Shown here: one piece after another, positions 1 through 64,000 of the stretch
Position numbering within the stretch: position 1 is the first letter of the stretch
Layout of the letters: every line of letters starts with the position of its first letter
Source of the DNA: an uncultured delta proteobacterium
Lineage (GTDB): Bacteria > Desulfobacterota > Desulfobacteria > Desulfobacterales > UBA2156
Assembly: GCA_963698465.1 (NCBI GenBank)
Contig: CAVOQY010000013.1
Span: 486,687 to 550,686, forward strand
Length of the DNA stretch: 64,000 nt
Reading direction: 5' to 3'
Program-made: the position numbers and the translations under genes
The notes under the pieces: generated by a model
Database searches by the model: none
Told to the model about the DNA's origin: nothing
Seen by the model: only the letters and a program-made list of their open reading frames with translations

Positions 1-139
1 CCACGCTGGTGCACCAAGCGACCTTCTTCTTTGCCGACTTGGAAGCCTCGTCCAGTTCATAGTAATAATCGGCCATGAACTTGCCGAGATCTTTTGCCGT
101 TTTCAAACGCCGAATCACGATCTCTTTTTCCTGTTCCAT
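1..139 (-). CDS. 2-hydroxyacyl-CoA dehydratase family subunit (HgdA/B, FldB/C, BcrB/C-like), N-terminal part; runs off the window edge
   Basis: Not in the ORF track. Manual translation from ATG at 139 (GGAGG SD at ~147-152) gives MEQEKEIVIRRLKTAKDLGKFMADYYYELDEASKSAKKKVAWCTSV. The KVAWCTS motif and the position after an activase fit this family. Confidence 0.7.
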   Translation of the reverse strand, partial: MEQEKEIVIRRLKTAKDLGKFMADYYYELDEASKSAKKKVAWCTSV

Positions 140-300
140 TTATGCTACCTCCCTGAAGTATTGGTGTTGCCTCAAATGCTTTCAACCCCGACTGACCGGC
201 TGCTTCCCAGGATCCCGTCTGTATTGCAACCGGCCCTCGGTCCTCCCGGCGCCACCGATGGATCCGACTCGTCGATGACAGGAGGCAAGCGTCCGGGCAA

Positions 301-1137
301 TCAGGTTTTCTGCTCCGACTCCAAAGCATACAGGGCGGCGCCGACGGCGCCGGTCAACTGGGGGTGCGGAGGAACCAGAACCGATCTTGCGATCTGATCT
401 TCCGTCATCTGAACCAGATAAGGATTGTGGGCCACCACCCCGCCGGTCATGACGACTCTTTCCGTCAAGGAATCCATCTCCAGGATCCTTTTGACCACCG
501 AATAGAACAGCCCCTTGACGATGTCTTCGATCTTCTTGCCGCCGCGGATGTTTTCCAGGACTTCGGTGGCCGAAAAAACCGTGCAGAAACTGCCGAGCTT
601 CACCATGTCCCCGGACTTGCGGGCCAGCCCGTCCATCTCCTCCAGCGGGATGTCCAGACGGGCGGACATCTCTTCCAGAAATGCGCCGGTGCCGGCGGCG
701 CACTTGCGGTTCATCTTGAAGCTGAGCCGGCGCCCCGCGTCATCCAGTTTGATGATTTTATTGTCCTGTCCGCCGATGTCGATGATGGTGATCGCTTCCG
801 GGAAATAATGGTAACATCCCTTTCCATGGCACCCGATTTCGGTCCGGGTATCCATGGAAAAGGCGACGTTCTTGCGGCCGTACCCGGTGGAGACCGTATA
901 GGAGACGTCTTCTGAATTACGCCCGGCCATGCGAAGGGAAGCCTTGAGGCAGGCATCCGCGGTGGCTTCAAAGTCGGTTCCGGATTTCAGGACCTCCCAG
1001 CCGAGCAGATTCAAACCCGCATCCAGAAGCGCCACCTTGGTTCTGGAGGAGCCGACATCCACCCCGGCAAAGAGCCGCCCCGGCTTCGATCCCTGGGTCT
1101 GTTGGCTTCTTGTAGATTTCTTTGTCTCGGCTGCCAA
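301..1137 (-). CDS. acyl-CoA dehydratase activase (HgdC/BadF/BadG/BcrA/BcrD ATPase, 4Fe-4S)
   Basis: Motifs GVDVGSSRTK, STGYGR, IIDIGGQDNK, MNRKCAAGTGAFLE, SFCTVF, TGGV, GAVGAAL. Confidence 0.93.
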   Translation of the reverse strand: MAAETKKSTRSQQTQGSKPGRLFAGVDVGSSRTKVALLDAGLNLLGWEVLKSGTDFEATADACLKASLRMAGRNSEDVSYTVSTGYGRKNVAFSMDTRTEIGCHGKGCYHYFPEAITIIDIGGQDNKIIKLDDAGRRLSFKMNRKCAAGTGAFLEEMSARLDIPLEEMDGLARKSGDMVKLGSFCTVFSATEVLENIRGGKKIEDIVKGLFYSVVKRILEMDSLTERVVMTGGVVAHNPYLVQMTEDQIARSVLVPPHPQLTGAVGAALYALESEQKT

Positions 1138-1164
1138 GCCCTCTCCGATAAAGCCGGGTCCCGT

Positions 1165-2112
1165 TTAAAATTTGGATTCCAATCCTTTGACCAGGGAACG
1201 CAGCGTGGTGTTGTAAGGGGTGGGTACCCCTGCCCGTTCCCCGTATTTTACGAACTTCCCGTTGATGAAATCGATTTCCGTGAGGCGCCGGTTCTCGATG
1301 TCCATCAGCATGGACGGCTTATGATCGCCGGCATGGCTCATGTAATCCATCGCATGGGTGTAGTAATCCCACCCTAAGGAAATTTCGTTGGCCCGGGCCA
1401 CCTGGATGCATTCCTTGACCAGGGAATCCACGATCTTGAAGACGATGGGGTCATTCATGGCCTGCGCCATGGTCAGACCGGTGACGGCGCACACCGGGTT
1501 CATGGAGGCGTTCATGATGCTCTTCCTCCAGACCATGGAAACAATCTGGTCCGTATGCCGGGTTTCCAGCCCCCCACGGGTCAGGGCATCGGCGATTTTG
1601 ACGGCGGGCGCCTTCGAGTCGGGGTCGAGTTCCTGAAGGAAATGGGGGGGATGGTGAAACGGCATCTTGACATGGGCCGGACCCAGAAGGCCGCAGCCGT
1701 AATTGACCACGGCGCGCATGGAAGCCTTCTTTCCCAGGACCTTGGCGATTTCAAGCTCCGTATCGATCCCGTTCTGCCAGCTCACGACCACCAGGCCGTC
1801 CCGGTGGAAATCCTCGATGGCAGAGACGATCAGGGGCAGGACATTGGCCTTCACGGTGATGAAAATGACATCGGGATTGATGTCCGCGAGTTCATCGACG
1901 CTGGTACAGGTGGCGCTTACGGTTTGCGTGAGGCTCTCCGCCCCTTCAATGATGATGCCTCTTCCCACCGCCGGTGCCACGAGGTCCGGGATCACATCGC
2001 ATAACACGACTTCATAACCGCCCTTGGCTAAAAAAGCCGCCACGATGCATCCCACCGGCCCCGCCCCGATGACGGCAAAGGAACGGGGACCAACTGTCGG
2101 CTTCTTTTTCAT
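1165..2112 (-). CDS. panE: ketopantoate reductase (PanE/ApbA) family oxidoreductase
   Basis: GAGPVG Rossmann motif, FITVKA, SWQNGI, WRKSIMNASMNP, KPSMLMDIENRRLTEIDFING. Confidence 0.9.
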   Translation of the reverse strand: MKKKPTVGPRSFAVIGAGPVGCIVAAFLAKGGYEVVLCDVIPDLVAPAVGRGIIIEGAESLTQTVSATCTSVDELADINPDVIFITVKANVLPLIVSAIEDFHRDGLVVVSWQNGIDTELEIAKVLGKKASMRAVVNYGCGLLGPAHVKMPFHHPPHFLQELDPDSKAPAVKIADALTRGGLETRHTDQIVSMVWRKSIMNASMNPVCAVTGLTMAQAMNDPIVFKIVDSLVKECIQVARANEISLGWDYYTHAMDYMSHAGDHKPSMLMDIENRRLTEIDFINGKFVKYGERAGVPTPYNTTLRSLVKGLESKF

Positions 2113-2203
2113 CGCTCATCCTCTTTCCCCAAAGGGCATTCCCCTGTCCCCGGCATTAAGCCCGCATTCCGAAATGCGGATGCCAGGCTCAAAGATCATC
2201 CCT

Positions 2204-2650
2204 TCAGCTTTCGGTTTCCAGCATTCCGAACGCTTTGGCATCCAAAACACGGATTCCCTTTTTTTTGAGGATCTCCACGGCTCTTTCGTTGTCGCTGAAA
2301 CGGAAGATCATCACTGCTTTTTTTGAGGAAAATCCGGTAAATGCATAAGTATAAAGGGCGTGCACCTTGGCATCCAACAAATATTTCAGCATCTTGGCAA
2401 GGCTTCCAGGCTTATCCTCGATTTGAGCCGCCACCACCTCGTTGATCTGGGCGGGCAGGTGTTTTTTCATCAGGATCCGTCGGGTCGTGGCCACATCCGA
2501 AACGAGAAGGCGAAGCAGACCGAAGCCCCCTCCCGTTTCCACCAGATTCAGCGCCCGCAGGTTGATCCCGGCGTCTCCCAGGGCCTTGGTGACCTCATAG
2601 AGGCGCGCGGGAGAGTTTTCGATGGAAATGGATACTTGTTTGAGCTTCAT
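2204..2650 (-). CDS. tandem ACT-domain protein
   Basis: QVSISIENSPARL...GINLRAL and IEDKPGSLAKML repeats, typical of double-ACT proteins often linked to acyl-CoA ligase loci. Confidence 0.85.
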   Translation of the reverse strand: MKLKQVSISIENSPARLYEVTKALGDAGINLRALNLVETGGGFGLLRLLVSDVATTRRILMKKHLPAQINEVVAAQIEDKPGSLAKMLKYLLDAKVHALYTYAFTGFSSKKAVMIFRFSDNERAVEILKKKGIRVLDAKAFGMLETES

Positions 2651-2682
2651 GGGCCACCTTCCTTTTCTTCGGCACCCGGCGG

Positions 2683-2785
2683 GGATTCAAGCCTTTCGGG
2701 AATCCGGCCGCGTACTCCGGAATCGAGCGGCGCCTGGAAAACCCGTTGCGGGCGCCGTCGCCTTATCCTCCGGCTCCCCCGGAGG
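2683..2785 (-). ncRNA. candidate structured 5' leader (four tandem hairpins) of the ACT-panE-activase-dehydratase operon
   Basis: Stems at 2767-2773/2779-2785, 2728-2734/2751-2757, 2703-2707/2717-2721 and 2683-2688/2700-2705, the last with an inner CC-GAAA-GG tetraloop on the minus strand. Confidence 0.35.
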
Positions 2786-2793
2786 CCGCTGGA

Positions 2794-2799
2794 ATTATA
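2794..2799 (-). promoter_or_regulatory. -10 box (TATAAT) for the leftward operon, no recognisable -35
   Basis: Plus strand ATTATA at 2794-2799, in an AT-rich intergenic patch. Confidence 0.5.
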
Positions 2800-2837
2800 T
2801 TTTCAATAAATTTAATGCGTTGGATAATCTTTGGGAT

Positions 2838-2866
2838 TTAACAGTTAATCACATTCTAACTATAAT
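2838..2866 (+). promoter_or_regulatory. near-consensus sigma70 promoter TTAACA-N17-TATAAT facing antisense into the MFS gene
   Basis: TTAACA at 2838-2843, TATAAT at 2861-2866, 17-nt spacer. Confidence 0.5.
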
Positions 2867-2870
2867 GTGA
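2849..2870. promoter_or_regulatory. palindromic operator candidate TCACATT-N8-AATGTGA
   Basis: Perfect 7-bp arms at 2849-2855 and 2864-2870, with inner TA/TA symmetry. Confidence 0.5.
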
Positions 2871-2925
2871 CTACACAGGGGAGCCGGTGAAGTCAAGAAA
2901 AAATCGATCCAGGGGATCCGATTCC

Positions 2926-4197
2926 TCAGGGTCCCTCCTTGGGTGTCAGGGTTTCCCTGATGAACAGGCTGGAAAGCGTGGCGACAACGGCACAGGCAAA
3001 AAGGATGGAAAAAGCCGCCTGATAGGCTTCAACGGGAAACACCCCCTCTCCCCGGCCGTATCGTTCCAGGGTGTACCCCAAAACCGGCTGGAATACCGCT
3101 CCCCCTGCAAAAGGGAACAGGTTGACCAGGCCGGTGGCTGTTCCGGCGATTTTCACAGGGAAAAGCTCTTTGTTTGCCGTAAATCCAATCACCACGATGG
3201 CGCTGGAAAAGACTCCCAACATCAGGCAGACCCCATAAAGTCCTACAACGGGAATTCGGTCCGGGAAAAAAGCCAGGAAGAAAGTGGTGGCCAGCATCAG
3301 GGCGCTGGAAAGGACAATGACGGGTTTTCGGGCCTTGACGACGGAACTGGAGACAAAGCTGAGAAAAGGGCTTCCCACGATCATCCCCACCGCCAGCATG
3401 GAAAGGATCTGTCCCGCCTGGTCCCGGCTCATGCCGTAGACGTGCATCAGGTAGGGTCCTCCCCAAAGACCCCCGAAGGAAAAAAAGACGGCGCAGTCAA
3501 AAAAGAACCAGACCGCAAGCGGCCAAAAAGCCGGGGTCTTCAGAACATGCCGGACCCCTTCCATGAGGTTCGAAAAGTCCTGTCCTGAAGGTCCCTTCCT
3601 CTCGGGTGACGTGTCCTTTGCAGGTTCCGGGCGATCCTGAACAAAACCCCAAACCAGGACAGCCAAAACCAGCGTGAAAACCCCCACCGTGGCAAAGGAC
3701 ATCCGCCATCCGATCTTCGCGCTCAGCAGGGCCAAGGGGGTGGCTGCCGTCAGGGATCCGATTCCGCCCATGGCCATCAGGATACCGGTCATGAAGGCGA
3801 ATTCTTTCTGGGTAAACCACTCGGCCAAGATTTTCATGGCAGGGACGAAGAGCATGGCCACCCCGAAACCCACCAGGGTACGCCCTGCGATGGCCCAAAA
3901 AACGGAGGGCGCCGCACCCAGCAGGACGGAGCCCAGAAAGGCCACGATGAAAAAGACGGTGATGGTTTTACGGGGTCCCCAGGAGTCGGACAGAAGCCCT
4001 GCAGGAAGCTGCATCACGGCGTAAGGGTAAAAATACGCGGCCCCTAAAAATCCCGTCAGCGCGCCGCCGGCCTTCAAGTCCCGCATCATGTCCACCGCCA
4101 CGACGGCAGGGCAAAGCCGATGAAAATAAACCAAAACGTACCCAAAGGCGATGATCCAGAAAATGAGCCACCGGTATCCCGCAGACTGTCGGTTCAT
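2926..4197 (-). CDS. MFS transporter
   Basis: About 12 hydrophobic segments and motif A-like GLLSDSWGPRK. Confidence 0.92.
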   Translation of the reverse strand: MNRQSAGYRWLIFWIIAFGYVLVYFHRLCPAVVAVDMMRDLKAGGALTGFLGAAYFYPYAVMQLPAGLLSDSWGPRKTITVFFIVAFLGSVLLGAAPSVFWAIAGRTLVGFGVAMLFVPAMKILAEWFTQKEFAFMTGILMAMGGIGSLTAATPLALLSAKIGWRMSFATVGVFTLVLAVLVWGFVQDRPEPAKDTSPERKGPSGQDFSNLMEGVRHVLKTPAFWPLAVWFFFDCAVFFSFGGLWGGPYLMHVYGMSRDQAGQILSMLAVGMIVGSPFLSFVSSSVVKARKPVIVLSSALMLATTFFLAFFPDRIPVVGLYGVCLMLGVFSSAIVVIGFTANKELFPVKIAGTATGLVNLFPFAGGAVFQPVLGYTLERYGRGEGVFPVEAYQAAFSILFACAVVATLSSLFIRETLTPKEGP

Positions 4198-4386
4198 TTT
4201 TGGGCTCCCCTGCTTCTTTGTTCGCTTTCAGGAATCGCTTCCGGCCCCCACCGGTTGGCGTCTTTTTTGAAGGATATGCAGGAAAGACCTGGAAAAGTCA
4301 ACAGGCTCTAAGAAGGCTTTTTCAGCCAGACAGCGCCGCTTTTGGAAAAGAGAGGCTCTGCGCCCGCGGCCAGAAATCGATTCGGA

Positions 4387-4415
4387 TTGATTTCACCACC
4401 GATCGAGGCTATATT
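4387..4415 (+). promoter_or_regulatory. sigma70-like promoter TTGATT-N17-TATATT upstream of rng/rne
   Basis: Direct reading; correct spacing and orientation. Confidence 0.45.
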
Positions 4416-4467
4416 TTTCAAATTCGGGCGCATTTTTCAAACCGATACTGTAAAGGAAACCGCATTC

Positions 4468-5928
4468 ATGGGAACTCAGATTCTGATGAACGTTCTGGAT
4501 CCGGAGGAATACCGGATCGCCAAGGTCACGGGCGGAAGGCTGGAAGATTTTTACATCGAAAGCGCTTCCCGGGCGACCATCCAGGGCAACATTTATAAAG
4601 GCGTCGTTTCCCGCATCGTTCCGAGCCTCCAGGCCGTGTTCGTGGAGTTGGGCGTCGAGAGGCACGGTTTTTTACAAAAGCATGAAATCCACAGCGATTA
4701 TTTCCAGGACATCGATGCAGGGGACCGCTCCATTTCCAACCTTCTCAAGCGCGGCCAGGAGCTTTTGGTCCAGGTGAACAAGGAACCCTCGGCCCAGAAA
4801 GGGGCTCTTCTGACCACCTACATTTCCCTGCCGGGCAGGCACCTGGTCCTGATGCCCGGAAGCAAGACCCGGGGCATCTCTCGAAAGATCGAAGAAGAGG
4901 CGGAGCGCAACCGGATCCGGGATCTGGTGGACAAGCTCAAGGTTCCCGAGAGCTTCGGACTCATCGTCAGGACCGCCGGCAGCGATTGCATCAAAACCGT
5001 GCTCCACAAGGACTTGGGATATCTGTTGCGCCTGTGGAAAAACATCAAGAAGAAAGGGATCAAGAGCAAGGCGCCGGCCCTTTTATACAAAGAGCGCAAC
5101 CTGGTCTACCGCTCCATCCGGGACTATTTCACCCCCGAAGTCACCGAGATCCTCGTGGATGACGAAACGGCATTCAACGAGGTCAAAGATTTCTTCAAAA
5201 TGGTCTCCACGCGCCAGGGGGAGATCGTTAAACTGCACCAGGGTCCGGAACCCATTTTGGCTCGGGACGACCTGGAAGAGCAGATCGCCTCCATCTTCGA
5301 AAGCCGCGTGAAACTGAAATCCGGAGGTTCCATCGTCATCAGCCAGACCGAGGCGCTGGTCGCCATCGATGTGAATTCCGGAAAGGCGACCCAGAGAAAA
5401 AGCATCGAGCAGACCGCCCTGCAGACCAACCTGGAAGCCGCGGAGGAAATCGCACGGCAGCTCAGGCTCAGGGACTTGGGGGGATTGATCGTCATCGATT
5501 TCATCGACATGCGGGACACCAAGCACAAGCTCGAGGTGGAAAAAAGGCTGAAAACCCAGCTGAAAACCGACCGTGCCCGGACCAACCTGGGCCGGATATC
5601 CAAGTTCGGGCTCTTGGAGATGACCCGGCAGCGGATTCGACCGTCCATTGAATATACGAGTTATGAACCCTGCAGGCATTGCCGCGGCAGGGGGATCACC
5701 CCTTCGGTGGAAACGCTTGCGCTCCGGTTTCTGCGGCAGCTGCAGATGGACACCTTGAAGGAAAAAAGCGCCTACGTCCGGGCCCTTCTCCCCCCGGACG
5801 TGGCTTCCTATCTGCTTAACAAGAAGCGAAAAGAAATCTCCGACATCGAGTCCAAGAGAGAGTGCGGCATTCACATCGAACCCCAGCCCTCCATGGTTCC
5901 CGGGGACAGCGAGCTCCTTTTCGAATGA
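4468..5928 (+). CDS. rng: ribonuclease E/G family endoribonuclease (catalytic domain, short RNase G-like form)
   Basis: GNIYKGVV S1 domain, AIDVNSG, RLRDLGGLIVIDFIDM, CRHCRGRG Zn-link. ATG 4468 chosen for its AAAGGA SD. Confidence 0.92.
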   Translation: MGTQILMNVLDPEEYRIAKVTGGRLEDFYIESASRATIQGNIYKGVVSRIVPSLQAVFVELGVERHGFLQKHEIHSDYFQDIDAGDRSISNLLKRGQELLVQVNKEPSAQKGALLTTYISLPGRHLVLMPGSKTRGISRKIEEEAERNRIRDLVDKLKVPESFGLIVRTAGSDCIKTVLHKDLGYLLRLWKNIKKKGIKSKAPALLYKERNLVYRSIRDYFTPEVTEILVDDETAFNEVKDFFKMVSTRQGEIVKLHQGPEPILARDDLEEQIASIFESRVKLKSGGSIVISQTEALVAIDVNSGKATQRKSIEQTALQTNLEAAEEIARQLRLRDLGGLIVIDFIDMRDTKHKLEVEKRLKTQLKTDRARTNLGRISKFGLLEMTRQRIRPSIEYTSYEPCRHCRGRGITPSVETLALRFLRQLQMDTLKEKSAYVRALLPPDVASYLLNKKRKEISDIESKRECGIHIEPQPSMVPGDSELLFE

Positions 5929-5995
5929 GCATCGGGCGGTTGACACCCGAACCCGTTTCGGATATCCAAGCTTCCATTTAGAAAGCAGGAATGTC

Positions 5996-7309
5996 ATGAT
6001 TCCAAGATATACCCGAAAAGTCATGGGGGACCTCTGGTCCGACGAGAACAAGTACCGGACCTGGCTCAAGGTGGAAATCTTCGCCTGCGAGGCCATGGCC
6101 AAGATGGGGAAGATCCCCGAAGAGGCCCTGAGAATCCTTCAAAAAAAAGCCGCGTTCTCGGTGGAGCGGATCGCGGAGATCGAGGAGAAGACCAAGCACG
6201 ACGTCATCGCCTTCACCACCAGCGTCGCGGAACACGTGGGCCCGGCCGCCCGGTACCTCCACATGGGGCTGACCTCGTCGGATGTCCTGGATACCAGCAT
6301 GGCGGTCCTGTTGAAAGAGGCCGGAAAAATCATCCTGAAAGGCCTCGACGGGCTCATGGAAGCCATCAAGGAACGGGCGCTGGAACATCAAAACACGCCC
6401 ATGATCGGCCGCTCCCATGGAATCCATGCGGAGCCGATCACCTTCGGCCTCAAGCTGTCGGTGTGGTACGATGAAATGCGCCGCAACAAGAAGCGGTTCC
6501 AAAGCGCGGTGAAAACCATCGCTTACGGAAAGATCTCCGGCGCCGTCGGGACGTTTGCCAACACTTCCCCCGAAATCGAAGCCTATGTGTGCAGGAAACT
6601 GGGGCTGAAACCGGCCCCGGCATCCACCCAAATCATCCAGCGGGACCGGTACGCCGAATACTTTGCCGCCCTGGCCATCATGGGGGCTTCCATCGAAAAG
6701 ATCGCCGTGGAAATCCGGCACCTGCAGCGCACGGAAGTCCTCGAGGCCGAAGAATCCTTCGCCAAAGGCCAGAAAGGTTCATCGGCCATGCCCCATAAAC
6801 GAAACCCGGTGGGTTCGGAGAACCTGTCGGGCCTGGCGCGTCTTCTGAGAACCAACGCTTTGGCGGCGATGGAAAACATCTGCCTGTGGCATGAACGGGA
6901 CATCAGCCACTCCTCCGTAGAACGCGTCATCGCACCCGACAGCACCATTCTGATGGACTACATCCTCCACCGCATGACCGCGATCCTTTCAAATCTTAAG
7001 GTGTATCCCGAAAACATGAAGTCCAATCTCCACCGGCTCAAGGGCCTGATCTTTTCCCAGCAGGTGCTTCTGGCGCTGGTGGACGTCGGGGTGTCGAGGG
7101 AAGAGGCTTACGGCTGGGTTCAGGAAAACGCGATGATCGCCTGGCGACGAAAAAAAGATTTCAAGCAATTGATCTCAAAGGACAAACGGATCCTTCGGCA
7201 CCTGTCACGGAAAAAAATCGAGGAACTGTTTGACGTCAATTACCATTTAAAGTATATCCCGGCCATTTTTGAGCGCGTTTTCGGCAAGAGGAGACCGCGT
7301 GAAAATTAG
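5996..7309 (+). CDS. purB: adenylosuccinate lyase
   Basis: MIPRY start, GRSHGIHAEP, signature GSSAMPHKRNP, WHERDISHSS. Confidence 0.97.
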   Translation: MIPRYTRKVMGDLWSDENKYRTWLKVEIFACEAMAKMGKIPEEALRILQKKAAFSVERIAEIEEKTKHDVIAFTTSVAEHVGPAARYLHMGLTSSDVLDTSMAVLLKEAGKIILKGLDGLMEAIKERALEHQNTPMIGRSHGIHAEPITFGLKLSVWYDEMRRNKKRFQSAVKTIAYGKISGAVGTFANTSPEIEAYVCRKLGLKPAPASTQIIQRDRYAEYFAALAIMGASIEKIAVEIRHLQRTEVLEAEESFAKGQKGSSAMPHKRNPVGSENLSGLARLLRTNALAAMENICLWHERDISHSSVERVIAPDSTILMDYILHRMTAILSNLKVYPENMKSNLHRLKGLIFSQQVLLALVDVGVSREEAYGWVQENAMIAWRRKKDFKQLISKDKRILRHLSRKKIEELFDVNYHLKYIPAIFERVFGKRRPREN

Positions 7310-7964
7310 CGGCAAGGCCTTCGGGATACCCGGTCGCACGGCATTGGCCCTTTCCGCTTTGCTGCTGCTGGCAGCGGGCTGCACCTCGCCCGGATCCGCC
7401 AGGCGGTTCGTGGGATGGGAGGGCCCCTATGCCGGAGGAAGTTATCCCCGGGCCGTCGAGCAGTGGACCCGGGAAGGAAGGATCTACCGTGGGCTTGAAC
7501 TCGAACTGCTGGGACATGCCACCTACAAGTCGGATGACTTCAGAAGGGCGTTCGTGAAAGAATACGCAAGAGCCTATCAATTGAGCGAAGACGGAATCCG
7601 TGCCCTTGAACGGGAGGAAGCCCAAGCGGCCCAAGGCGCTTACGAATTCCTATTCGCCGCTTATGTCCCTGAGACGCCGCTGAACGATTTCGACCAAAAA
7701 AATCCGTCCTGGAAGTTCTATCTTTTCCTGGGGGATGACCAGGCCATACAACCGGAAGCCATTGAAAAAACGAAGGTGGACCCAACGATCCGGCATTTTT
7801 TCCCTTACCTGAACCCCTGGAAAACCTTTTACACGGTCCGTTTCCCGAAAACATCCACTGCGCAGGGAGATGCACCGGTTCGGCTGAGGGTCACCGGCGT
7901 CCGCGGTCGTATCGACATGACCTGGAAGCCGGTTTCACCGGGCAAGGGAGCTGTTTTGCCTTGA
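7299..7964 (+). CDS. putative lipoprotein, unknown function
   Basis: GTG at 7299 overlapping the purB end with an AGGAG SD; signal peptide with lipobox LLAAGC. Confidence 0.7.
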   Translation: MKISGKAFGIPGRTALALSALLLLAAGCTSPGSARRFVGWEGPYAGGSYPRAVEQWTREGRIYRGLELELLGHATYKSDDFRRAFVKEYARAYQLSEDGIRALEREEAQAAQGAYEFLFAAYVPETPLNDFDQKNPSWKFYLFLGDDQAIQPEAIEKTKVDPTIRHFFPYLNPWKTFYTVRFPKTSTAQGDAPVRLRVTGVRGRIDMTWKPVSPGKGAVLP

Positions 7965-8050
7965 AGTCAAGGCTTTTTCTTCATCAAGAACATCTTCTTC
8001 CCGTCGATCCGGCGGGAGACCTATTTCATCATCTAAAGGAGGCGTAAATT

Positions 8051-8404
8051 TTGACCAGTTTAGCGTATGCCATGGGCCAGGGAGGAGCTGCGGGACAGGG
8101 GGCCGGAGGCGGATTCACCGCCTTTATTCCACTGATCCTCATGTTCGTCATTTTTTATTTTCTCTTGATCCGTCCCCAGCAGAAAAAGAACAAGGATCAC
8201 CGGGCGATGATCGGGAACCTGAAAAAAGGAGACCGCATCATCACTTCGGGCGGGATTCACGGAAGAATCACCGGAGCCGACGAAAACACCCTCACAGTAG
8301 AGATCGCCGAAAAGGTCCGCGTCAAGCTCAACCGTGGGAATGTGGCCGCGATGCTGCAGGCCGCCGCCAGCCCTCCGGCCCAGAAAGAACCTGAAAAAAA
8401 ATAG
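8051..8404 (+). CDS. yajC: preprotein translocase subunit YajC
   Basis: FYFLLIRPQQKK, LKKGDRIITSGGIHG; AAGGAGG SD; upstream of secD. Confidence 0.95.
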   Translation: MTSLAYAMGQGGAAGQGAGGGFTAFIPLILMFVIFYFLLIRPQQKKNKDHRAMIGNLKKGDRIITSGGIHGRITGADENTLTVEIAEKVRVKLNRGNVAAMLQAAASPPAQKEPEKK

Positions 8405-8420
8405 GCCTGAAACCCTTTTC

Positions 8421-8518
8421 AAGCCCCGGGTCGCGCGCGACGCCGCCTTCCCCGCCCCCACAATTGGGCGGAGGATTCTTAAGGCCGTAAGATTGATAGA
8501 GACCGCAGGCCGGGGCTT
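8421..8518. other. multi-branched inverted-repeat element in the yajC-secD spacer
   Basis: AAGCCCCGG (8421-8429) and CCGGGGCTT (8510-8518) enclose three smaller hairpins. Confidence 0.35.
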
Positions 8519-8560
8519 TTCTCATGCCGGAGGCTCCCCTCCGATGAAAGGGAAGAACCA

Positions 8561-10139
8561 TTGAAAACGCTTTCTTGGAAAACGCTGGCCACCGTCGTGG
8601 TGATGGCTGTCGCCGTCGTCTATATGCTCCCCAGTCTCAAACCCGGTTTGTGGCCGAAAAAGCGCATCAATTTAGGGCTCGACCTCCAGGGCGGCATGCA
8701 CCTGGTGCTGGAAGTGGATGCCCAAAAAGCCGTCGAGAGCACGATGGAAAGAATCCTCCAGGAGCTTCGGGAGCTTCTGAGGAAAGAGGGCATCCGCCAA
8801 GTTTTCATCGAACGGGTGGAAAGCGACAAGGTCACCGCCCGCATCGAGGACAAGGAAAGCATCGCGGGCTTTGAAAAGCTCTTGGACAAGGAATTCAGGG
8901 AGCTTCGCATCCTGGAAAAGACGACCCAGGAAACCGCCCTTTTCGTGAAAATGGATCTGCCGGATGACGAAAAGGAAAATATCCGGAAGCTGGCCGTGGG
9001 ACAGGCGCTGGAGACCATCCGAAACCGCATCGACCAATTCGGTGTCAACGAACCCGATATCCGCCGCCAGGGCGAAACACGGATCCTCATCCAGCTGCCG
9101 GGAATCAAAGACACCCAGCGCGCCAAGGACCTCATCGGAAAAACCGCCCTTTTGGAATTCAAGCTCCTCGATGAAACCTTTCCCGTCGAAGACGCCCTCA
9201 AGGGCTCCCTGCCGCCCGGAACCGAGATCCTGTACCAAACCCAGACAGACCCCAAGACCCAGCGCACGACCAAGACCCCCTATTTGATCAAGAAGCGATC
9301 CCTGCTGACCGGCGCCTATCTCACCGAGGCCCGGGTGGAAATCGACTCCCAGTACAGCGAACCCTATGTCTCCCTCTCCTTCGACAAGAAGGGAGCCCGG
9401 ATCTTTGAGCGGATCACCGAGGAAAACGTCAAGAGGCGCCTGGCCATCGTCCTGGACGACCACGTCTACAGCGCCCCGGTGATCCAGGAAAAAATCGGCG
9501 GAGGCCAGGCCCGCATCACCGGAAACTTCACGCTGGAGGAAGCCCGCGATCTCGCCATCGTTCTGCGGGCCGGCGCCCTTCCCGCACCGGTAGAGATTAT
9601 CGAGGAACGGACCGTCGGACCCTCCCTGGGCACAGACTCCATCCGGAAGGGGATCTTTTCCATGGCCATCGGAGGGCTTTTTGTGGTCCTCTTCATGGCC
9701 GTCTACTACAAGGTGTCCGGCCTGATCGCCAATCTGGCCCTTGCTGGCGAACATTATGCTCATCGCCGCCGGGCTGGCCGGGTTCCAGGCCACCCTCACC
9801 CTGCCCGGAATCGCCGGGATCATTTTGACCATCGGCATGGCGGTGGACGCCAACGTGCTCATTTTCGAGCGCATCCGGGAAGAGCTTGGTCTCGGTAAAA
9901 GCGCCCGGGCTTCAGTGGAGGCCGGGTACGATCGGGCCACCCTGACCATCCTCGACGCCAACGTCACGACCCTCATCGCCGCCCTGGTGCTTTTCCAGTT
10001 CGGCACCGGGCCGGTCAAGGGGTTTGCGGTCACCTTGAGCCTCGGCGTCTGCGCCAGCCTGTTCACCGCCCTGATCCTGACCCGGACCATCTTCGACTTT
10101 CTTCTCGTCAACCGGAAACTGAAGCGGGTCAGCATATAG
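8561..10139 (+). CDS. secD: protein translocase subunit SecD, apparent +1 frameshift at ~9738-9740
   Basis: [18 protein letters not shown] and VGPSLG in ORF 8561-9898. [19 protein letters not shown] and [10 protein letters not shown] continue in ORF 9741-10139. Removing one C from GGCCCTTG joins the frames. Confidence 0.93.
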
Positions 10140-10203
10140 ACGGTTCACCGCCTTAGACAACGAAAATCGCCTCTATTTTTAAGGCGTTCAAAGGACATAG
10201 AAG

Positions 10204-11244
10204 ATGCAATTCATCAAGCCCGACATCAACATCGACTTCATCGGCAAGAAAAAGATCGCCTTCCTGTTTTCTGCGGCGATGATCCTTGTCAGCATCTCTT
10301 CTTTGGTGGTGCACGGGGGACCGAAGTACGGCATCGATTTCGCGGGGGGCACCGTCATCCAGGTCAAATTCCAGGAGCCGGTTACCATCGCGGAAACCAA
10401 GGCCGGCCTTCGCAACCTCGGCCTCGAAGGCACCACAGTTCAATCCTTCGGCGAACCGGAAGACCATGAATACCTGATCCGGATCGACAAGGCCGTTATC
10501 GCATCGGAAGGCTTTTCCGGGGAAATTCAAAAGGCCCTTACTAACACCACGGGCAAAGCAACGGAAATCCGTCGCGTGGAAATGGTCGGGCCCCAGGTGG
10601 GGAAGGACCTCAGGGAGAAGGCGCTTTTCGCCATTTTCTACTCTCTGCTTTTCATCGCTATCTACATCTCGGGCCGGTTCGAATTCAAGTGGATCTTAAG
10701 TGGGGTCATGGCAGGCGCCCTGATCGCTGCTGTTTATCTCCTCAATCTGCTGGCGATGAGCATTCCGATCCTGATCTTGGCCGCCATGCTCGTGACCCTG
10801 GCGCTTTTCTGGATCTTGAATCTGAAATACGCCATGGGCGCCATTGTTGCCCTGGTCCACGATGTCATGATCACCGTGGGATTCTTTTCCCTTTTTGACA
10901 AGGAGTTCTCTCTTCCCATCATCGCCGCCATCCTGACCATCATCGGGTACTCCCTCAACGACACCATCATCGTCTTCGACCGGATCCGGGAAAACATCCG
11001 CAAACACCCTAAAAAGCCCCTCGAATTCGTCATCAACAGAAGCGTCAATGAAACGTTGAGCCGTACCCTCCTCACGGCCCTGACGACCCTCATCGTCGTG
11101 GTGGCCCTGTTTGTCTTCGGGGGCGGCATCATCCACGATTTCGCCTTTGCCATGATCGTTGGCATCATCGTCGGAACTTACTCCTCCGTCTACATCGCAA
11201 GCCCGTTCCTGTTAACCTTTCAGGCGCGCCCCAAGAAGAGATGA
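10204..11244 (+). CDS. secF: protein translocase subunit SecF
   Basis: GIDFAGG, VGPQVG, GYSLNDTIIVFDRIREN, GTYSS. Confidence 0.96.
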   Translation: MQFIKPDINIDFIGKKKIAFLFSAAMILVSISSLVVHGGPKYGIDFAGGTVIQVKFQEPVTIAETKAGLRNLGLEGTTVQSFGEPEDHEYLIRIDKAVIASEGFSGEIQKALTNTTGKATEIRRVEMVGPQVGKDLREKALFAIFYSLLFIAIYISGRFEFKWILSGVMAGALIAAVYLLNLLAMSIPILILAAMLVTLALFWILNLKYAMGAIVALVHDVMITVGFFSLFDKEFSLPIIAAILTIIGYSLNDTIIVFDRIRENIRKHPKKPLEFVINRSVNETLSRTLLTALTTLIVVVALFVFGGGIIHDFAFAMIVGIIVGTYSSVYIASPFLLTFQARPKKR

Positions 11245-11247
11245 GGA

Positions 11248-12360
11248 ATGGAACGGCTCCTTCCCTGGCTGGCCCTGAAAGGCGTACCGGGACTCGGGGA
11301 CCTGCTGTGCAAGCGTCTGGTGGACCGCTTCGGGGCTCCGGAGCAGATTTTCCTGGCACACCGGGACGCCCTTCTGGAGGTGCCGGGGATGACACCGAAG
11401 CTGGTTTCCGCCCTTTCGATGAATCGAGTATCGGACCAATCCAGACGTGACCTCGATCTTGCGGCAAAGAAAAACTACCGGATCTTCACCCTCGCAGACG
11501 AAGAGTATCCGGCCCTGTTGCGCGAAATCCCCGACCCCCCGCTTTTGCTGTACTGCTGCGGCACGCTCGACGGTCGGGCAGGATGCATCTCGGTGGTGGG
11601 ATCCCGAAAACCCACCTCCTATGGGCTTTCGGCGACACGGTCGCTTTGCTCGGAACTGGCCTCTTGCGGCGTGACCATCGTGAGCGGCATGGCCAGGGGG
11701 ATCGATACCGCCGCCCACCAAGGCGCACTGTCCGGGGGCGGGAAAACAATCGCTGTTTTGGGATCGGGCCTGGAGCGGATCTACCCCCCGGAAAATCGCA
11801 GGCTCTTTCACGACATCGCACAAAACGGAGCCGTGATTTCGGAATTTCCCCTGGAAGAAAAACCGTTGCCCCACAACTTTCCCAAGAGAAACCGGATCAT
11901 CGCCGGCATGAGCCTGGGCACCGTGATCGTCGAAGCGGCGCATAAAAGCGGGTCCCTCATCACCGCCCGCCTCGCCGCGGAACAGGGCCGGGAGGTTTTC
12001 GCTGTCCCCGGAAGCATCCAGTCCCCAAAGAGCGCCGGTGCCCACACCCTGATCAAACAGGGAGCCAAACTCGTGGAACATGCCGGAGACATCCTGGAGG
12101 AAATCGGCCCCCTCATCGCCGCCGTTCCCCGGGAAGATGCAAAAGCGGCGGATAGCCCTCCCCCCGAGGCCTGTCCAACCCTGTCGCCGGACGCGTCTCA
12201 GATCCTTCAGGTCCTGGAACCCTACCCGACCCACATCGACGATCTGGTCCGCAAACTGTCCATGGATCCCGGGCAGCTGGCGGGGATTCTGTTGAGACTG
12301 GAAGTGGAGGGACGGGTTCAACAATTGCCCGGGAAATTCTTCATCCGGAAAAGTCCATAG
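11248..12360 (+). CDS. dprA: DNA-protecting protein DprA
   Basis: VVGSRK, VSGMARGIDTAAH, FPKRNRIIAG, SGSLITA, C-terminal winged helix. Confidence 0.95.
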   Translation: MERLLPWLALKGVPGLGDLLCKRLVDRFGAPEQIFLAHRDALLEVPGMTPKLVSALSMNRVSDQSRRDLDLAAKKNYRIFTLADEEYPALLREIPDPPLLLYCCGTLDGRAGCISVVGSRKPTSYGLSATRSLCSELASCGVTIVSGMARGIDTAAHQGALSGGGKTIAVLGSGLERIYPPENRRLFHDIAQNGAVISEFPLEEKPLPHNFPKRNRIIAGMSLGTVIVEAAHKSGSLITARLAAEQGREVFAVPGSIQSPKSAGAHTLIKQGAKLVEHAGDILEEIGPLIAAVPREDAKAADSPPPEACPTLSPDASQILQVLEPYPTHIDDLVRKLSMDPGQLAGILLRLEVEGRVQQLPGKFFIRKSP

Positions 12361-12391
12361 AAGAATCTTAAAATCGGAGGTATCGGAAGTT

Positions 12392-14684
12392 TTGAAAAAA
12401 AGCCTTGTCGTCGTCGAATCGCCCACGAAAGTCAGAACCCTGAAAAAATACCTCGGCAGCGCCTATGCGGTGGCCGCCACGGTCGGCCATATCAAGGATC
12501 TCCCCAAAAAGGAGATGGGCATCGATATCGAGAGCGGTTTCAAGCCCGTGTATCAGGTCATCCCAGGGAAAGAACGCGTGATTCGATCCCTCAAACAGGT
12601 GGCCGGCGACATCACCGATGTCTTTCTGGCACCCGACCCGGATCGCGAAGGGGAGGCCATCGCGTGGCATACGGCGGAGGTTCTAGGAAAAAAAGGAAGG
12701 CGCTTCCACAGGGTGTTGTTCCACGAGCTCACCGAAAACGCCATCCTGGGCGCGATCCGCACTCCCGAAACCTTGAACCCCCACAAGTTCGAAGCTCAGC
12801 AGGCCCGGAGAGTCCTCGACCGCCTCGTGGGGTATAACCTCTCGCCCCTGCTGTGGCGGAAGGTGAAACAGGGACTCAGCGCAGGCCGTGTGCAGTCCGT
12901 AGCCGTCCGGATCATCTGTGAAAGGGAACGGGCCATCCAGGCCTTCGTCCCCGAGGAGTATTGGTCCATCACCGCACACCTGGAGGGGGATGCCCCGTCG
13001 CCCTTCACGGCGAAGCTGGTGAAAAAAGCGGGTAAAAAGATCCCCATTCCGGATGAAGCGTCCTGCAAAAGGGTCCTCGAAGATCTGGCCGGCCGGCCGT
13101 TTACGGTCGAAGATGTCGTAAAGAAAACGGTCAGTCAGTCCCCGCTGCCGCCCTTCATCACCAGCAAGCTGCAGCAGGACGCCATCCGCAGGCTGCGCTT
13201 TTCCGCCAAAAAGACCATGACCGTAGCGCAGCAGCTCTACGAAGGGATCGAACTGGGCCCGGGAGAACCGTTGGGCCTCATCACCTACATGCGCACGGAT
13301 TCGGTCCGCATCAACAAGGAAGCGGCCGAAGAAGCCATCGCCCACATCCGGGAACGCTTCGGCGGCGATTTCGCCATGGAACAACCCCGTTTTTTCAAAA
13401 ACCGGAAAAAGGCCCAGGACGCCCACGAGGCCATCCGGCCCACCTCCGTGGTCAACACCCCGGACAAAATGGCTCCTTTTTTGGACAAGAACCAGCTCGC
13501 CCTTTATGAAATGATCTGGAAACGCTTCGTGGCCTCTCAGATGAAGCCCGCGCTTATCGACAAAGTGGCGGCATCCATCAGCGCAGGACCCTATCGATTC
13601 TCCGCCGGCGGCTCCACTGTCGCGTTTCCGGGTTTCATGGCCCTGTACCAATCCGTGGAAGACGAATTGAAAGCAAAGGAGGCAAAGGACAAGCTTCCGC
13701 CTCTTTCCAAGGGGATGCGGCTTGCGCTGGAGAAACTCGAGCAGAAACAGCATTTCACTCAGCCCCCGCCCCGTTTCTCCGAAGCGTCCCTCGTCAAAGA
13801 ACTGGAAGAGAACGGCATCGGGAGGCCCAGCACTTACGCCGCCATCCTCTCCACCATCCGAGAAAAAGGATATGTGGACCTGGTCAAGGGATACTTCCGA
13901 CCCAGCGAACTCGGTTTCATCGTCAACGACCTCGTCGTCGGAAGCTTTCCGGAACTGGTCAACGTGGAATTCACGGCGAAGATGGAGGACCATCTGGACC
14001 AAATCGAAGCGGCGGAAATGGATTACCTGAAAATGATCACGGATTTTTACGGCGATTTTCAGACGGCCTTCCAGAAAGCCGCCAGCGGGATGTTGAGCCT
14101 GAAAGGCGTCGGTCTGCCCACCGGCCTGGAATGCCCCTCCTGTCGAGAGGGGATTTTGCATATCAAAGTGGGCAAAAATGGGCACTTTTTGGCATGCAAT
14201 CGATATCCCGAATGCACCTTTTCGGCCAACTACACCCGTGACGAAAAAGGGGGCCTCCACATCAACGGCCAGGATCCTGGAGAACCCTCGGATGAAACCT
14301 GTGAAAAATGCGGCCGTCCCATGCGCATCAAGAAGGGGAAATACGGCCCTTTCCTGGCTTGCAGCGGGTATCCGGATTGCAAGAACGCAAGGTCCCTATG
14401 CGCCGGTCCGCCCTGAAACGGAAACCGGAGTCAAGTGTCCCGAAACGGGTTGCGAAGGCGACTTGGTCCAGAAGACGTCAAAGCGCGGAAAAAACTTTTA
14501 CGGGTGCAATCGCTACCCGAAATGTGCTTTTGCCATCTGGGAAAAGCCCGTGCCCAAACCCTGCCCGGACTGCGGCGCGAAGTTTTTGGTGGAAAAAAGC
14601 ACCAAACGCGAAGGATCCTTCCTCAGCTGCCGGACCGAGGGCTGCACCCACCGGGAAAAATTTTCCCTTGACACGGAGAGATAG
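12392..14684 (+). CDS. topA: DNA topoisomerase I, apparent +1 frameshift at ~14411-14413 before the last Zn-ribbon repeats
   Basis: VVVESPTK, PDPDREGEAIAWH, SAGRVQS, ITYMRTDS, GIGRPSTY and C4 zinc ribbons. ETGVKCP...FYGCNRYPKC continues in the +1 frame to 14684. Confidence 0.95.
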
Positions 14685-14696
14685 CGCTGCTACGAG
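14668..14696 (+). promoter_or_regulatory. promoter of the ilv-leu leader: TTGACA-N17-TACGAG with extended -10 TG
   Basis: TTGACA at 14668-14673, TG at 14688-14689, TACGAG at 14691-14696; overlaps the topA 3' end. Confidence 0.6.
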
Positions 14697-14731
14697 TGCT
14701 TCAGCATTACTTTTTCGTTAAGGAATTCTTT

Positions 14732-14830
14732 GTGGATTTGCGAGTTACCATTATCAACCTTATCGCTATTCTCCTCCTTCCGGTAATCCTCGTCGGCAGC
14801 CGGAAGGAAAAGGGGTTGGTAATGGCCTGA
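14732..14830 (+). CDS. ilv/leu operon attenuator leader peptide [32 protein letters not shown] (32 aa)
   Basis: GTG start with AAGGA SD about 7 nt upstream. 16 of 32 residues are Ile/Leu/Val. Lies directly upstream of a terminator and ilvD. Confidence 0.85.
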
Positions 14831-14851
14831 CATTAAATCAGAAACAGTTTG

Positions 14852-14891
14852 AATCCGTTATCAGCCCCAAGCTGGTAACGGATTTTTTTTT
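14852..14891 (+). terminator. attenuator intrinsic terminator
   Basis: 14-bp stem 14852-14865/14871-14884 (one G-U pair), loop CCCAA, T run 14883-14891. Confidence 0.9.
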
Positions 14892-14916
14892 GAAAAAACC
14901 CAAGGAGAAACCGACC

Positions 14917-16581
14917 ATGAAAAGCGACCGGGTCAAAAAGGGGATCGAACGTGCCCCCCACCGCAGCCTCTTCAAAGCCATGGGATATACACCCGAGGAG
15001 ATGAAACGCCCCCTGGTGGGTATTGCCAACTCCTTCAACACGCTCATCCCCGGCCATATCCATCTTGATAAGGTGGTGGAGGCCGTGAAGGCCGGTATCT
15101 ACATGGCGGGCGGCACCCCCGTGGAGTTCGGCACCATCGGCGTCTGCGACGGCATTGCCATGAACCATGTGGGCATGCACTATTCCCTGGCCAGCCGGGA
15201 GCTCATCGCCGACAGCATCGAGGTGATGGCCGTTGCCCATGCCTTGGATGCGCTGGTGCTGGTTCCCAACTGCGACAAGATCGTCCCCGGGATGCTCATG
15301 GCCGCCGCCCGCCTCGACCTCCCGGCCATCGTCGTGAGCGGAGGTCCCATGCTGGCCGGAATCCATCCGGAAACCGGCGAGAAGATCAGCCTGGTCACCG
15401 TCTTCGAATCGGTGGGTGCCGTAAGGGCCGGAACGATCCCCGAGACCCAGCTCGAGGACTTGGAAGACGCCGCATGCCCCACCTGCGGTTCGTGTGCCGG
15501 CATGTTCACGGCCAACTCCATGAATTGCCTGACGGAGGCCGTCGGCATGGCTCTTCCCGGAAACGGAACCATTCCAGCGGTCATGGCCTCCCGGATCCGC
15601 CTGGCCAAAGCCTCCGGCATGCGCATCGTCCATCTGATCCAGGAAGGAATCCGTCCCAAAGACATCTTGACGGAAAACGCCTTTAAAAACGCCCTCGCCG
15701 TAGATATGGCTCTGGGGTGCTCCACCAACACGGTGCTCCATCTCATGGCCATCGCCCACGAGGCCGGCGTGACCCTCGGCCTCAATGAGATCAACACCAT
15801 CAGCGGAAAAACTCCGCACCTGTGCTCCATGAGCCCCGCCGGAAAACACCACCTGGAGGACCTGGACCGGGCCGGTGGGATCCCTGCCGTCATGAAAACG
15901 CTCATGGCGCTCAATGGAATTGATCCGGGCGCACTCACGGTCACGGGAAAGCCTGTGGGCGAAAACCTGGCTTCGGCCCGGGTTCGGGACCCGGAGGTCA
16001 TCCGGCCCCACACCCGCCCCTATCACCCGAAAGGCGGCCTTGCCGTCCTGTTTGGAAACCTCGCCCCCGGGGGCTGCGTGGTCAAGCAGTCCGCCGTCTG
16101 CGAAACCATGCTCGTGCATGAGGGCCCCGCCCGGGTTTTCGACTCCGAAGAAGAAGCCACCCGGGCCATCATGAGCGGGAAAATCAAAAAAAAGGACGTC
16201 GTGGTCATCCGATACGAAGGCCCCGTGGGCGGCCCCGGAATGCGGGAGATGCTGACGCCCACGTCAGCCATCGCCGGGATGAAGCTGGACGCCCACGTGG
16301 CGCTTCTCACGGATGGCCGTTTCTCGGGCGCCACTCGCGGGGCGGCCGTCGGGCACATTTCACCCGAAGCCATGCAAGGGGGCCCCATCGCCGGGGTGGA
16401 AGAAGGCGATCTTGTCCGCATCGACATTCCGGGAAAAAGGATCGACCTGAAGATATCGGAAGAAACGCTGCAACAGCGGCTTTCCCGCTGGAAACCTCCG
16501 AAGCCCAAAATCGAAAACGGGTATCTTTCCCGTTATGCAAAAACGGTTTCATCGGCCGGAGAAGGCGCCATCGTTCGGTGA
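14917..16581 (+). CDS. ilvD: dihydroxy-acid dehydratase
   Basis: [49 protein letters not shown]; AGGAG SD before ATG 14917. Confidence 0.97.
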
Positions 16582-16607
16582 CGGCCAATTTCAGAAAGGA
16601 AACCATC

Positions 16608-18299
16608 ATGAAGCTCACCGGAGCGCAAATTTTGATGCAGGTCCTCAAAGAGGAAAAAGTCGACACGATCTTCGGCTTTCCCGGGGGGACGGTCATCGAT
16701 ATCTACGATGAACTGATGAACACGGATATCCGGCACATCCTCGTACGTCACGAACAGGGGGCCGTACATGCCGCCGACGGTTATGCGAGGGCCTCTGGAA
16801 AAGTCGGGGTCTGCCTGGTCACCTCCGGGCCCGGAGCCACCAACACGGTCACCGGCGTGGCGACGGCCTATATGGACTCCATTCCACTGGTGGTGCTGAC
16901 CGGGCAGGTTCCCACCCACCTGATCGGCAACGACGCCTTTCAGGAGGTGGATATCGTCGGCATCACCCGTCCCTGCACCAAACACAACTACCTGGTCTCC
17001 AGGGTCGAGGACTTGGCGCAGATCCTCAAAGAGGCTTTCCTGATCGCCCGTTCGGGAAGACCCGGGCCGGTCTTGGTGGACATCCCTAAAAACGTCTCCG
17101 TTGCAAAGACCGCCTACGAACCGATCCCAAAAATAAGGATCAAATCTTACAATCCCACCTACGAACCCAACCCGAAACAGCTTCAAAAAGTCGTCAAGCT
17201 GATCGAGGAAGCCAAACGGCCCATGATCTTCGCCGGAGGGGGCGTGATTCTTTCCAAGGCCTCGGGAGAACTGACGGCCTTCGCCCGAAAAACCCGCATC
17301 CCCGTGACCATGTCCCTGATGGGGCTGGGCGCCTTTCCCGGAAACGACCCGTTGAGCCTTGGGATGATCGGGATGCACGGGACCTACCGGGCCAACATGT
17401 GCACCTCGGCCTGCGACCTTTTGATCGGAATCGGGGTCCGCTTCGACGACCGGGTCACGGGCAAGACCGACTGCTTCGCCTCCCAGGCGCGCATCGTCCA
17501 TATTGACATCGACCCCACCAGCATTCGTAAAAATGTGACGGTGGCGGTTCCGGTGGTGGGGGACTGCAGGATCAGCCTGCAGCGCCTCAACCACCTCATC
17601 GACGAAAAACCGCTCAAAGGCCTTGGCGCCAAGCGCCGGGACTGGCTCGCGCAGATCGACGAGTGGCGAAAAGCCCACAAGCTCGCCTATCGGCAGGATC
17701 CCGAGGGGGCCATCAAGCCCCAGTTCGTCATCGACCACCTGTTCCGGCTCACCAACGGCAAGGCCATCATCACCACGGAGGTGGGGCAAAACCAGATGTG
17801 GACGGCCCAGTACTATCATTTCGAAAAACCGGGGCATTTTCTCTCCTCGGGCGGCCTCGGGACCATGGGTTTCGGCCTTCCTGCGGCCATCGGGGCCCAG
17901 GCTGCGTTCCCGGACACGCTGGTGGTGGATGTGGCCGGAGACGGCAGCATTCAGATGAACATCCAGGAAATGGCCACCGCGGTGGAGCACGAACTGCCGG
18001 TGAAGGTGGTCATCCTCAACAACGGCTGCCTGGGGATGGTGCGGCAGTGGCAGCAGCTTTTTTACGGGAAACGCTATGCCGCCACCTGCATGAACTGCGC
18101 GCCGGATTTTGTTCTCTTGGCGCAGGCCTACGGGGCGACAGGCCTGCGGGCCCAGCGGCCTTCCGAAGTGGAGCCGGTTTTGCGTCAGGGGCTTGAAACT
18201 CCCGGTCCGGTGATCATGGATTTCCGTGTCGAAAGGGAAGAGTGCGTTTATCCGATGGTGCCCGCCGGCGCCCCCATCACCGAAATGCTTCTGGCTTGA
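16608..18299 (+). CDS. ilvB: acetolactate synthase large subunit
   Basis: RHEQGA, TSGPGATN, TPP-binding GDGS...NN, GMVRQWQ. Confidence 0.96.
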   Translation: MKLTGAQILMQVLKEEKVDTIFGFPGGTVIDIYDELMNTDIRHILVRHEQGAVHAADGYARASGKVGVCLVTSGPGATNTVTGVATAYMDSIPLVVLTGQVPTHLIGNDAFQEVDIVGITRPCTKHNYLVSRVEDLAQILKEAFLIARSGRPGPVLVDIPKNVSVAKTAYEPIPKIRIKSYNPTYEPNPKQLQKVVKLIEEAKRPMIFAGGGVILSKASGELTAFARKTRIPVTMSLMGLGAFPGNDPLSLGMIGMHGTYRANMCTSACDLLIGIGVRFDDRVTGKTDCFASQARIVHIDIDPTSIRKNVTVAVPVVGDCRISLQRLNHLIDEKPLKGLGAKRRDWLAQIDEWRKAHKLAYRQDPEGAIKPQFVIDHLFRLTNGKAIITTEVGQNQMWTAQYYHFEKPGHFLSSGGLGTMGFGLPAAIGAQAAFPDTLVVDVAGDGSIQMNIQEMATAVEHELPVKVVILNNGCLGMVRQWQQLFYGKRYAATCMNCAPDFVLLAQAYGATGLRAQRPSEVEPVLRQGLETPGPVIMDFRVEREECVYPMVPAGAPITEMLLA

Positions 18300-18320
18300 G
18301 GCATGCGAGGATAACCCGTC

Positions 18321-18815
18321 ATGATGGAAAACGAAGACAAACACATTTTCACCATGCTTGTGGACAACAAGCCCGGCGTCCTTTCCCGGGTCGTCGGGCT
18401 TTTCAGCGGCAAAGGCTTCAACATCGACAGCTTGTGCGTTGCCGAAACCATCGACCCTGCGGTCTCCCGGATCACCATCGTCACCCGGGCCGACGCCCCT
18501 GTTTTGGAACAGATCGAAAAACAGCTGCGCAAACTCATCAATGTGATCAAGCTTCGGGACATGACCGGTTCCCGGGCGGTGAAGCGGGAAATGGCTTTGA
18601 TCTGCATCAAGGCCAAAAAGGAAAACCGGGACGAAATTTTGCGCTTGGTGGACATCTTCCGGTGCAAAATCGTGGACGTGGGTCCCAAGTACTACATCAT
18701 CGAGGCCACCGGAGACCGGGAAAAGATGGCGGCGCTCATCAGCCTGCTCAAACCGATGGGGATCAAAAAAATCGCCCGGACCGGAACCATCGCCTTGTAC
18801 CGAGAACCGGACTGA
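18321..18815 (+). CDS. ilvN: acetolactate synthase small subunit
   Basis: ACT domain NKPGVLSRV, QLRKLINVIK, ARTG. Confidence 0.95.
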   Translation: MMENEDKHIFTMLVDNKPGVLSRVVGLFSGKGFNIDSLCVAETIDPAVSRITIVTRADAPVLEQIEKQLRKLINVIKLRDMTGSRAVKREMALICIKAKKENRDEILRLVDIFRCKIVDVGPKYYIIEATGDREKMAALISLLKPMGIKKIARTGTIALYREPD

Positions 18816-18880
18816 TTGAAACAGAAAGGCCGACCGGAAGGGAAGCGTCGGCGCATGCTCTTTTGTGAAAGGAGAAACCC

Positions 18881-19942
18881 ATGGCAAAAATCGATTTCGG
18901 CGGAGTGCTGGAAGAAGTCACCACCGCAGAAGAGTTTTCGATGGAAAAGGCCCGGACGGTCCTGAAGGACGAAACCGTCGCCGTTCTCGGTTACGGCGTT
19001 CAAGGCCCGGGACAGGCCCTCAACCTGCGCGACAACGGGGTCCGGGTGGTGGTGGGGCAGCGGGAAGGAACCGCCTCCTGGGACAAGGCGGTCTCCGACG
19101 GTTTCGTTCCCGGAAAGACCCTTTTTCCTCTTGAAGACGCCGCCCGAAAAGGAACGGTCGTCCAGTACCTGCTCTCCGACGCAGGACAGATGGCCCTGTG
19201 GCCCAAGGTCAAGCCCTGCCTCACTCCGGGCAATGCCCTTTACTTCTCCCACGGCTTTTCCATCACCTACCGGGATCAGACCGGTGTGGTGCCTCCCCCG
19301 GATGTGGACGTCATCCTGGTGGCGCCCAAGGGCTCCGGCCGCACCGTGCGCACCAATTTCCTGGACGGGAGCGGAATCAACTCCAGCTACGCCGTTTTCC
19401 AGGACTTTACGGGCAGGGCCGAAGAACGGACGCTCGCCCTGGGGATCGCCATCGGTTCAGGGTACCTCTTCCCCACGACCTTTGAAAGGGAAGTCTACAG
19501 CGACCTGACCGGCGAGCGAGGCGTGCTGATGGGCTGCCTGGCCGGCGTCATGGAGGCCCAATACACCGTGTTGAGAAAGAATGGACATAGCCCCAGCGAG
19601 GCGTTCAACGAAACCGTGGAAGAGCTCACCCAGAGCCTGATCCGCCTGGTCGCGGAAAACGGCATGGACTGGATGTTCGCCAACACCAGCACTACCGCCC
19701 AGCGGGGAGCGCTCGACTGGTCCCCGCGCTTTAGAGATGCCGTGCTGCCGCTTTTCGAAACCCTTTATAAAAGTGTGATCGCCGGGAAAGAAACCCGCCG
19801 GGTCCTGGAAGCCAACAGCCACCCCGACTACCGGAAACACCTGGACAAGGAACTGGAAGCAATCCGAAAATCAGAGATGTGGAAGGCCGGAACCGCCGTA
19901 AGGGCCCTGAGGCCCGAAAACCGAAGTGTCCGGGGAAAATAA
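18881..19942 (+). CDS. ilvC: ketol-acid reductoisomerase (Bacteroidota/fungal Ilv5-like type)
   Basis: GYGVQGPGQALNLRDNG, VAPKG, SDLTGERG, AFNETVEE, STTAQRGA. Confidence 0.95.
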   Translation: MAKIDFGGVLEEVTTAEEFSMEKARTVLKDETVAVLGYGVQGPGQALNLRDNGVRVVVGQREGTASWDKAVSDGFVPGKTLFPLEDAARKGTVVQYLLSDAGQMALWPKVKPCLTPGNALYFSHGFSITYRDQTGVVPPPDVDVILVAPKGSGRTVRTNFLDGSGINSSYAVFQDFTGRAEERTLALGIAIGSGYLFPTTFEREVYSDLTGERGVLMGCLAGVMEAQYTVLRKNGHSPSEAFNETVEELTQSLIRLVAENGMDWMFANTSTTAQRGALDWSPRFRDAVLPLFETLYKSVIAGKETRRVLEANSHPDYRKHLDKELEAIRKSEMWKAGTAVRALRPENRSVRGK

Positions 19943-19995
19943 AGCGCCTTGGACCGGACGCCTGTTTGAAGCCCCGGCATCAGGAGAAACCGACC

Positions 19996-21609
19996 ATGAA
20001 ATCGATCCTTTTGTACGACACCACCCTCAGAGACGGGACCCAGGGGGAGAACATCAATTTCAGCGCCAAGGACAAAGTGGCCGTCGCCAAACGCCTTGAC
20101 CGCTTCGGGATCCATTATATCGAAGGCGGGTGGCCCGGCTCCAACCCCAAAGACAAGCAGTTTTTCGAGATGGCCCGGGATATTGCCTTCCAGCAGGCCA
20201 AGCTTACGGCCTTCGGCGCCACACGCCGGGCGGGAGTTGCCGCAGAAGACGACGAGAACCTCCGGGCGATCCTGGAAAGCAGTACGCCTGCGGTGACGGT
20301 TTTCGGAAAGAGCTGGACGCTGCATGTGAAAGAAGTGATGGAAAACAGCCTTGAGGAAAACCTCGCGATGATCCGGGACACGGTCCAATATCTTTCGAAC
20401 GAGGGCCGAGAGGTGATCTATGACGCCGAACATTTCTTCGACGGATACAAGAAAGATGCACCCTATGCCCTGGAAACGCTTTCCGCCGCCATTCAAGGGG
20501 GGGCAAAAAGCCTGGTTTTGTGCGACACCAACGGCGGCACGCTCCCCCACGAAATCGAGACCGCCGTCCAGGAGGTACGAAACCGCATCTTTGGAAAAGA
20601 CGCCTCCGGAAAGACCAAGGAATCCCTCGTCGTGGGCATCCATGCCCACAACGACTGCGGTCTTGCCGTGGCCAATTCCCTGGCGGCGGTGCGGGCCGGC
20701 GCCGCCCTGGTGCAGGGAACCGTCAACGGTTACGGGGAACGGTGCGGGAACGCCGATCTCATTTCCCTTATCCCTGTGCTGACCCTCAAGCTCAATCGCC
20801 CCTGCATCCCGCCGGAAAACCTTTCGCAGATCAAAAGGCTTTCCCGCTTCGTGAGCGAAACCGCCAACATCGTTCCCCTGAACAGCCGGCCCTTCGTGGG
20901 GAAAAGCGCCTTTGCGCACAAAGGGGGCATCCACGTGAGCGCCATCATGAAGGTCCCCCGGGCTTACGAGCACATAGACCCCCAGCTCGTGGGCAACCAC
21001 CGGCGGGTCCTCGTTTCGGATCTTGCCGGGAAAAGCAACATCGAATACAAGGCACGGGAACTTGGCATCGCGTTGGGGGGAAACGGCCACGACAGCCGCG
21101 AGATCGTCTCCAGGATCAAGGACCTCGAGCAGGACGGCTATCAGTTTGACGCAGCCGAGGGCTCGTTCCGGATCCTGGTCCAAAAGCTCACCGATCAGTT
21201 CCGTCCCCTCTTCGAGCTCGAATCCTTCCGGGTGACCATCGAAAAAAACCGCGACGAACCGTGCAGCGCCCACGCCACCATCAAGATCTCCGTGGGTGGG
21301 AAACAGGAAATCACCGCTGCGGAAGGCGACGGGCCGGTCAGCGCCCTGGACAACGCCCTGAGAAAGGCGCTTCAGACCTTCTTTCCGGAAATCCACGACA
21401 TGCATCTGGTCGACTTCAAGGTCCGCGTCATCGACGGGCGGGAAGGGACCGCATCGAAAGTGCGCGTGCTCATCGACTCCCGGGATCAGGATCATATCTG
21501 GAGCACCATCGGCGTTTCCAAGGATATCATCGAGGCGAGCTGGAAAGCCCTGGAGGACAGCTTCCAGTACAAACTTTCCACGAATACATCCGATGACGAG
21601 GGATTCTAA
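19996..21609 (+). CDS. cimA: citramalate synthase
   Basis: DTTLRDGTQGE, YIEGGWPGSNPK, FGKSW, DAEHFFDGY, HKGGIH, LAGKSN; LeuA-type dimer domain. Confidence 0.9.
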   Translation: MKSILLYDTTLRDGTQGENINFSAKDKVAVAKRLDRFGIHYIEGGWPGSNPKDKQFFEMARDIAFQQAKLTAFGATRRAGVAAEDDENLRAILESSTPAVTVFGKSWTLHVKEVMENSLEENLAMIRDTVQYLSNEGREVIYDAEHFFDGYKKDAPYALETLSAAIQGGAKSLVLCDTNGGTLPHEIETAVQEVRNRIFGKDASGKTKESLVVGIHAHNDCGLAVANSLAAVRAGAALVQGTVNGYGERCGNADLISLIPVLTLKLNRPCIPPENLSQIKRLSRFVSETANIVPLNSRPFVGKSAFAHKGGIHVSAIMKVPRAYEHIDPQLVGNHRRVLVSDLAGKSNIEYKARELGIALGGNGHDSREIVSRIKDLEQDGYQFDAAEGSFRILVQKLTDQFRPLFELESFRVTIEKNRDEPCSAHATIKISVGGKQEITAAEGDGPVSALDNALRKALQTFFPEIHDMHLVDFKVRVIDGREGTASKVRVLIDSRDQDHIWSTIGVSKDIIEASWKALEDSFQYKLSTNTSDDEGF

Positions 21610-21630
21610 GATCCCCAAGGAGGTACAGGC

Positions 21631-23169
<1,539 letters not shown>

Positions 23170-23239
23170 AAAGCCGAACCGGCAACCCCGGCTTCCTGTG
23201 AAATTGTCGAAAGAACCCGGGGGTCTTTGAAAAAAGCCC

Positions 23240-23286
23240 TTGACTTCCCTTAAACATGAATATAAATTCATGATTATTATTTCATT
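23240..23286 (+). promoter_or_regulatory. usp operon promoter (TTGACT -35) with tandem operators CATGAA-N6-TTCATG (23255-23272) and CATGAT-N6-TTCATT (23269-23286)
   Basis: Direct reading. The same pair of motifs recurs at 29405-29450. Confidence 0.7.
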
Positions 23287-23329
23287 TTAAATTTTCCTGA
23301 GGCCAGGATATCCTCAAAGGAGGATCGTC

Positions 23330-23764
23330 ATGTTTAAGACCATTTTATACCCCACGGATTTCTCTGAGGTCGCCGCCAAGGCCCTGGATTACATCAAACA
23401 GCTCAAGGAAGCAGGTTCCCAGAAAGTCATCGTTTTGCATGTATTCGATGAAAGGGGGCTTCAGGCCGTCAAGGGCTATTTTCCCACCCAGTTTCCAGAG
23501 TTGATCCAAAATCGAATCGAAGACATAACAAAACAGCTCAAAAAGGTGGAAAAAGAGCTGGCCGATAGCGGCTTTTCCGTCGAGGCAAGGATCCAAAAAG
23601 GGATACCCTTCAGGGAGATATTGCAGGCCGAGGAAAAAGAGAGTATTTCCGTCATTGTCATCGGATCCCACGGCAGAAGCAACCTCGAGGAGGTGTTTCT
23701 CGGATCCGTATCCGACAAAGTCGCCAGGAAAAGCAAAAGCCCGGTCCTGATCATCAAGAGGTAA
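23330..23764 (+). CDS. universal stress protein (Usp)
   Basis: ILYPTDFSE, IVIGSHGRS, LGSVSDKV, PVLII. Confidence 0.95.
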   Translation: MFKTILYPTDFSEVAAKALDYIKQLKEAGSQKVIVLHVFDERGLQAVKGYFPTQFPELIQNRIEDITKQLKKVEKELADSGFSVEARIQKGIPFREILQAEEKESISVIVIGSHGRSNLEEVFLGSVSDKVARKSKSPVLIIKR

Positions 23765-23817
23765 ATTTTTCCGGACGTACTCGATGTCTCACAGGCTCTT
23801 TTCCTGAGGATCTGTTC

Positions 23818-25125
23818 ATGGGTTCAAATGCCTTCATTGCCATCGCCGTTTTCGCTGTTGTCTATTTACTCATTTCGCTTGAGTGGCTGAACAAGGCGGT
23901 AGCCGCTGTTCTGGGCGTCATCGTCCTGATTGCCCTTCGTGTTACGGATGTCCATTCCGCAGCCGCCCACATCGATTTTGAAACCCTCATGCTCTTGATC
24001 GGGATGATGGGGATCGTCAGCGTTTTGAAAAAATCGGGATTTTTCACCCTCACAACGGTCAGAATCGCGAAACTCACTCGAGGGCAACCCCTTAGAGTCA
24101 TGATCCTGTTCTGTGCCACCACCGCGGTGCTTTCCGCTTTTCTCGACAATGTGACCACGGTCCTCATCATGGTCCCCATTATCATCGAGCTCACCCTGGG
24201 CATGGGTCTTGATCCAAAAATCTACGTCATCGCCGTGGCCATGGCCTCAAACTTGGGCGGCACGGCCACCCTCGTGGGAGACCCGCCCAACATCATCATC
24301 GGTTCAAAGGTCGGTCTGAGCTTCAATCAGTTTTTGGCCTACCTCCCCTTACCGGTCATCGTGAGCACGGTGGGCGTGATGGCCTATTTCTGGGCGACGA
24401 ACCGAAAAAGCTTCAAGTCCATCGATGACAACCTGCCCCAGCTGTTTTCCGTTCAGCTGCTGATCGAAAAGATCGAGTTCGATTTCCTGTCTGTCCGGAT
24501 CGACCGCAGGTTTCTGATAAAAAGCCTGGCGTGCCTGGGAATTGCCATGCTCCTCTTCGTGACACAGACCCTCACCCGGCTGTCCCCCGGGGTGGTGTCC
24601 CTCGGTGTCGCGATGGTGCTTTTCATGATCACCCGGATGGAAATCGAGCAGGTCCTCATGGAGATCGAATGGAGCACCCTTCTCTTTTTCGCCGGACTTT
24701 TTATCCTGGTCGGAACCCTGGAGGAAAACGGCGTCATCGAATGGGTCGCCCGCAACATCTTCCTTCAGGTGGGCAGCAATCCTTATCTCATGACGCTGAT
24801 GGTTTTGTGGGTTTCAGGTATCGCCTCCGGATTCATCGACAACATACCGTTTACCATCACCATGATCCCCATCATCCAAATGATGCTGGCCACGAATCCT
24901 GTCCCTCACCATATTTTATGGTGGGCCCTTTCCCTGGGCGCCTGTTTCGGGGGGAATCTTACCCTGATCGGTGCCTCTGCAAATATCGTATCCGTGGGCA
25001 TGATGAAAAAATACGGGCAGCATATCACCTTTGCGGAATACACGCGAAAAAGCGCCCCAGGGACAGTCCTCTCCCTGCTCTTTGCTTCTGTCGTTCTGGT
25101 CCTCTACTTGTGGATTTTCCTATGA
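23818..25125 (+). CDS. ArsB/NhaD/SLC13 (ion transporter superfamily) permease
   Basis: SAFLDNVTT, SNLGGTATLVGDPPNIII, DNIPFT, GGNLTLIGASAN. Confidence 0.88.
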   Translation: MGSNAFIAIAVFAVVYLLISLEWLNKAVAAVLGVIVLIALRVTDVHSAAAHIDFETLMLLIGMMGIVSVLKKSGFFTLTTVRIAKLTRGQPLRVMILFCATTAVLSAFLDNVTTVLIMVPIIIELTLGMGLDPKIYVIAVAMASNLGGTATLVGDPPNIIIGSKVGLSFNQFLAYLPLPVIVSTVGVMAYFWATNRKSFKSIDDNLPQLFSVQLLIEKIEFDFLSVRIDRRFLIKSLACLGIAMLLFVTQTLTRLSPGVVSLGVAMVLFMITRMEIEQVLMEIEWSTLLFFAGLFILVGTLEENGVIEWVARNIFLQVGSNPYLMTLMVLWVSGIASGFIDNIPFTITMIPIIQMMLATNPVPHHILWWALSLGACFGGNLTLIGASANIVSVGMMKKYGQHITFAEYTRKSAPGTVLSLLFASVVLVLYLWIFL

Positions 25126-25997
25126 ACGAGGTTAAAAACCAAGCCCTGTACCGCCTGATCCGGGAATATTTGTATGCCATGGGCACCTCCCGTACCACCG
25201 TCGTTGCAATCCAATCCTACATCGACGCGATCCGGAGGCTCCGATGTACGCCTGGCGCTTTCAAAGGTAACCTTCTGGAGCTCGGTGAGATTATCAAAAG
25301 GACCGAGCCCCAGGTAACCCCGCTGGTTCTCCTGATTGAACAGTTTAATGCTGAAATTCAACGGCAGCCAAACGGGGATTTGGAATCCGCCAAGGTCAAA
25401 TCGGTCGAAATCCTCTCGAGCTTGTTGAAGCGGTTCGAAGACGACACGGAAAAACTCTCCCGAAACTGCATGAACTGTATCGAATCCGGCGATTTCATCG
25501 TCGCCCATTCTTCCACCGCTTACATACGAAACGCTTTTGCCCGCGCCTTTTCCGAATTGAACCGCAAATTCAAAGTTCTGGTCCTAAAACAGGACTTCCT
25601 GCGCACCAAGGACCTGATCAACATCCTTGAAAGCCATAGAGTCGACCACCTCCTGATTCCCGAATACAATCTGAGCCACTTTCTAAAAGACACAAACAAG
25701 CTTTTCATCGGGGCGGTGTCGGTGACCGCTGATCACAAAGCCGTGGCAGGAATCGGAACCGCCAATGTGGTCAGTCTGTGCCATTCCCATAACGTGCCGG
25801 TGTACCTATTCGTCGAAACGATCAAGTTTTCTCACACGACCCTGCCGGAGCACCACATTTACAAAGAAGAAAAAGAGAAGATCGAATCCGATTATCCCTT
25901 TCGCATCACCACTTTTTCACATGATTTCATTGACTTGGGCATGGTCGATCACCTCATCACCGAAAACGGGGAAATGGCAGAAAAACCGGGTTCATGA
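25122..25997 (+). CDS. IF-2B family (eIF2B alpha/beta/delta, ribose-1,5-bisphosphate isomerase-like) protein
   Basis: ATG overlaps the permease stop (ATGA). Helical N-domain, then a Rossmann-like domain: GDFIVAHSST, FIGAVSV, IGT, ETIKF, DHLITENG. Confidence 0.75.
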   Translation: MNEVKNQALYRLIREYLYAMGTSRTTVVAIQSYIDAIRRLRCTPGAFKGNLLELGEIIKRTEPQVTPLVLLIEQFNAEIQRQPNGDLESAKVKSVEILSSLLKRFEDDTEKLSRNCMNCIESGDFIVAHSSTAYIRNAFARAFSELNRKFKVLVLKQDFLRTKDLINILESHRVDHLLIPEYNLSHFLKDTNKLFIGAVSVTADHKAVAGIGTANVVSLCHSHNVPVYLFVETIKFSHTTLPEHHIYKEEKEKIESDYPFRITTFSHDFIDLGMVDHLITENGEMAEKPGS

Positions 25998-26093
25998 ACC
26001 CGGGAAAGCACCGCGCGGCTGCCTGGAGTCAAGAGGTGTTCAGGGCGGTCTTATCCAAGGTATTGCCGGGAGGATCAGCGGTGATTTTTTCAT

Positions 26094-27447
26094 ATGAAAC
26101 ATACCCTTTTACGACGCCTTTCCCCGGAACGGCTTTTCATCTTGAGCTTCATTGCCCTCATCCTGACGGGAGCCGTTCTGCTGCGGATGCCCGCCGCGGC
26201 ATCAAACCAACCCCTGTCCTTTCTTGACGCCGTATTCACTTCGGCGTCGGCCGTGTGCGTCACCGGGCTGGCGGTGATCGGGGTCGGACAAGACCTTTCA
26301 GCCTATGGTCAGGGGGTGACACTGGCCCTGTTCCAGTTGGGGGGGCTGGGAATCATCACCTACTCCGCAATGTTCTTCGTCATGATCGGCCGGGGACTGG
26401 CTACCCGGGAACGGGACATCCTCCAGTCCGTATTCCTGGGGGAACCGCGCCGCGATATTACCGCCATTCTCAAATTCGTGCTGGTCTCCACCGCCTGTTT
26501 CGAGGCGGCCGGTACCCTGCTTCTCTGGGTGCGCTTCTGCAGGGACTTGTCGCCCGGCCAGGCGCTCTTCAGGGCGGTCTATCACTCCGTTTCGGCTTTC
26601 AATAACTGCGGATACGCGCTGTTTCCGGACAGTCTCATGTCTTTTCAGGGGGACCTCCTGGTCAACGCCACGGTGATGACGCTTATCGTCGCAGGCGGCA
26701 TCGGTTTCATCGTGCACTTTGAACTTGTCATGCGCCTTCGGGGTCGCCAGCGGCATCTTTCTGTGCATACCAAGATCGTCCTGATCGCCACAGCGGCTTT
26801 AATCGTTTCCGGAGCCCTCCTCTTCTTTGCCTTCGAGCACAAGGGAATCCTGAAAGGATTGCCGTTTCAGAGCCAGGTCCTGGCTTCCCTGTTCCAATCC
26901 ATAACCGCACGCACCGCCGGATTCAACACAGTGGAAATCGCACAGTTAGGCAACCCCACCCTCCTGATGATTCTGCTGATGATGTTTATCGGCGCCTCGC
27001 CGGGGTCAACCGCCGGGGGCGAAAACCACCAGTGCGGCCCTGCTCTTCCTGCTGTTGTGGAGCCGCGCCAAGGGCCGGGAAGAGGTAACCGTATTCAACC
27101 GCACCATTCCCCGGGAATTGCTGAACCGAATGGTTTCCATCCTTCTGGCATCTACCCTGTCCATCGTTTTGATCACGTCGGTGGTCCTGGTCGTGGCCGA
27201 CGATATCCCCCTGCCGGGTCAAAGTCGTCATCTGTTCGTTGAATACTTTTTTGAGACGGTTTCGGCTTTCGGCACCGTGGGGCTGTCCATGAACGTGACC
27301 CCGGGTCTCAATGCGCCGCAGAAGGTTTCAATCATGCTGATGATGATTGCCGGCCGGGTGGGGCCTCTGACGCTGGCGTTTTCGCTTGCTCGAACCGCGC
27401 GCCGGAAACAACTCATTTACGCGGAAGAAGGGGTCATCGTGGGTTAA
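26094..27447 (+). CDS. ktrB: KtrB/TrkH potassium uptake permease, frameshift at ~27021
   Basis: SAVCVTGL, SAFNNCG, TARTAGFN, GASPGSTAGG, then KTTS...FETVSAFGTVGLS...GRVGPLT in the next frame. Confidence 0.88.
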
Positions 27448-27459
27448 GGAGGGCTCATC

Positions 27460-28106
27460 ATGAAGCGTATCATCGTCTTCGGACTCGGCATCTTCGGCTT
27501 TGAGCTGGCCGTTGAGCTGTCCGGAAAGGGTATCGAAGTCATCGCAATCGACAAAAACAAGGACGCCGTCCAAAGAATCAAGGACACCTGCGCCAAAGCC
27601 ATCGTGGCCGACGCTACGGAAAAGGGGCTCCTGGAGTCCATCGGCATGGATAAGAACGACATCGCCGTCATTTCCTTTGGCGAGGACCTTTCGGCCAGCA
27701 CCCTTCTCACGCTGCATCTCAAGGAACTGGGCGTCCAGACGGTCATTGTCAAGGTCCCCAACGACGATCACCGGCGCGTCTTGAAAAGCTAGGGGCGAGC
27801 GAAGCCATCATCCCCGAGCGGGAGATGGCCGCAAAAATCGCCCGCAGTATCGTTTCCCCCAATGTGCTGGATTACCTGCCCATCTCCGAGGATTACACCA
27901 TCTGTGAGCTGGCGCCCCCTTCGGCCTTTGTCGGCAAAAGCCTTGCCGACTTGGACTTGCGAAAAAAGCACCAGATTCAGGTTATCGCTGTTCGAGACGT
28001 CCTCTCAGACAAACTGCAACTGGTACCGCGGGCAAGCACGGTGATCAAGGACAGTGATGTGCTGGTGATCATCGGCCGGGAGAAGGATATCAACCGGATC
28101 AAATGA
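27460..28106 (+). CDS. ktrA: KtrA/TrkA RCK regulatory subunit, frameshift at ~27783
   Basis: GLGIFG NAD-binding RCK_N. Adding one G (TTG GAA AAG CTA GGG) restores LEKLGASEAIIPE and joins RCK_C (27825-28106). Confidence 0.88.
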
Positions 28107-28201
28107 CAGCCAAGAAAACGAACGCAACTTCCCTTTTCCTGCAAATCGGCGAAGCCTTTTGGAAGCTTCGCGACATCGGATTCGGGTTTTCCTCGCCTGA
28201 T

Positions 28202-28918
28202 CTATTTTCTCCCCAGCCGCAATCCGATGAGTCCGATTTCAAACAGCAGATAAAGGGGAAGTCCCATCAGAATCATGTTCAGGGCGTCCGGGGTCGGCGT
28301 CAAAATTGCCGCAATGATCGCTGCAGCCAGAACCGCGTAGCGACGGTGGGAAGCCAGAAATTGCGCCTTCACCAGGCCGATTCTACCCAGCAGAGTCATT
28401 GCGATGGGCAACTCAAAAATAATCCCGAAACCGAATAAAAAAGCCAGACAGAAAGAGACGAACTTTTTCACGGATATCAGGGCTTCGAGGCGCTCACTTT
28501 CATAGCCCAGCAAGAACTGGGCACCGTAGGGCAGCGAGACGGTCAGACAGAAGAGCATGCCGGCATAGAAAAACAAGATGGATGCAAACCAGTATCCGAT
28601 CATGCTTTTTCGGGAAAAAGAAGGGAAAAGTGGCGGCAAAGCGGCCAGCACCGCGTAGAGAATATACGGAATGCTGGCAAAGACACCGATTCCCAGCCCC
28701 AGAAGCAAAAACGAAAAGAAGGCCTCTGGAATGCCGAAGGCCACCAACTTGACGCCGGTGATCTGCTGAACGTATTTCAGGATCGGTTCGGCAACACAGT
28801 AGCCACCGATTGAAAAGCCAAAAACGACGATGCCGATTCGAATCAAAGAGGCCCGAAAAGACTCGAGGAAGGCCAGAATTCGCTTGGGCTCCTGAAGGGA
28901 TTTGTCCGAAATGTTCAT
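28202..28918 (-). CDS. tatC: divergent TatC-family membrane protein
   Basis: Six TM segments, FGIIFELP, RRYA, LTPTPD, LYLLFEIG. The N-terminal signature is degenerate. Confidence 0.75.
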   Translation of the reverse strand: MNISDKSLQEPKRILAFLESFRASLIRIGIVVFGFSIGGYCVAEPILKYVQQITGVKLVAFGIPEAFFSFLLLGLGIGVFASIPYILYAVLAALPPLFPSFSRKSMIGYWFASILFFYAGMLFCLTVSLPYGAQFLLGYESERLEALISVKKFVSFCLAFLFGFGIIFELPIAMTLLGRIGLVKAQFLASHRRYAVLAAAIIAAILTPTPDALNMILMGLPLYLLFEIGLIGLRLGRK

Positions 28919-28940
28919 CTTTTGACGCTTCTTTGTCTGT

Positions 28941-29237
28941 TCAAGCCCGCTTCAGTTTGGTTTTTTCACTCGTTAGAACCTTCAACAAGTTGCCCACCAA
29001 TTTATCGCGCTGACTCAAGTGCCGAAGCGGCATAGACAACTCGATGCTGTATCGGATCCTTCTGCCGTCCTTTTGCTTGCGGATATACCCCGCAACCTCC
29101 AGATCCCTGATGATTTTTCGGACCGCGCGTTCGGTGATGCCTACGTTCAAGGCAAGGTCTCGAGCGGTGATATTGGGGTGCGTGGACATAAAACTGAGGA
29201 CCACGGCATGATTGGTAACAAAAGTCCATTCGGCCAT
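28941..29237 (-). CDS. small winged helix-turn-helix transcriptional regulator
   Basis: WTFVTNHA N-terminus, HTH TARDLALNVGITERAVRKIIRDLE, wing KDGRRIRY. Confidence 0.85.
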   Translation of the reverse strand: MAEWTFVTNHAVVLSFMSTHPNITARDLALNVGITERAVRKIIRDLEVAGYIRKQKDGRRIRYSIELSMPLRHLSQRDKLVGNLLKVLTSEKTKLKRA

Positions 29238-29375
29238 CGGACACCTCTCTGATGCCTATTTTGACGACTGGATTAATTTCCCCTTCACTTTTTCACTTCA
29301 AAGGCCACTATAGGTCTTCCTGACAGCACTTTTCAAGCAAAAGAGCCCCCTTCCATTCAAGGGATTAAAAACATC

Positions 29376-29450
29376 TTGACAGGGCATCCTAATTGGAATT
29401 ATTACATGAAATATTATTCATGTAAATAATTACATGATTATCTTTTCATT
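29376..29450 (+). promoter_or_regulatory. dctM promoter (TTGACA) with operators TTACATGAA-N6-TTCATGTAA (29402-29425) and CATGAT-N6-TTCATT (29433-29450)
   Basis: Perfect 9-bp-arm palindrome in the wHTH/dctM divergent region; same motif family as at 23255. Confidence 0.72.
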
Positions 29451-29544
29451 TTTTATAAAATTTCTGTTTTTAGGAGCCTATAACCTGCGGAAGCTCAAGC
29501 CGTCTTGATACAAAGGCGGGGGATCGCAGGGGTTCTGAAGGAGG

Positions 29545-30879
29545 ATGAGCATCTTGGATCTGAGCGTGATCATCATCCTGTTGGTGCTGCTCGGAGCGAT
29601 GGCGGCCTATATCCCCGTTTACATCTGTCTTTTTTTCACGGGCGCAATTGGCTTTGTCCTCTTCGCTCCGGAAACTCAAACCCTGATGCTCGTGGAGAGT
29701 TTTTTCAAGAGCATGGACAACTTCGCGCTGGTGGTGGTGCTGTTCTTCATTCTTTGCGGCAATATCATGACCGCCGGCAGCATCGTGGACAAGCTGATCA
29801 AAATGGTCAACACGCTGGTCAGCTGGCTTCCCGGCGGGCTGGGAATGGCCGGCTGCCTGGGCTGCGGCCTGTTCGGGGCGATTTCCGGTTCTACGGTGGC
29901 CACCGTGGTCGCCCTGGGCGGTTTTATGATCCCCGCACTGATTAAAAACGGCTATCCCATGAAATACACCCTCGGCCTGATGACCACGTCCCCGAATCTG
30001 GGAATCATCATCCCGCCGAGCATCAGCATGATTCTTTATTGCATGATCACCAATGTCTCGCTTCAGGGGCTTTTTCTGACGGGTTTCGTCCCTGGGATTC
30101 TAGTCATGCTGCTGGTATGCCTCTATTCGTATTTCATGTTCCGGACCGACGAGGGCATTGTACGCCTTCCGGTACCGAACTTAAAGGAATTCCTGGCTGT
30201 CTTCAAAGAGGGCTTCTGGTCGCTGATGCTGCCTGTGATCATTTTTGCAGGAACGTTCTCAGGGATGTTCACGGCCGACGAAGCGGCCGTGGTGGCCTGC
30301 ATCTACGCTTTCATCGTGGAGCTGTTCATCCATCGAACCATGAAAATCAAGGATGTGAAGAAAGTCATCGTCAGTTCGGCTGTCACCTCGGCCACGCTTC
30401 TGATCATCGTGGCAGGCGCCACCTGCTTCGGCCGCTACCTGACCTTCGAGAATGTGCCCTCAAGGATCGCCGAGTCCGTCATCGAAAACATCCATTCCCC
30501 CTTGATGTTTCTCCTGGCGATCAACTGCTTCCTGCTGGTGGTCGGCATGTTCATGGACGTGATTTCGGCAACGCTGATCATCGGGCCGGTGTTGATCCCC
30601 TTGCTTCCCACCTTCAATGTGGACTTCATGCACTTCGGGTTGCTGATGACGGTGAACCTCGCCATCGGCTACTGCACGCCGCCGGTGGGGGTCAGCATGT
30701 ATATCACGGGCGCGATGGCCAACAAGGACATCCTCTACGTCACCCGGGCCGTGCTCCCTTTCTTGATCATCCAGATCGCCGTGTTGCTTTTCATGACCTA
30801 TCTGCCGGATGTGGTGCTGTGGCTGCCCAAGCTGATGGGGTTTTGGGAGGCCACTGAGGGCGGCACACCGGCGCTTTAG
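29545..30879 (+). CDS. dctM: TRAP transporter large permease DctM (no adjacent dctP/dctQ)
   Basis: FGAISGSTVATVVA, GIIIPPSI, PGIL, ADEAAVVA, TPPVG. Confidence 0.9.
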   Translation: MSILDLSVIIILLVLLGAMAAYIPVYICLFFTGAIGFVLFAPETQTLMLVESFFKSMDNFALVVVLFFILCGNIMTAGSIVDKLIKMVNTLVSWLPGGLGMAGCLGCGLFGAISGSTVATVVALGGFMIPALIKNGYPMKYTLGLMTTSPNLGIIIPPSISMILYCMITNVSLQGLFLTGFVPGILVMLLVCLYSYFMFRTDEGIVRLPVPNLKEFLAVFKEGFWSLMLPVIIFAGTFSGMFTADEAAVVACIYAFIVELFIHRTMKIKDVKKVIVSSAVTSATLLIIVAGATCFGRYLTFENVPSRIAESVIENIHSPLMFLLAINCFLLVVGMFMDVISATLIIGPVLIPLLPTFNVDFMHFGLLMTVNLAIGYCTPPVGVSMYITGAMANKDILYVTRAVLPFLIIQIAVLLFMTYLPDVVLWLPKLMGFWEATEGGTPAL

Positions 30880-31889
30880 ATCCCAGCACCACGGTAAAAA
30901 TCTGCAAGGCTTTCAACCAGGCGGGCCATGAAATCGAAATCCAGGATTTCTAAAGTGTCCGTGGCACGGTGATAATGGGGGTTGCGGAAAAACGCCGAGT
31001 CGGTGACCATCACGGCCGGAAATCCCATGTCCCAAAACGAGGCATGATCGCTGAGCCGCACGGAAGGCATTATCCAGCCGTTAAAAGGAACCCAGAGAGA
31101 AACCACCGGGAGACGCCGGCTGCGGTGAAAGCTGCGTTCCAGTTGTTGTGCAAAATCACGGGAGCCGAAATTGCCGACAATGCCGATGAAATCCCCCGTC
31201 TTGGGATACCCGAAAAACCCCAACGGAAAGGGGTAACGCTGACATCCGGGTTCATGACAGGTGTATCCGACCATTTCCAGGCAGATCATGCCGTCGATGG
31301 CCGCCTTTTCCCTGCGGGCGGCGGCGGCGTGCACCCGGCTTCCCATGAAACGGGTTCCGAAAACCGGCGGTTCTTCAAGGGCAAAGCCGACGAAGGTCAC
31401 CGAAACCTCCGAAGGCTCCCTTTCCGCCAAAACCCTGGCCGTCTCCAGCATGACGGCCACCGCACTGGCGTTGTCGTCCGCGCCGACGGTGCCGGCCACC
31501 GAGTCATAATGAGCCCCCAGGAGGTAATGAACCTGCGGCTCCCCTCTTCCCTTCAGTTTTGCCACCACGTTGCTCACCGTGTGGCTGCCGTATGTATAGG
31601 GCTCCAAGTGTACAGGGATGCCGATCTCTTCAAAAAAGGACCTGAGGTAAATGGCTGTTTGTTTCAGGTTTTCAGGCAGGGCCACACTGCGTTCGCCGAT
31701 GGTCCGGGTCAAGGTGTGGACATGAGCCCTAAGGCGTTCCACGACAATGGGTAAAGGGTCGGTCATGGCCTCTCCATCCGCAGCCGATGCGGCCGCAATT
31801 CGATTCAGCGGGGCTGTCGCGGCAGCCGACAGCAAACCTGCCGAAACGACCGCGAAGACCCACATTCGGACCTTTGAAAAAAAAGGCAT
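30876..31889 (-). CDS. M28 family metallopeptidase
   Basis: LLGAHYDS, GADDNASAVA, FALEEPP, LEMVG, SDHASF, NPHYH; possible signal peptide. Confidence 0.85.
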   Translation of the reverse strand: MPFFSKVRMWVFAVVSAGLLSAAATAPLNRIAAASAADGEAMTDPLPIVVERLRAHVHTLTRTIGERSVALPENLKQTAIYLRSFFEEIGIPVHLEPYTYGSHTVSNVVAKLKGRGEPQVHYLLGAHYDSVAGTVGADDNASAVAVMLETARVLAEREPSEVSVTFVGFALEEPPVFGTRFMGSRVHAAAARREKAAIDGMICLEMVGYTCHEPGCQRYPFPLGFFGYPKTGDFIGIVGNFGSRDFAQQLERSFHRSRRLPVVSLWVPFNGWIMPSVRLSDHASFWDMGFPAVMVTDSAFFRNPHYHRATDTLEILDFDFMARLVESLADFYRGAGI

Positions 31890-31992
31890 CGTTCAAGACA
31901 GGGCGGGGTTACGGGACCATCGGGCGTCCGGTTTCCATCTTGAGATACAACTCCCGAGGCAAAAACGCCCTTTTCCCGGAAAGGATCGAAAA

Positions 31993-32649
31993 TCAAGACG
32001 GATGAACTTCGAAATAGGCCTCCTTGCCGCCGCCGAAGGCAACCATCGTATCCGATGCAAGGCGAAGGCCCTGCGCGATGTGCCGCGCCTCAATCCCGGG
32101 TACGGCATATCCGTAAAACAGGACGTCTTTCGTATCCTCCCCCACCCGGGTTTTTTCATCCGCACCCTGGCAGAGAATGCAGACAATCTCTTTTTCATCC
32201 CTGAGGACGATCTCCCCCTGCCGGGTCTTCAGGTCTTGTCCGCCCATGCCCCTGCAGGGTTCACCCTCCCGGACGATGTCGAGGGTCAATGCGCCGTCAA
32301 AGCGGTTGAAGTCCGTCACGGCCACCAGGATACCGGCGCACATCTCGGCCATGAAATGGGCGTCCACCATGAGGTCGTACCGGGGAAATCCGCTTTGGAC
32401 GGTCCTTTTCAGGTGCTTGGGAAGGGGGCAGTCGAAACCGAAGCAGTGGAAAAACCGATCATAGGTTTCAATCCTTTGGGTGATCGCCTCCAAGGTCTCT
32501 CGTCTTCTCATCTGTCTGAGGTGCTTTCTTTTATACAGGTCAAAGCCTTCGGGATTGGCGGGATTCAGGCATCCGGTGATCAGGGTGAGGCCGAAAGATA
32601 CACCCGGAAACCTTTTTCGGTAAGCGGGGGTAATGGAAAAATGCACCAT
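31993..32649 (-). CDS. stand-alone B3/4 domain (PheRS beta editing-like) protein
   Basis: D..FDGALTL...GE...G, GEIVLRDEKEI, ADEKTRVGEDTKDVLF...VPG pattern. Confidence 0.65.
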   Translation of the reverse strand: MVHFSITPAYRKRFPGVSFGLTLITGCLNPANPEGFDLYKRKHLRQMRRRETLEAITQRIETYDRFFHCFGFDCPLPKHLKRTVQSGFPRYDLMVDAHFMAEMCAGILVAVTDFNRFDGALTLDIVREGEPCRGMGGQDLKTRQGEIVLRDEKEIVCILCQGADEKTRVGEDTKDVLFYGYAVPGIEARHIAQGLRLASDTMVAFGGGKEAYFEVHPS

Positions 32650-32782
32650 CTGTTCTTCCTCTTTGCGGTTTTTCCCAGCGTTGATGCTATACCCGTTTTT
32701 GCGTCACTGTGCAATTCCGGCCGCCTTCAGCCGGCAGAAGCGTTGCAGCGGCAAACTGCCGGCAGCCAGACCCCCAGGTTGC

Positions 32783-32863
32783 GCTGTGATCCCTTTTTTG
32801 ATCATCCAGATCGCCGTCTTACTTCACATGGCCTGCCTGACGGATGTGGTGCTGTGGCTGTCC
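32783..32863 (+). pseudogene. decayed duplicate of the dctM 3' end
   Basis: Ungapped match to 30748-30828 at 69/81 nt; encodes AVIPFLIIQIAVLLHMACLTDVVLWLS. Confidence 0.85.
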
Positions 32864-32962
32864 GAATATTTTCGCATTCACCGGACGGTGCCTCCTGGTC
32901 TATAAATTGCGCGCCGGCGGGTTTTTTGATAGATACCGCAAAAATCATGGATTGGACCTTTC

Positions 32963-33775
32963 ATGCAGACTGAAACGACCCCTAAATGGCGCCATCGACT
33001 TCATGACATCATCTTCGAGGCCGATACCCCTGCGGGGAAGGCCTTCGACGTGGCCCTGATCCTTTGTATCATCTTCAGCGTGGCCGTGGTGATGCTGGAC
33101 AGCATTTCGGCCGTCAGGTTCCGGTATGGAAGCGTGCTGCTCGCCCTGGAATGGCTGTTTACGATCCTTTTCAGCATCGAATACGTTTTAAGGCTCCTGA
33201 CCGTTTACAGGCCCCTCAGTTACGCGGTCAGCTTTTTCGGCGTCATCGACCTCCTGGCGGTGCTCCCCACCTATCTCAGCCTTTTTTTCCCGGGAAGCCA
33301 GGTCCTGATCGTCATTCGTCTGCTCCGGGTGCTGCGGATATTCCGGGTATTGAAGCTCGCCCATTACCTGGGGGAATCCATGCAGCTGATGCGGGCCCTG
33401 AAAGCCAGCCGGCGGAAGATTACCGTATTTCTATTTTTCCTCCTGACCATCGTCTCCATCATGGGGTCGGTCATGTACCTCGTGGAAGGTCCGGAGAGGG
33501 GGTACACCAGCATTCCGATAAGTATTTACTGGGCCATCGTGACCCTCACCACCGTGGGGTACGGGGACATCTCTCCCCAGACGCCCCTGGGTCAGGCTGT
33601 TGCCTCAGTCATCATGATCCTGGGGTATGCCATCATTGCGGTTCCCACCGGCATCGTCACCACGGAGATGACCAAGATTTCCCGAAGCGTCGACAACCGT
33701 GCTTGTCCCGCCTGCAGCGCCGAGGGGCACGACAACAGCGCCAAGCACTGCAAGTTCTGCGGGGCCGAGCTCTGA
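32963..33775 (+). CDS. voltage-gated potassium channel (6TM, KvAP-like) with C-terminal Cys4 motif
   Basis: S4 IRLLRVLRIFRVLK, filter TTVGYGD, CPAC...CKFC. Confidence 0.92.
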   Translation: MQTETTPKWRHRLHDIIFEADTPAGKAFDVALILCIIFSVAVVMLDSISAVRFRYGSVLLALEWLFTILFSIEYVLRLLTVYRPLSYAVSFFGVIDLLAVLPTYLSLFFPGSQVLIVIRLLRVLRIFRVLKLAHYLGESMQLMRALKASRRKITVFLFFLLTIVSIMGSVMYLVEGPERGYTSIPISIYWAIVTLTTVGYGDISPQTPLGQAVASVIMILGYAIIAVPTGIVTTEMTKISRSVDNRACPACSAEGHDNSAKHCKFCGAEL

Positions 33776-33803
33776 AACGCTTTGCGAGAAGCGGAGAAAC
33801 TTC

Positions 33804-35054
33804 ATGACTTTGGAAAAAGCCCTTGTTCTGACGGTTTTCGTCGCCTGTTACGGACTGGCGCTCAGCCGGAAGATCAAAATCGCCTATGCCTCCCTGGGAG
33901 GGGCCGCCATCCTGCTGCTCACCGGGGTGCTGCACCCGTCCGACGCCCTTTTCAAGGCCGTCAAGTGGGATGTGCTGGGCATCTACTGGGGCTTCATGAT
34001 GGTCTCCTTCCTCTTCATGAAAAGCCGCATGCCCGAGCTCATCGCCAACCGGATCCTGATGCGGGTGAAGCAGGAGAGATACGCTGTCTTCGCCCTTTGT
34101 GCCCTGACCGCTTTTTTATCGGCCTTCATGGAGAACGTTGGGGTGGTGCTCATGATGGCCCCCGTGGCCATCGCTGTCAGCCGGCGAATGGGGTCCGATC
34201 TTTTTCACTACATGATAGCCATTGCCATCAGTTCCAACGTGGTCACCACCCTGACCATGGTGGCCGATCCGCCTTCCATCATCCTGGCCATGGAAACCGG
34301 CATGAAGCCGCTCGATTTCTATTTCTTTCAGAGCCGCCCCGGACTGGGAACCCTCACCTTTATCGGGGTGCTGACGGCACTGGCCGTTCTGCTGTTCCAG
34401 TTCCGGCGCAGGATTAAAAAGGTCGAGGTCCAACACGAGCCCATTCCCGTAACCCATGGGGCGTCGGTGCTCTTTGTGCTGGGCGTCGCCGCCCTGGTCA
34501 TCGGGCCTGAATACGGCCTGCGCCCGGGGCTGGTGGGGCTCGGCGTCGGGGTGGTTTCGCTCTTCATGGGACGGGCCGATCTCAGGGAAATGGTGATGGA
34601 TTTTGACTGGAATTCCCTGCTCTTCATCCTGGGCGTCTTCGTGGTGATCTATGCCCTCAACGACTCGGGCCTGCTGAAGGATTTCGCCGACCTCGTGGTG
34701 GCCGCCGGCATCGACAGACCCGCTTTCCTGCTGGCCTTTCTAACCTGGATCTCGGTAGGGCTTTCTTCCTTCATGGACAACGTCCCTTACACCATCCTGA
34801 TGATCCCCGTGTGCCAGAACCTGGCGGCTTCCCTCGGCATGGACGCCTGGCCCTTGCTGTACGGCATGCTCATCGGTACGGGTATCGGGGGGAATGTGAC
34901 GCCCGTCGGCGCCACCGCCAACGTCTTCGCCTGCGGGATCCTCGAAAAGCACGGGCACAAGGTCCGGCTCGGACCCTACCTGAAGCTCAGCGTCCCCTTT
35001 TCGGTTGCGGCCGTGGCAGTTGCTCATCTTCTCCTTCAGCTTTTCTGGATGTGA
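33804..35054 (+). CDS. second ArsB/NhaD/SLC13-type permease
   Basis: SAFMENV, ADPPSIIL, DNVPYT, GGNVTPVGATAN. Confidence 0.85.
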   Translation: MTLEKALVLTVFVACYGLALSRKIKIAYASLGGAAILLLTGVLHPSDALFKAVKWDVLGIYWGFMMVSFLFMKSRMPELIANRILMRVKQERYAVFALCALTAFLSAFMENVGVVLMMAPVAIAVSRRMGSDLFHYMIAIAISSNVVTTLTMVADPPSIILAMETGMKPLDFYFFQSRPGLGTLTFIGVLTALAVLLFQFRRRIKKVEVQHEPIPVTHGASVLFVLGVAALVIGPEYGLRPGLVGLGVGVVSLFMGRADLREMVMDFDWNSLLFILGVFVVIYALNDSGLLKDFADLVVAAGIDRPAFLLAFLTWISVGLSSFMDNVPYTILMIPVCQNLAASLGMDAWPLLYGMLIGTGIGGNVTPVGATANVFACGILEKHGHKVRLGPYLKLSVPFSVAAVAVAHLLLQLFWM

Positions 35055-35173
35055 GCCCGCCGCTACCGGCACTGATCCCGGTGCTGGCGTTAAGGATCCT
35101 GATCCAAAGCAGGGAGCCTTCCCGCTTCCGGTCGAGGAAGCGAAATGAGGGGCCCGGCAAAAAGCCCGGAAGT

Positions 35174-35737
35174 CTACTTTCCGAGCATTCCCGCCTTGAG
35201 GCCTGAGTCCGCGGGCTTTTCCCCCAACCAGATGCCGAAGAGCGCCTTTTTGAAATCGAGGCCCGGAACGGTCCCTGTGCTCTTTTCGTTGATATACAGG
35301 GTGACGCCTGCTTCCGGCAGGTAGACCAGGTCGTACCGGTCCCCTTTTCGGGCTTTCTCCTTGAAAAGGGCATTGAAGGCCGAGATCCGGTCCTGGAGGG
35401 GCGCCGTCTGACCGCCGGTGGCAGCGGAAAATCCCTCGTTCCAGGTTTCCACCAGCTGCTCGGAGGTCACCCCGTCATAGATGAAATGCATCCGGATGGC
35501 CATGGGCTGGTCTTTCTGGATGACGGCCGCCGGATCGCTCTGCTTTTCCTTGAGGTAGAGGCCTGCCGCATAGACTTTGATGAACAGTTTCTTGCGCAGC
35601 CCGGTGCCGTTCAAAACCAGCTGGGTCTCTCCGGCGGACAGGGTGTCGGGGAGGCTGACACCGCCCACTTCCCCACCTTCCGCAGGACCAGCAACCAGCA
35701 TCAAAACCGCCAGTATGACCTGAACCAAGATCCGCAT
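35174..35737 (-). CDS. chalcone isomerase-like family exported protein
   Basis: Signal peptide, LVLNGTGLRKKLFIKVYAAGLYL, FKKALFGIWLGEKP. Confidence 0.85.
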   Translation of the reverse strand: MRILVQVILAVLMLVAGPAEGGEVGGVSLPDTLSAGETQLVLNGTGLRKKLFIKVYAAGLYLKEKQSDPAAVIQKDQPMAIRMHFIYDGVTSEQLVETWNEGFSAATGGQTAPLQDRISAFNALFKEKARKGDRYDLVYLPEAGVTLYINEKSTGTVPGLDFKKALFGIWLGEKPADSGLKAGMLGK

Positions 35738-35774
35738 GTCGCCTCCTTTGTTGCTTTTGTGTCCTTTGGGTTTC

Positions 35775-36695
35775 TCAAGTCTTTAGGGATCCGATGACTT
35801 CTCTGATGCTTTTTATCCCCTTCTGCGCCATGAAGGCCTCGATGCCCTCCAGGATGTCGAGGGTGGCCCGCGGGTTGATGAAATTGGCGGTCCCGATCTG
35901 GACCGCACTGGCGCCGACCACCAGAAATTCAAGGGCGTCCTGGGCCGTCATGATGCCGCCGATTCCCACCACCGGTACCGACACGCTCTTCACCGTCTGC
36001 CACACCATTCGCAAGGCAATGGGCCTGATGGCAGGTCCGGAAAGGCCCCCGGTGATATTGGCCAGCTTCGGGCGCCTGGCTTCGACGTCCACCGCCATTC
36101 CCGTGACGGTGTTGATGAGGGAGACCGCGTCGGCACCGGCGTCTTCCACGCTCCGTGCGATCTCGGTGATATCGGTGACGTTGGGAGAAAGCTTGGCGAT
36201 GAGCGGTTTTTGGGTGGCCTTTCGGACCGCCGTGACGACTTCATGGGCGCTTTTAGGGTGAACCCCGAAAGCCACCCCTCCTTTTTTGATGTTGGGGCAG
36301 GAGATGTTGACCTCCACGCCGTCGATCCCCGTCTGGCCGTCGACGACGCCGGCGATTTCGGCGTATTCCTCGACGGTGTGACCGTAGATATTGACGATGA
36401 CCGGAACCCCGACGGCGGCAAGATACGGAAGTTTTTCCCGGATGAAGGCCTGGATGCCGACATTTTCCAGGCCGATGGCATTGAGCATGCCGCCGGGTGT
36501 TTCCACGATCCGGGGGGGCGGGTTGCCTTTGGCGGGATGGAGGTGCAGCCCCTTCACGACCACGGCCCCCAGCCGACTCAAGTCCACCATATCGGCGTAT
36601 TCCCGGCCGTATCCGAAAGTCCCTGAAGCCGTCATCACGGGGTTTTTCAGGGCAATTCCCCCAATTGTCACGCCGAGATCTGGCATTTTTTCCAT
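35775..36695 (-). CDS. pyrD: dihydroorotate dehydrogenase, class 1B catalytic subunit
   Basis: ASGTFGYG, NAIGLEN, EVNISCPN, KLSPNVTDI, GGLSGPAI. Confidence 0.95.
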   Translation of the reverse strand: MEKMPDLGVTIGGIALKNPVMTASGTFGYGREYADMVDLSRLGAVVVKGLHLHPAKGNPPPRIVETPGGMLNAIGLENVGIQAFIREKLPYLAAVGVPVIVNIYGHTVEEYAEIAGVVDGQTGIDGVEVNISCPNIKKGGVAFGVHPKSAHEVVTAVRKATQKPLIAKLSPNVTDITEIARSVEDAGADAVSLINTVTGMAVDVEARRPKLANITGGLSGPAIRPIALRMVWQTVKSVSVPVVGIGGIMTAQDALEFLVVGASAVQIGTANFINPRATLDILEGIEAFMAQKGIKSIREVIGSLKT

Positions 36696-36840
36696 GATCT
36701 CCTTTTATCCGCATCGGGCCTTTCAGATCAAGGGGATTTCCTTGAAACCGCTCTTCTTTTTTGGCCTTGACTCGGCCGATTTTGTCGTTCAGGATCGGAA
36801 TCTCGTAAAACCATCCACACCAAAGGGAGCAACCCGCACC

Positions 36841-37713
36841 ATGAAGACCGTTCTCGGCATCATCGGTTCACCCAGGAAACTCGGCAACAGCGAAATCGCC
36901 GTCAAAGCCGTCAGCCGGTTTATCCCGGAATCTCACGAACTCAAGATTTTACGCATTTCAGATTTCGACCTCCGTCCCTGCAGAGGCTGCTACACCTGCC
37001 TTTTCAAGGAAGGGAAGTGCGTCATCGGAGACGACCTCTCCCGGATCTGGGAAGCCCTTTTCCAAGCCGACGCGCTGGTGGTCGCGGCACCCACGTATTT
37101 TCTGGGTCCGAACGCTTCCTTGAAACTCCTTTTGGACCGGGGGCTTTCCCTCCTTCCCAACGTCGAAAAACTGTGGGGAAAACCCGCCGTGGGCATCGGC
37201 ATCGCCGGGATCCCGGAAAAGGAGGGGTACACCCTTTTGGGAATCCAGAGTTTTTTAAAGCTTTTCATGACCGACATCAAAGGCTGCGAAATCCTTTACG
37301 GCGCCCTGCCCGGCGAAATTTTTTTCAACAGCACCAACGAAAAAATCCTGTCGAACCTTGCGGCCAGTCTTTTCGGCGATCCTTTTGCTCCCAAAAAACC
37401 GGCCTGCCCGGTGTGCGGCGGAGATACGTTTCGTTTCCTGGAAGGCGGGCGTATCCGATGCATGCTCTGCAGCAACCCGGGGACCTTCCGGGCCCAGGGG
37501 GACACCGTTGTTTTCGACATCCCGCCCAGCAGCCATGAGATGTTTCTTTCCAAGGAATCGGCCGTTCGACATCGGGAATGGCTCAAAGGGATGAAGGCCC
37601 GGTTCCTGGAAAAAAAAGATCAGCTGAAAAAAATCGGCGTGGACTTTTTAAAAGACGGGTCGTGGGTCCGGCCCCCCTCGGACGCGGACACTTCCGGAGG
37701 GAGCGGGTCGTGA
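36841..37713 (+). CDS. flavodoxin-like / iron-sulfur flavoprotein with C-terminal Zn-ribbon
   Basis: IGSPRKLGNS, CRGCYTC...C, APTYF, CPVC...CMLC. Confidence 0.8.
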   Translation: MKTVLGIIGSPRKLGNSEIAVKAVSRFIPESHELKILRISDFDLRPCRGCYTCLFKEGKCVIGDDLSRIWEALFQADALVVAAPTYFLGPNASLKLLLDRGLSLLPNVEKLWGKPAVGIGIAGIPEKEGYTLLGIQSFLKLFMTDIKGCEILYGALPGEIFFNSTNEKILSNLAASLFGDPFAPKKPACPVCGGDTFRFLEGGRIRCMLCSNPGTFRAQGDTVVFDIPPSSHEMFLSKESAVRHREWLKGMKARFLEKKDQLKKIGVDFLKDGSWVRPPSDADTSGGSGS

Positions 37714-37931
37714 AGGACACCATCAAAAGCCTGAGAAAAAAGCTCGAAGCGCTCAAAGAACAGATCAAGGAAACGGAAGCGCGCCTTCCGGCACACTCCG
37801 TCAAACCTCCCATCATGCACGAGCTTTTCGCACTTGAAGACGAGCGGGACCGCGTCCTCGAACTGCTCCGCGATCACCCCGGTCAAGCGCCGCCTTCTAT
37901 CCGAAAAACCGAAAAGAAGTTACCGGAATGA
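37710..37931 (+). CDS. small coiled-coil hypothetical protein
   Basis: GTG overlaps the upstream stop (GTGA), GGAGG SD, heptad-rich sequence. Confidence 0.55.
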   Translation: MKDTIKSLRKKLEALKEQIKETEARLPAHSVKPPIMHELFALEDERDRVLELLRDHPGQAPPSIRKTEKKLPE

Positions 37932-38010
37932 CCGCCTGGACAGGCGAAAGGTCTGGTTTTGCACGGCTTGGGATCGAGGCCGGCGGATCCCTTTCTCCTT
38001 TCTTGAGATA

Positions 38011-38039
38011 TTGACTTTTCGTCCGGGATTCGTTACGAA
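38011..38039 (+). promoter_or_regulatory. sigma70-like promoter TTGACT-N17-TACGAA
   Basis: Direct reading, upstream of the response regulator. Confidence 0.45.
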
Positions 38040-38145
38040 GGCAGCAGTCTCAGTCTGCTTCGGTCGGCACCCATTTTATACTTGGGCCAAGGATTCCCGG
38101 GCCTGCCGGGTAGTCTGTTTTACGGTTTCGACAAAGGAGGTCTTA

Positions 38146-38667
38146 ATGGAAGCAGCGCTCGCCCTGAAGGGCAAAAGGATCCTGGTGGTCGATGACGAAC
38201 CGGATATTCTGGAGACCCTCACCGACCTTCTGGACATGTGCCTCGTCGAAACCGCAATGGACTTCAAAACAGGGGAAAAGTCCATGCGCAGGGGAACCTA
38301 CGACGCCGTTATCTTGGACATCATGGGCGTGGACGGGTACCGCCTCCTCAAAATCGCCAATGAAATGAACATCCCCGCCGTCATGCTCACCGCCCATGCA
38401 TTGAGCCCCGACTCCCTGGTGAAATCCATCAGGGAGGGCGCCTACGCCTACCTGCCCAAGGATAAGATGATCGACATCGCCGACTACCTGGCCGACCTGT
38501 TTGTCGCCCGCCAGAAAGGGAAAAAGACAGGCGCCTGGTTCGCCCGTCTCAAACCCCTGTTCGATGACAAATTTGGCCCGGGCTGGAGAGAAAAGGACAG
38601 GGCGTTCTGGAAGGATTTCGAGCAGAAAGCGGTTCCCTCCAAGGAAGAACTCAAGCAGATGCTGTAA
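38146..38667 (+). CDS. orphan response regulator (receiver domain plus C-terminal helical extension)
   Basis: ILVVDDE, LDIMG, MLTAHA, YLPK; AAGGAGG SD. Confidence 0.88.
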   Translation: MEAALALKGKRILVVDDEPDILETLTDLLDMCLVETAMDFKTGEKSMRRGTYDAVILDIMGVDGYRLLKIANEMNIPAVMLTAHALSPDSLVKSIREGAYAYLPKDKMIDIADYLADLFVARQKGKKTGAWFARLKPLFDDKFGPGWREKDRAFWKDFEQKAVPSKEELKQML

Positions 38668-38693
38668 TTTTCTCTTGAACGCCTCGACGGCTT

Positions 38694-39524
38694 TTAGATC
38701 CGCAGGACATACCCCACCTGGTTGAGGCGGACCCGATCCTTGAAGGCCCCGTAAAGGGCCAGGATGGCGGGAAACCCCGTGCAGTGACCCGGCACGAGCA
38801 GCTCAGGGGAAAAACGGCCGAGGGCTTCGAGAGTCCGCTTCAAAACCGCTTCCGATACACCCCCCAGATGAAGCCCCCCCGCCAGAGCAAGAAGTCTCCT
38901 CTTCCCGCTGATGCTTTGGACCTGCGTCAGGATGTTGATCACCCCCCGGTGCGCGCAGCCCAACAACACGGCAACACCGTTTGGGGCGTTAAGGATCAGG
39001 GACAGGTCGTCTTTCACGGGATCGGGCACGAGAGTCTCTCCCTGCCGGGTGAAAAGGGCGGGGTCGACGACTTCAAAATCGGTGACGCCGGGAATCTCTC
39101 CCGAGGTCGTGACGCCCGGGACGATCTCAAGGGGGCCGGGCTCCAGGACCATCCGGATGCCTTTCGCTTCGAGGGCCTGCCGGGAAATGGGAGGCCCGAT
39201 GGAACGCACCTGCCCGTTTCTTTTCGAAAACTTTTCGTCAAAGGCGCCCGGATGCGCATAAAGGGTGAATTCCCGGTTAACCTCCAGCAGGGCATTGAGG
39301 CCTCCGGAGTGGTCATAATGACCATGACTGAGGACCACAGCCTCCACCGAGGACAGATCGACTCCCAGTGCCTCGGCGTTTTGCACCAGGGCAAACCCCT
39401 GACCCGTATCGAACACGACTCTTCTTCCGCCGGCCTCGATGAAAAAAGACAAACCGTGCTCGGCGATCACTCCTCTTGCCTTGGGTACGCTGTTTTCCAC
39501 GAGGGTCGTTAGGGTAAAGGCCAC
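38694..39524 (-). CDS. MBL-fold metallo-hydrolase
   Basis: EHGLS, FDTG, LSHGHYDHSGG, GCAHRG, GGLH, HCTG. Confidence 0.9.
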   Translation of the reverse strand: MAFTLTTLVENSVPKARGVIAEHGLSFFIEAGGRRVVFDTGQGFALVQNAEALGVDLSSVEAVVLSHGHYDHSGGLNALLEVNREFTLYAHPGAFDEKFSKRNGQVRSIGPPISRQALEAKGIRMVLEPGPLEIVPGVTTSGEIPGVTDFEVVDPALFTRQGETLVPDPVKDDLSLILNAPNGVAVLLGCAHRGVINILTQVQSISGKRRLLALAGGLHLGGVSEAVLKRTLEALGRFSPELLVPGHCTGFPAILALYGAFKDRVRLNQVGYVLRI

Positions 39525-39533
39525 CGTCCTCTC

Positions 39534-40376
39534 CTAACCCAGGGCTGCCATTTTTTCCGCGATCCCCGCAAAAGCCAGGGACACCTCGGAGCTTCCGTGG
39601 CGCTCCTGGTAGGAAATGCCGGAATCTCCGCAGACGACCATGCCGGGGTCAAAAGGAATTTTGCCCAGAAGCGTCAAACCCATGTCGCAGGCCACCCGTT
39701 CTCCACCCCCCGAGCCGAAAAGGGGAACCGGTTCTCCGCAGTGGGGGCAGCTGAAGGCGCTCATGTTTTCGACGATCCCGAAAATTTCCATCTTTACGGT
39801 CCTGCAGAAATGGATGGATTTGCGCACATCCGCCAGGGCGATTTCCTGGGGGGTGGTGACGATGATGGCTCTGGCGTCCGGAACGAGCTGGGCGACGGTG
39901 AGAGGCTCGTCTCCGGTTCCCGGGGGGGAATCGATGATCAGGAAGTCGAGGGGACCCCAATCCACCTCGCTGATGAACTGCTGGATGGCCGAATGCTTCA
40001 AAGGACCCCTCCAGATGATGGCATCGTCTCTGTTGCGGATGAAGGATTCCACGGACACGGCCCTGAGGTGGCTGTTGTAGTTTTTAGGGATGAGCTTCCG
40101 GTCGGCGCTGACGCCCAGTTCCCCCTTGAGCCCCAGCATCCTCAGCACGTCGGGTCCATGCAGGTCCACATCGATGAGACCCACCTGGAGCCCCTTCTTG
40201 GAGAGCGCCACGGCGAGGTTCACCGAAACGGACGTTTTTCCGACGCCGCCTTTCCCGCTCATGACAATAAATTTTTTCCTGATCACGGCCAGGGCCGACT
40301 TCAGGTTGGCTTCCTGCCGTTGCCGTTGAGCCTTCCGCTCGTCCGCTTCCGGCATTTTCTGCATGATGGTCATCAT
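39534..40376 (-). CDS. Mrp/NBP35 (ApbC) Fe-S cluster carrier ATPase
   Basis: SGKGGVGKT, IWRGP, DSPPGTGDE, VTTPQ, ENMS..CPHC. Confidence 0.92.
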   Translation of the reverse strand: MMTIMQKMPEADERKAQRQRQEANLKSALAVIRKKFIVMSGKGGVGKTSVSVNLAVALSKKGLQVGLIDVDLHGPDVLRMLGLKGELGVSADRKLIPKNYNSHLRAVSVESFIRNRDDAIIWRGPLKHSAIQQFISEVDWGPLDFLIIDSPPGTGDEPLTVAQLVPDARAIIVTTPQEIALADVRKSIHFCRTVKMEIFGIVENMSAFSCPHCGEPVPLFGSGGGERVACDMGLTLLGKIPFDPGMVVCGDSGISYQERHGSSEVSLAFAGIAEKMAALG

Positions 40377-40464
40377 GTTCCCTTTCCTTGTGTCGGTTCC
40401 TTTACACTTCAAGGGCTCCCCTGTCCCCTGACCCGATCCTCCTGTTCCGGCTGAAAAGCCGCTT

Positions 40465-41094
40465 CTACGCGGCGTCGTCTTTTTTCCTTCGGGTCACGGG
40501 CCTCCTCAGCAACGTTCGAAGCCGATCTTCGGGCACCCGCCTCGGATCTGAAAGATAAATCTCGTGGTGAAGCCCGTCAAACCGAAATCCTTTTTCCTTT
40601 GCAAAAAGCCGCATCTTGTCCACGCTTTCTTTCTCATTTCCATAGGAACCCCTGTGGAGCATCTGCACACAGACGCCTTCGTGAATCCGTTCCAGTTTCA
40701 CGCTTTTGACCTCGGGCCCCTTTTTCAGCTGCAAAAGCGGCGAGGCGGCCTCCTGGAGGCGATCCGAGACGATGAAATCGGGTGTACGGATCATGAGTTT
40801 CCAGTTCAAGAGCTTTTCCACGGCCCACGCATCCCCATCCTGGGATTCGGCCGCCCACCAGAGTCCCTCAAGCTTGCAGACCGCATAATCCTCGCCCCTG
40901 GCCCGGGAAGCCGTCTTGACGGCGAAGGCGACGGAGTAAAGGGCCTCCAGTGAGGCGATGAACTCGGTCTGTCCCGGTTCCCCTCTCCCGGTGATGCTGA
41001 GATAACCGGCCGGAAGGGTCTCGATCAGCACCGGATCCTGGGACGCCCGGTATTCCCGGGCGTGTAAACGGAAAAGGTCGAGCTTCTCCCCCAT
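40465..41094 (-). CDS. GyrI-like small-molecule-binding domain protein
   Basis: LEALYSVAF, KLEGLWW, WKLMIRTPD, QMLHRGSY, HHEIYLSDPRR, RTLLR. Confidence 0.8.
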   Translation of the reverse strand: MGEKLDLFRLHAREYRASQDPVLIETLPAGYLSITGRGEPGQTEFIASLEALYSVAFAVKTASRARGEDYAVCKLEGLWWAAESQDGDAWAVEKLLNWKLMIRTPDFIVSDRLQEAASPLLQLKKGPEVKSVKLERIHEGVCVQMLHRGSYGNEKESVDKMRLFAKEKGFRFDGLHHEIYLSDPRRVPEDRLRTLLRRPVTRRKKDDAA

Positions 41095-41177
41095 GTCAGC
41101 GTAGATCCTCCGGAAAATTGCATTTTTGGATGGTAAAATTAGTCACGCCGTACTATGTTTGTCAATTAGCTGTTTTG

Positions 41178-41316
41178 AAGCTCCCCGCTGCAAGCAGCGG
41201 GGAATGTTCCGCCCTTCGGCAGTGCTTCGCAGCACCGTAAGGAGTTTTTTTATTCTAAGATTCGTTCCCTAACCCCGCAGCAAGTTGCGGGGAATGCGCT
41301 CTCTTTAGCGGTTCAA
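41178..41316 (+). mobile_element. non-autonomous palindromic (MITE/PATE-like) element with two CCCCGC(A/T)GCAAG..GCGGGGAATG hairpins
   Basis: Hairpins at 41182-41203 and 41273-41292 are near-direct repeats of each other; no coding capacity. Confidence 0.65.
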
Positions 41317-41342
41317 AACGGTTCCACAGAGGCGGTGTCCAA

Positions 41343-42485
41343 ATGTATCTGACTTCCAAACTCCCCGACGTCGGAGTGACGATCTTTTCCATCATGACGC
41401 GGCTTGCCGTGGAAAGCGGCGCCATCAATCTGTCCCAGGGCTTTCCGGACTTCGATGTTCCCGCGGAGCTCGTGGACCGCGTGGCCCACCATATGCGCCA
41501 GGGCAGCAACCAGTACGCCCCCATGCAGGGGGTGCTTCACCTGAGGGAACGGATTTCGGAAAAGGTCCAAGCCCTTTACGGCGCCCGGTTCGACCCCGCC
41601 GACGAAATCACCGTCACGGCGGGGGCCACCGAAGCCGTATTCGCCGCCATCACCGCCGTCGTTGGCAGGGGCGAGGAAGTCATCTACTTCGAGCCTGCCT
41701 ATGACGCTTACGTCCCAGCCATCCGGCTCAGCGGCGGAATTCCGATCCCCATAAAGCTTCGGTATCCTGGCTACCGGATCGACTGGAACGAGGTCGAAGA
41801 CCGGGTGTCGTCCAAGACACGGGCCATCATTCTCAATTCCCCTCACAATCCCACGGGATCCGTCTTGGAGGCGGCGGACCTTGACGCCCTTATCGCCGTC
41901 GTGCGGGATACGGACGTGCTCCTGATCAGCGATGAAGTTTACGAACACATCGTATTCGACGGACACCGCCATGAAAGCCTGTGCCGCTACCCGGAACTGG
42001 CCCAAAGAAGCCTCGTCATCAGTTCCTTCGGGAAGACGTACCATGCCACAGGCTGGAAGGTGGGCTACTGCGTGGCCCCCCGTCCGCTTTCCGAGGAATT
42101 CCAGAAAATCCACCAGTACCTGACCTTTGCCGTCAACACCCCGGTTCAACTGGCATACGCGGACTACCTCTCCCGGAAGCATGCCTACCTGGCACTGGGG
42201 GCTTTTTACCAGGAAAAGCGGGACGTCTTCCTTGCCTCCCTCGGGGGGTCCCGGTTCAAGGCCATCTCGTGTCTTGGGACTTATTTCCAGATGCTCGACT
42301 ACCGCGACGTCTCCGACGAACCGGACGTGGCCTTCGCCAGGCGGTTGACCACCCGCCACGGTGTGGCCGCCATCCCCCCGTCGGTTTTCTATCACGACAA
42401 CGAGGACCATCGGGTGCTGCGCTTTTGTTTTGCAAAAAAAGACGACACCCTTAAAGAGGCGGGAGAGCGGCTATGCAGGATTTGA
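41343..42485 (+). CDS. ybdL: methionine aminotransferase (PLP, class I)
   Basis: AINLSQGFPDF, SPHNPTG, SDEVYEHI, SFGKTYHATGWKVGY, LRFCFAK. Confidence 0.88.
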   Translation: MYLTSKLPDVGVTIFSIMTRLAVESGAINLSQGFPDFDVPAELVDRVAHHMRQGSNQYAPMQGVLHLRERISEKVQALYGARFDPADEITVTAGATEAVFAAITAVVGRGEEVIYFEPAYDAYVPAIRLSGGIPIPIKLRYPGYRIDWNEVEDRVSSKTRAIILNSPHNPTGSVLEAADLDALIAVVRDTDVLLISDEVYEHIVFDGHRHESLCRYPELAQRSLVISSFGKTYHATGWKVGYCVAPRPLSEEFQKIHQYLTFAVNTPVQLAYADYLSRKHAYLALGAFYQEKRDVFLASLGGSRFKAISCLGTYFQMLDYRDVSDEPDVAFARRLTTRHGVAAIPPSVFYHDNEDHRVLRFCFAKKDDTLKEAGERLCRI

Positions 42486-43243
42486 CTCTCACCCTCGTTC
42501 AAGCCGATCCAATCTGGGAAAATATTGATACCAACCTGGCCGGGTTCGACGAGGCACTGGAGGCCGTTTCCAAACCCACGGATCTGATCCTTCTCCCCGA
42601 GATGTTCACCACCGGATTCACCATGAACGCCGCAAAACTCGCCCAGGGCATGGACGGCTCCGGCGTGCGTTGGATCCGGGACAAGGCAAAACAGAAAAAA
42701 GCGGACGTGGCCGGAAGTCTCATCATCCGGGAAAACGGGCGGTTCTTTAACCGCCTCGTCTGGGCGAAGCCGGATGAAACCCTGTTCACCTACGACAAGC
42801 GGCATCTGTTTCGGATGGCGGGGGAGGACCGGACTTACGCCGCCGGAAAAACCCGTCTCACCGTTTCCCTGAAGGGCTGGCGCCTTAGGCCTTTCATCTG
42901 CTACGATCTTCGGTTTCCGGTCTGGTGCAGAAACGGCCCGAACAGCTACGACCTCCTCGTGTTCGTGGCCAACTGGCCCCAGGCCCGGTCGGCCCACTGG
43001 AAGACGCTCCTCGCCGCCAGGGCCGTGGAAAACCAGTGCTACGTCGTCGGCGTCAACCGTGTGGGAAAAGACGGGAACGGCCTTTCTTATTCCGGGGATT
43101 CTTCCATCATCGATCCCCAGGGCAACGTCCTGCTGGAAATCGCCCAAAAACCTTTCACCGTCACCCAAGCCCTCTCCCGTCAAGCTCTGACGGACTACCG
43201 GGCCGCCTTTCCCGTCTGGATGGATGCCGACGACGCGGGCTGA
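42473..43243 (+). CDS. yafV: omega-amidase (nitrilase superfamily)
   Basis: LPEMFTTGF, YDKRHLF, ICYDLRFPVW, VANWP, ARAVENQ. Confidence 0.88.
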   Translation: MQDLTLTLVQADPIWENIDTNLAGFDEALEAVSKPTDLILLPEMFTTGFTMNAAKLAQGMDGSGVRWIRDKAKQKKADVAGSLIIRENGRFFNRLVWAKPDETLFTYDKRHLFRMAGEDRTYAAGKTRLTVSLKGWRLRPFICYDLRFPVWCRNGPNSYDLLVFVANWPQARSAHWKTLLAARAVENQCYVVGVNRVGKDGNGLSYSGDSSIIDPQGNVLLEIAQKPFTVTQALSRQALTDYRAAFPVWMDADDAG

Positions 43244-43298
43244 AATTCTTTAAAAAGACGCCTCAACTCTGACCCGTTGCGTGTCCGGCTTCCAAAGC

Positions 43299-44189
43299 CT
43301 ACGGGCAAAGGGCTTTCTCGCGGATATGAGCGCCTGCCACCTGGTTGGCGGCAATCCGGGATGCCGTCCGAGCCGCCGCCGGCACCTCTGCTTTTCCGAA
43401 TCGCCGACAGGCCACGTATGCAGCAAAAAATACATCCCCGGCGCCCGTGGAGTCTGAGGGGTGCGCCACCGGAATCGGGTCGAAGGGATAAGGTCCGCCC
43501 CCCTGCTCCTGGATAAAACCGCCCCGATGCCCCTCCGTCACCACCGCCTCGTCTATGTGGAAATCAGAAAGGAGGCGTCGGAGGCTGCACTTGAAAAAAT
43601 CCAAAGCCAGTGCCATTTCCTCTCGGTCCGCCTTGAGGATCTTTGCCAAACCCAGGGCTATAGGCAGGTTTCCGGAAACGCCGGGACGGATCCAGTCTTT
43701 TTTCCTCCGGCGCACATACCCCTGGATGTCCAGGACAATGAAATGCCCATGGGGGCCCAAGGCGCACAGGGCGGCAGGGTCGATATCCCGGGGATGTAGA
43801 GGACCGAGATGGATGGTGTCTATCCCGGTGACGGCATGCAGGAGCTGGTCCTTTGAGATGGCATCGGCCGCCGAAAGCATCTTTTGCAGGCGCTTTTCCC
43901 CTTCCAGGACATTGACGAACACGGTGGTGGCGCCGCCGAATTCGACACATGGAGAAATCCCCTCCCGCCGAAGGTTTTGGATCATCCACGCCTCCTTTTT
44001 CCCGACGCGGGTGACCACGCGCACGGGTATCTTGAAGTGCGCGTAGGTCAATCCGGCGTAGGCGGTCACGCCTCCCATCTTGAAAACGCGCCGGTCGGCG
44101 ATCCGAACCTCGTCGAGGGTGGTGGACCCGACGACGGCAACTCCGGTTGACGCGAGTGGGTGTCGGGAATTTTCGAGGCTTTTTTCCTG
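43299..44189 (-). CDS. PfkB-family carbohydrate kinase
   Basis: GGVTAYA, LDIQG, VTEGHRG, DSTGAGDVF. Start uncertain. Confidence 0.75.
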   Translation of the reverse strand, partial: QEKSLENSRHPLASTGVAVVGSTTLDEVRIADRRVFKMGGVTAYAGLTYAHFKIPVRVVTRVGKKEAWMIQNLRREGISPCVEFGGATTVFVNVLEGEKRLQKMLSAADAISKDQLLHAVTGIDTIHLGPLHPRDIDPAALCALGPHGHFIVLDIQGYVRRRKKDWIRPGVSGNLPIALGLAKILKADREEMALALDFFKCSLRRLLSDFHIDEAVVTEGHRGGFIQEQGGGPYPFDPIPVAHPSDSTGAGDVFFAAYVACRRFGKAEVPAAARTASRIAANQVAGAHIREKALCP

Positions 44190-44241
44190 CATAGGCTCTT
44201 GCGTTCTTGCGCCCGGTTCCATGGCCCGCTGTCGCGGGAGA

Positions 44242-44709
44242 TCACCGGGAGATCTTTCCAAGACTCCCGTTGCAAAGGCCGATCAGGTCATCGGGTCTCA
44301 GTTCGACTTGGAGGCCCCGCTTTCCCGCGCTGACATAGACGGTCTCGAGATGACGCACCGTTTCGTCCAAGGCCACCGGCAAGGGCTTTCGGTGCCCCAA
44401 TGGACTGATCCCGCCCACCACGCAGCCTGTGGTCTTTTCGGCGGTTTCAGGAGGAGCCATTTCGGCGCTTTTGGCTTCAAAGACCGATGCCACGGCTTTG
44501 AGGTCGAGATGCTTGGAAGCAGGCACCAGGGCCACGGCTTCTTTTCGGCCGTCGAGCAGGATCACCAGCGTTTTGAAAATCCGGTGCGGGGAGATGCCAA
44601 GGGCCTCAGCCGCTTCCATGCCGTAATGGCCTGCACGCGGATCATGCCGATACCGGTGGACGGCAAAAGGAACGCCTTTCTTTTCAAGTATCCGTATGGC
44701 CCGCGTCAT
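44242..44709 (-). CDS. ybaK: Cys-tRNA(Pro) deacylase
   Basis: IFKTLV, LDLKAVA, TGCVVGGISPLG, VSAGKRG. Confidence 0.92.
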   Translation of the reverse strand: MTRAIRILEKKGVPFAVHRYRHDPRAGHYGMEAAEALGISPHRIFKTLVILLDGRKEAVALVPASKHLDLKAVASVFEAKSAEMAPPETAEKTTGCVVGGISPLGHRKPLPVALDETVRHLETVYVSAGKRGLQVELRPDDLIGLCNGSLGKISR

Positions 44710-44736
44710 CGCCCGTCGGTTTCCCGGATTCGGATC

Positions 44737-45660
44737 TCACGCAAAAAACAGGCCGACAGCCATGAGCACCGGCGTGACGATGTTGAGAATCACGTTCAGT
44801 CCCAACGCAGGAAGGAGTCTGGGAATGTTTTCCGCGTGCCGGAAAGCTCCCAGCGCTGCGGGAAGTGCGATAACGGCGCTCATGAGCCCCAGAAGGGTCA
44901 GGCTCGGGAGAAGATTCAAGAAGACGCCGAAAATCATGGACAGGTAGGCGGCTAGGAGAAACGCCGCATAGATCAGGCTGCTGCGCTGCCTCCCGATGAG
45001 AATGGGGAAATGCCGACGCCCCACGCTCCGATCGGCCTCCACGTCAGGAAACTGGTTGAGGAGCAGCAGGTCACAGACGAGAAAAAAAGGGGCCAGCGAA
45101 GCGACGAAGGGTGTCCATTGGTAGCTCCCCGTGAGGGCGAAATGAGTTCCCATCACCATCAAAGGACCGAACCCCAGACCCGGAGCGACGAGGCACCCGA
45201 GGGCATGATGCGCGATCCAAGGCGTATAGGCAAACAGGAGAAGCAGGCCGGGAATCCCGGTCAGAAGGAGGCCCCAACCCCGGACTGAGACAAAAAAAAG
45301 TCCCACCGCAACCGTGAGCCCGAAAAAGAGTACGGCGGTGGCAAGGGCCTGCTTTGCCGCCGCCGGATGGGCGGGCAGCGTCCCGCTCCCGCCGCTGAAA
45401 GGCGTCCGCTGGGTCTTGAAATCCAGGCCGCTTTTGAAATCGAAATATTCGTTGAACGCGTTGACGCTGACATGCGCCGAAAGGGCGCCCAGAAAAATAA
45501 AAAGAGCATGAATCACCGACACGCGTCCCCCGGACCAAACCGCGGTTGCCATCCCCAGAAGGACGCAGGCCGGGGTGAGGATGAGAAACGGCACCCGCAT
45601 GGGCCCAAGCAGTTCTTTCAGCATCTCCCGCCTTGTGTTTTTCCGGTCCTCTGGATTCAC
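44737..45660 (-). CDS. UbiA-family prenyltransferase (MenA-like)
   Basis: NEYFDFKSGLD, FSGGSG, NQFPDVEAD...GRR. Confidence 0.85.
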   Translation of the reverse strand: MNPEDRKNTRREMLKELLGPMRVPFLILTPACVLLGMATAVWSGGRVSVIHALFIFLGALSAHVSVNAFNEYFDFKSGLDFKTQRTPFSGGSGTLPAHPAAAKQALATAVLFFGLTVAVGLFFVSVRGWGLLLTGIPGLLLLFAYTPWIAHHALGCLVAPGLGFGPLMVMGTHFALTGSYQWTPFVASLAPFFLVCDLLLLNQFPDVEADRSVGRRHFPILIGRQRSSLIYAAFLLAAYLSMIFGVFLNLLPSLTLLGLMSAVIALPAALGAFRHAENIPRLLPALGLNVILNIVTPVLMAVGLFFA

Positions 45661-45872
45661 CGAAAAGCTTTTCCTGTAACGTCTTCTGGAAGAAATTATC
45701 CCTTTGTATCCTCCAATTTTAACCCGCTGTCAATGTCGAGCTCCACCCGGTGCCAAATGGAGTTGATACCGGAGCGCATCGGTGATACGGTGAGCCTGCA
45801 GGTCTGAAACCCTGGTTCAGGCCTGATCCAGTACGCCAGCCGCCGTAGCTGAATCCACGGGGGGAATTGAAC

Positions 45873-46775
45873 ATGGAAAAGCCGGTCAAAATCGTTGTCG
45901 CCCTTTTTCTTCTTTGTCTCATCGGCTTTTTTGCCTACACCCAATTCAAATCCTGGTACCGGGATGAAATGGAGGCTGCCGTCGAAAAAGAGAGAAAGGA
46001 ATGGGTAGGAAAAGTCGAGGAACTGGGAAAGGAAGTAGACGATCTCAAGGAAAGAGTCCCCCTCGGCAAAGAGCTGGCCGCCGTCGAACCCGGAGCGTCT
46101 GCTAAAAGTGAAAAGGAGGCCCAGGTTCCCCCTGTCTCCGCTGCCCCGAAGCCGACCTGCGAACAGCTGGAGCGGCAGGTATCCTCCTTTTTCGAGTACC
46201 TGGACCAGCGGGAATACATGGCTGCCCATGAGCTGGAAGGGAGTGCCCAAGACTTTTTTCTCCTCATCGTTGAAGAACTGAGCCAGAACCCGCCGGTGAT
46301 CACGGGAGAGATGGACGACCTGTCCGCACTGATCCGGAACGTGACCCATTTTTACAGGGTGCTGGGAAGAAAGCGCATCGGGTTGATCATCGACATCTTG
46401 AAAAACGAGTCGAACCGGCTCGAACCCATCATGGAAACTTTCCACCATTGGGTCCTCATGGGCGCCCAGTGCAAAGCAAGCCTGATCCCACCGCCCCCCC
46501 TTGAAATTGTGTACCGATACGCCGGCTTTTTCTTGAACACCCTGGGCGGGCGGAGCTACCTGTTGAGGAGGGATTCCAGGACGCGGGTCCTGACGAGTTA
46601 CTACAGCATCCTTCTTTTAGACCGCTCCAATGACAAGATGAAAAACACTTACGGAATCGACATCCGGCCCTACATCGACTTTTCTTTTTATGACATCCGG
46701 AGTCAGAAAAGCCTGACCTACCAGGATCGATACCTGACGAAATTAAAGGAACTCAAGAAGAAATACCGGATGTAG
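45873..46775 (+). CDS. membrane-anchored hypothetical protein
   Basis: Single N-terminal TM, coiled coil, helical C-domain; long ORF on the otherwise unused strand. Confidence 0.7.
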   Translation: MEKPVKIVVALFLLCLIGFFAYTQFKSWYRDEMEAAVEKERKEWVGKVEELGKEVDDLKERVPLGKELAAVEPGASAKSEKEAQVPPVSAAPKPTCEQLERQVSSFFEYLDQREYMAAHELEGSAQDFFLLIVEELSQNPPVITGEMDDLSALIRNVTHFYRVLGRKRIGLIIDILKNESNRLEPIMETFHHWVLMGAQCKASLIPPPPLEIVYRYAGFFLNTLGGRSYLLRRDSRTRVLTSYYSILLLDRSNDKMKNTYGIDIRPYIDFSFYDIRSQKSLTYQDRYLTKLKELKKKYRM

Positions 46776-46781
46776 GCCTTC

Positions 46782-47681
46782 TCAGACGCCCAGCCAGGCC
46801 GCCCCGAAGACCCCCGCCGAATCTCCCAGCCGGTTTTTCAAAATGGGGGTCCGTATGCCTCTGTGAAACGCATAACGCTTCACGTAGGCCAGCCCCTGGG
46901 TATACAGCTCGTCGATGAGGGAAAGCCCGCCGCCGATGACCACCGCGTCTGGATCCAACAGGGAGATAAGCCCTCCCATGCAGCGCCCGAAATCGTCCAG
47001 GAACCGAAGGAAGGCTTCCGTGCACCGGGGATCCTTCTTCCGATACCCCGACACGATCTGTCTCATGGACAAGCGGAGCTGGTGGCGGGTGAAAAAGGAG
47101 CGCTCCACGCCCGACCCGCTGATCTTGGTCTCGATGCATCCCCGGTTCCCGCAGTAGCAGTCCTCCCCGGATGGATCGACGGAAAAATGCCCCCATTCGC
47201 CCCCGATCCCGTTCATCCCCCTGTGGAGCTTTCCGTCAACGCAAAGACCCCCGCCGCAGCCGGTCCCTAAGATGACCCCGAAAACCCAGGAATATCCATT
47301 GGCCGCACCTTCCCGGCTTTCCGCCAAGACGAAGCAGTTGGCGTCGTTTTCTACGCAGACAGAACGCCCCAGGCGCTTTTCCAGGTCCTTCTGAAAAGGG
47401 TTTCCGATGAGAACGGTTGTGTTGGCGTTTTGTACCCGCCGGGTTTTTGCGTCGATGGCCCCGGGGATGCCGATGCCGATGGTACACCTTTTCGGATCCG
47501 GAGCATGGGCACGCGCTTCTTCGATGAAACGATGGACAAAAGACAGGAGGGCCTCGTAGGAACGGGTCCCCTGGGTCGGAACCCGTTTCCGGTAAACCTC
47601 TCGATTCCGGTCGTCCAAAACGACCGCTTCGGTCTTGGTCCCGCCCAGGTCGATACCGATTCGAAAGGGACCGGGGGTCAT
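46782..47681 (-). CDS. ROK family sugar kinase (Mak/fructokinase-like)
   Basis: GIDLGGTK, ENDANC, GTGCGGG, GEWGH, CYCGNRGCIE, GGGLS. Confidence 0.92.
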   Translation of the reverse strand: MTPGPFRIGIDLGGTKTEAVVLDDRNREVYRKRVPTQGTRSYEALLSFVHRFIEEARAHAPDPKRCTIGIGIPGAIDAKTRRVQNANTTVLIGNPFQKDLEKRLGRSVCVENDANCFVLAESREGAANGYSWVFGVILGTGCGGGLCVDGKLHRGMNGIGGEWGHFSVDPSGEDCYCGNRGCIETKISGSGVERSFFTRHQLRLSMRQIVSGYRKKDPRCTEAFLRFLDDFGRCMGGLISLLDPDAVVIGGGLSLIDELYTQGLAYVKRYAFHRGIRTPILKNRLGDSAGVFGAAWLGV

Positions 47682-48355
47682 CGAACCCCCCGGTCTTCCG
47701 GCCTGTCGTCCTCCAGGGCCGTTTTTCGAAAATAGGTTTGGATGCCCTTGCGGCACAGGGTTTTCGCGAGGAAGGCCCCCACCATCGCCAGGCACTCCGG
47801 ATCCAAAAACTGGGGTGCGCTGCTGTTAAAAAGGACGCTGCACCGGGCGGTAAATTCGGAGTCGGCGTCGTTGAAAAGCATCAGGAGGCGGATTTCAGGC
47901 AGCGCCTGAAATTCCATCTTCAGGTCGAAGGGAAATGTTTCCTCTGACGGTTTTCCCTGGAGGGCAAGCGCGGCCTTTTGAAGCGAATCCAGTTTCCCTG
48001 AAAAAGCATCCGAGATCAAACGCTCCACATCATGCACGAAATAGCCGGTCAAGGGTCCGGCGCCCGGGATTTCCCTATAAGCAATCCAGCCCCTGTCTCT
48101 GGCCGGGGTGGCGGGGTACAGGAGAAGATATTTCATCAAGACGACGCAGACTTCGAAGGGCGGCCGGCGGTTTCGCGGATCCGAAACGCCCTTCTTTCCA
48201 ACCCGATAGGTCGTGCCGAAGTATGGCGTCCAGACCTCTCCCTTATCCATGCGGGCGCCGGGCGCGGCACCCGTGGATTGCAGCTTGCCGGCGCCAAGCT
48301 GGTCCAGGTAGGACCGATAGGTTTTTTCGAACACCGGTGACCATTCTTCGGTCAT
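47678..48355 (-). CDS. DUF3786-like hypothetical protein
   Basis: YREIPGA...F, FQALPEIRLLMLFNDADSEFTARCSVLF...LDPE pattern; family assigned from memory. Confidence 0.6.
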   Translation of the reverse strand: MTEEWSPVFEKTYRSYLDQLGAGKLQSTGAAPGARMDKGEVWTPYFGTTYRVGKKGVSDPRNRRPPFEVCVVLMKYLLLYPATPARDRGWIAYREIPGAGPLTGYFVHDVERLISDAFSGKLDSLQKAALALQGKPSEETFPFDLKMEFQALPEIRLLMLFNDADSEFTARCSVLFNSSAPQFLDPECLAMVGAFLAKTLCRKGIQTYFRKTALEDDRPEDRGVR

Positions 48356-48369
48356 GATTCCCCCTAAAA

Positions 48370-48398
48370 TTGACATTTTCAAAAAAACATAGCATACT
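48370..48398 (+). promoter_or_regulatory. sigma70-like promoter TTGACA-N17-CATACT
   Basis: Direct reading, upstream of the PilZ gene. Confidence 0.55.
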
Positions 48399-48445
48399 TT
48401 CACAGCGATGCCTAACCGGGAAAAAATGGATTTTCAGGAGCGCCG

Positions 48446-48742
48446 ATGAAAAACAGGACCCTGAAGACAACTCATGAAAGCGGGGAAAAAAGGGGGGACA
48501 TCCGGCATACGGTCCCCCGGCCTGTGGAGTTTTTCGCCAGGGGCAAGCCCTTCATCGGGACCATCGTCAATCAGAGTCGGGGAGGACTGTTCATCGAGAC
48601 CCGGGGAAAGTTCCAGGTGGGCGATTCCATTTTTCTGCTCGACAACGCCTTTTCCGCCGGCCAGAAAAAAAGAAAAGCCACCATCGTCCGGGTGGCTGCT
48701 GAAGGAATCGGGATTGTCTTTCAAAAGCCGGGGTATTACTGA
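48446..48742 (+). CDS. PilZ domain protein
   Basis: RxxxR (KRGDIR) and NQSRGGLFI motifs, GIGIVF. Confidence 0.82.
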   Translation: MKNRTLKTTHESGEKRGDIRHTVPRPVEFFARGKPFIGTIVNQSRGGLFIETRGKFQVGDSIFLLDNAFSAGQKKRKATIVRVAAEGIGIVFQKPGYY

Positions 48743-48802
48743 GCATCCACGAACCCACCGGCCACCGTTGACGTCGGCCGGATTCGGGCGGGGCAAACCC
48801 TT

Positions 48803-49366
48803 CTACCCTTTCACGCGTTCCACGTAAAGCCCGCTTCGGGTGTCGATGCGCACCCATTCCCCTTCTTCGATGAACGGGGGGACCTGGACCACGTACCCTG
48901 TCTCCAGGGTGGCCGGTTTGGTGCTTCCGGATGCCGTGTCGCCCTTCACCCAGGGATCTGCCTGGGTCACCTGGAGTTCCACGAAATTGGGAAGGGTGAT
49001 TCCGATGGGTTTTCTGTCAAAAAGCAGCATGCTGCAAACGGTGTTCTCCTTCAGGTAGTTCCGGGCATCGGCCACCTGGTCTGCGGTCAGAAACTCCTGC
49101 TCGTAGGTGGACGTGTTCATGAAGCAGTACCGGTCGCCGTCGAAGTACAGGTATTCCATCCCGGCTTCTTCCAGGTTGGCCTCATTGAACTTCTCCCCCG
49201 AGCGGTAGGTTTTGTCGAACTGAACCCCCGTGATCATGTTCTTCAGCTTGCACTTGTAAAGGGCCTGGCCCTTCCCGGGCTTGACGAATTCGAACTGTAC
49301 GATGACGTAGGGCTCGCCGTCGATTTCGATCTTGGCCCCTTTTCTCAAATCCCCGCTTTCCAGCAT
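48803..49366 (-). CDS. efp: elongation factor P
   Basis: VKPGKG, GDTASG..KPATLETG, VPPFI. Confidence 0.97.
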   Translation of the reverse strand: MLESGDLRKGAKIEIDGEPYVIVQFEFVKPGKGQALYKCKLKNMITGVQFDKTYRSGEKFNEANLEEAGMEYLYFDGDRYCFMNTSTYEQEFLTADQVADARNYLKENTVCSMLLFDRKPIGITLPNFVELQVTQADPWVKGDTASGSTKPATLETGYVVQVPPFIEEGEWVRIDTRSGLYVERVKG

Positions 49367-49426
49367 GCTTTGTTTGCCTCCTTTAGACGTCGCTTGAGCC
49401 AGTCATGGCAAAAAATGCTCCACAAC

Positions 49427-50185
49427 TCAAGGGGTATTTTCGGCCCGTTTGGCATCCGACAGCGCTTTTTCGGCCCGGCGGGCTTCTTCAACGAACCGTT
49501 TGACCCTCGACGGATCCTTCCGGAACCGAATCGGCACACCCGAGGCATCCCTGTCGTTGGTCCCGGTGCAGCTGTCCACCCCCGCGGGCCGGGTGCGAAG
49601 GATCGCCTCGAAGACATTTTCAGGGCCCAGCCCGCCGGCAAGAATCACCGGAATACGGCTTCGGCGCACCAAAGCTGCGGCCAGGTCCCAGTCGCACGGC
49701 CTTCCGGTGATGCCGGCAAATCCTTCGACCGGTGCGCGGGGGATATGGGTGTCTGCGAGAAAATAATCGCTTACCGGTTCAAACCGGGCAGCCAGCTTCA
49801 GGACCTGTTGCCAGGCGCTTTTCCCTTTTTCAGGAATGGGAACGGTCCGGGCAACCGCCACTTCCGGAAAGCGTTTTCGCACCGCTTCCTGAAGGGAACC
49901 CAACCTTTTCAGCGCATCGGGGCCGCACAGAAGAAGGTCTTCGCAGAAATGGACAAGGTCCGGCCGAAAATAATCGAGCATACGGAAAACAGCGTCCGGA
50001 CGCTGAAAAAGAGGGATGAGGCTGGATTTGACCCTTCCCGCTCGAACCGCCTCCACGACTTCCTTGATCTTCGGGTCGTGCATCCGGCTTTCTTTAAGAA
50101 GGACGCTGCCGATATGGTCCACCCCCAGATCCATCAGGGTCCACGCTTCTAAGGCGGTCTGGATCTCGTAAATCTGGACGATCAT
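49427..50185 (-). CDS. trpF: phosphoribosylanthranilate isomerase-like TIM barrel
   Basis: DYFLADT, GITGRPCDW, ILAGGLGPENV, GVDSCTG. Divergent N-terminus, outside a trp operon. Confidence 0.7.
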   Translation of the reverse strand: MIVQIYEIQTALEAWTLMDLGVDHIGSVLLKESRMHDPKIKEVVEAVRAGRVKSSLIPLFQRPDAVFRMLDYFRPDLVHFCEDLLLCGPDALKRLGSLQEAVRKRFPEVAVARTVPIPEKGKSAWQQVLKLAARFEPVSDYFLADTHIPRAPVEGFAGITGRPCDWDLAAALVRRSRIPVILAGGLGPENVFEAILRTRPAGVDSCTGTNDRDASGVPIRFRKDPSRVKRFVEEARRAEKALSDAKRAENTP

Positions 50186-50251
50186 CCTTTTCCCGAAAAG
50201 ATGTCTTTTGTCCCCGTGTTAAAAGACCTTTATTGAATAATTTCCAAAATC

Positions 50252-50344
50252 GTCACCCCGGCAAATCCCGGATCGAGTCCAGGACAAGCGCCGGGGTCCG
50301 GTCATTTCAACTCCTTCTGGATGCCGGATCAGGTCCGGCAGGAC
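50252..50344. repeat. REP-like composite palindrome
   Basis: GTCACCCCGGC...GCCGGGGTCC and CTGGATGCCGGATCAGGTCCGGCAGGAC, with a nested CCCGGATCGAGTCCAGG unit. Confidence 0.6.
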
Positions 50345-50480
50345 GGAAATTGCCTTTTTTCAAAGGGTCTTGCAAGAGGCGATTCTCGAATTGGAGTTGA
50401 CATTTTCGGCGGTCTTTACCATATATCACCCTGTTTCGGCAAACCCGGACGCCCTGCATCCTTTGCGTGGACAAGCCATC

Positions 50481-52010
50481 ATGATCGTCGTCATCGATTT
50501 CGGTTCCCAGTACAACCAGCTCATCGCCCGCCGGGTCAGGGAGCTGCATGTCTTCTGCCGCATCGAGCCTCCCGGCATTTCCATGGAACAGCTTCGCGGA
50601 TTGAATCCAAAAGGGATCATTCTTTCGGGAGGACCGTCGAGCATCTACGAAAAGAAAAGCCCTAAAATGGATCCCGCCGTGTTCGATTTGGGCATTCCGA
50701 TTTTAGGCATCTGCTACGGCATGCAGTTCATGGTGGATGCACTTGGAGGATCGGTGGCTCCGGCTCAAAAAAGAGAATACGGCTTCGCCCTGCTTAAGGT
50801 CAAGAAAAAGGGCGGGCTCTTTTCAGGCCTTTCGGCAAATACCCGATGCTGGATGAGCCACGGGGACTCCATAAAGACGCTCCCCCCGGGCTTTGCCGTG
50901 ACGGCATCGACGGAAAATACGCCCATCGCATCGGCGGCCAGGGCCGACAAGAAATTATACGGGCTTCAATTCCACCCCGAGGTACATCACACCCCCCAAG
51001 GCAAGCGGCTGCTTAAAAACTTCCTGTTCGACGTCTGCGGATGCAAGCCCACCTGGACCATGTCCTCTTTCGCCCGGGATATGACCCGGGAGATCCAAAA
51101 AAGCGTGGGGGACGAAAAAATCATCCTGGGCCTAAGCGGAGGGGTGGACTCTTCGGTGACCGCCGTCCTGGTCCACCGGGCCGTCGGAAAAAATCTCACC
51201 TGTATCTTCGTGGACAACGGGCTTCTCCGAAAAAACGAGGCCGATGACCTGAAAAAAACCCTTTCCGACCACCTGAACATCCAGATCCGCTACGTCAAGG
51301 CGGGCCGTAAGTTCTTGAAGGCACTCAAGGGGGTGACCGACCCGGAGAAGAAAAGAAAGATCATCGGCCGTGTTTTCATGGAAGTCTTCGAGGCCGAAGC
51401 AAAGAAACTCAAAAAGGTCCGGTTTTTAGCCCAGGGAACCCTCTACCCCGACGTCATCGAATCCGTCTCCGCTTTCGGAGGCCCCACCTCCGTGATCAAG
51501 TCCCATCACAACGTGGGAGGGCTTCCCAGGAAGATGAAGCTGAAGCTCGTGGAACCCCTCCGGTATCTCTTCAAGGACGAAGTCCGCGTCCTGGGCAAAA
51601 AGCTGGGACTCAGCGAACAGTGGATCTGGCGGCAGCCCTTCCCCGGCCCGGGCCTGGCCATCCGCATCATCGGGGCCGTCACCCCGAGTCGGCTCTCCAT
51701 CCTGCGCCAGATCGACGCGATCCTGGACGAAGAAATCCGAAGCGCAGGTCTTTATCGGCGCCTGTGGCAGTCCTTTGCCGTCCTGCTTCCCCTTAAAAGC
51801 GTGGGAATCATGGGAGACCAGCGCACCTATGAGAACATCGCCGCCATCCGCGCGGTGAAGAGCAAAGACGCCATGACGGCGGATTGGGCCAAGCTTCCCC
51901 ATGCCCTTTTGGGAAAAGTTTCCAACCGCATCATCAACGAAGTCAGGGGCGTCAACCGCGTCGTTTACGACATCAGCTCGAAACCGCCGAGCACCATCGA
52001 ATGGGAGTAG
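50481..52010 (+). CDS. guaA: GMP synthase (glutamine-hydrolysing)
   Basis: DFGSQY, GICYGMQ, QFHPEV, SGGVDS, IKSHHNVGG, SKPPSTIEWE. Confidence 0.97.
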   Translation: MIVVIDFGSQYNQLIARRVRELHVFCRIEPPGISMEQLRGLNPKGIILSGGPSSIYEKKSPKMDPAVFDLGIPILGICYGMQFMVDALGGSVAPAQKREYGFALLKVKKKGGLFSGLSANTRCWMSHGDSIKTLPPGFAVTASTENTPIASAARADKKLYGLQFHPEVHHTPQGKRLLKNFLFDVCGCKPTWTMSSFARDMTREIQKSVGDEKIILGLSGGVDSSVTAVLVHRAVGKNLTCIFVDNGLLRKNEADDLKKTLSDHLNIQIRYVKAGRKFLKALKGVTDPEKKRKIIGRVFMEVFEAEAKKLKKVRFLAQGTLYPDVIESVSAFGGPTSVIKSHHNVGGLPRKMKLKLVEPLRYLFKDEVRVLGKKLGLSEQWIWRQPFPGPGLAIRIIGAVTPSRLSILRQIDAILDEEIRSAGLYRRLWQSFAVLLPLKSVGIMGDQRTYENIAAIRAVKSKDAMTADWAKLPHALLGKVSNRIINEVRGVNRVVYDISSKPPSTIEWE

Positions 52011-52015
52011 GCGCC

Positions 52016-52858
52016 ATGGTGGAAAACCCAAAGGAACCCCGATTCCGGATCGGCCGGGAAGACCGGCCCGAAACGATCCTGGAAGCCGAGGAAAAGACGC
52101 CCGAAATCCAGAAGGTCAGCCATCGGGTCACCCGTGTGACCGTCCTGATTCTCTTGCTGCTGGCCGCCGTCTTCGGTGTCAGTTATTTCCAGTTGAAGAA
52201 GCGATTCAACCAGGTTCACGACGAAGGGACCCAGGGACTCAGCGCCGTGTCCAGAAACATCGAGAACCGGTTTCTATCCCTTCTGGAAGAACAGGAAAAG
52301 ATGAAAGACGAACTGGAAAACAAGATCCGGTCCCTGGAAAAGCGCGCCGGCGACCTCAAGACGTCGATTCAGCAGGCCGAAAAGCAGGTCTTGGACCTGG
52401 GCGCATCCAAGACCGATAAAAAAGAGATGGAAAACACCCTGTCCAAATTCGACGAGGCCTTGAAAGCCTTTCAGAAAGAACTCTCCGGGCTTTCCGGAAC
52501 CCTTCCCCGCATGGAAAAAAAATGGACCACGGAAATGACCCAGATCGCGGAAGCGCTTGGGAAACTGAAAACCGAAATAACCCGGGCCCAGGAGGAAGTC
52601 GGGGCCCTTTCGCTGAAAAAGGCCGACAAAGCCATCCTGGACGTCAAATTCAAAAGCGAGCAAAAGGCGTTCCGCCGGATGCTTGATCAGGCCGTTCAGG
52701 AGTTGGAGGCCCGGGTTCAAACGCTACAGCGGCGGCTCGACCTTTTTGAGAAAAGCCGGGCTCCCGCCCAATCCAATCCGCCTCCCAGGGTTCAAAAACC
52801 CGAAGCTTCCCCTGCCCCGGAATCGGGGAAGATCCAGGAGGAGACGATCAAGGAATAA
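52016..52858 (+). CDS. bitopic coiled-coil hypothetical protein
   Basis: One TM segment followed by a long heptad-rich region; starts 5 nt after the guaA stop. Confidence 0.7.
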   Translation: MVENPKEPRFRIGREDRPETILEAEEKTPEIQKVSHRVTRVTVLILLLLAAVFGVSYFQLKKRFNQVHDEGTQGLSAVSRNIENRFLSLLEEQEKMKDELENKIRSLEKRAGDLKTSIQQAEKQVLDLGASKTDKKEMENTLSKFDEALKAFQKELSGLSGTLPRMEKKWTTEMTQIAEALGKLKTEITRAQEEVGALSLKKADKAILDVKFKSEQKAFRRMLDQAVQELEARVQTLQRRLDLFEKSRAPAQSNPPPRVQKPEASPAPESGKIQEETIKE

Positions 52859-52900
52859 CCCTGGCGTCCTGTCCCGTTTTCCGCCGCCGGACAGCGCCGG

Positions 52901-53668
52901 TCAGGTTTCGGTTTCCGGTTCCTGAATCAAAGCCTCCACGCGCCGGATGTCGGACGGCATGTCCACCTCCGGGGAATCGTACCCGGTGACGACCACTTTG
53001 ATTTTGTAGCCGTGCTCGAGAGCTCTAAGCTGTTCCAATTTCTCGATCTGCTCCAGATTCCCTTCCGGCAGGCGCCGGAACGCTTCCAGGAAGTCTCGGG
53101 TATAGGCATAGATCCCCAGGTGTTTATAAGTGGGAAAGACAGCACCGGGATCCCGACCGAAGGGGATAGGTGATCTCGAAAAATACAAGGCAAATCCCCG
53201 TGCATCGAAGACCACTTTCACATCTTTGGGGTCGGTGATCTCCCGCGGGTTCACGATGGCCAAAGCCAGAGTGGCCATACCGAGTTCCGGGTCTTCCAGA
53301 AGGGGGGCGGTGACCTCGACCAGGGATTCGGGGTGGATCAAAGGCTGGTCTCCCTGGATGTTGATGACGATGTCGCTTCCCCGCAGGGCGAGGATCCCGG
53401 CTGCTTCCGCCACCCGATCCGTCCCCGATCGATGGTCCGGGAGAGTCATCACCGCGCGCCCCCCGAAAGCACGCACCGATTCGGCGATCCGGGCGTCATC
53501 GGTGGCCACAATCACTTCCGGCGCGACCCGACCCTCCTTCACCCGTTCGTACACCCTCTGGATCATCGGCTTTCCCGAGATCATGGCCAGAGGCTTTCCC
53601 TCGAACCGCGTGGAGGCATACCGGGAAGGAATGACGGCGACGATCTTCCTTGGGAAAGCCGTGTTCAA
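52901..53668 (-). CDS. kdsB: 3-deoxy-manno-octulosonate cytidylyltransferase
   Basis: IPSRYASTRFEGKPL, HRSGTDR, NIQGDQP, YFSRSPIP, EKLEQLRALE. Confidence 0.96.
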   Translation of the reverse strand: MNTAFPRKIVAVIPSRYASTRFEGKPLAMISGKPMIQRVYERVKEGRVAPEVIVATDDARIAESVRAFGGRAVMTLPDHRSGTDRVAEAAGILALRGSDIVINIQGDQPLIHPESLVEVTAPLLEDPELGMATLALAIVNPREITDPKDVKVVFDARGFALYFSRSPIPFGRDPGAVFPTYKHLGIYAYTRDFLEAFRRLPEGNLEQIEKLEQLRALEHGYKIKVVVTGYDSPEVDMPSDIRRVEALIQEPETET

Positions 53669-53882
53669 TGGGTGCTCTTCCTTGAAAAGCTGCTGGTTTC
53701 GACCACAAGGTTTCTCAAAAAGAAGCCAGCCTTGTTTTTAAAAAATCCCAAATGGGTTGTAAAGGGAAATAACCGGATCCTCTTTTCGTTTGACAGGATG
53801 CGCCACGGTATTGTATTTTCCTCCCCGATTCCATCGATAACTTTATCCACCCAACCAGAATCGATGCCGCCGTAAACTCCCG

Positions 53883-56800
53883 ATGAAAAAAAATACCGTC
53901 AGCCCTTTTCCTGGCTTCAATGTTGGCTCCGGACCCGGCAAACCCCTGAGGGTCCTGGGCATTTGTCTCGGGGCATCCACCGTTTCCATTGTGGAAGTTT
54001 TTTGGCCCGGTGAGGCCTCCGGGCCGGATTCCGGAGGTTCATCCGCCCATGCGCCGAAAATCGTCAAACATGCCCTGTTTCCCCATGAGGGAAATCCCAA
54101 AGAGACCCTTCTCCGCGCCCTGAAATCCGTGGACCCGAACGCCTACGACCGTATCGCCGCCACCGGGAGGCGATTCAGGAGGTTCGTCCGTCTGTCCTCC
54201 ATCCCGGAACCCGAGGCGGTGGAATACGCTTACGGCTTCACCAAGCCTCCGGGCGTCGACTGTCCCGCCGTGGTCTCCGCAGGCGGTGAGACGTTCATGG
54301 TTTACGTGCTGAACAGCCGTGGCGAGATCTCCAACGTGCTGACCGGGAACAAATGCGCGTCAGGTACGGGGGAATTTTTTCTTCAGCAGCTGCGGCGGAT
54401 GGACGTCTCTCTCCAGGAGGCCGCCTGCTTCGCGGCGTCTGAATCGCCCCATCATGTTTCGGGCCGTTGCTCCGTCTTCTGCAAATCCGACTGCACCCAC
54501 GCCACCAACAAGGGGATCCCCCGTTCCCAGGTCACCGCGGGCCTTTGCAAGATGATGGCCCACAAGATCCTCGAACTGCTCAAGAAAGTGGAAAAGAAAA
54601 ACGTGATGATCGTCGGGGGGACCGCCCAAAACCAGACGATGGTGGCGTATCTGAAAAAGGAGATCTCGGGCCTGATCGTCCCGGAAGAGGCCTCCTTTTT
54701 CGAAGCCCTCGGTGCGGCGTTGTGGTCTCTGAACTCGGGAAACCCTCCCCTTCCCCGGCTTTTCAAGCCTGATCCGGGAAGAGGTGAGCCCTTTCGACAC
54801 CCTGCCGCCGCTGAGCGAATCCGCCGATCGCGTCTCTTTCAAGACTGTCGAAATGGGAGTTCCCCGACCGGGGGATGTCTGTATTTTGGGGCTTGACGTG
54901 GGTTCCACCACCACCAAAGCGGTTCTGGTGCGGACCCGGGATCAGGCCATACTGGCCTCCATCTACCTGCGCACCTCCGGGGATCCGGTGGGCGCCTCCC
55001 GGCAGTGCTACCGGCATCTCCTCGAAAGCATCGGCAAGCACGTGGACCCCTCCGAGATTTGCATCGAAGGGCAGGGAGTCTGCGGGTCAGGGCGCCAAAT
55101 CGCAGGCCTTCACGCGCTCACGGACGGCGTCATCAACGAAATCATCGCCCATGCAGCCGCCGCCGTTTATTTCGATCCCGATGTGGACACGATTTTCGAG
55201 ATCGGCGGTCAGGACGCCAAATACACCTACATCATCAACGGCGTCCCTTCCGATTATGCCATGAACGAAGCCTGTTCGGCCGGCACCGGATCTTTCCTGG
55301 AGGAATCGGCCCTCGAGACCCTGAACATCCCCATGGAGGAAATCGCCGAAATCGCGCTTTCCGGCCGACGCCCCCCCAATTTCAATGACCAGTGCGCCGC
55401 CTTCATCGCCTCCGACATCAAAAACGCCATTCACGAGGGCATCCGCCGGGAAGATATCGTGGCGGGGCTGGTCTATTCCATCTGCATGAATTACACCAAT
55501 CGGGTCAAGGGCAACCGCCCCGTGGGCGAAAAAATCTTCATGCAGGGCGGCGTCTGCTACAACCGTGCGGTCCCTTTAGCCATGGCCGCCCTGGTGGGAA
55601 AGCCCATCATCGTGCCGCCGGAGCCCGGCCTCATGGGCGCCTTCGGAGTGGCCCTGGAAGTGCAGAAGCGCATCGAAAACGGCCTGATGCAAAAAAGCCG
55701 CGTGGATCTTTCCGCCCTCATCGAACGGGAGGTTGTCTATCGGAAGCCTTTCACCTGCAAAGGGGGCAAAGCGCGATGCGACCGAGGGTGCCGGATCGCA
55801 GTCATCGAACTGGAAAAAAAGACCTACCCCTTCGGCGGCGCCTGCAACCGGTACTACAACCTCCGCCACCATATCCGCCATGACATCGAAAAACTCGATT
55901 ACGTGCGGCAACGGCAACGCCTCGTCTTCGAAAAATACGCGCCTCAGGCAACACCGGATCCAGGAACGGCCCCCAGGGGAAGGATCGGTTTCAACCGAAG
56001 CTTCCTGGTCAACACCTACTATCCCCTTTATGCCGCCTTTTTTTCCAGCCTGGGATTTCAGCCTGTCATTCCGAAAACCCCTACCCAGCAGGGCATCGAC
56101 GCAAGGGGCGCCCCGTTCTGCTATCCGGCAGAGCTGGCCCACGGGTTTTTCCATGCCCTCATTGCGTCCGAAGACCCGCCTGAGACGCTCTTTCTGCCCC
56201 ATTTCAAAGCAGTGCCCCTTCTGGAAAAAAACTCGGGCTCCCAAGTCTGCCCCCTGGCACAGGGGGAGACCTATTATCTGAGAAGCGCCTTCAAAAGAGA
56301 GCTGGAACAGCTTCGGCACAAAGGCACCACCCTGCTGACGCCGGTCATCGACCTGACATCCGGCATGGTCGCCGCACGAAACCCCCTGGTCCAGTGCGCT
56401 GTGGAGATAGGCATTTCCAAAACCCGAGCCGAAGCGGCGTTTGGATTCGCCATAGAGGTACAAGACGCTTTCCGGGAAGAAATCCGCTCCACGGGAAAGG
56501 CCCTGCTCGAGGATCTGGAAAAGGACCCGGAAAAGATGGCCGTGATTCTTTTCGGCCGCCCCTACAGCGCCTTTGCCGACGAAGCCCACATGGGGATCCC
56601 CCACAAGCTGGCCTCCAGGGGGGTGACCGTGATCCCCCTGGATTTCCTGCCCGTCGACGGAGATCTTTCCAAGCGGCACATGTACTGGGGGATGGGACAG
56701 CTCATCCTCAAAGCGGCAAGGTACGTCAAGAACCATCCCCAGCTTTTCGGAACCTACATTACCAACTTCAGTTGCGGTCCGGATTCTTTCCTTATCGGCT

Positions 56801-58332
56801 ATTTCCGCGAAGTCATGGGTCGGAAGCCCTCCTTGACCCTCGAACTCGACAGCCACACGGCCGACGCGGGCTTGGAGACCCGCATCGAGGCCTTCCTGGA
56901 CATCGTGGCGTCCTATCGTCAATTGAGTGCCCGGCGGCAAATTCCGATGGTTCGGAAAACCTTTTTGGCTTCCATGGTCGTTTTGGGAAACGGAAAACCC
57001 CACGTGATCACTTCCCGGGGAGAGACACTGCCCATGACGGACCCGCGGGTTTGCCTTCTTTTTCCGTCCATGGGCAACCTCGCTTCCGAGTCGATTGCCG
57101 CGATATTCCAGGGGAGCGGGTATCATGCCAAGGCCCACCCCCCCTCCGATGAAGGCGTGCTGAAATTGGGCCGGGCCAACACCACCTGCAAGGAGTGCCT
57201 GCCGTTGATCCTGACCACCGGAACCTTGCTCAACTACATCCACAACGAAAAAAAGGAGGATGAAGTCCTGGTCTACTTCATGCCCACCGGATCGGGCCCC
57301 TGCCGCTTCGGGCAGTACTCCATCTTCATGGAGGATTTGATCCGGAGATTCGAAATCCCGGACACCGCAGTCCTTTCCCTATCCTCGGACAATGCTTACA
57401 TGGGCATGGAAAACGGTTTTCAAAAGCGGGGCTGGTGGTCGGTGGTCATTTCGGATGCCATGGAAGACATCCGCTCCATGCTCCTGGCCAATGCCAAGGA
57501 TCCGGAGCAGGCCATGAAGTTCTTTTACCGGGAGTGGGGCTGTGTCCTGGAAGCCCTCAAGTCCGGGGAGTACGCACCCATCCGCACCCAGCTCTTGGAG
57601 AGCAGCCGGCGCCTCGGGTCGATTCCCGTGAAACTGCCCCCGGAAGAAGTCCCCACCATCGCTCTTTCCGGAGAGATCTTCGTTCGCCGGGATCCCTTGT
57701 CACGCCAGTTCATCACGGAACGGCTCGCCGAAAACGGGTTCGCGGTCATCTGCTCCCCCATCGCCGAATGGATGCGCTATTCGGATTTCACCGTGAGACA
57801 CGGCTACAGCAACTTCATCCCCTCTTTGAAGGAAAGGCTGGGTCTTTTCATCAAGGATTTTCACATGAATTGGTACGAAAGGGGAATCAAGAACACGCTG
57901 GCCCGGTCCGGGCTCCTGACGCCCACCTTCACCGACATCAAGAAGATCCTCCAGGCCGCTTCACCCCACATCGCACCGGACTTGGCCGGAGAAGCGGTGC
58001 TGACCGTGGGCAGCGCCCTGGTGGACATCGCCAGCCACGCCTGCGGTGTCATCGCCATCGGCCCTTTCGGATGCATGCCCAACCGTCTGTCCGAGGCCAT
58101 TCTTTCCGAATCCATGACGCGGGAAGGAAAGCTTGCAGCCGATCCTGCCAACCCCAGGCTGAAAACGGTTCTCACAGACGTGGAAGACCTCCCTTTCCTG
58201 GCCATCGAAAGCGACGGCTCCCCCTTCCCCCAGCTCATCACGGCCAAGCTGGAAGCCTTTTGTCTCAGGGCTAAAAGGCTTCACGAAAAGATGCGCTCCG
58301 GTGAAAGAAAAGCCGGCCGCAAGCGGCTCTGA
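53883..58332 (+). CDS. large multidomain CoA-substrate-specific activase / 2-hydroxyacyl-CoA dehydratase-like protein, apparent +1 frameshift at ~54735-54740
   Basis: Two BadF-type ATPase domains (GNKCASGTGEFF; GLDVGSTTTK, GGQDAK, NEACSAGTGSF), then PFCYPAE, NFSCGPD, CLPL, GPCRFG, GPFGCMP. The +1 frame ETLPFPGFSSLIREEVSPF bridges the two ORFs. Confidence 0.85.
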
Positions 58333-58359
58333 AAAGATCAACCCCGGGGAACAAAGCCC

Positions 58360-59286
58360 ATGCAACCTCGACCGGACGTTCTGGTTGTGGGACGAAGCTG
58401 CCTTGACACTTTAGCCGTCGTGGAAGCCTACCCCAGGGAGGACACCAAGGCGCCGCTGGAATCCAGAATCCTCGAAGGAGGGGGACAGGGGGGAACCGCT
58501 TCCGCCTGCATCGCCCGCCTGGGCGGAAAAGTCCTGTACGTGGGCAGGGTGGGCGACGACGACGAGGGGCGATTCTGCCTCCGCCGCCTGAGAGACTTCG
58601 GCGTCGACACGGCCTTCGTGGACCAAGTGAAAGGAGGCAGGACCCCGGCCGCCTTCATCTTCGTGACGCGCCCCACCGGAAAGAGAACCATCTTTTACGA
58701 GAAAAATGCGCTCCCCCGCCTTTACATCAGCGACTTAAAGCCCGCACTGGCGTGCAGGCCGAGGGTGCTCCTTCTGGACCCGGAGACCACCTACCTGGCC
58801 GGCGCCTTGAAGCCCCGATTCCTGCACGGCGCCCGAATCGTCTACGACTGCGAGAGATGGCGCGACGGCATGGAAGCCATGATGGCCTCAGCCGATTTCT
58901 TCATCCCGTCGGCCCCGTTCCTGGATTCCGGGCGCCTTGGCCTGGAAGGCATGGGGTTTGCCGAAAAAATGCTTCGCCTCAATACCCGCCTCAAGGGGGC
59001 GCTCGTCGTCACCAAGGGAGCGCAGGGGGCCTATTACCTCGAGGGCGGCACCCTTTTCCGTGTCCTTGCACCGAAACTTCCCGTAAAAGACACCACCGGC
59101 GCCGGCGACAACTTCCACGCCGCCTTCGCCCTGGCGGTTTCCAGGGGACAGGCCCTTCACGAGGCGGTGTGTTTTTCCGTTGCCGTAGCCTCCTTGTCCT
59201 GCAGGGAGTACGGCGGTCGGAACGGGATTCCTGAGATTGAAGAAGCGGAGCGGCTGGCCCAACGCCTCGAAACGCGTAGGCTTTGA
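58360..59286 (+). CDS. PfkB-family sugar kinase
   Basis: GGQGGTA, GRVGDDDEG, VTKGAQG, DTTGAGDNFH. Confidence 0.9.
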   Translation: MQPRPDVLVVGRSCLDTLAVVEAYPREDTKAPLESRILEGGGQGGTASACIARLGGKVLYVGRVGDDDEGRFCLRRLRDFGVDTAFVDQVKGGRTPAAFIFVTRPTGKRTIFYEKNALPRLYISDLKPALACRPRVLLLDPETTYLAGALKPRFLHGARIVYDCERWRDGMEAMMASADFFIPSAPFLDSGRLGLEGMGFAEKMLRLNTRLKGALVVTKGAQGAYYLEGGTLFRVLAPKLPVKDTTGAGDNFHAAFALAVSRGQALHEAVCFSVAVASLSCREYGGRNGIPEIEEAERLAQRLETRRL

Positions 59287-59337
59287 GGCGCAGCGGATAA
59301 AACGCTCACTGGAGTCTGCTGAAGGGCATTTCGTTTT

Positions 59338-59684
59338 TTAAGGGGCCTGACGCTGCCAGCCTCCGATCAGATGCAGGTGAAGGTGAAAGATCACCTGCCC
59401 TCCCCCCTTTCCACGTTGAACAGGAGCTTGTAACCCGATTCGTCGACCCCTGAACGGCGCGCCATTTCCCTGGCGGTCACAATGAGGTCGGCCAGGATCT
59501 CCCGGTCCGAATCCGTGAGGTCGTTGATGCTCCGGATGTGCTTCCTGGGCACGAGGAGCAGGTGGACCGGTGCATGGGGGCGGATGTCTTTGAAGACCAC
59601 CAGCCGATCGTTTTCATGTAAAAACGCCGTCTCCGTCTTTCCGGAGACGATCTTGCAGAACAGGCAGTCCGTTTCCATCTTCAT
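59338..59684 (-). CDS. hinT: HIT-family purine nucleoside phosphoramidase, frameshift in a G6 run at ~59402-59407
   Basis: DCLFCKI, FKDIRPHAPVHLL. One extra G restores GGGQVIFHLHLHLIGG (HIT motif) and a TAA at 59338-59340. Confidence 0.88.
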
Positions 59685-59690
59685 TTTCCT

Positions 59691-60461
59691 TCAGAAAGTC
59701 CAGACCTGAGACGATCCGCCGGGGTGACGGTTCCGGGGCTGTTGTTCGTCGCCCAGGGCCCAAGCAACGGCCTTTTTTCGATCCAGTTCCCATCTGCCGG
59801 TGCGCGCCGGTGCCTTCAAGGCTTTGTCCAGCAGTTCCAAAAAAAGGCTCCTCGGAATGTGCTCGGCTCCCATGCGGATCAGATGCGCCGTCGTAGTCTG
59901 GCAGTCGATCATGGCAAAAGACCACTCCAAAAGCTGGCCGACGAGAAAAACCAGCGCCGCCTTGGAGGCATTGGGCACCCGGGTGAACATGGATTCCCCG
60001 AAGAAGCATTTCCCCAAAGCCACACCATAAAGTCCCCCACAGAGATTTCCCCCCTGCCAGGTTTCCACCGAGTGGGCGAGCCCGTATTCATGAAGGCGGC
60101 AATAGGCTTCGATCATGTCCTGATCGATCCAGGTCTCCCCTCCGGCTTCCAGGCGCACACGGGCGCAGGCTGTGATGACTTCCCTGAAAGCCGTATCCAG
60201 GGTGACGCTGAACGCCTTTTTCCTGAGCACGCGCCTGAGGCTTCTGGAAATATGGAGTTTCTTCGGGAAAAGGACCAGACGGGGGTCCGGGGACCACCAG
60301 AGGATAGGCTCGCCCTCCCCGTACCAGGGAAAGATCCCGTTTCGATAGGCGGCGATGAGCCGCTCCAAGCTCAGATCCCCTCCCGCAGCCAGAAGGCCGT
60401 TGCTCTGGGAAAGGTAGGGCGGGGGGAAATCCGGTCTATCGGAGAGCAGGAAGATGGCCAT
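59691..60461 (-). CDS. aat: leucyl/phenylalanyl-tRNA--protein transferase
   Basis: GGDLSLERL, GIFPW, WWSPDPR, AHSVETW, GGLYGV, GESMF, IDCQ. Confidence 0.95.
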   Translation of the reverse strand: MAIFLLSDRPDFPPPYLSQSNGLLAAGGDLSLERLIAAYRNGIFPWYGEGEPILWWSPDPRLVLFPKKLHISRSLRRVLRKKAFSVTLDTAFREVITACARVRLEAGGETWIDQDMIEAYCRLHEYGLAHSVETWQGGNLCGGLYGVALGKCFFGESMFTRVPNASKAALVFLVGQLLEWSFAMIDCQTTTAHLIRMGAEHIPRSLFLELLDKALKAPARTGRWELDRKKAVAWALGDEQQPRNRHPGGSSQVWTF

Positions 60462-60514
60462 TGGGATTCCGCGGCGACGCGGCAAAAGAACATGCCGGCA
60501 AAAAGGCGACACGC

Positions 60515-62749
60515 TTACGCAAACTCAAAGCGCAGTGTTCCCCCTTCCAGAAAAACAGCGGCCTTTCCCCCTTTTTGAAGTTCTCCGAACAGGATCTGCT
60601 CGGACAGCACATCTTTGATCTCCGTCTGAATGACGCGGGCCAGAGGCCTGGCTCCGTAAGTGGCATCGTGCCCTTTTTCAGCCAGATACCGCCGGGCTTC
60701 GGGGGAGAGGGTCACCGCTACTTTTTTGGAAGCGAGCTGCTCGTTCATCTCGTCCATGAACTTGTCCACGATTTTTTCGACGATATCCAGCGACAGGGCA
60801 TCGAAGTGGACGATGGCATCCAGTCGATTTCGAAATTCCGGGCTGAAGAAGCTTTCCACGGCCTTTTTCCCTTTGGCTTTCAGATCGCTCTTGGGATCGC
60901 CGAAACCGATGGTCATGGAGCTCATCTCCCGGGCGCCGGCGTTGGAGGTCATGATGACGATGACGTTTCTGAAATCGGCTCGTTTCCCGTTGTTGTCCGT
61001 CAGGGTGGCGTGGTCCAGGACCTGCAGAAGAATGTTGAAAAGGTCGATGTGCGCCTTTTCGATCTCGTCCAGCAGGAGCACGCTGTGAGGATGCTTGCGG
61101 ATCCCGTCCGTCATCAGCCCGCCCTGATCGAATCCGATGTATCCCGGCGGAGCGCCGATCAGCCGGGCCACGGCATGCTTTTCCATGTACTCGCTCATGT
61201 CGAACCGGAGGAACTGAACGCCCAGGTTCATGGCGATCTGACGGGCCACCTCGGTCTTGCCGACGCCGGTTGGTCCGGTGAAAAGAAACGACCCGATGGG
61301 TTTTTCAGGCGTCCGCAACCCTGCCCGTGAACGCTTGATGGCCGTCACGATGGCCCGGAGGGCAGGATCCTGGCCGAAAACTTTTTCCTTCAGACGCCCT
61401 TCCAGTTCCTCCAGGTGGGTCTTGTCGTTGGAGGAGACGCTCACCGTGGGAATCTTGGCCATCTTGGCCACGATTTTTTCGATGTCGGAAGGGTGGATCT
61501 TCTTTCGGACCGAACTGCCCGACAGGCGGATGGCGGCTCCCGCCTCGTCGATGACGTCGATGGCCTTGTCCGGAAGAAAGCGGTCGTTGAGGTATTTAGC
61601 GCTCAGATCCACCGCGGCTTTCAGCGCTGGCTCCGTGTAAACGATTCCGTGGTGGGCCTCATACCGGGACTTGAGCCCTTTGAGGATTTGAAGGGTTTCG
61701 GAGACCGGAGGCTCCGGAACCTCGATTTTTTCGAACCGGCGGGACATGGCGCGGTCCTTTTCAAAGTGGTTCTTGTATTCCTCGTAGGTGGTGGATCCGA
61801 TACACCGGAGTTCTCCGGTGGAAAAAACCGGCTTGAGGATGTTGGACGCGTCCATGGAACCGCTGGAGGTTGCTCCTGCCCCGACGATGGTGTGGATTTC
61901 ATCGATGAACAAAATGGCGTTTTTCTTTTTCTTCAGATCCCCGATCACCCCCTTGAGGCGCTGTTCGAAATCGCCCCGGAACTTGGTCCCTGCCAGGAGG
62001 GCTCCCATATCCAGGGCATAGATCCGGACCTCCTTCAAGAGATCCGGAACGTCCCCTTTCTGGATTTTTTGAACCAGGCCTTCCGCCAGAGCGGTCTTCC
62101 CCACACCAGGGTCTCCCACGAAAATCGGGTTGTTTTTCCGCCTTCGGCAAAGCACCTGCATGGTGCGCTCCAGCTCCTGCACCCTCCCGATGAGGGGGTC
62201 GAGTTTCCCTTTGGCCGCCAGGTCCATCAGGTCGACGGTAAAAAGCTCGAGGGGATCGGCTTTCTTTTTTTCCGATTTCTGAGTCTTGACAAAACCCCCG
62301 ATGACGTCGGCGAAGGGATCCCTGGGCATGCTGTGGGAAATATAGTTGAGGATGTCCAGCCGGTTGATCCCTTCCTGTCCTAAAAAATAGGCGGCGTAGG
62401 AGTCGGTCTCGAGAAAAATGGAAGCCAGGATATCGCCGATTTCCACCTCCTGCTTCTCGGCGTTTCTCACATGATTGACGGCCCGCTGGATGACCCTCTG
62501 GAACCCCAATGTCTGCTGGAGTACGTAATCTCCCTCTTCCGGAACGGTGGACATTTTCTCGTTGAAAAACCGCTCCAGCCGATTTTTCAAGCTGTCGACA
62601 TCCCCCCCGCAGTTTTGAAGGATCCCCTTCCCGTTGTCGTCATGGAGGATGGCAAACAGGACATGTTCGATGGAAACATATTCGTGGCGCCTTCTCTTGG
62701 CTTCGCCCACAGCGAAACCCAGGGTGGCGCTCAGTTCTTTGCTGATCAT
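60515..62749 (-). CDS. clpA: ATP-dependent Clp protease ATP-binding subunit ClpA
   Basis: Two AAA+ modules (GDPGVGKT; GPTGVGKT), DMSEYME, SPEFRNRL; follows clpS. Confidence 0.96.
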   Translation of the reverse strand: MISKELSATLGFAVGEAKRRRHEYVSIEHVLFAILHDDNGKGILQNCGGDVDSLKNRLERFFNEKMSTVPEEGDYVLQQTLGFQRVIQRAVNHVRNAEKQEVEIGDILASIFLETDSYAAYFLGQEGINRLDILNYISHSMPRDPFADVIGGFVKTQKSEKKKADPLELFTVDLMDLAAKGKLDPLIGRVQELERTMQVLCRRRKNNPIFVGDPGVGKTALAEGLVQKIQKGDVPDLLKEVRIYALDMGALLAGTKFRGDFEQRLKGVIGDLKKKKNAILFIDEIHTIVGAGATSSGSMDASNILKPVFSTGELRCIGSTTYEEYKNHFEKDRAMSRRFEKIEVPEPPVSETLQILKGLKSRYEAHHGIVYTEPALKAAVDLSAKYLNDRFLPDKAIDVIDEAGAAIRLSGSSVRKKIHPSDIEKIVAKMAKIPTVSVSSNDKTHLEELEGRLKEKVFGQDPALRAIVTAIKRSRAGLRTPEKPIGSFLFTGPTGVGKTEVARQIAMNLGVQFLRFDMSEYMEKHAVARLIGAPPGYIGFDQGGLMTDGIRKHPHSVLLLDEIEKAHIDLFNILLQVLDHATLTDNNGKRADFRNVIVIMTSNAGAREMSSMTIGFGDPKSDLKAKGKKAVESFFSPEFRNRLDAIVHFDALSLDIVEKIVDKFMDEMNEQLASKKVAVTLSPEARRYLAEKGHDATYGARPLARVIQTEIKDVLSEQILFGELQKGGKAAVFLEGGTLRFEFA

Positions 62750-62753
62750 CGGG

Positions 62754-63068
62754 CTACTCTCTTTCCAGGGTGCATTTCAGTGGAAAACCGTTTTCCCGGG
62801 CAAGGGCATGAACCGTCTGCACCTTGGTTTCGGCGACCTCCAGAGTGAAGACGCCGCACTCTCCGATACCGGTCTTATGAACGTCCAGCATGATCTGCGT
62901 GGCCTTTTCCAGGGACTTGCCGAATACGCTCATGAGAACGGCCACGACGAAATCCATGGTGGTATAATCGTCGTTGTGGAGGAGAACCCGGTACATGGCG
63001 GGTTCCTGGATCTCCGTGTCCGACTCCGCCAGGACGGTGGTCTCTTCGATGGGCTCGTTTTCGTTCAT
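62754..63068 (-). CDS. clpS: Clp protease adaptor ClpS
   Basis: YRVLLHNDDYTTMDFVV, MLDVHKTG, FPLKCTLE. Confidence 0.96.
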   Translation of the reverse strand: MNENEPIEETTVLAESDTEIQEPAMYRVLLHNDDYTTMDFVVAVLMSVFGKSLEKATQIMLDVHKTGIGECGVFTLEVAETKVQTVHALARENGFPLKCTLERE

Positions 63069-63312
63069 CCCCCGACCCTTTTCAGGACGAGACCGTCATC
63101 CTTTTCCATCCGTTTATCAGATGAAAACCGGCACGACACTTTCCCGTCACGGCACCCTCCTAACCCAAGAGGCCTCTTCGGGTCCCTTTGCGAGACCGGG
63201 TCTGCCGGCGGACGGCGTGCTTCCGCTTCCTTGCAAAAAGATAAGCGGCTATGCCTGAAAAATCAAGTCCCGGCCCGGACCCGGTTTTTGGGCAAGCTTT
63301 TCACCGTTTCGA

Positions 63313-64000
63313 TCAGCGGCCGCAGCATTTCTTGAACTTCTTGCCGCTGCCGCAGGGACACGGTGCGTTTCGTCCCACTTTTTTCGACTCCCGTCTCACG
63401 GGTTCCTTGGGCCCTCCGCCGTCCCCTCCGGAGTAAATCAGGGTTTGTTCTTTGGGCTTCTGCAGCTCCGAAAGGCTTTCCGGTTCCGCAATTTGAACCC
63501 GAAAAAGAATCCCCAGCGTCTGTTCCTTGATCCGTGAAATCATGTCGCTGAAAAGAGCAAATCCTTCCCGTTTGTAAACCAGCAGAGGATCCTGCTGGGC
63601 ATAGCCCCTCAGGCCGATCCCTTCCTTGAGGTGGTCCATGCTGAGGAGGTGGTCCTTCCAGAGCTGATCCACGGTCTGGAGCATCACGATGCGTTCGAGT
63701 TCCCGGCACTGTTCGGCTCCAATGGCTCTTTCCCTCTCTTCGTAAAGTCTCTCGGCGCCTTCCTGGATCATTGTCGCCAGCCCCTCGGAGTTCAGGCTTT
63801 CCAGCGTTTCCCCGGTCAGGTCCAGCTGCGTGTTGAACTGTTTGAAGACCTTGTCCCGCAGCCCCTTGAGATCCCATTCCTCCGGAGACACCCGTTCCTC
63901 GGCATAGGTTTTGGCGATTTCCTGGGCTTTTTCGCCGATCATGGCCATGACGGCGCTTTTCAGGCTCCCACCGCTGAGGGCCTCCCGCCTCTGGCGGTAG
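63313..64000 (-). CDS. secA: preprotein translocase ATPase SecA, C-terminal part
   Basis: [47 protein letters not shown]; frame open to the window edge. Confidence 0.96.

What the first reader, a model, noticed from the sequence alone, without database searches (positions are those of the whole stretch)
1..2650. ACT-PanE-activase-dehydratase operon: PanE may be a 2-hydroxyacid dehydrogenase rather than a pantothenate enzyme
Seen: co-oriented, closely spaced ACT protein, PanE homologue, HgdC-type activase and dehydratase subunit, with no panB/C/D in the window. Established: (R)-2-hydroxyacyl-CoA dehydratases need an (R)-2-hydroxyacid, and some PanE-family enzymes (e.g. Lactococcus lactis PanE) are D-2-hydroxyacid dehydrogenases. 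Inference: a reductive 2-oxoacid to enoyl-CoA branch (Stickland-like electron sink or aromatic/branched acid metabolism) with an amino-acid-sensing ACT protein. The upstream co-oriented MFS may supply the substrate.
Basis: partly seen in the sequence, partly recalled or inferred. Interest (0 to 1): 0.55.

Follow-up and report, generated by a model that had tools for sequence, protein, structure and literature searches.

The report
Phenylpyruvate-to-benzoyl-CoA operon of sulfate reducers
These genes form a conserved cluster in sulfate-reducing bacteria that most likely breaks down the side chain of phenylalanine-derived acids with a vitamin-B5-enzyme look-alike and an unusual one-subunit radical enzyme, which may explain how strict anaerobes degrade phenylacetate without the known pathway.

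Summary
Observation confirmed. ACT, PanE-like, activase and the first 139 bp of a dehydratase gene are co-oriented; beyond the window follow an ADP-forming ligase, an AMP-forming ligase and a thiolase. The PanE is not the pantothenate enzyme: a second panE sits beside panB. The four genes are orthologues (60-75% identity) of Desulfococcus multivorans Dmul_24850-24880, already annotated in 2016 as phenyllactate dehydratase alpha, activator, 'putative phenylpyruvate reductase' and ACT, in a cluster induced by phenylacetate and phenylpyruvate. Of 301 Desulfobacterales genomes, 113 of 118 with this PanE have the dehydratase, and 103 of 109 with the ring-opening enzyme Oah have this PanE. An upstream 11-bp tandem motif recurs before bamB and had-oah. 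Best reading: NADH reduction of phenylpyruvate, CoA ligation, radical dehydration to cinnamoyl-CoA, beta-oxidation to benzoyl-CoA; not a Stickland sink. The dehydratase has no beta subunit (predicted homodimer). Phenylacetate may enter through PaaK and reversed IorAB. The MFS link is weak; ACT sensing is untested. This scan noted the cluster before on other DNA.

The parts
1..139 (-). 5' end of the lone alpha-type (HadB/FldB-like) 2-hydroxyacyl-CoA dehydratase subunit, 416 aa; continues outside the window to C13:485575. Orthologue of Dmul_24850 (75%).
   Evidence: Only PF06050 match in the genome; best PDB hit HadB 3o3m_A by sequence (E 5e-52) and fold (TM 0.86); C92/C132/C360 invariant, S45/E63 match HadB S37/E55.
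301..1137 (-). ATP-dependent activase (HadI/FldI/HgdC type), 278 aa. Orthologue of Dmul_24860 (69%).
   Evidence: TIGR00241 above cut-off, PF01869.
1165..2112 (-). PanE-fold 2-oxoacid reductase, probably NADH-dependent (R)-phenyllactate dehydrogenase, 315 aa. Orthologue of Dmul_24870 (63-64%).
   Evidence: D39 and H264 invariant in 81 of 81 clade members, Asn at the H264 column in the panB-linked paralogue.
2204..2650 (-). ACT-domain-pair protein, 148 aa; ligand and target unknown. Orthologue of Dmul_24880 (60%).
   Evidence: PF19571; PDB 2f06 E 2e-18.
2844..2875 (-). Conserved operator-like site: three tandem 11-bp, partly palindromic units (consensus unit TATAGTTACAT), about 220 bp upstream of ACT; related sites lie upstream of bamB and of had-oah.
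2926..4197 (-). MFS transporter, 423 aa; neighbour in a minority of relatives, probably a separate transcript.
   Evidence: PF07690; 9 of 64 loci; hairpin and motif lie between it and ACT.

Best explanation
A peripheral catabolic module that feeds phenylpyruvate into the benzoyl-CoA pathway. (1) The PanE-fold enzyme reduces phenylpyruvate with NADH to (R)-phenyllactate. (2) The downstream AMP-forming ligase (or the ADP-forming one) makes phenyllactyl-CoA. (3) The activase uses ATP to push one electron into the [4Fe-4S] cluster of the dehydratase, a homodimer of catalytic-type subunits, which removes water to give cinnamoyl-CoA. (4) A 679-aa hydratase/dehydrogenase fusion (contig C1) and the operon's thiolase split this to benzoyl-CoA and acetyl-CoA. 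(5) BamB, Dch, Had and Oah, all in this genome, open the ring. Phenylpyruvate comes from phenylalanine, from uptake, and possibly from phenylacetate through PaaK and IorAB running as a carboxylase. Shown here: gene content, orthology, synteny, co-occurrence, shared motif, lack of a beta gene. From a paper: induction on phenylacetate and phenylpyruvate, growth on phenyllactate. Inferred: every enzyme activity, the substrate, the direction of flux, the homodimer.
For: Orthology to D. multivorans Dmul_24840-24880 by exact coordinates and 60-75% identity. PMC5109826: proteins of these clusters formed specifically on phenylacetate and phenylpyruvate; growth on phenyllactate; PadB and PadEFGHI absent. 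The hydratase/dehydrogenase fusion of that cluster is 99.7% identical to the copy in the cinnamate beta-oxidation cluster, the thiolases 73%. In 301 genomes: PanE clade 118, dehydratase 121, both 113; fusion 90, of which 87 have the PanE; Oah 109, of which 103 have the PanE; PadI over cut-off in 3. Second and third best motif sites in the genome lie before bamB and had-oah. Second panE beside panB. GlcDF-like genes replace PanE in three genomes. This genome has a histidine but no phenylalanine ammonia-lyase. Homodimer model 0.83 against best control 0.47; mark reached by 20 of 30 solved pairs and 1 of 23 single chains; runs agree in at least 92% of contacts, pLDDT at least 93; may reflect likeness to HadBC/DCCP.
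Against: No assay of any of these enzymes was found. The 2016 paper reads the three genes in the opposite direction (phenyllactate to phenylpyruvate). The D. magnum dehydratase, reductase and ACT are in that strain's constitutive proteome. The GlcDF replacement suggests hydroxyacid oxidation in that family, and those loci lack ligase and thiolase. The studied dehydratases are heterodimers. 31 of 118 PanE genomes gave no fusion match. Genomes are related, so co-occurrence counts overstate independence. PDB ranking is weak: the panB-linked paralogue scores as high against 2ew2/3wfi (119-125 bits) as the window protein (113/100). Both ligases and the thiolase are frameshifted in this assembly.
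Confidence: 0.65

Rival explanations
1. Same enzymes, opposite direction (the published reading): cinnamoyl-CoA or phenyllactate is turned into phenylpyruvate, IorAB makes phenylacetyl-CoA, and an unknown step leads to benzoyl-CoA; the ADP-forming ligase recovers ATP. A biosynthetic version (benzoyl-CoA to phenylalanine) belongs here too.
For: PMC5109826 words it so. ADP-forming ligase in 57 of 69 loci. GlcDF-like dehydrogenase plus a metallo-hydrolase in three genomes. Constitutive in D. magnum. From memory: cinnamate and phenylacetate were both found in phenylalanine-grown D. toluolica (Woehlbrand 2013, not held).
Against: It ends at phenylacetyl-CoA with no known exit: PadI in 3 of 301 genomes. 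It does not explain the cinnamate-type beta-oxidation copies in the phenylacetate cluster. No phenylalanine ammonia-lyase here. Alpha-hydration of cinnamoyl-CoA and NAD-linked oxidation of phenyllactate are uphill (own knowledge). Prephenate dehydratase is present in 35 of 41 relatives.
Confidence: 0.17
2. The lone subunit and activase are an ATP-driven reductase (benzoyl-CoA reductase-like or double-cubane-like) acting on an aromatic or enoyl CoA ester of the central pathway.
For: Near one-to-one occurrence with Oah and shared motif with bamB. One subunit plus activase is the DCCP/YjiM layout (PMC7317905). Invariant extra Cys303 aligns with a Cys of DCCP's C-terminal half.
Against: Closer to HadB than to MbdO, BzdO or DCCP by sequence and fold. 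The 7-Cys motif is not met; NF040772 59 bits against cut-off 350. The genome has a class II reductase BamB. Cluster induced by phenylacetate and phenylpyruvate.
Confidence: 0.08
3. Stickland-type electron sink or branched-chain route: other 2-oxoacids are reduced, dehydrated and reduced again to saturated acids that leave through the ADP-forming ligase.
For: Parts list resembles had/fld operons; best structural relative is the 2-hydroxyisocaproyl-CoA enzyme; this genome has an acyl-CoA dehydrogenase at the far end of the co-directional run (C13:472880-474022).
Against: Acyl-CoA dehydrogenase in 1 of 69 downstream and 0 of 55 upstream flanks; thiolase in 43 of 54; tight link to aromatic ring genes; the hosts are mostly Desulfobacterales, a sulfate-respiring order.
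Confidence: 0.07
4. Ordinary ketopantoate reductase that happens to sit in the operon.
For: Passes TIGR00745; keeps the Lys/Asn/Ser/Glu catalytic set (K197, N201, N205, S267, E279).
Against: A better-scoring panE (258.6 bits) lies next to panB; no panB or panC near it in 80 loci; 183 of 301 genomes lack this clade.
Confidence: 0.03

Closest known systems
Desulfococcus multivorans Dmul_24830-24900 cluster (Doerries 2016, PMC5109826); Desulfonema magnum dnm_025890-025920 (PMC11887813, data S1)
   Same: Orthologous genes in the same order (ACT, reductase, activator, alpha subunit, ligase), 60-75% identity; annotated as phenyllactate dehydratase and putative phenylpyruvate reductase.
   Different: Here IorAB-PaaK and the fusion enzyme are on another contig, and an ADP-forming ligase and the thiolase are in the operon. 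The paper reads the flux as phenyllactate to phenylpyruvate, leaves the exit to benzoyl-CoA open, and in the passages read does not discuss the missing beta subunit.
Clostridial FldH/FldA/FldBC/FldI (C. sporogenes) and LdhA/HadA/HadBC/HadI (C. difficile; PDB 3O3M)
   Same: 2-oxoacid reduction, CoA activation, ATP-initiated radical dehydration; three-Cys cluster site, Ser and Glu of HadB kept.
   Different: PanE-fold reductase, ligases instead of a family III CoA transferase, no beta subunit, no conserved acyl-CoA dehydrogenase; the enoyl-CoA appears to be oxidised, not reduced.
PanE-fold D-2-hydroxyacid dehydrogenases of Enterococcus and Lactococcus (bioRxiv 10.1101/2024.01.05.573888; PDB 2EW2; 3WFI is the E. 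faecium D-mandelate dehydrogenase from memory)
   Same: Top two PDB hits; acidic residue after the second strand; His-x-Pro-Ser-Met motif.
   Different: Only about 100-113 bits; separate clade; no tree was built, so common origin of the activity is not shown.
DCCP/YjiM double-cubane proteins and class I benzoyl-CoA reductases BzdNO/MbdON
   Same: Same fold family; DCCP is a homodimer with one activase.
   Different: No 7-Cys motif; alpha-type sequence; no partner subunit or second ATPase subunit.
Pad pathway of Thauera and Aromatoleum (PadJ, PadBCD, PadEFGHI)
   Same: Same overall task for phenylacetate: side chain removed to give benzoyl-CoA.
   Different: Alpha-oxidation; PadI found in 3 of 301 Desulfobacterales genomes. 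The route proposed here lengthens the chain by one carbon and then uses beta-oxidation.

Membership tests
Ketopantoate reductase (housekeeping PanE) | ApbA/ApbA_C fold and catalytic Lys/Asn/Ser/Glu | tested here: met
Ketopantoate reductase (housekeeping PanE) | Link to panB/panC or sole panE of the genome | tested here: not met
   Second panE beside panB; 0 of 80 loci with panB or panC.
Ketopantoate reductase (housekeeping PanE) | Asn at the pantoate-binding position (E. coli Asn241, from memory) | tested here: not met
   His264 in 81 of 81; Asn in the panB-linked paralogue.
PanE-fold D-2-hydroxyacid dehydrogenase | NADH-type acidic residue and His-x-Pro-Ser-Met motif as in 2EW2/3WFI | tested here: met
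   D39 and H264 invariant; alignments. The paralogue also has an acidic residue there (Glu, then Arg), so D39 alone does not separate them.
PanE-fold D-2-hydroxyacid dehydrogenase | Measured reduction of 2-oxoacids other than ketopantoate to the (R)-acid | not testable with these tools
   No assay found in the papers held.
(R)-2-hydroxyacyl-CoA dehydratase (HadBC/FldBC type) | Alpha subunit with three cluster Cys and active-site Ser/Glu | tested here: met
   C92, C132, C360 in 70 of 70; S45 and E63 align with HadB S37 and E55; TM 0.86 to 3o3m_A. Below the HadB equivalog cut-off (219 of 750).
(R)-2-hydroxyacyl-CoA dehydratase (HadBC/FldBC type) | ATP-dependent activator | tested here: met
   TIGR00241 above cut-off; adjacent in 73 of 76 loci.
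(R)-2-hydroxyacyl-CoA dehydratase (HadBC/FldBC type) | Beta subunit (heterodimer) | tested here: not met
   Single PF06050 match in G000, G001, G003, G004, G020, G022, G040 (94-100% complete, four families); none beside it in 80 loci.
(R)-2-hydroxyacyl-CoA dehydratase (HadBC/FldBC type) | Measured radical dehydration | not testable with these tools
   Needs an anaerobic assay.
Double-cubane cluster protein (DCCP/YjiM) | 7-Cys motif CX19CX18-19CX29CX166-170CX32-34CX32C (PMC7317905) | tested here: not met
   Conserved Cys are 43, 92, 132, 204, 303, 360, 366; no Cys where DCCP's sixth lies; NF040772 59 of 350 bits.
Class I benzoyl-CoA reductase | Two catalytic-module and two ATPase subunits; family cut-offs | tested here: not met
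   One of each; BcrB 138 of 487, BzdO 89 of 449, BzdQ 124 of 380 bits.
Stickland reductive branch | Linked acyl-CoA dehydrogenase/ETF that reduces the enoyl-CoA | tested here: not met
   1 of 69 downstream, 0 of 55 upstream flanks, searched with one query at 30% identity.

The most novel reading that the evidence does not exclude
Aromatic-degrading sulfate reducers break down phenylacetate by one-carbon elongation: PaaK activates it, IorAB carboxylates phenylacetyl-CoA to phenylpyruvate with reduced ferredoxin, this operon turns it into cinnamoyl-CoA with a homodimeric radical dehydratase that has no beta subunit, and beta-oxidation gives benzoyl-CoA. This would fill the step left open in D. 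multivorans and would be the usual route in nearly all Desulfobacterales that hold the benzoyl-CoA pathway.
Probability: 0.45. Interest if true: 0.82.

Novelty: new variant of a known kind. Interest (0 to 1): 0.6.

Why it matters
How strict anaerobes without PadB and PadEFGHI turn phenylacetate into benzoyl-CoA is stated as unclear in the D. multivorans paper. The reading here gives a complete route from genes already seen by proteomics, with a simple test: CO2 fixation into the side chain. It concerns about 40% of the Desulfobacterales genomes sampled, key degraders in sediments. A working alpha-only dehydratase would be new for the radical dehydratase/reductase family, where the beta cluster is thought to store the catalytic electron. 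It also flags many hundreds of proteins (1977 hits at E 1e-40) as probably misnamed '2-dehydropantoate 2-reductase'.

Tried and rejected
Genome-wide IorA co-occurrence: uninformative, 238 of 301 genomes have it; only its position next to the operon (26 of 55 loci) counts. Double-cubane reading of the extra cysteines: rejected; Cys43 is also in MbdO, Cys366 varies in distant members, the sixth ligand is missing. Missing pheA and aroC in this assembly suggested a biosynthetic role, but the two genes are neighbours and present in most congeners, so an assembly gap is likelier. Two Por-like clusters were considered as phenylglyoxylate dehydrogenase: the C9 subunits are far below the PadE and PadI cut-offs; the PadI search scored only five candidates per genome. 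PadB itself was not searched. Literature searches for carboxylation of phenylacetyl-CoA as a catabolic route found nothing; Woehlbrand 2013, the Desulfonema paper and a guessed PMC id for Porat 2004 were not available, so prior proposals cannot be excluded. The regulator of the motif was not identified. No phylogenetic tree was built.
Full report
Observation. The minus strand carries ACT (2204-2650), a PanE homologue (1165-2112), an activase (301-1137) and the first 139 bp of a dehydratase-family gene. The window is G000:C13:486687-550686. To its left the run goes on with the rest of the 416-aa subunit, an ADP-forming acyl-CoA synthetase, an AMP-forming ligase, a thiolase and an ABC transporter; the ligases and the thiolase are frameshifted in this assembly but whole in the congener L003. 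Relatives are mostly Desulfobacterales.

The PanE is not the pantothenate enzyme. A second panE, 24% identical, lies directly before panB on C4 and scores higher on TIGR00745 (258.6 against 186.6 bits); panC is also on C4. No panB or panC lies near the window's clade in 80 loci. The clade keeps the catalytic residues but has His264 in 81 of 81 sequences, like the His-Tyr-Pro-Ser-Met of its top PDB hits 2ew2 and 3wfi, while the panB-linked copy has Asn. Enterococcus and Lactococcus PanE-fold enzymes are NADH-dependent D-2-hydroxyacid dehydrogenases (10.1101/2024.01.05.573888). The PDB ranking alone is weak, since the paralogue scores as well against those entries. In three genomes of one family that lack this PanE, GlcD- and GlcF-like genes stand before activase and dehydratase: another type of 2-hydroxyacid dehydrogenase in the same slot.

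Conservation. Downstream of the PanE come the activase (73 of 76 loci), the dehydratase (70 of 72), the ADP-forming ligase (57 of 69), the AMP-forming ligase (48 of 60) and the thiolase (43 of 54). The gene directly upstream is PaaK in 38 and ACT in 35 of 74 loci. PaaK-type loci usually have IorAB and often Oah, Dch, Had and a 679-aa hydratase/dehydrogenase fusion; ACT-type loci often have a TRAP system or the MFS. This genome holds the other half on C1 (Oah, Had, Dch, fusion, IorAB, PaaK) and bamB on C15. Among 301 genomes of the order, 118 have the PanE clade and 121 the dehydratase, 113 both; 87 of 90 with the fusion and 103 of 109 with Oah have the PanE (overlaps counted by hand from the lists). 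Kinship inflates these numbers, but the pattern spans dozens of families.

It is a known, untested cluster. Genome G057 matches the published coordinates of D. multivorans Dmul_24850 and Dmul_24870; identities to the window genes are 75% (alpha), 69% (activator), 63% (reductase) and 60% (ACT). Doerries 2016 (PMC5109826) names them phenyllactate dehydratase alpha and activator, putative phenylpyruvate reductase and ACT protein, reports specific formation of the clusters' proteins on phenylacetate and phenylpyruvate, growth on phenyllactate, absence of PadB and PadEFGHI, and calls the step to benzoyl-CoA unclear. In D. magnum the genes with the same names are constitutive (PMC11887813, data S1); G092, probably that strain, has the same gene order.

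Direction. The paper reads the genes as phenyllactate to phenylpyruvate. Several results favour the reverse. The phenylacetate cluster of D. multivorans carries a 99.7% copy of the fusion enzyme assigned to cinnamate beta-oxidation, and a thiolase 73% identical to the one that releases benzoyl-CoA; the operon thiolases of relatives are 65-68% identical to both. PadI passes its cut-off in only 3 of 301 genomes, so phenylacetyl-CoA has no known exit. This genome has a histidine ammonia-lyase but no phenylalanine ammonia-lyase to supply cinnamate. NADH reduction, AMP-forming ligation and dehydration to a conjugated ester all run downhill (own knowledge). For phenylacetate the entry would be PaaK and then IorAB as carboxylase; the ferredoxin-linked pyruvate reaction is reversible (-13 kJ/mol, PMC8473912), arylacetate carboxylation by Ior is known from biosynthesis in other anaerobes (own knowledge), and IorA3B3 were formed on phenylacetate too, which the paper put down to gratuitous induction. 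Against: the GlcDF loci, the constitutive D. magnum proteins and the ADP-forming ligase fit the oxidative direction as well.

The lone subunit. It is the only PF06050 protein in seven genomes of 94-100% completeness from four families. It is alpha-type: HadB is the best match by sequence and fold, above MbdO, BzdO, DCCP and all beta subunits. The three cluster cysteines and the HadB-type Ser and Glu are kept; the double-cubane motif is not. Cys303 is invariant in the lone clade and absent from HadB and from a beta-partnered alpha subunit; its role is unknown. A homodimer model scored 0.83 against a best control of 0.47 (mark reached by 20 of 30 solved pairs, 1 of 23 single chains; at least 92% contact agreement; pLDDT at least 93), with an interface at residues near the cluster cysteines; the pass may come from likeness to HadBC and DCCP. 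I infer that each cluster can serve as electron store for the other.

Regulation. A 32-bp site of three 11-bp units lies at 2844-2875 and in nearly all ACT-type loci. A matrix trained without the closest relatives ranks this site first in the genome (44.5 bits), then sites 300 bp before bamB (28.3) and before had-oah (26.7); column-shuffled matrices reached 26 bits in 2 of 40 trials. G092 has sites before ACT and before had-oah; D. multivorans has weaker ones before bamB. The operon thus seems to belong to the benzoyl-CoA regulon and to have its own promoter, apart from the MFS. The ACT protein resembles PDB 2f06; its ligand is untested.

Verdict. It works like the clostridial phenyllactate route but is not a member of it: PanE-fold reductase, ligases, no beta subunit, oxidative exit. 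What I did not find in the papers held is the alpha-only enzyme, the elongation route for phenylacetate, the near one-to-one link with Oah and the shared motif. New variant of a known kind; interest 0.6.

Noticed in passing
L001:8000-14100 (G000:C13:478000-484100); also C1:1909-2683 and C4:536000-539000: Dense frameshifts in both ligases, the thiolase and an ABC binding protein, in a second panB and in a Por-like cluster; whole in congeners where checked, probably assembly errors.
   Followed up: partly
L096:5351-11164, L099:9562-15452, L100:5379-11165: In one family the lone dehydratase and activase follow a metallo-beta-lactamase-fold protein and GlcD/GlcF-like genes, without PanE, ligase or thiolase; possibly another substrate or the reverse direction.
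   Followed up: partly
L102:1245-9060: A lone alpha subunit (54%) and activase lie directly after a 2192-aa polyketide/PUFA-synthase-like gene.
   Followed up: no
L105:155-7380 and L094:5294-10312: Copies of activase plus lone alpha subunit placed after a dihydrolipoamide dehydrogenase gene instead of PanE.
   Followed up: no
window 29545-30879: Solitary TRAP large subunit, 66% identical to D. multivorans DctM4 (the phenylacetate-induced system); a full dctPQM copy lies on C5 beside a CoA-transferase-like gene.
   Followed up: partly
window 54784-58332: 1182-aa ORF with further activase-type domains (26-30% to the window activase), apparently a multi-domain activase fusion.
   Followed up: no
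whole genome G000: No prephenate dehydratase or chorismate synthase found; the two are neighbours and present in most congeners, so probably an assembly gap.
   Followed up: yes
L092:36-7618: Six tandem near-identical genes of about 310-320 aa (plus a shorter copy) and a transposase next to the operon in an 8.0-Mb genome.
   Followed up: no
window 2838-2866: A strong sigma-70-like match (11 of 12) on the plus strand overlaps the operator motif and points into the 3' end of the MFS gene; may be a by-product of the motif.
   Followed up: no

Follow-up and report, generated by a model that had tools for sequence, protein, structure and literature searches.

Ahead of the enterobacterial ilvGMEDA and ilvBN operons lie leader ORFs rich in isoleucine, leucine and valine codons, which encode the peptides IlvL (32 aa) and IvbL, respectively. 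The leader transcripts can form a protector helix (1:2), a preemptor helix (2:3) and a terminator (3:4) followed by a U-run. The Desulfobacterales, the order considered here, have to our knowledge seen little genetic study. For the ilvBNC attenuator of Corynebacterium, also known as the ilvB-II motif, the available parts of two sources describe a uORF containing branched-chain codons within a leader of several hairpins, by which transcription of ilvB is controlled, and there, too, a three-hairpin model has been proposed (PMC11857589, PMC10272879). In Geobacter, the available part of another source lists a leucine T-box before leuA and a conserved sequence upstream of leuCD (PMC2700814). Our literature search found no leader-peptide attenuator of ilv or cimA genes in Desulfobacterota; a Russian-language comparative survey, accessible to us as a citation in PMC4833913, may cover delta-proteobacteria (Lopatovskaya et al., 2010).

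Here we analyzed a stretch of 64,000 nucleotides, hereafter the window, from an uncultured delta proteobacterium (Desulfobacterota; Desulfobacterales; UBA2156; assembly GCA_963698465.1, contig CAVOQY010000013.1, positions 486,687-550,686 of the forward strand). All positions below are those of the window and all features lie on its + strand. Judged from the sequence, an ilvD-ilvBN-ilvC-cimA-leuA operon in this window is very probably controlled by a ribosome-mediated (leader-peptide) transcription attenuator. In mechanism this is classical attenuation, while the sequence family carries no database name and is present in nearly the whole order.

The first gene under the proposed control is ilvD (dihydroxy-acid dehydratase, 14917-16581; NCBIfam TIGR00110, 780 bits). 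It is followed by ilvB and ilvN for the large and small subunits of acetolactate synthase (16578-18299, TIGR00118, 835 bits, and 18321-18815, TIGR00119, 198 bits), ilvC (ketol-acid reductoisomerase, 18881-19942; TIGR00465, 309 bits), cimA (citramalate synthase, 19996-21609 with an ATG start at 19996; TIGR00977, 735 bits where the cut-off is 450) and leuA (2-isopropylmalate synthase, 21631-23169; TIGR00973, 730 bits), the last gene of the inferred operon. The gaps from ilvD to leuA range from -4 to 65 nt, with leuA located 21 nt after cimA, and leuA is followed by a 160-nt gap and then a new promoter-like region. The product of cimA opens the route from pyruvate to isoleucine, and ilvA was not seen in the window. 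A preliminary description of this DNA, made without database searches, had already named these six genes, and the NCBIfam matches agree with it. It had also placed a promoter, a leader ORF, three RNA segments and a terminator upstream of ilvD, and on reading the sequence we found every one of these elements at the positions given.

The promoter (14668-14696) consists of a -35 element TTGACA (14668-14673), a 17-nt spacer and an extended -10 element TGcTACGAG (14688-14696), in which the TG at 14688-14689 precedes the hexamer TACGAG at 14691-14696. Transcription is predicted to start near 14703. A generic promoter scan does not call this promoter because its -10 hexamer lacks the final T; judged by the E. 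coli consensus this hexamer is weak. The pattern TTGACA-N14-cTGnTA is nevertheless retained in 27 of 27 related loci for which enough upstream sequence is available. The stop codon of topA (TAG, 14682-14684) falls within this promoter.

The leader ORF (14732-14830) comprises 32 codons from a GTG start at 14732 to a TGA stop at 14828-14830. It is preceded at a distance of 7 nt by a Shine-Dalgarno sequence, AAGGA (14720-14724), and AAGGAG or AAGGAA occupies the same position in loci of the same genus. Sixteen of the 32 codons specify isoleucine, leucine or valine, as the preliminary description had counted, and 12 of these are found in codons 7-21. The whole window holds 1094 start-stop frames of 20-45 codons; just three of them reach at least 50% I/L/V, and two of the three are nested starts of the leader ORF itself. 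The ORF is short, translatable by its signals and rich in codons for the end products of the operon. Its codon content suggests that a single leader would report on all three aminoacyl-tRNAs. The peptide is hydrophobic, and a small membrane protein would also fit its composition. A 44-codon alternative beginning at GTG 14696 was rejected, as this start codon is part of the -10 region, precedes the point where transcription is predicted to begin and lacks a Shine-Dalgarno sequence.

Downstream of the leader start, three mutually exclusive helices can form. Segment 1 (about 14748-14760; CCATTATCAACC at 14748-14759) is the 5' arm of the 1:2 anti-antiterminator and at the same time encodes T-I-I-N-L. 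Segment 2 (about 14812-14826; GGGGTTGGTAATGG at 14812-14825) is the alternative partner of segment 1 or segment 3, and the leader stop codon lies 2 nt to its 3' side. Segment 3 (14855-14868, CCGTTATCAGCCCC) contributes the 3' arm to the 2:3 antiterminator and, in the alternative fold, the 5' arm to the terminator. The pairings put forward in the preliminary description hold: in the minimum free energy (MFE) fold 14748-14760 pairs with 14814-14826, and segments 2 and 3 can pair at all 14 positions, including three G-U pairs. The intrinsic terminator (14851-14891) is a 15-bp 3:4 hairpin (14851-14885) whose 3' end runs into a T9 tract (14883-14891). It separates the leader ORF from ilvD, the first structural gene, whose start follows 25 nt later, and the region 14600-23500 has no second strong terminator on the + strand. 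The heptamer AUUAUCA, which contains two isoleucine codons, and its complement UGAUAAU make up all four segments.

A further hairpin, absent from the preliminary description, lies within the leader ORF between segments 1 and 2 (14775-14808, CCUUCCGG...CCGGAAGG; -17.8 kcal/mol). At the same site, 94% of 114 relatives have a hairpin of differing sequence (mean -16.7 kcal/mol, mean z -3.2). It may serve as a polymerase pause hairpin or as a brace for the 1:2 helix.

Folding of 14700-14895, which had been proposed earlier as a check, gave -67.5 kcal/mol and z = -5.8, and none of 200 shuffled sequences was as stable. With no ribosome on the RNA, the 1:2 helix and the terminator form. When a ribosome is masked at any I/L/V codon from 7 to 21, the 14-bp 2:3 antiterminator becomes the MFE structure, and with the ribosome masked at the stop codon the terminator alone forms. 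The antiterminator thus excludes the terminator in the masked folds, and the upstream segment over the regulatory codons excludes the antiterminator in turn. The geometry agrees with this: segment 2 lies 17 nt or more beyond the end of codons 7-21 and would be free with a ribosome on these codons, and blocked with one at the stop codon. The 2:3 and 3:4 helices are equally stable (-21.1 kcal/mol each), and therefore the order of synthesis decides the outcome. This modelling supports the attenuation model in that the masked folds reproduce the three states which it needs.

Given these structures, we propose the following course of events. RNA polymerase would initiate near 14703 at the conserved TTGACA/TGnTA promoter, and a ribosome would then translate the 32-codon leader. 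With isoleucyl-, leucyl- and valyl-tRNAs all charged, it would reach the stop codon (14828-14830) and occupy segment 2, leaving segment 3 free for segment 4, so that polymerase would terminate at T9 before ilvD. If any of the three amino acids were short, the ribosome would stall in codons 3-21 and cover segment 1 together with the 5' arm of the inner hairpin. Segment 2 would then be free to pair with segment 3 as soon as the latter emerged, no terminator would form and the operon would be transcribed. In the absence of translation, segment 1 would pair with segment 2 and termination would occur by default. The response to amino-acid supply is thus a prediction, as is any statement on which of the three amino acids would weigh most.

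A leader of this kind could instead act mainly through translation or Rho, for example by shielding the RNA from Rho or by controlling ilvD translation, and the 29 nt that separate segments 2 and 3, being A-rich and unstructured, would suit such a role. The ilvD Shine-Dalgarno sequence AAGGAG (14902-14908), however, lies outside the terminator and every other helix and is therefore not sequestered, and the hairpin with its T9 tract is of canonical form and near-invariant across the order. We regard action mainly at these levels as extremely improbable.

To place the element among described families, we searched databases with a cut-off of E up to 10. An Rfam cmscan of 14300-15300 returned only a chance match to CRISPR-DR5 (E = 6.5) on the terminator palindrome and no T-box (RF00230). 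The leader peptide matched nothing in Pfam or NCBIfam, the IlvL/IvbL leader families included. A protein homologue search with the 44-aa in-frame extension of the leader likewise found nothing, and such leaders are therefore not in that protein collection at this sensitivity.

Relatives of the element are abundant in the order. A covariance model matched 187 of 201 genomes (about 93%) and 114 of 119 genera, nearly always directly before ilvD or ilvB. Among the carriers is a cultured member of the order, Desulfobacter vibrioformis DSM 8776 (locus L043). A terminator-only search that made no use of gene information yielded 120 loci, 112 of which have ilvD, ilvB or cimA directly downstream. Reverse-strand matches were rejected as a second element; the symmetrical A-tract/hairpin/T-tract build of the terminator accounts for them. 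Of 114 non-redundant copies, 113 have a leader ORF, with an I/L/V fraction of 0.50 in frame versus 0.22 and 0.10 in the other frames. In 111 of these 113 the stop codon is found at segment 2, inside it in 79 copies and no more than 6 nt downstream in 32. In alignment A1, the 1:2, 2:3 and 3:4 helices are paired at 92%, 94.7% and 95.8%, respectively, against 19-57% for slid controls. Loci L031-L150 were collected with a search pattern in which much of segments 3 and 4 is fixed. Their conservation of 3:4 therefore partly reflects how they were chosen, while neither the ORF nor the 1:2 and 2:3 pairing entered the choice. In an alignment of 100 sequences 1:2 was paired at 86% and 2:3 at 91.5%, although this alignment had not been fitted to 2:3. 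Three-way covariation was also seen: where one column of segment 3 changes from U to C, the partner base turns from A to G in segment 2 in 14 sequences and in segment 4 in 20. True double-compensatory changes are few given the high sequence conservation (2-6 pairs per helix), and the shuffle control takes no account of relatedness. The preliminary description had made its reading depend on conservation of the leader ORF and covariation of the stems among relatives; both are present, order-wide and beyond.

These comparisons bear on two further explanations. The hairpin and T-run could be a constitutive terminator of topA and the small ORF an independent gene for a hydrophobic membrane peptide, without any switching. 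The topA stop codon lies inside the promoter and no separate terminator stands between topA and the leader, the order topA-leader-ilv is common, and the hydrophobicity of the peptide would suffice for a membrane helix. Yet the element stays with ilvD, ilvB, cimA or leuA where topA is not upstream, and a conserved promoter separates topA from the leader. Segments 1 and 2, which a plain terminator would not need, are conserved and covary with segment 3, and apart from the IIN motif, which is constrained by the RNA, the peptide residues vary freely as long as they stay in the I/L/V class. A topA terminator next to an unrelated peptide gene is thus very improbable; that the terminator may also end transcripts reading through from topA would be an added role compatible with attenuation.

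Secondly, the switch could be set by a factor other than the ribosome, such as uncharged tRNA in a T-box-like manner, a riboswitch ligand or an RNA-binding protein, with the I/L/V-rich ORF being incidental. A precedent exists in the same phylum, as Geobacter uses a T-box before leuA according to the available part of the source (PMC2700814), and the ribosome model leaves the conserved inner hairpin without a proven role. Against this stand the absence of an Rfam match at E up to 10, T-box included, and the poor conservation of the sequence between the helices, which has nothing like the core of a ligand pocket. Such a switch would need neither an ORF nor a frame-specific I/L/V bias nor a stop codon on segment 2, but these are kept in 111-113 of 114 copies. 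Control by a factor alone is accordingly very improbable in our view, and we retain ribosome-mediated attenuation as the most probable explanation.

In other classes of the phylum, copies related to the element stand before cimA, leuA and ilvB, and the leaders before cimA are dominated by isoleucine. It is fairly likely that all belong to a phylum-wide modular family of Desulfobacterota, in which the AUUAUCA/UGAUAAU switch serves as segments 1-4 and is joined to differing leaders before differing branch-point genes. In such a family, the UGAUAAU complement may supply the UGA or UAA stop of the leader in most copies. In Desulfobacterales the leaders before ilvD and ilvB may be of mixed I/L/V type; in other classes those before cimA may be Ile-only or Ile-plus-Leu, and in Syntrophales-like genomes those before ilvB may be Ile/Val-rich, some of them Ile-only.

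For the sulfate-reducing Desulfobacterales, our analysis provides a concrete and testable model of the control of branched-chain amino-acid synthesis. It adds an unannotated gene of 26-35 codons and an RNA switch to about 93% of the genomes of the order, for which an Rfam or NCBIfam model could be built. The citramalate route would be tied to classical attenuation both by the shared operon found here and by Ile-rich leaders directly before cimA in other classes. If true, the cimA-linked copies would be, as far as we could find, the first proposed gene-level control of this route by isoleucine. The four-fold reuse of one isoleucine-codon word illustrates that coding and RNA-pairing constraints can together lock a terminator sequence across a whole order, while the understanding of attenuation itself is unchanged.

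The element resembles the Geobacter leuA T-box in phylum, in pathway and in its use of a terminator/antiterminator switch. It differs in that a T-box, as the accessible part of the source has it, senses uncharged tRNA directly and without a leader ORF (PMC2700814), whereas the element described here has no T-box match and leuA is here an internal operon gene. The Corynebacterium attenuator belongs to another phylum and another sequence family and, so far as the consulted parts of the sources go, controls an operon of ilvBNC only (PMC11857589, PMC10272879). The segment words GGUUGAUAAUGG/CCGUUAUCAGCC also differ from GGAUGAUGG/CCAUCAUCC of a putative Acidobacteriota ILV leader. The preliminary description had likened the element to the enterobacterial ilvGMEDA/ilvBN attenuators; the likeness lies in architecture and mechanism and does not extend to the sequence family, given the lack of any Rfam, Pfam or NCBIfam match. 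In common are the I/L/V leader, which has 32 codons like that of IlvL, the exclusive helices, the position directly before a branched-chain operon and, as predicted here, multivalent control. In the enterobacterial systems, however, the leader stop lies between segments 1 and 2, while here it lies in or just after segment 2. The four segments built from AUUAUCA and its complement, the conserved hairpin inside the ORF and an operon that holds cimA, with no ilvA in the window, set the present locus apart from the enterobacterial ones, to which neither its peptide nor its RNA is related in sequence.

Sequence reading of the region upstream of ilvD (14668-14919, forward strand) confirmed the promoter, leader ORF and codon content of the preliminary description. 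A perfect -35 hexamer (TTGACA, 14668-14673) is followed after a 17-nt spacer by TACGAG (14691-14696) with TG two bases ahead, and TTGACA-N14-cTGnTA was kept in all 27 loci with enough upstream sequence. AAGGA (14720-14724) lies ahead of a 32-codon ORF running from GTG at 14732 to TGA at 14828-14830, which contains 16 Ile, Leu or Val codons, 12 of them within codons 7-21. Among the 1094 start-to-stop frames of 20-45 codons in the six frames of the window, three have at least 50% Ile/Leu/Val, two of which are this leader with its nested starts. The leader draws on ATT, CTT and GTA, which are minor codons in the small sample of the window's genes (11%, 17% and 4% of all Ile, Leu and Val codons, respectively), and their use is partly forced by pairing. 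The leader layout matches that of same-genus relatives codon for codon.

RNAfold of 14700-14895 gave -67.5 kcal/mol (z = -5.8; none of 200 dinucleotide shuffles was as low). In the minimum-energy structure, segments 1 and 2 form a 13-bp helix (1:2, the anti-antiterminator; 14748-14760 with 14814-14826), followed by an inner hairpin (14775-14808) enclosed by it and a 15-bp terminator hairpin of segments 3 and 4 (3:4; 14851-14885) that runs into nine T. Switch behavior was modelled by masking ribosome-covered nucleotides and refolding the RNA. With the A site at any Ile, Leu or Val codon from 7 to 21 and the transcript complete through segment 3, the 14-bp antiterminator 2:3 (14812-14825 with 14855-14868) was always in the minimum-energy structure; with the ribosome at the leader stop codon (masked to 14841), the terminator was the sole structure formed. 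Taken alone, 2:3 and 3:4 each have -21.1 kcal/mol, so that neither is favored at equilibrium and the outcome depends on the order in which the segments are made, a condition of the classical model. Together, 1:2 and the inner hairpin reach -35.4 kcal/mol, which indicates that an untranslated leader sequesters segment 2 and terminates. As the ilvD Shine-Dalgarno sequence lies outside all helices, control appears to be transcriptional. In the proposed mechanism, segment 2 would be held by segment 1 in a leader without translation, leading to termination; stalling at codons 7-21 would let segment 2 pair with segment 3; and completion of the leader, with the ribosome at its stop codon, would allow only the terminator to form.

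The inner hairpin was missing from the preliminary description. Within the ORF, immediately before segment 2, a hairpin of -8 kcal/mol or lower is present in 94% of 114 leaders, with averages of -16.7 kcal/mol and, against shuffles, a z of -3.2. Its stems vary (CCUUCCGG/CCGGAAGG, CCUCGUAG/CUACGAGG, GGAGGUG/CACCUCC and AUCAUCGUCG/CGACGAUGAU). We infer that it may pause the polymerase until the ribosome arrives or brace 1:2.

BLAST matched the 261-nt region, mostly from segment 2 through the T-run, in 44 of 61 related genomes. The match lay just upstream of ilvD or ilvB in 28 of 30 fetched loci, often but not always with topA 5', and all 28 of these ilvD- or ilvB-linked loci have an Ile/Leu/Val-rich ORF, 26-35 codons long, whose core resembles AIINLIxLIL. 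Scanning 185,579 species genomes for the terminator alone, regardless of genes (CCGTTAYCNGCY, 3-14 nt, GRYAACGGNTTTTTT), gave at least 120 loci; among the matches listed, which include Desulfobacter vibrioformis DSM 8776, nearly all are Desulfobacterales/Desulfobacteraceae and a few are labelled Syntrophales. Directly downstream in 112 of the 120 listed loci is ilvD (59), ilvB (52) or cimA (1); most of the others end at a contig edge, and two have no downstream ilv gene. For wider searches, 27 leaders were used to build a covariance model. Within the order it matched 187 of 201 genomes, in 114 of 119 genera; it also matched 113 of 121 genomes in a sample of the class, and 20 genomes elsewhere in the phylum, from classes other than this one. 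A single copy is present in the window genome; some Desulfobacterales genomes have two to four, before ilvD, ilvB paralogues and once an XRE/cupin-like regulator gene. In genomes G025, G489 and G458, the second to fourth copies (loci L171-L175) precede divergent ilvB paralogues with 44-54% identity to the window IlvB. Two typical Desulfobacterales-type leaders before ilvB (L050, L078) lie on contigs labelled as Gammaproteobacteria and Hyphomicrobiales MAGs, probably mis-binned.

In 114 non-redundant leaders, automatic search found an ORF ending at segment 2 in 113, and that of the remaining one (L027) was found by eye. On average, Ile, Leu and Val make up a fraction of 0.50 when the leader frame is read, versus 0.22 and 0.10 for the two alternative frames, with means of 6.5 Ile, 4.8 Leu and 3.2 Val per leader. 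The stop codon lies inside segment 2 in 79, at most 6 nt past it in 32 and farther in two, a placement that always leaves a ribosome completing the leader on segment 2. In an alignment of 27 sequences, 1:2, 2:3 and 3:4 were 92.2%, 94.7% and 95.8% paired, falling to 19-57% when the partner was slid by 1-3 columns. In 100 sequences aligned to a model of 1:2 and 3:4, the 2:3 helix, which was not fitted, was 91.5% paired (slid controls 23-48%; best of 300 shuffles 90.2%). One segment-3 column, U or C, covaries three ways, its partners in segments 2 and 4 both changing from A to G (with segment 2: AU 68, GC 14, GU 5; with segment 4: UA 57, UG 23, CG 20), and the terminator-foot base covaries as well (UA 52, AU 29, GC 13). 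The aligned sequences are, however, related and strongly conserved, and the loci collected with the terminator pattern were preselected on segments 3 and 4. Conserved leader ORF and stem covariation were thus both found across the order. Together, masked folds, conserved ORF and conserved helices support the attenuation reading of 14668-14919, and we consider ribosome-mediated attenuation upstream of ilvD highly probable.

Segment 1 reads AUU AUC A, two Ile codons and one base; its complement, segment 2 (UGAUAAU), in most relatives places a UGA or UAA stop in the leader frame, and segments 3 and 4 are GUUAUCA and UGAUAAC. Through this chain of pairings the coding constraint on segment 1 would propagate to the terminator and may explain its conservation. 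In many relatives the terminator (window 14847-14899) has an A-tract 5' and a T-tract 3', and therefore matches both strands, as a bidirectional terminator would; the reverse-strand matches and a chance CRISPR-DR5 match stem from this symmetry.

In other classes of the phylum, 24 copies were fetched, and these follow the same plan: the leader stops at or past segment 2, and most 2:3 duplexes have energies of -12 to -20 kcal/mol. The next gene is cimA in 16, ilvB in five, leuA in two and ilvD in one. Among L151-L168 and L180, copies directly before cimA have Ile-only or Ile-plus-Leu leaders, and two copies, L158 and L160, precede leuA. Of the 426 residues in the 13 scored cimA-linked leaders, 96 are Ile, 66 are Leu and 28 are Val; four of these leaders are essentially Ile-only (e.g. 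MNGRKQSTIIGIIIIGIIRPENTGA). Almost pure Ile leaders also precede ilvB in Syntrophales-labelled and similar genomes (e.g. MHAASIANIIIIIIGIIIPFHRGAG; L064, L106, L118, L165, L047, L055, L110), and segment 2 of these Syntrophales-type copies, GGCUGGAUGAUGG, bears the UGA stop.

NCBIfam matches verified the genes claimed downstream: ilvD (14917-16581), then ilvB, ilvN, ilvC, the citramalate synthase gene cimA (TIGR00977, 735 bits; start read as ATG 19996) and leuA, the last, ending at 23169, all on the forward strand. The first two genes overlap by 4 nt and the later ones are spaced 21, 65, 53 and 21 nt apart, and the attenuator hairpin is the sole strong forward-strand terminator in 14600-23500, so a single operon is the simplest reading. 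An identical 19-nt translation-initiation region, GGAGAAACCGACCATGAAA, occurs 5 kb apart in this operon at ilvD (14904-14922) and cimA (19983-20001). Upstream, the topA stop (14682-14684) lies inside the promoter. Because no terminator was found between the topA end and the leader (14674-14731), topA read-through transcripts would enter the attenuator, and its hairpin may serve topA as a terminator too. The topA frame (14178-14684) is broken near 14390-14400: alignment with TopA from a relative reaches residue 395 in one frame, at about 14398, and resumes in the next frame, through the C-terminal zinc-ribbon repeats, as far as 14666. This is likely an assembly error.

The enterobacterial ilvGMEDA and ilvBN attenuators are of the textbook leader-peptide type. 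The window element RNA matched no Rfam family and its leader peptide no Pfam or NCBIfam family, which places the Desulfobacterales element outside the enterobacterial ilv sequence families; at the search sensitivity used, the leader ORFs were not found in the protein collection. Our literature search found no paper on an ilv attenuator of Desulfobacterales. In the parts consulted, the Geobacter metallireducens genome paper describes a leuA T-box and reports no ilv leader (PMC2700814), and a 2004 paper on delta-proteobacterial regulons does not treat ilv genes. The Desulfobacterales sequence family is thus one for which we found no description, while the attenuation mechanism is a known one, and it is in mechanism and layout that the element resembles the enterobacterial systems.

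Follow-up and report, generated by a model that had tools for sequence, protein, structure and literature searches.

What an IF-2B-fold protein does directly behind a permease gene is the question raised by one locus of an uncultured delta proteobacterium (Desulfobacterales), which we analysed in a stretch of 64,000 nucleotides (contig CAVOQY010000013.1, hereafter the window). The gene in question (P0001, positions 25122-25997, + strand) encodes 291 amino acids and lacks the isomerase catalytic pair, and the gene before it (23818-25125, + strand) encodes a 435-residue permease of the IT superfamily, CitMHS/ArsB/NhaD type (Pfam CitMHS, E = 3e-82). Relatives of P0001 are labelled "translation initiation factor eIF-2B subunit alpha" or "ribose 1,5-bisphosphate isomerase" in the source annotations. 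The initial annotation of the locus had proposed a non-enzymatic phosphosugar or nucleotide sensor, joined to the permease gene by an ATGA overlap. This overlap (25122-25125, + strand) is present as described, with the ATG at 25122 running into the permease TGA at 25123-25125, and it implies translational coupling of the two genes. A perfect 18-nt palindrome, CCGGGTTCATGAACCCGG (25986-26003, no strand assigned), covers the IF-2B-like gene's stop codon; it is not followed by a T-run on the + strand, so no canonical terminator precedes the next gene, ktrB.

Fold and lost catalytic residues of the IF-2B-like protein

P0001 matched the Pfam IF-2B model (PF01008) over residues 23-253 with 84.9 bits (E = 7e-24), the gathering threshold being 22.4 bits. 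The AlphaFold2 model (pLDDT 84, pTM 0.81) predicts the two domains of the family, a helical bundle at the N-terminus and a Rossmann-like domain at the C-terminus, and Foldseek searches with this model returned PDB 1vb5 (TM 0.76-0.81), the isomerase 5yfj (TM 0.77) and eIF2B subunits (TM 0.7-0.79). The IF-2B architecture claimed at the outset was therefore confirmed by both the profile score and the predicted fold. The scores against the equivalog models of NCBIfam all fell below the cut-offs, both for ribose-1,5-bisphosphate isomerase (R15Pi; TIGR00511, 48.9 bits, cut-off 314.1) and for MtnA (TIGR00524, 39.6 bits, cut-off 185.85; NF004326, 16.3 bits, cut-off 271).

The catalytic pair Cys135/Asp204 and the ligand residues of R15Pi have been defined for Pyrococcus PH0208 (PMC5789824), and we mapped them onto P0001 by HMMER alignment, using both the single sequence and the family profile (profile E = 9e-32, full length). 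S130 of "AHSS" aligns with Cys135, V199 of "GAV" with Asp204, and A209-G210 of "AGIGT" with Asn214-Lys215, so that the alignment first made by eye proved right at all three motifs. Among the ligand residues, the 1-phosphate binders Arg22, Arg65, Gln166 and Lys215 correspond to M20, E62, T162 and G210, and the sugar-binding Asn214 to A209; none of these is kept. The 5-phosphate binders Ser137 and Lys240 correspond to T132 and K235, which would preserve this sub-site, and the Gly23 loop is retained (G21). Neither Cys at position 130 nor Asp or Glu at position 199 occurred in any of the 55 signature-bearing representative clusters (0/55), and a loss that is family-wide means that the substitutions in P0001 are not due to chance. 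Position 130 is free to vary across the 55 representatives (S/D/T/A/N/M/E), which indicates that no catalytic constraint acts there. With Cys replaced by Ser, Asp by Val and the equivalog scores far below their cut-offs, chemistry of the MtnA/R15Pi type is ruled out, and, to judge from its sequence, P0001 cannot act as an isomerase of either type.

The sensor part of the original proposal fared less well. Sensing by eIF2B-alpha needs Glu198 and Asn208 for binding of sugar phosphates and AMP/GMP, and mutation of these residues abolishes binding (PMC8187479, PMC4787765). Their equivalents in our alignment are V199 and A209, so a ligand for the IF-2B-like protein is not guaranteed, and the proposed phosphosugar or nucleotide sensor is weakened to that extent; only the residues of the 5-phosphate sub-site survive (K235, T/S132), of which K235 also matches the phosphate-coordinating Lys234 of eIF2B-alpha. 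A classical sugar phosphate is unlikely to be the ligand.

The comparison with known IF-2B proteins shows the same mixture of kept and lost features. P0001 shares the two-domain fold of R15Pi but stands beside a permease, whereas the genomic context of R15Pi is nucleotide salvage. Isomerase chemistry is lost in P0001 as it is in the eukaryotic eIF2B subunits, which are non-catalytic parts of a larger machine; the partners of the latter are eIF2B gamma/epsilon or eIF2, whereas the bacterial protein has a signature of its own and its partner would be a membrane permease. Within eIF2B, alpha is the sugar-phosphate/AMP sensor and beta and delta are non-binding scaffold subunits, and it is beta and delta that P0001 resembles at V199/A209. 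The archaeal "aIF2B" PH0440 (PDB 1vb5, about 21% identity) was the best PDB match both for the single sequence (E = 2.7e-11) and for the fold (TM 0.81); in it, too, Ser stands in place of the catalytic Cys (ITHSFSS), but the aspartate of GAD and the NK motif are, unlike in P0001, still present.

P0001 belongs to a bacterial clade of at least 55 clusters at 50% identity, distributed over Desulfobacterales, the anammox Scalindua/Brocadiaceae and further lineages. The clade has its own signature, namely Q157, D/E158 (D in P0001), T162, E181, S185, K235 and S266-H267-D268, seen as the motifs Q-D/E...T, PEYxLSH and FSHD. K235 does not vary within the close family, 52 of the 55 broad-family representatives have it, and Ser or Thr stands at position 132 in 50 of the 55. 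The best-conserved columns of the broad family (P63, Q157, T162, G197, G212, K235) fall, by alignment, on the canonical pocket loops, and this pattern of conservation indicates that the pocket is still under constraint. This large clade has so far gone unstudied, and its members carry the wrong labels "eIF-2B subunit alpha" or "R15P isomerase".

Pairing with one permease clade and the CBS-pair genes of its sisters

A permease gene lies directly upstream of the IF-2B-like gene at all 86 related loci that have upstream DNA, and in 11 of 11 contexts inspected, which include members of only 21-33% identity; the IF-2B-like gene is always the downstream one. The 4-nt overlap seen in the window recurs at 65 of the 77 related loci where it was measurable, and the remaining gaps are 120 nt or less. 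Among 121 Desulfobacterales genomes we counted 12 permeases of the clade and 12 IF-2B-like genes, which form adjacent pairs except for two copies cut off at contig ends, and in five named genomes the pairing was complete (6/6). Apart from these two contig-end copies, neither gene was found without the other among the loci and genomes surveyed. Recurrence of the linkage had been set beforehand as one of the tests of the original proposal, and the linkage proved to be essentially obligate. The survey thus found the pattern that we took to mark an accessory subunit, an obligate partnership of adjacent genes confined to one transporter clade, and these genomic data make it probable that the IF-2B-like protein serves the permease as an accessory or regulatory subunit not described before.

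No third gene takes part in this pairing: when the flanking ORFs of 84 loci were clustered, none was present at more than 21 of them, and the commonest encode lineage-specific signalling proteins (histidine kinase, FHA, PP2C, kinase-like protein). The flanks differ from lineage to lineage, and no other metabolic gene is conserved nearby. We also searched for natural fusions of permease and IF-2B-like protein and found none; the single candidate, P0241, is a fragment whose permease part runs, through a frameshift at its 3' end, into the reading frame of the partner, and the other long hits are eukaryotic delta-like or archaeal proteins. Literature searches for IF-2B/eIF2B-like proteins with permeases (CitMHS, ArsB), or for CBS proteins paired with ArsB/NhaD, gave nothing relevant, and those on ISOCOT, R15Pi and sugar-phosphate sensing by eIF2B yielded established background alone.

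The IF-2B-linked permeases, including that of the window, are monophyletic (74 rows, SH-aLRT 99). Matches of the window's permease to the NCBIfam MamN, DASS and ArsB models were all far below the cut-offs, its PDB relatives are VcINDY and ArsB, and the neighbouring genes give a hint that the transported substrate is an inorganic ion. When 74 IF-2B-linked permeases were compared with 14 CBS-linked ones, the central loop of the former (residues 196-236; 24403-24525, + strand, in the window) showed a clade-specific insertion of 7-9 residues and a conserved motif, R..F..I...L.KLFSVQLL..KI....L....D..F..K. The loop carries 8 Lys/Arg and by the positive-inside rule should be cytoplasmic; it is perhaps the docking site of the IF-2B-like partner.

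The CBS-linked permeases are sisters of this clade. In the window's phylum, all 14 short sister permeases examined (426-456 aa, 13 loci) directly adjoin a small gene of 146-164 aa, in which a CBS pair was confirmed by Pfam in 11 cases and judged from sequence alone in the other three. The type of partner, CBS pair or IF-2B-like, segregates by permease clade. Like the IF-2B-like protein, these stand-alone CBS-pair proteins are small, soluble and encoded directly beside a homologous permease, and they are ligand-binding without a catalytic role (the comparison also took in the CBS, RCK/TrkA and Usp modules of transporters); they differ in that their fold is unrelated to IF-2B and in that their gene lies up- or downstream of the permease, whereas the IF-2B-like gene lies downstream only. 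The occurrence of CBS-pair genes in the same slot lends indirect support to a regulatory role of the IF-2B-like protein. In the literature searched, no experimental function was found for either kind of pairing in this permease family.

Role of the IF-2B-like protein

Taking these results together, we hold, with slightly more belief than doubt, that P0001 is not an isomerase but a cytoplasmic partner of the upstream permease, probably with a regulatory role. The two genes would form an autonomous cassette in which the stop/start overlap couples translation, and both proteins would then be made together. The soluble partner may dock on the permease from the cytoplasmic side, possibly at the clade-specific central loop, and may modulate transport according to a small ligand bound in the inter-domain cleft inherited from its ancestors, filling the role that the CBS-pair protein would have for the sister permeases. 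Such a cleft would retain the 5-phosphate (anion) sub-site (K235, T/S132), and the residues for 1-phosphate, for the sugar and for catalysis would be exchanged for the polar set Q157, D/E158, T162, E181, S185 and S266-H267-D268. Further, and here doubt somewhat outweighs belief, bacteria may have put the IF-2B fold to use, separately from eukaryotic eIF2B, as a metabolite-sensing subunit that regulates a secondary transporter and is interchangeable with CBS pairs.

The conserved polar set, which lies family-wide in or near the ancestral pocket loops, could equally well be read as a new active site. P0001 would then be a re-tooled enzyme that acts on a compound imported by the permease, or makes a compound exported by it, with His267, Glu181, Ser185 and Lys235 in place of Cys/Asp. 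The anion-binding Lys235 in nearly all representatives agrees with this, and two-gene units of a transporter and an enzyme are common in bacteria; against it stand the loss of the catalytic pair, of the sugar-contacting Asn-Lys and of three of the four 1-phosphate-binding side chains, the flanks that vary by lineage and hold no conserved metabolic gene, and the non-enzymatic CBS pair in the same slot beside the sister permeases. We consider this reading rather unlikely. P0001, like beta and delta, has neither the acid nor the Asn on which ligand binding by eIF2B-alpha depends, and this fits instead a subunit that binds no ligand and stabilises or orients the permease dimer in the manner of the eIF2B beta/delta scaffolds, and the tight translational coupling would suit stoichiometric assembly. 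The pocket loops, however, are the best-conserved part of the protein at 21-100% identity, Lys235 and Ser/Thr132 included, which one would hardly expect of an empty pocket, and we regard a purely structural role as improbable.

The initial annotation had drawn a wider model, in which the IF-2B-like protein together with a universal stress protein gates the adjacent Ktr potassium system. The Usp gene (23330-23764, + strand; Pfam Usp, E = 3e-31) lies 53 nt upstream of the permease, and a ktrB/trkH-like gene (26094-27447, + strand; Pfam TrkH) and a ktrA-like gene (27460-28106, + strand; Pfam TrkA_N, TrkA_C) lie downstream. The five genes are co-stranded with short gaps and no + strand terminator in this genome, and one other genome of the phylum (L102) has a related permease beside Trk and tandem Usp. 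The 90-locus neighbourhood survey, however, found Trk/Ktr homologues at none of the related loci and Usp at two, both weak, and both ktr genes are frameshifted by 1 nt as assembled, each at a homopolymer (G5 near 27016 and A4 near 27786). Ktr and Usp are thereby ruled out as conserved partners of the IF-2B-like gene; they are neighbours in this genome only, outside the conserved module, and we give the wider gating model very little credence. The reading given by the database labels of the relatives, a translation factor or ribose-1,5-bisphosphate isomerase, we hold to be practically excluded, since the equivalog scores are far below the cut-offs and the catalytic pair is absent, and since, to our knowledge, Bacteria have no eIF2. 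A role in anti-phage defence was dropped as well, because the PADLOC defence-system models gave no match for either the IF-2B-like protein or the permease.

Meaning for the family and its permeases

If the partner reading of P0001 is true, a defined and testable family that is now mis-annotated acquires a clear signature and a single invariant partner, and bacteria would offer a parallel to the way in which the regulatory core of eIF2B arose from a sugar-phosphate isomerase. If the sensor reading is also true, the family would add a new class to the regulators of transporters and show, for the second time in nature, an isomerase that became an allosteric sensor. The partner reading would likewise open a way into an orphan clade of ArsB/NhaD/CitMHS-type permeases that appears to need a soluble partner, and the ligand of that partner could show to what the permease responds. 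The exchange of CBS-pair and IF-2B-like proteins among sister clades would, in turn, be a natural experiment in how transporters gain regulatory subunits.

The permease/IF-2B-like gene pair and its recurrence

The permease ORF (435 aa, 23818..25125, + strand) and the IF-2B-like ORF (P0001, 291 aa, 25122..25997, + strand) were both recovered in the ORF list and the raw sequence, where the P0001 start ATG and the permease TGA share bases as ATGA, as the initial annotation had stated. A longer alternative frame with a GTG start covers 24531..25997; we preferred the start at 25122, because its Met is an invariant column and the first residue in 24 of 24 aligned homologues. In Pfam the permease matched CitMHS (E = 3e-82) and, more weakly, ArsB, Na_sulph_symp and NhaB. 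The IF-2B family and fold proposed earlier for P0001 were confirmed by the Pfam IF-2B score (84.9 bits, E = 7e-24, cut-off 22.4), by an AlphaFold2 model built from a 25-sequence alignment (pLDDT 84.4, pTM 0.81) and by Foldseek matches of this model in the PDB to 1vb5 (PH0440, TM 0.76-0.81), the R15P isomerase 5yfj (0.77) and eIF2B delta and alpha (0.7-0.79). P0001 scored far under the NCBIfam equivalog cut-offs for ribose-1,5-bisphosphate isomerase (48.9 vs 314), archaeal aIF-2B (48.0 vs 339) and MtnA (39.6 vs 186).

The neighbourhood survey bore out the recurring linkage to the permease. In 11 of 11 gene contexts, covering 21-59% identity to P0001, a 431-459 aa ArsB/CitMHS permease lies 0-4 nt ahead of or overlaps the IF-2B-like start, and the flanking genes are unrelated between contexts. 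A tblastn screen of 90 loci (80 from one-genome-per-species contigs and 10 metagenome loci) placed the permease directly upstream at 86/86 loci with upstream DNA, the remaining four starting at a contig end; the exact ATGA overlap (GTGA once) was present in 65 of 77 measurable loci, and the others have a 0-120 nt gap. Clustering of all flanking ORFs yielded no third conserved gene by the cassette. Conversely, all permeases of at least 60% identity in five named genomes are at IF-2B-like loci (6/6). Among 121 evenly subsampled genomes of the order that includes Desulfosarcina variabilis, 12 carry one or both genes, adding up to 12 permeases of this clade and 12 IF-2B-like genes; ten have adjacent pairs, one of them with a tandem duplicate of the module, and the two unpaired cases are truncated by contig ends. 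Conservation is higher in the permease (59-78% identity) than in its partner (32-62%).

The cassette is also found in multiple copies. One Desulfobacterales genome has two in tandem (G418:C1:91167-96019), and several genomes of Desulfosarcina and Desulfatitalea have two or three at separate sites (loci L058/L059; L076/L082), the latter forming two paralogous clades with about 57-63% and 35-46% identity to P0001. In a paralogous Desulfosarcinaceae clade (about 38-40% identity; L040, L051, L065, L081 and related loci), signalling genes often flank the cassette (PAS histidine kinase, a kinase-like 856-aa protein, FHA, PP2C), which is probably lineage synteny.

Pocket residues and family signature

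We mapped the functional residues listed for Pyrococcus horikoshii R15P isomerase PH0208 (Gogoi & Kanaujia 2018, PMC5789824) onto P0001 by phmmer and by a full-length profile alignment (E = 9e-32). Catalytic Cys135 corresponds to S130, Asp204 (catalytic, sugar) to V199, and Asn214 and Lys215 (sugar, 1-phosphate) to A209 and G210, so the three motif calls made by eye were right. The 1-phosphate ligands Arg22, Arg65 and Gln166 are replaced by M20, E62 and T162, while the backbone contact Gly23 (G21) and the 5-phosphate ligands Ser137 (T132, conservative) and Lys240 (K235) are retained. Read from this mapping, the half of the pocket that binds the 1-phosphate and the sugar is entirely lost, and the 5-phosphate (anion) half remains. 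In eIF2B-alpha the sugar is coordinated by the acid of 'GAE' (Glu198) and by Asn208, residues that cannot be mutated without loss or marked reduction of sugar-phosphate or AMP/GMP binding, and the beta and delta subunits, without equivalents of these residues, show no clear ligand binding (PMC8187479; PMC4787765). P0001 is like beta and delta at both positions, which weakens the earlier proposal of a non-enzymatic phosphosugar or nucleotide sensor.

A word-indexed search returned 229 relatives of P0001 (about 290 aa, 40-63% identity) in Desulfosarcina, Desulfatitalea, other Desulfobacterales and Candidatus Scalindua, and an exhaustive representative search gave 404 hits with E<=1e-3, of which 34 reached E<=1e-30. 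Their public labels ('translation initiation factor eIF-2B subunit alpha', 'hypothetical protein', 'ribose 1,5-bisphosphate isomerase') are not backed by evidence. Among 96 aligned full-length representatives, 55 carry a signature that is missing from the canonical IF-2B proteins of the same alignment: Q157-[D/E]158...T162 in place of '[S/T]-R-P...G', E181 and S185 inside 'PEYxLSH', a hydrophobic residue at 199, K235, and S266-H267-D268 where the canonical proteins have 'x-F-D'. Neither a Cys at 130 nor an acid (Asp/Glu) at 199 occurs in any of the 55. The residue at 130 is variable (S 34, D 11, T 5, A 2, plus others), while K235 (52/55), Ser/Thr132 (50/55), E181 (43/55) and H129 (43/55) are kept; the ancestral catalytic positions are therefore free of constraint, and a new polar set is strongly conserved, a large share of it falling in the canonical pocket loops.

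Genomic surroundings of the cassette

The initial annotation had also invoked Usp and a Ktr system as partners. That partnership did not extend beyond this genome: tblastn found Ktr/Trk homologues at 0/90 related loci, Usp at 2/90 (weak) and a TatC paralogue at 4/90. Within the window, co-transcription of usp, permease, IF-2B-like gene, ktrB and ktrA is plausible, because all share one strand, the IF-2B-like gene is not followed by a terminator-like site on the + strand, and a promoter-like site is located at 23240-23280. The ktrB/trkH-like gene (26094-27447, +) and the ktrA-like gene (27460-28106, +) are each disrupted by a frameshift of 1 nt in a homopolymer run (GGGGG near 27016 in the former, AAAA near 27786 in the latter), which could be assembly errors or true pseudogenes; one extra A near 27786 restores the ktrA-like frame, giving '...LKKLGASEAIIPEREMA...'. 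Further downstream, a 270-aa Ion_trans (voltage-gated-type) channel gene (32963-33775) extends over the start of a second gene for a CitMHS/ArsB-type permease (33699-35054, 29% identical to the first). This second permease has a 79%-identical orthologue within 5 kb of the cassette at locus L011 (Desulfobacteraceae SURF_4). The resulting ion-transport island (Usp, KtrB, KtrA, channel and second permease) hints that the cassette is tied to inorganic-ion homeostasis; this context is not conserved at other loci.

A second, divergent TatC paralogue is encoded at 28202-28918 (- strand, 153 bits), the canonical TatC of the genome being on another contig (246 bits); at L007, L012, L017 and L020, too, the cassette has a TatC-like gene no more than 5 kb away. 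The palindrome CATGAA-N6-TTCATG has exactly two copies in the 64 kb (0.23 expected by chance), one at 23255-23272, overlapping the promoter-like site upstream of usp, and one at 29405-29422, in the divergent wHTH/DctM intergenic region, which would be consistent with one shared regulator, possibly the wHTH protein encoded at 28941-29237. The stop codon of the IF-2B-like gene lies inside an 18-nt palindrome with TTCATGAA (25986-26003). The GC content drops to 0.52 (24001-26000) and 0.51 (28001-30000) vs 0.55-0.61 elsewhere, the IF-2B-like family occurs in the window's genome alone among 301 evenly sampled genomes of its phylum, and the closest relatives of the cassette (63% and 78% identity) are in Desulfobacterales, which together suggest horizontal acquisition.

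Sister permeases and the proposed role

Permease homologues at 36-42% identity were found in 65 of these 301 sampled genomes of the phylum. Fourteen short ones (426-456 aa, 13 loci) were inspected, and each has an adjoining 146-164 aa ORF, upstream or downstream; 11 of these ORFs are CBS pairs by Pfam, and three (L113, L115, L116) were assigned as such from sequence only. The permease with a stand-alone CBS-pair protein is a widespread two-gene module (L100, L105-L116), in some cases tandemly duplicated (L106), and appears uncharacterised. Longer homologues (572-591 aa) have an N-terminal periplasmic extension instead of the small ORF, and one of them adjoins Trk genes and a tandem Usp. A quick maximum-likelihood tree groups all 74 IF-2B-linked permeases, the distant L008 and L009 included, in a single clade (SH-aLRT 99, the only support computed), with the CBS-linked and N-extended permeases outside it. 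The central loop (residues 196-236) of this clade differs from that of CBS-linked permeases by an insertion of 7-9 residues and a strongly conserved motif; it is Lys/Arg-rich and therefore probably cytoplasmic.

A ligand for the P0001 pocket is likely, since the anion site and the new conserved polar set are kept; a classical sugar phosphate is a less probable candidate, because the residues that coordinate the sugar are lost. The same polar residues would serve a re-tooled enzyme using His267, Glu181, Ser185 and Lys235, a reading that we consider unlikely, the ancestral catalytic pair being absent throughout the signature-bearing set. We give still less credence to a scaffold without ligand, K235 and Ser/Thr132 being retained.

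We found no paper describing the permease/IF-2B-like pairing in the full-text literature searched, which omits most subscription journals. Neither the fold nor the idea of a soluble partner for a transporter is new; an IF-2B fold in that position appears undescribed, as does the clade with its signature. Dimers are formed both by IT-superfamily transporters, VcINDY and ArsB among them, and, via the C-terminal domains, by IF-2B proteins, so a 2:2 complex is plausible; translational coupling fits stoichiometric assembly. Judged by gene neighbourhoods, conservation is confined to a cassette of two genes, and a single permease clade has the IF-2B-like protein as its dedicated partner. CBS pairs, well known as ligand-binding transporter regulators without catalytic activity, fill the corresponding position in sister clades; the simplest interpretation, on an argument that is comparative rather than mechanistic, is therefore that the IF-2B-like protein took over from a CBS-type subunit and would act as a cytoplasmic accessory subunit of the permease, probably a regulatory one.

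Follow-up and report, generated by a model that had tools for sequence, protein, structure and literature searches.

The window analysed here, a 64,000-nt stretch of DNA from an uncultured member of the Desulfobacterales, encodes a TatC-family protein, TatC2, in which most of the residues that recognize the twin-arginine (RR) signal peptide are replaced, while T208, D211, E170 and E227, which anchor a TatA/TatB transmembrane (TM) helix or serve the TM5/6 mechanism, are retained. TatC2 is carried in addition to a canonical TatC, and from these residue states it almost certainly does something other than ordinary Tat signal recognition. The reading that we favour, although tentatively and with somewhat less than even confidence, is that TatC2 is a signal-blind protomer or module of the Tat system, analogous to the haloarchaeal TatCt. 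The positions of the features described below are listed in Table 1.

Table 1. Features of the window and of the compared loci (positions with an L prefix refer to the fetched loci, all others to the window)
Feature	Position	Strand	Basis or context
TatC2, membrane protein of 238 aa and six helices, TatC fold, RR-blind clade	28202..28918	-	ORF, Pfam, AF2, residue states
Variable block of ~12 kb holding TatC2	23171..35189	.	Congener synteny, GC
wHTH regulator, 98 aa, HTH_24/MarR_2-like	28941..29237	-	Pfam
Perfect palindrome CATGAA-N6-TTCATG (putative operator)	29405..29422	.	Divergent wHTH/DctM control region
Related site CATGAT-N6-TTCATT	29433-29450	.	After the palindrome at 29405..29422
Second CATGAA-N6-TTCATG copy (putative operator)	23255..23272	.	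Upstream of the Usp-CitMHS-IF2B-like-KtrB-KtrA row
TrkA_N ORF of the split ktrA/trkA	27460-27792	+	Frame differs from that of TrkA_C
TrkA_C ORF of the split ktrA/trkA	27825-28106	+	Frame differs from that of TrkA_N
DctM gene	29545-30879	+	Copy at C5:82296-83622
Canonical mltA-tatB-tatC	L001 19-2214		G000 contig C14
SecDF/SecD-like paralog	L053 7960-10581	-	Upstream of TatC2
SecDF/SecD-like paralog	L054		Upstream of TatC2
SecDF/SecD-like paralog	L055 5135-6997	+	Upstream of TatC2
M16C/PreP-like peptidase of g99	L049 4004-7039	+	Directly upstream of TatC2; also in L051, L077 and L081

TatC2 is a full-length protein of the TatC fold

The TatC2 frame, as given by the ORF call and its translation, is intact over 238 codons. 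Against the Pfam TatC model PF00902, the protein scored 153 bits (E 1.3e-44; gathering cut-off 25.1), with residues 17-221 spanning positions 2-208 of the 208 in the model, and because the match is full-length, TatC2 is no chance ORF. Its score against the NCBIfam equivalog model TIGR00945, 126.7 bits, fell just under the cut-off of 132.7, and no model specific to the TatC2 clade was found in NCBIfam. The AF2 model, built from a 64-row alignment, had a pLDDT of 90.6 and a pTM of 0.84. When this model was compared with the PDB by Foldseek, TatC structures were the only significant matches, with TM scores of 0.78/0.82 to 4B4A, 0.72 to 9DZZ and ~0.7 to 9E01, and the model together with these matches indicated that TatC2 has the six-helix 'glove' fold of the family. 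In the ESM Atlas, the matches were likewise confined to TatC clusters of Thermodesulfobacteriota.

Residues for twin-arginine recognition are replaced and the mechanistic core is retained

The original prediction, made from the window alone, held that TatC2 had lost the twin-arginine recognition residues, with the HLxELR motif reading FLESFR and the WxFxxPxLxxxE loop altered, and that the C-terminal FELP, RRYA and TPTPD motifs were kept. Translation and alignments bore out each of these statements: FLESFR is found at residues 17-22, the loop reads LAALPPLFPSFS at residues 91-102, and the three C-terminal motifs are at 168-171, 192-195 and 207-211, respectively. In E. coli numbering, H12, E15, W92, F94 and E103 correspond to F17, S20, L91, A93 and S102 of TatC2, and these assignments agreed among the HMMER alignment to E. 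coli TatC (9DZZ), the BLASTP alignment to the canonical TatC of the host and a MAFFT alignment of 263 TatCs.

Structures of TatBC with substrate show that the first Arg of the signal bonds E15 through water and stacks under F94, that the second Arg is paired with E103 in a salt bridge and packs against Y100, and that the consensus Phe is held in a pocket of F94, H12 and L13; in E. coli TatC, the E103A substitution alone abolishes signal binding (PMC13323110). Four of the five residues in the recognition set (H12, E15, F94, Y100 and E103) are replaced in TatC2, the equivalent of Y100 being F98 or P99 depending on the alignment. As the alignment and the tree showed, this loss extends through the whole TatC2 clade, whose members carry S, A or T for E15, G, A or P for F94 and S, T or R for E103. 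Such variable small residues suggest that the site has been disabled, not that it has acquired a new, defined chemistry. The canonical sequences used for comparison were chosen by having E15, F94 and E103, so that their 100% conservation at these positions is by construction, and the independent evidence is therefore the split of the clades in the tree.

Outside the recognition set, TatC2 retains R17 (R22), P48, E170 (E169), T208 (T207), D211 and E227, as well as the periplasmic cap motifs and two basic residues past the loop. T208, D211 and P-T-P-D were 100% conserved in the TatC2 clade, and E170 nearly so. In the known structures, E8 of TatB is bonded to the side chain of T208, and its backbone is bonded by Q215 (PMC13323110); the position of Q215 is L or M in the TatC2 clade, with an invariant N (N214) one residue earlier. 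One residue is inserted in the TM2-3 loop and another in TPTPD, and the loop carries a conserved motif of its own, consisting of L91 (100%), P96, L97, F98, P99 and the inserted F101, followed by RR.

TatC2 is a second TatC in the host and in nearly all other carriers

Profile search of the host genome (15 contigs, 98% complete) returned two TatC matches. The stronger one, at 246 bits, is on contig C14 in the row mltA-tatB-tatC and bears HLEELR and FWMFVAPGLYQKE, and tatA is placed separately from this row, elsewhere on the same contig. Since a canonical TatC is present elsewhere in the genome, TatC2 is a paralog and not the sole TatC, so the proposal of an orphan paralog stands, as an unlinked second copy. 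TatC2 and the canonical TatC of the host are 35% identical by BLASTP, and a recent duplication of the host tatC was rejected on the basis of this identity and of the separate, well-supported clade described below. Absence of tatA and tatB had been predicted for the window and was found to hold for its whole contig, on which no TatA/TatB family member was found; the matches in the genome are on C14, with a weak one on C5. Nor was a dedicated TatA/TatB found for TatC2 in the carriers G000 (the host), G036 and G017, whose two TatA/B-family genes are those that non-carriers have as well. In genus g9 (L027, L064), TatC2 follows mltA without tatB, an adjacency that may be a trace of the paralog's origin or of an exchange.

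The 41 other carriers sampled in the order gave a similar picture, as a full canonical TatC was found in 37 and a copy cut by a contig end in 2, with bit scores of 234-261 for canonical TatC vs. 131-167 for TatC2. The two remaining carriers, G301 (98% complete) and G354 (97% complete), gave a TatC2-type match only. Their lack of a canonical TatC may reflect incomplete assembly or genuine gene loss, and would bear on whether TatC2 can stand alone.

TatC2 forms an old clade that is selectively maintained

TatC2 was found in 42 of 401 genomes and 14 of 155 genera sampled in the order, with genus occupancies such as 18/18, 4/5, 4/4 and 2/2. Across the phylum sample, a TatC2-like gene was present in 63 of 401 genomes and 29 of 256 genera, and two families were fully occupied (f84, 12/12; f92, 7/7). 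These samples hold one genome per species, and absence means not found among the genomes searched; TatC2 was not found in five congeners of the host, nor in the other eight genomes of its family. Beyond the genome samples, the family was found on >580 metagenome contigs, and >120 clusters share the residue losses of TatC2 at 53-75% identity.

Phylogeny was assessed with FastTree trees, given with local supports and rooted by a canonical outgroup or at the midpoint. In the tree of 154 rows, TatC2 was placed in a clade of 28 rows (support 100), which is nested in a clade of 50 rows (support 94) almost all without F94/E103, and the canonical TatC of the host grouped with those of its congeners elsewhere in the tree. 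The deeper clade includes Nitrospinota, Syntrophorhabdaceae and Desulfobacteraceae MAGs, every one labelled 'TatC'. On these trees, the TatC2 clade is old and separate from canonical TatC.

The dN/dS values of 15 TatC2 pairs ranged from 0.08 to 0.21, indicating that TatC2 is under purifying selection and selectively maintained. With an intact frame, these dN/dS values and fixation in whole genera, a pseudogene was rejected. The wider alternative, that TatC2 is either an ordinary second Tat receptor reading RR through compensating residues or a decaying, functionless copy, is very unlikely. The protein is annotated 'TatC' everywhere and keeps R17 and the two basic residues after the loop, as an ordinary receptor might; but it has lost four of the five recognition residues, among them E103, whose change to Ala alone suffices to abolish binding in E. 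coli (PMC13323110), and decay is at odds with the frame, the selection, the fixed occurrence in whole genera and the number of metagenome contigs. As the fold is kept and purifying selection acts on it, the original description of TatC2 as a repurposed TatC-fold protein is a fair one, although nothing points specifically to the membrane insertase that had also been suggested.

TatC2 in comparison with known TatC proteins

Like canonical TatC (E. coli 9DZZ/9E01; Aquifex aeolicus 4B4A/4HTS; PF00902), TatC2 is a six-helix protein of the same family and fold (TM ~0.8) that keeps FELP (E170), T208, D211, E227, P48, R17 and the periplasmic cap motifs. It differs in the replacement of H12, E15, W92, F94, E103 and Q215, in the insertions in TPTPD and the TM2-3 loop, in scoring under the TIGR00945 cut-off, in its location away from tatA/tatB and in being an extra copy. 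Bacillus subtilis has two parallel TatAC systems, in which TatCd and TatCy both keep the RR site and each has an adjacent tatA; the TatC2 host resembles it in having two TatC paralogs per genome, whereas TatC2 has neither the RR site nor a tatA of its own. To our knowledge, the haloarchaeal TatCt provides the only natural signal-blind TatC units proposed so far. TatCt is a 14-TM double TatC, both units of which are without F94/E103, and was proposed to depend on the RR-competent TatCo, with which it would form asymmetric complexes (PMC13673990). It is the closest functional analogy to TatC2, both being TatC units without F94/E103 that coexist with an RR-competent TatC. However, TatCt is a fused tandem with two linker helices that adjoins tatCo, is essential and is archaeal, whereas TatC2 is a single 6-TM unit, unlinked, patchy in distribution, bacterial and of an independent clade, with the canonical tatBC on another contig.

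A literature search found no description of the TatC2 clade. The bacterial double TatCs of Chloroflexota and Bacillota covered in a 2026 review all keep the RR site (PMC13673990), so the TatC2 clade appears undescribed. What Simone et al. (2013) give is limited to a list of delta-proteobacteria that have two tatC loci.

By analogy with TatCt, TatC2 as a signal-blind Tat protomer would have no receptor role for RR signal peptides, yet the TatA/TatB helices of the housekeeping system would still dock to it, whether TatC2 shares trimers with canonical TatC or forms complexes of its own. In the Tat core complex, such a protomer would alter how many binding sites are active or how these behave, and TatC2 would be a bacterial, unfused and unlinked counterpart of the role proposed for TatCt. 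This reading is consistent with the loss of H12, E15, F94 and E103 from the RR pocket beside the retention of T208, D211, E170 and E227 in the TatA/TatB anchor or the TM5/6 mechanism, and with the canonical TatC kept by nearly all carriers and no extra TatA/B in G000, G036 and G017. The fold, purifying selection, the old separate clade and fixation in some genera and families also agree with it, and TatCt offers a precedent for RR-blind units that need an RR-competent partner (PMC13673990). On the other side, TatC2 is unlinked to tatBC and patchy, unlike TatCt/TatCo, which suits an optional accessory better than a core subunit; the change of Q215 to L/M may alter TatB docking; the conserved motif of the loop could mean a new ligand; and G301 and G354 show TatC2 only.

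The first structures of the Tat core (2025-2026) raise the questions of whether the TatC trimer uses all three of its signal sites and of where asymmetry comes from. TatC2 is a natural mutant that lacks exactly the recognition residues and keeps the main TatA/B anchor, and it is suited to co-expression with E. coli TatABC in tests of mixed complexes, site number and TatA recruitment. Moreover, the automatic annotation 'TatC' hides a distinct protein family and so makes Tat systems in Desulfobacterota appear more numerous than they are.

Gene neighbours of TatC2 at other loci

In the clade of the window's TatC2, no universal neighbour was found across 13 genera and >100 loci, in which genes were called by longest-ORF heuristics. 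The upstream gene on the same strand is a CLC channel in the closest relatives (g28), MltA in g9, an M16C/PreP-like peptidase in g99, fused SecDF in g126 and g60 (twice), acetyl-CoA hydrolase in g104 and ComM in g33, and the downstream genes encode TctA, a Na/Ca exchanger, a CitMHS-like protein, a HEAT-repeat protein or proteins of unknown kind. In the two genera concerned, the extra paralog is either fused SecDF of 873-880 aa or a SecD-like protein of 620 aa, its gene lies 44-58 nt ahead of TatC2 in the same orientation, and the genomes with fused SecDF also retain housekeeping secD/secF. The peptidase of g99 is of the presequence-protease type and ~1000 aa long.

The original prediction had offered TatC2 as a possible assembly factor for the neighbouring transporters. 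Because the neighbours differ between genera, this idea found no support, and the pairing with the wHTH gene was also unique to the host among the loci sampled. Stated for the adjoining genes, a dedicated insertase or assembly factor for KtrAB, the CitMHS permease and DctM is highly improbable. Transporters do recur beside TatC2, with KtrA/B here, CLC in g28, a Na/Ca exchanger in g18 and g99, a CitMHS-like protein in g99 and TctA in g67; but their families vary by genus, many loci have soluble-enzyme neighbours (ComM, acetyl-CoA hydrolase, MltA, TruA), and congeners have the same transporter families without TatC2. By a rough count, ~5/13 genera have a transporter in one of the four flanking positions, which we roughly estimate to be close to chance in such transporter-rich genomes, and transporter adjacency was therefore dropped as a functional signal.

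Export-related neighbours bear on another explanation, in which TatC2 and the housekeeping TatA (perhaps with TatB) would form a separate translocase or insertase for a signal other than the twin-arginine one, e.g., a signal-anchor carried by certain membrane or exported proteins. We regard this as unlikely, though it accounts for several features: the mechanistic core (T208, D211 and E170) is retained, the TM2-3 loop is remodelled with a one-residue insertion yet conserved in its own way, export-tied genes recur (fused SecDF in two genera, the M16C/PreP-like peptidase in another), and TatC has been described as an ancient signal-peptide insertase (PMC13673990). Nevertheless, the signal-contact positions hold variable small residues with no new conserved group, neither a candidate substrate class or common signal nor a dedicated TatA was identified, and the export-related neighbours occur in only 3 of ~13 genera.

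In a sister clade (60 rows), the neighbourhood is more uniform. At 29 metagenome loci, the gene next after TatC2 (median gap 2 nt) encodes a HAMP histidine kinase with two TM segments, and a sigma54 response regulator often comes after the kinase; divergently oriented upstream of TatC2 are a Ddl-like ATP-grasp gene and a PAS kinase. Examples include L087, L088, L090, L113, L116 and L120, in which TatC2 is at ~6000-6700. The N-termini of the sister-clade kinases have in common a W-[IV]-R...GLK[TA]KI stretch ahead of TM1.

TatC2 of the host is placed in a variable block with a putative local regulon

Congeners are collinear with the window at 19000-23170 and again from ~35190 on, and the span between these flanks is 3.7-9 kb in them vs. 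12 kb in the host. Parts of this block have a GC content of 0.51-0.52, vs. ~0.58 around it, and we infer that TatC2 reached the host genome in the variable block. One row of the block encodes Usp, a CitMHS permease, an IF-2B-like protein, KtrB and KtrA, and TatC2 and the wHTH gene are convergent with it; DctM, an M28 peptidase, a 408-aa ORF and an ion channel are divergent from the wHTH gene. The wHTH gene, predicted to lie ~20 nt ahead of TatC2, ends 22 nt before it, and the two are probably co-transcribed. The wHTH protein has no sensor domain, and no homolog of it was found beside TatC2 at any other locus sampled.

The palindrome CATGAA-N6-TTCATG has only two matches in the window, vs. 0.23 expected. 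The copy between the wHTH and DctM genes overlaps promoter-like hexamers on both strands, and both copies are downstream of TTGAC (a -35 box) and followed by a related half-palindrome (23255-23286; 29405-29450). From this arrangement, the palindromes look like operators of a local wHTH regulon, and TatC2 is probably co-expressed in the host with the regulator of a small ion/solute/stress regulon. As the likely wHTH operators also front the Usp/permease/KtrAB row and DctM, production of TatC2 may be tied to some specific ionic or stress condition.

The same arrangement also bears on a signalling accessory role, in which TatC2 would be a membrane co-sensor, tether or anti-regulator, acting for the wHTH regulator here and for the HAMP kinase and sigma54 regulator in the sister clade. 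The tight spacing of TatC2 and kinase at the 29 sister-clade loci, often with the sigma54 regulator next, argues for it, as does the position of the host TatC2 directly after a sensorless wHTH gene whose putative palindromic operators mark a local regulon; the reading of TatC2 as a signal-blind protomer leaves these couplings unexplained. All the same, we consider a signalling role improbable. In the clade of the window's TatC2, no regulator is conserved as a neighbour, and among the loci sampled the wHTH gene is paired with TatC2 in the host only; the sister clade has little depth, and common descent instead of function may account for its synteny; and genomes of this kind abound in kinases and sigma54 regulators. 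A signalling role would also leave the retention of T208/D211/E170 unexplained. It is possible, if rather doubtful, that many Desulfobacterota (~1/6 of the sampled species) run a two-receptor Tat system, in which a signal-blind TatC2 works with TatA/TatB and possibly canonical TatC, or that TatC2 couples the state of the membrane or of export to transcription via the kinase in the sister clade and the wHTH regulator here. Either would represent a new functional class of bacterial TatC, which the 2026 review sought but did not find.

Two further observations concern the genes around TatC2. The ktrA/trkA gene is split into a TrkA_N and a TrkA_C ORF in different frames; the TrkA_C frame extends upstream as EKLGASEAIIPERE, and a change of one base (+/-1) in the A-run near 27783 would join the ORFs, so that the split reflects a genuine frameshift or, alternatively, a sequencing error in the homopolymer. 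The DctM gene has a 76% identical DNA copy on contig C5 of the host and copies of 72-78% identity in congeners, and in view of these copies elsewhere, the DctM gene of the block is an extra paralog.
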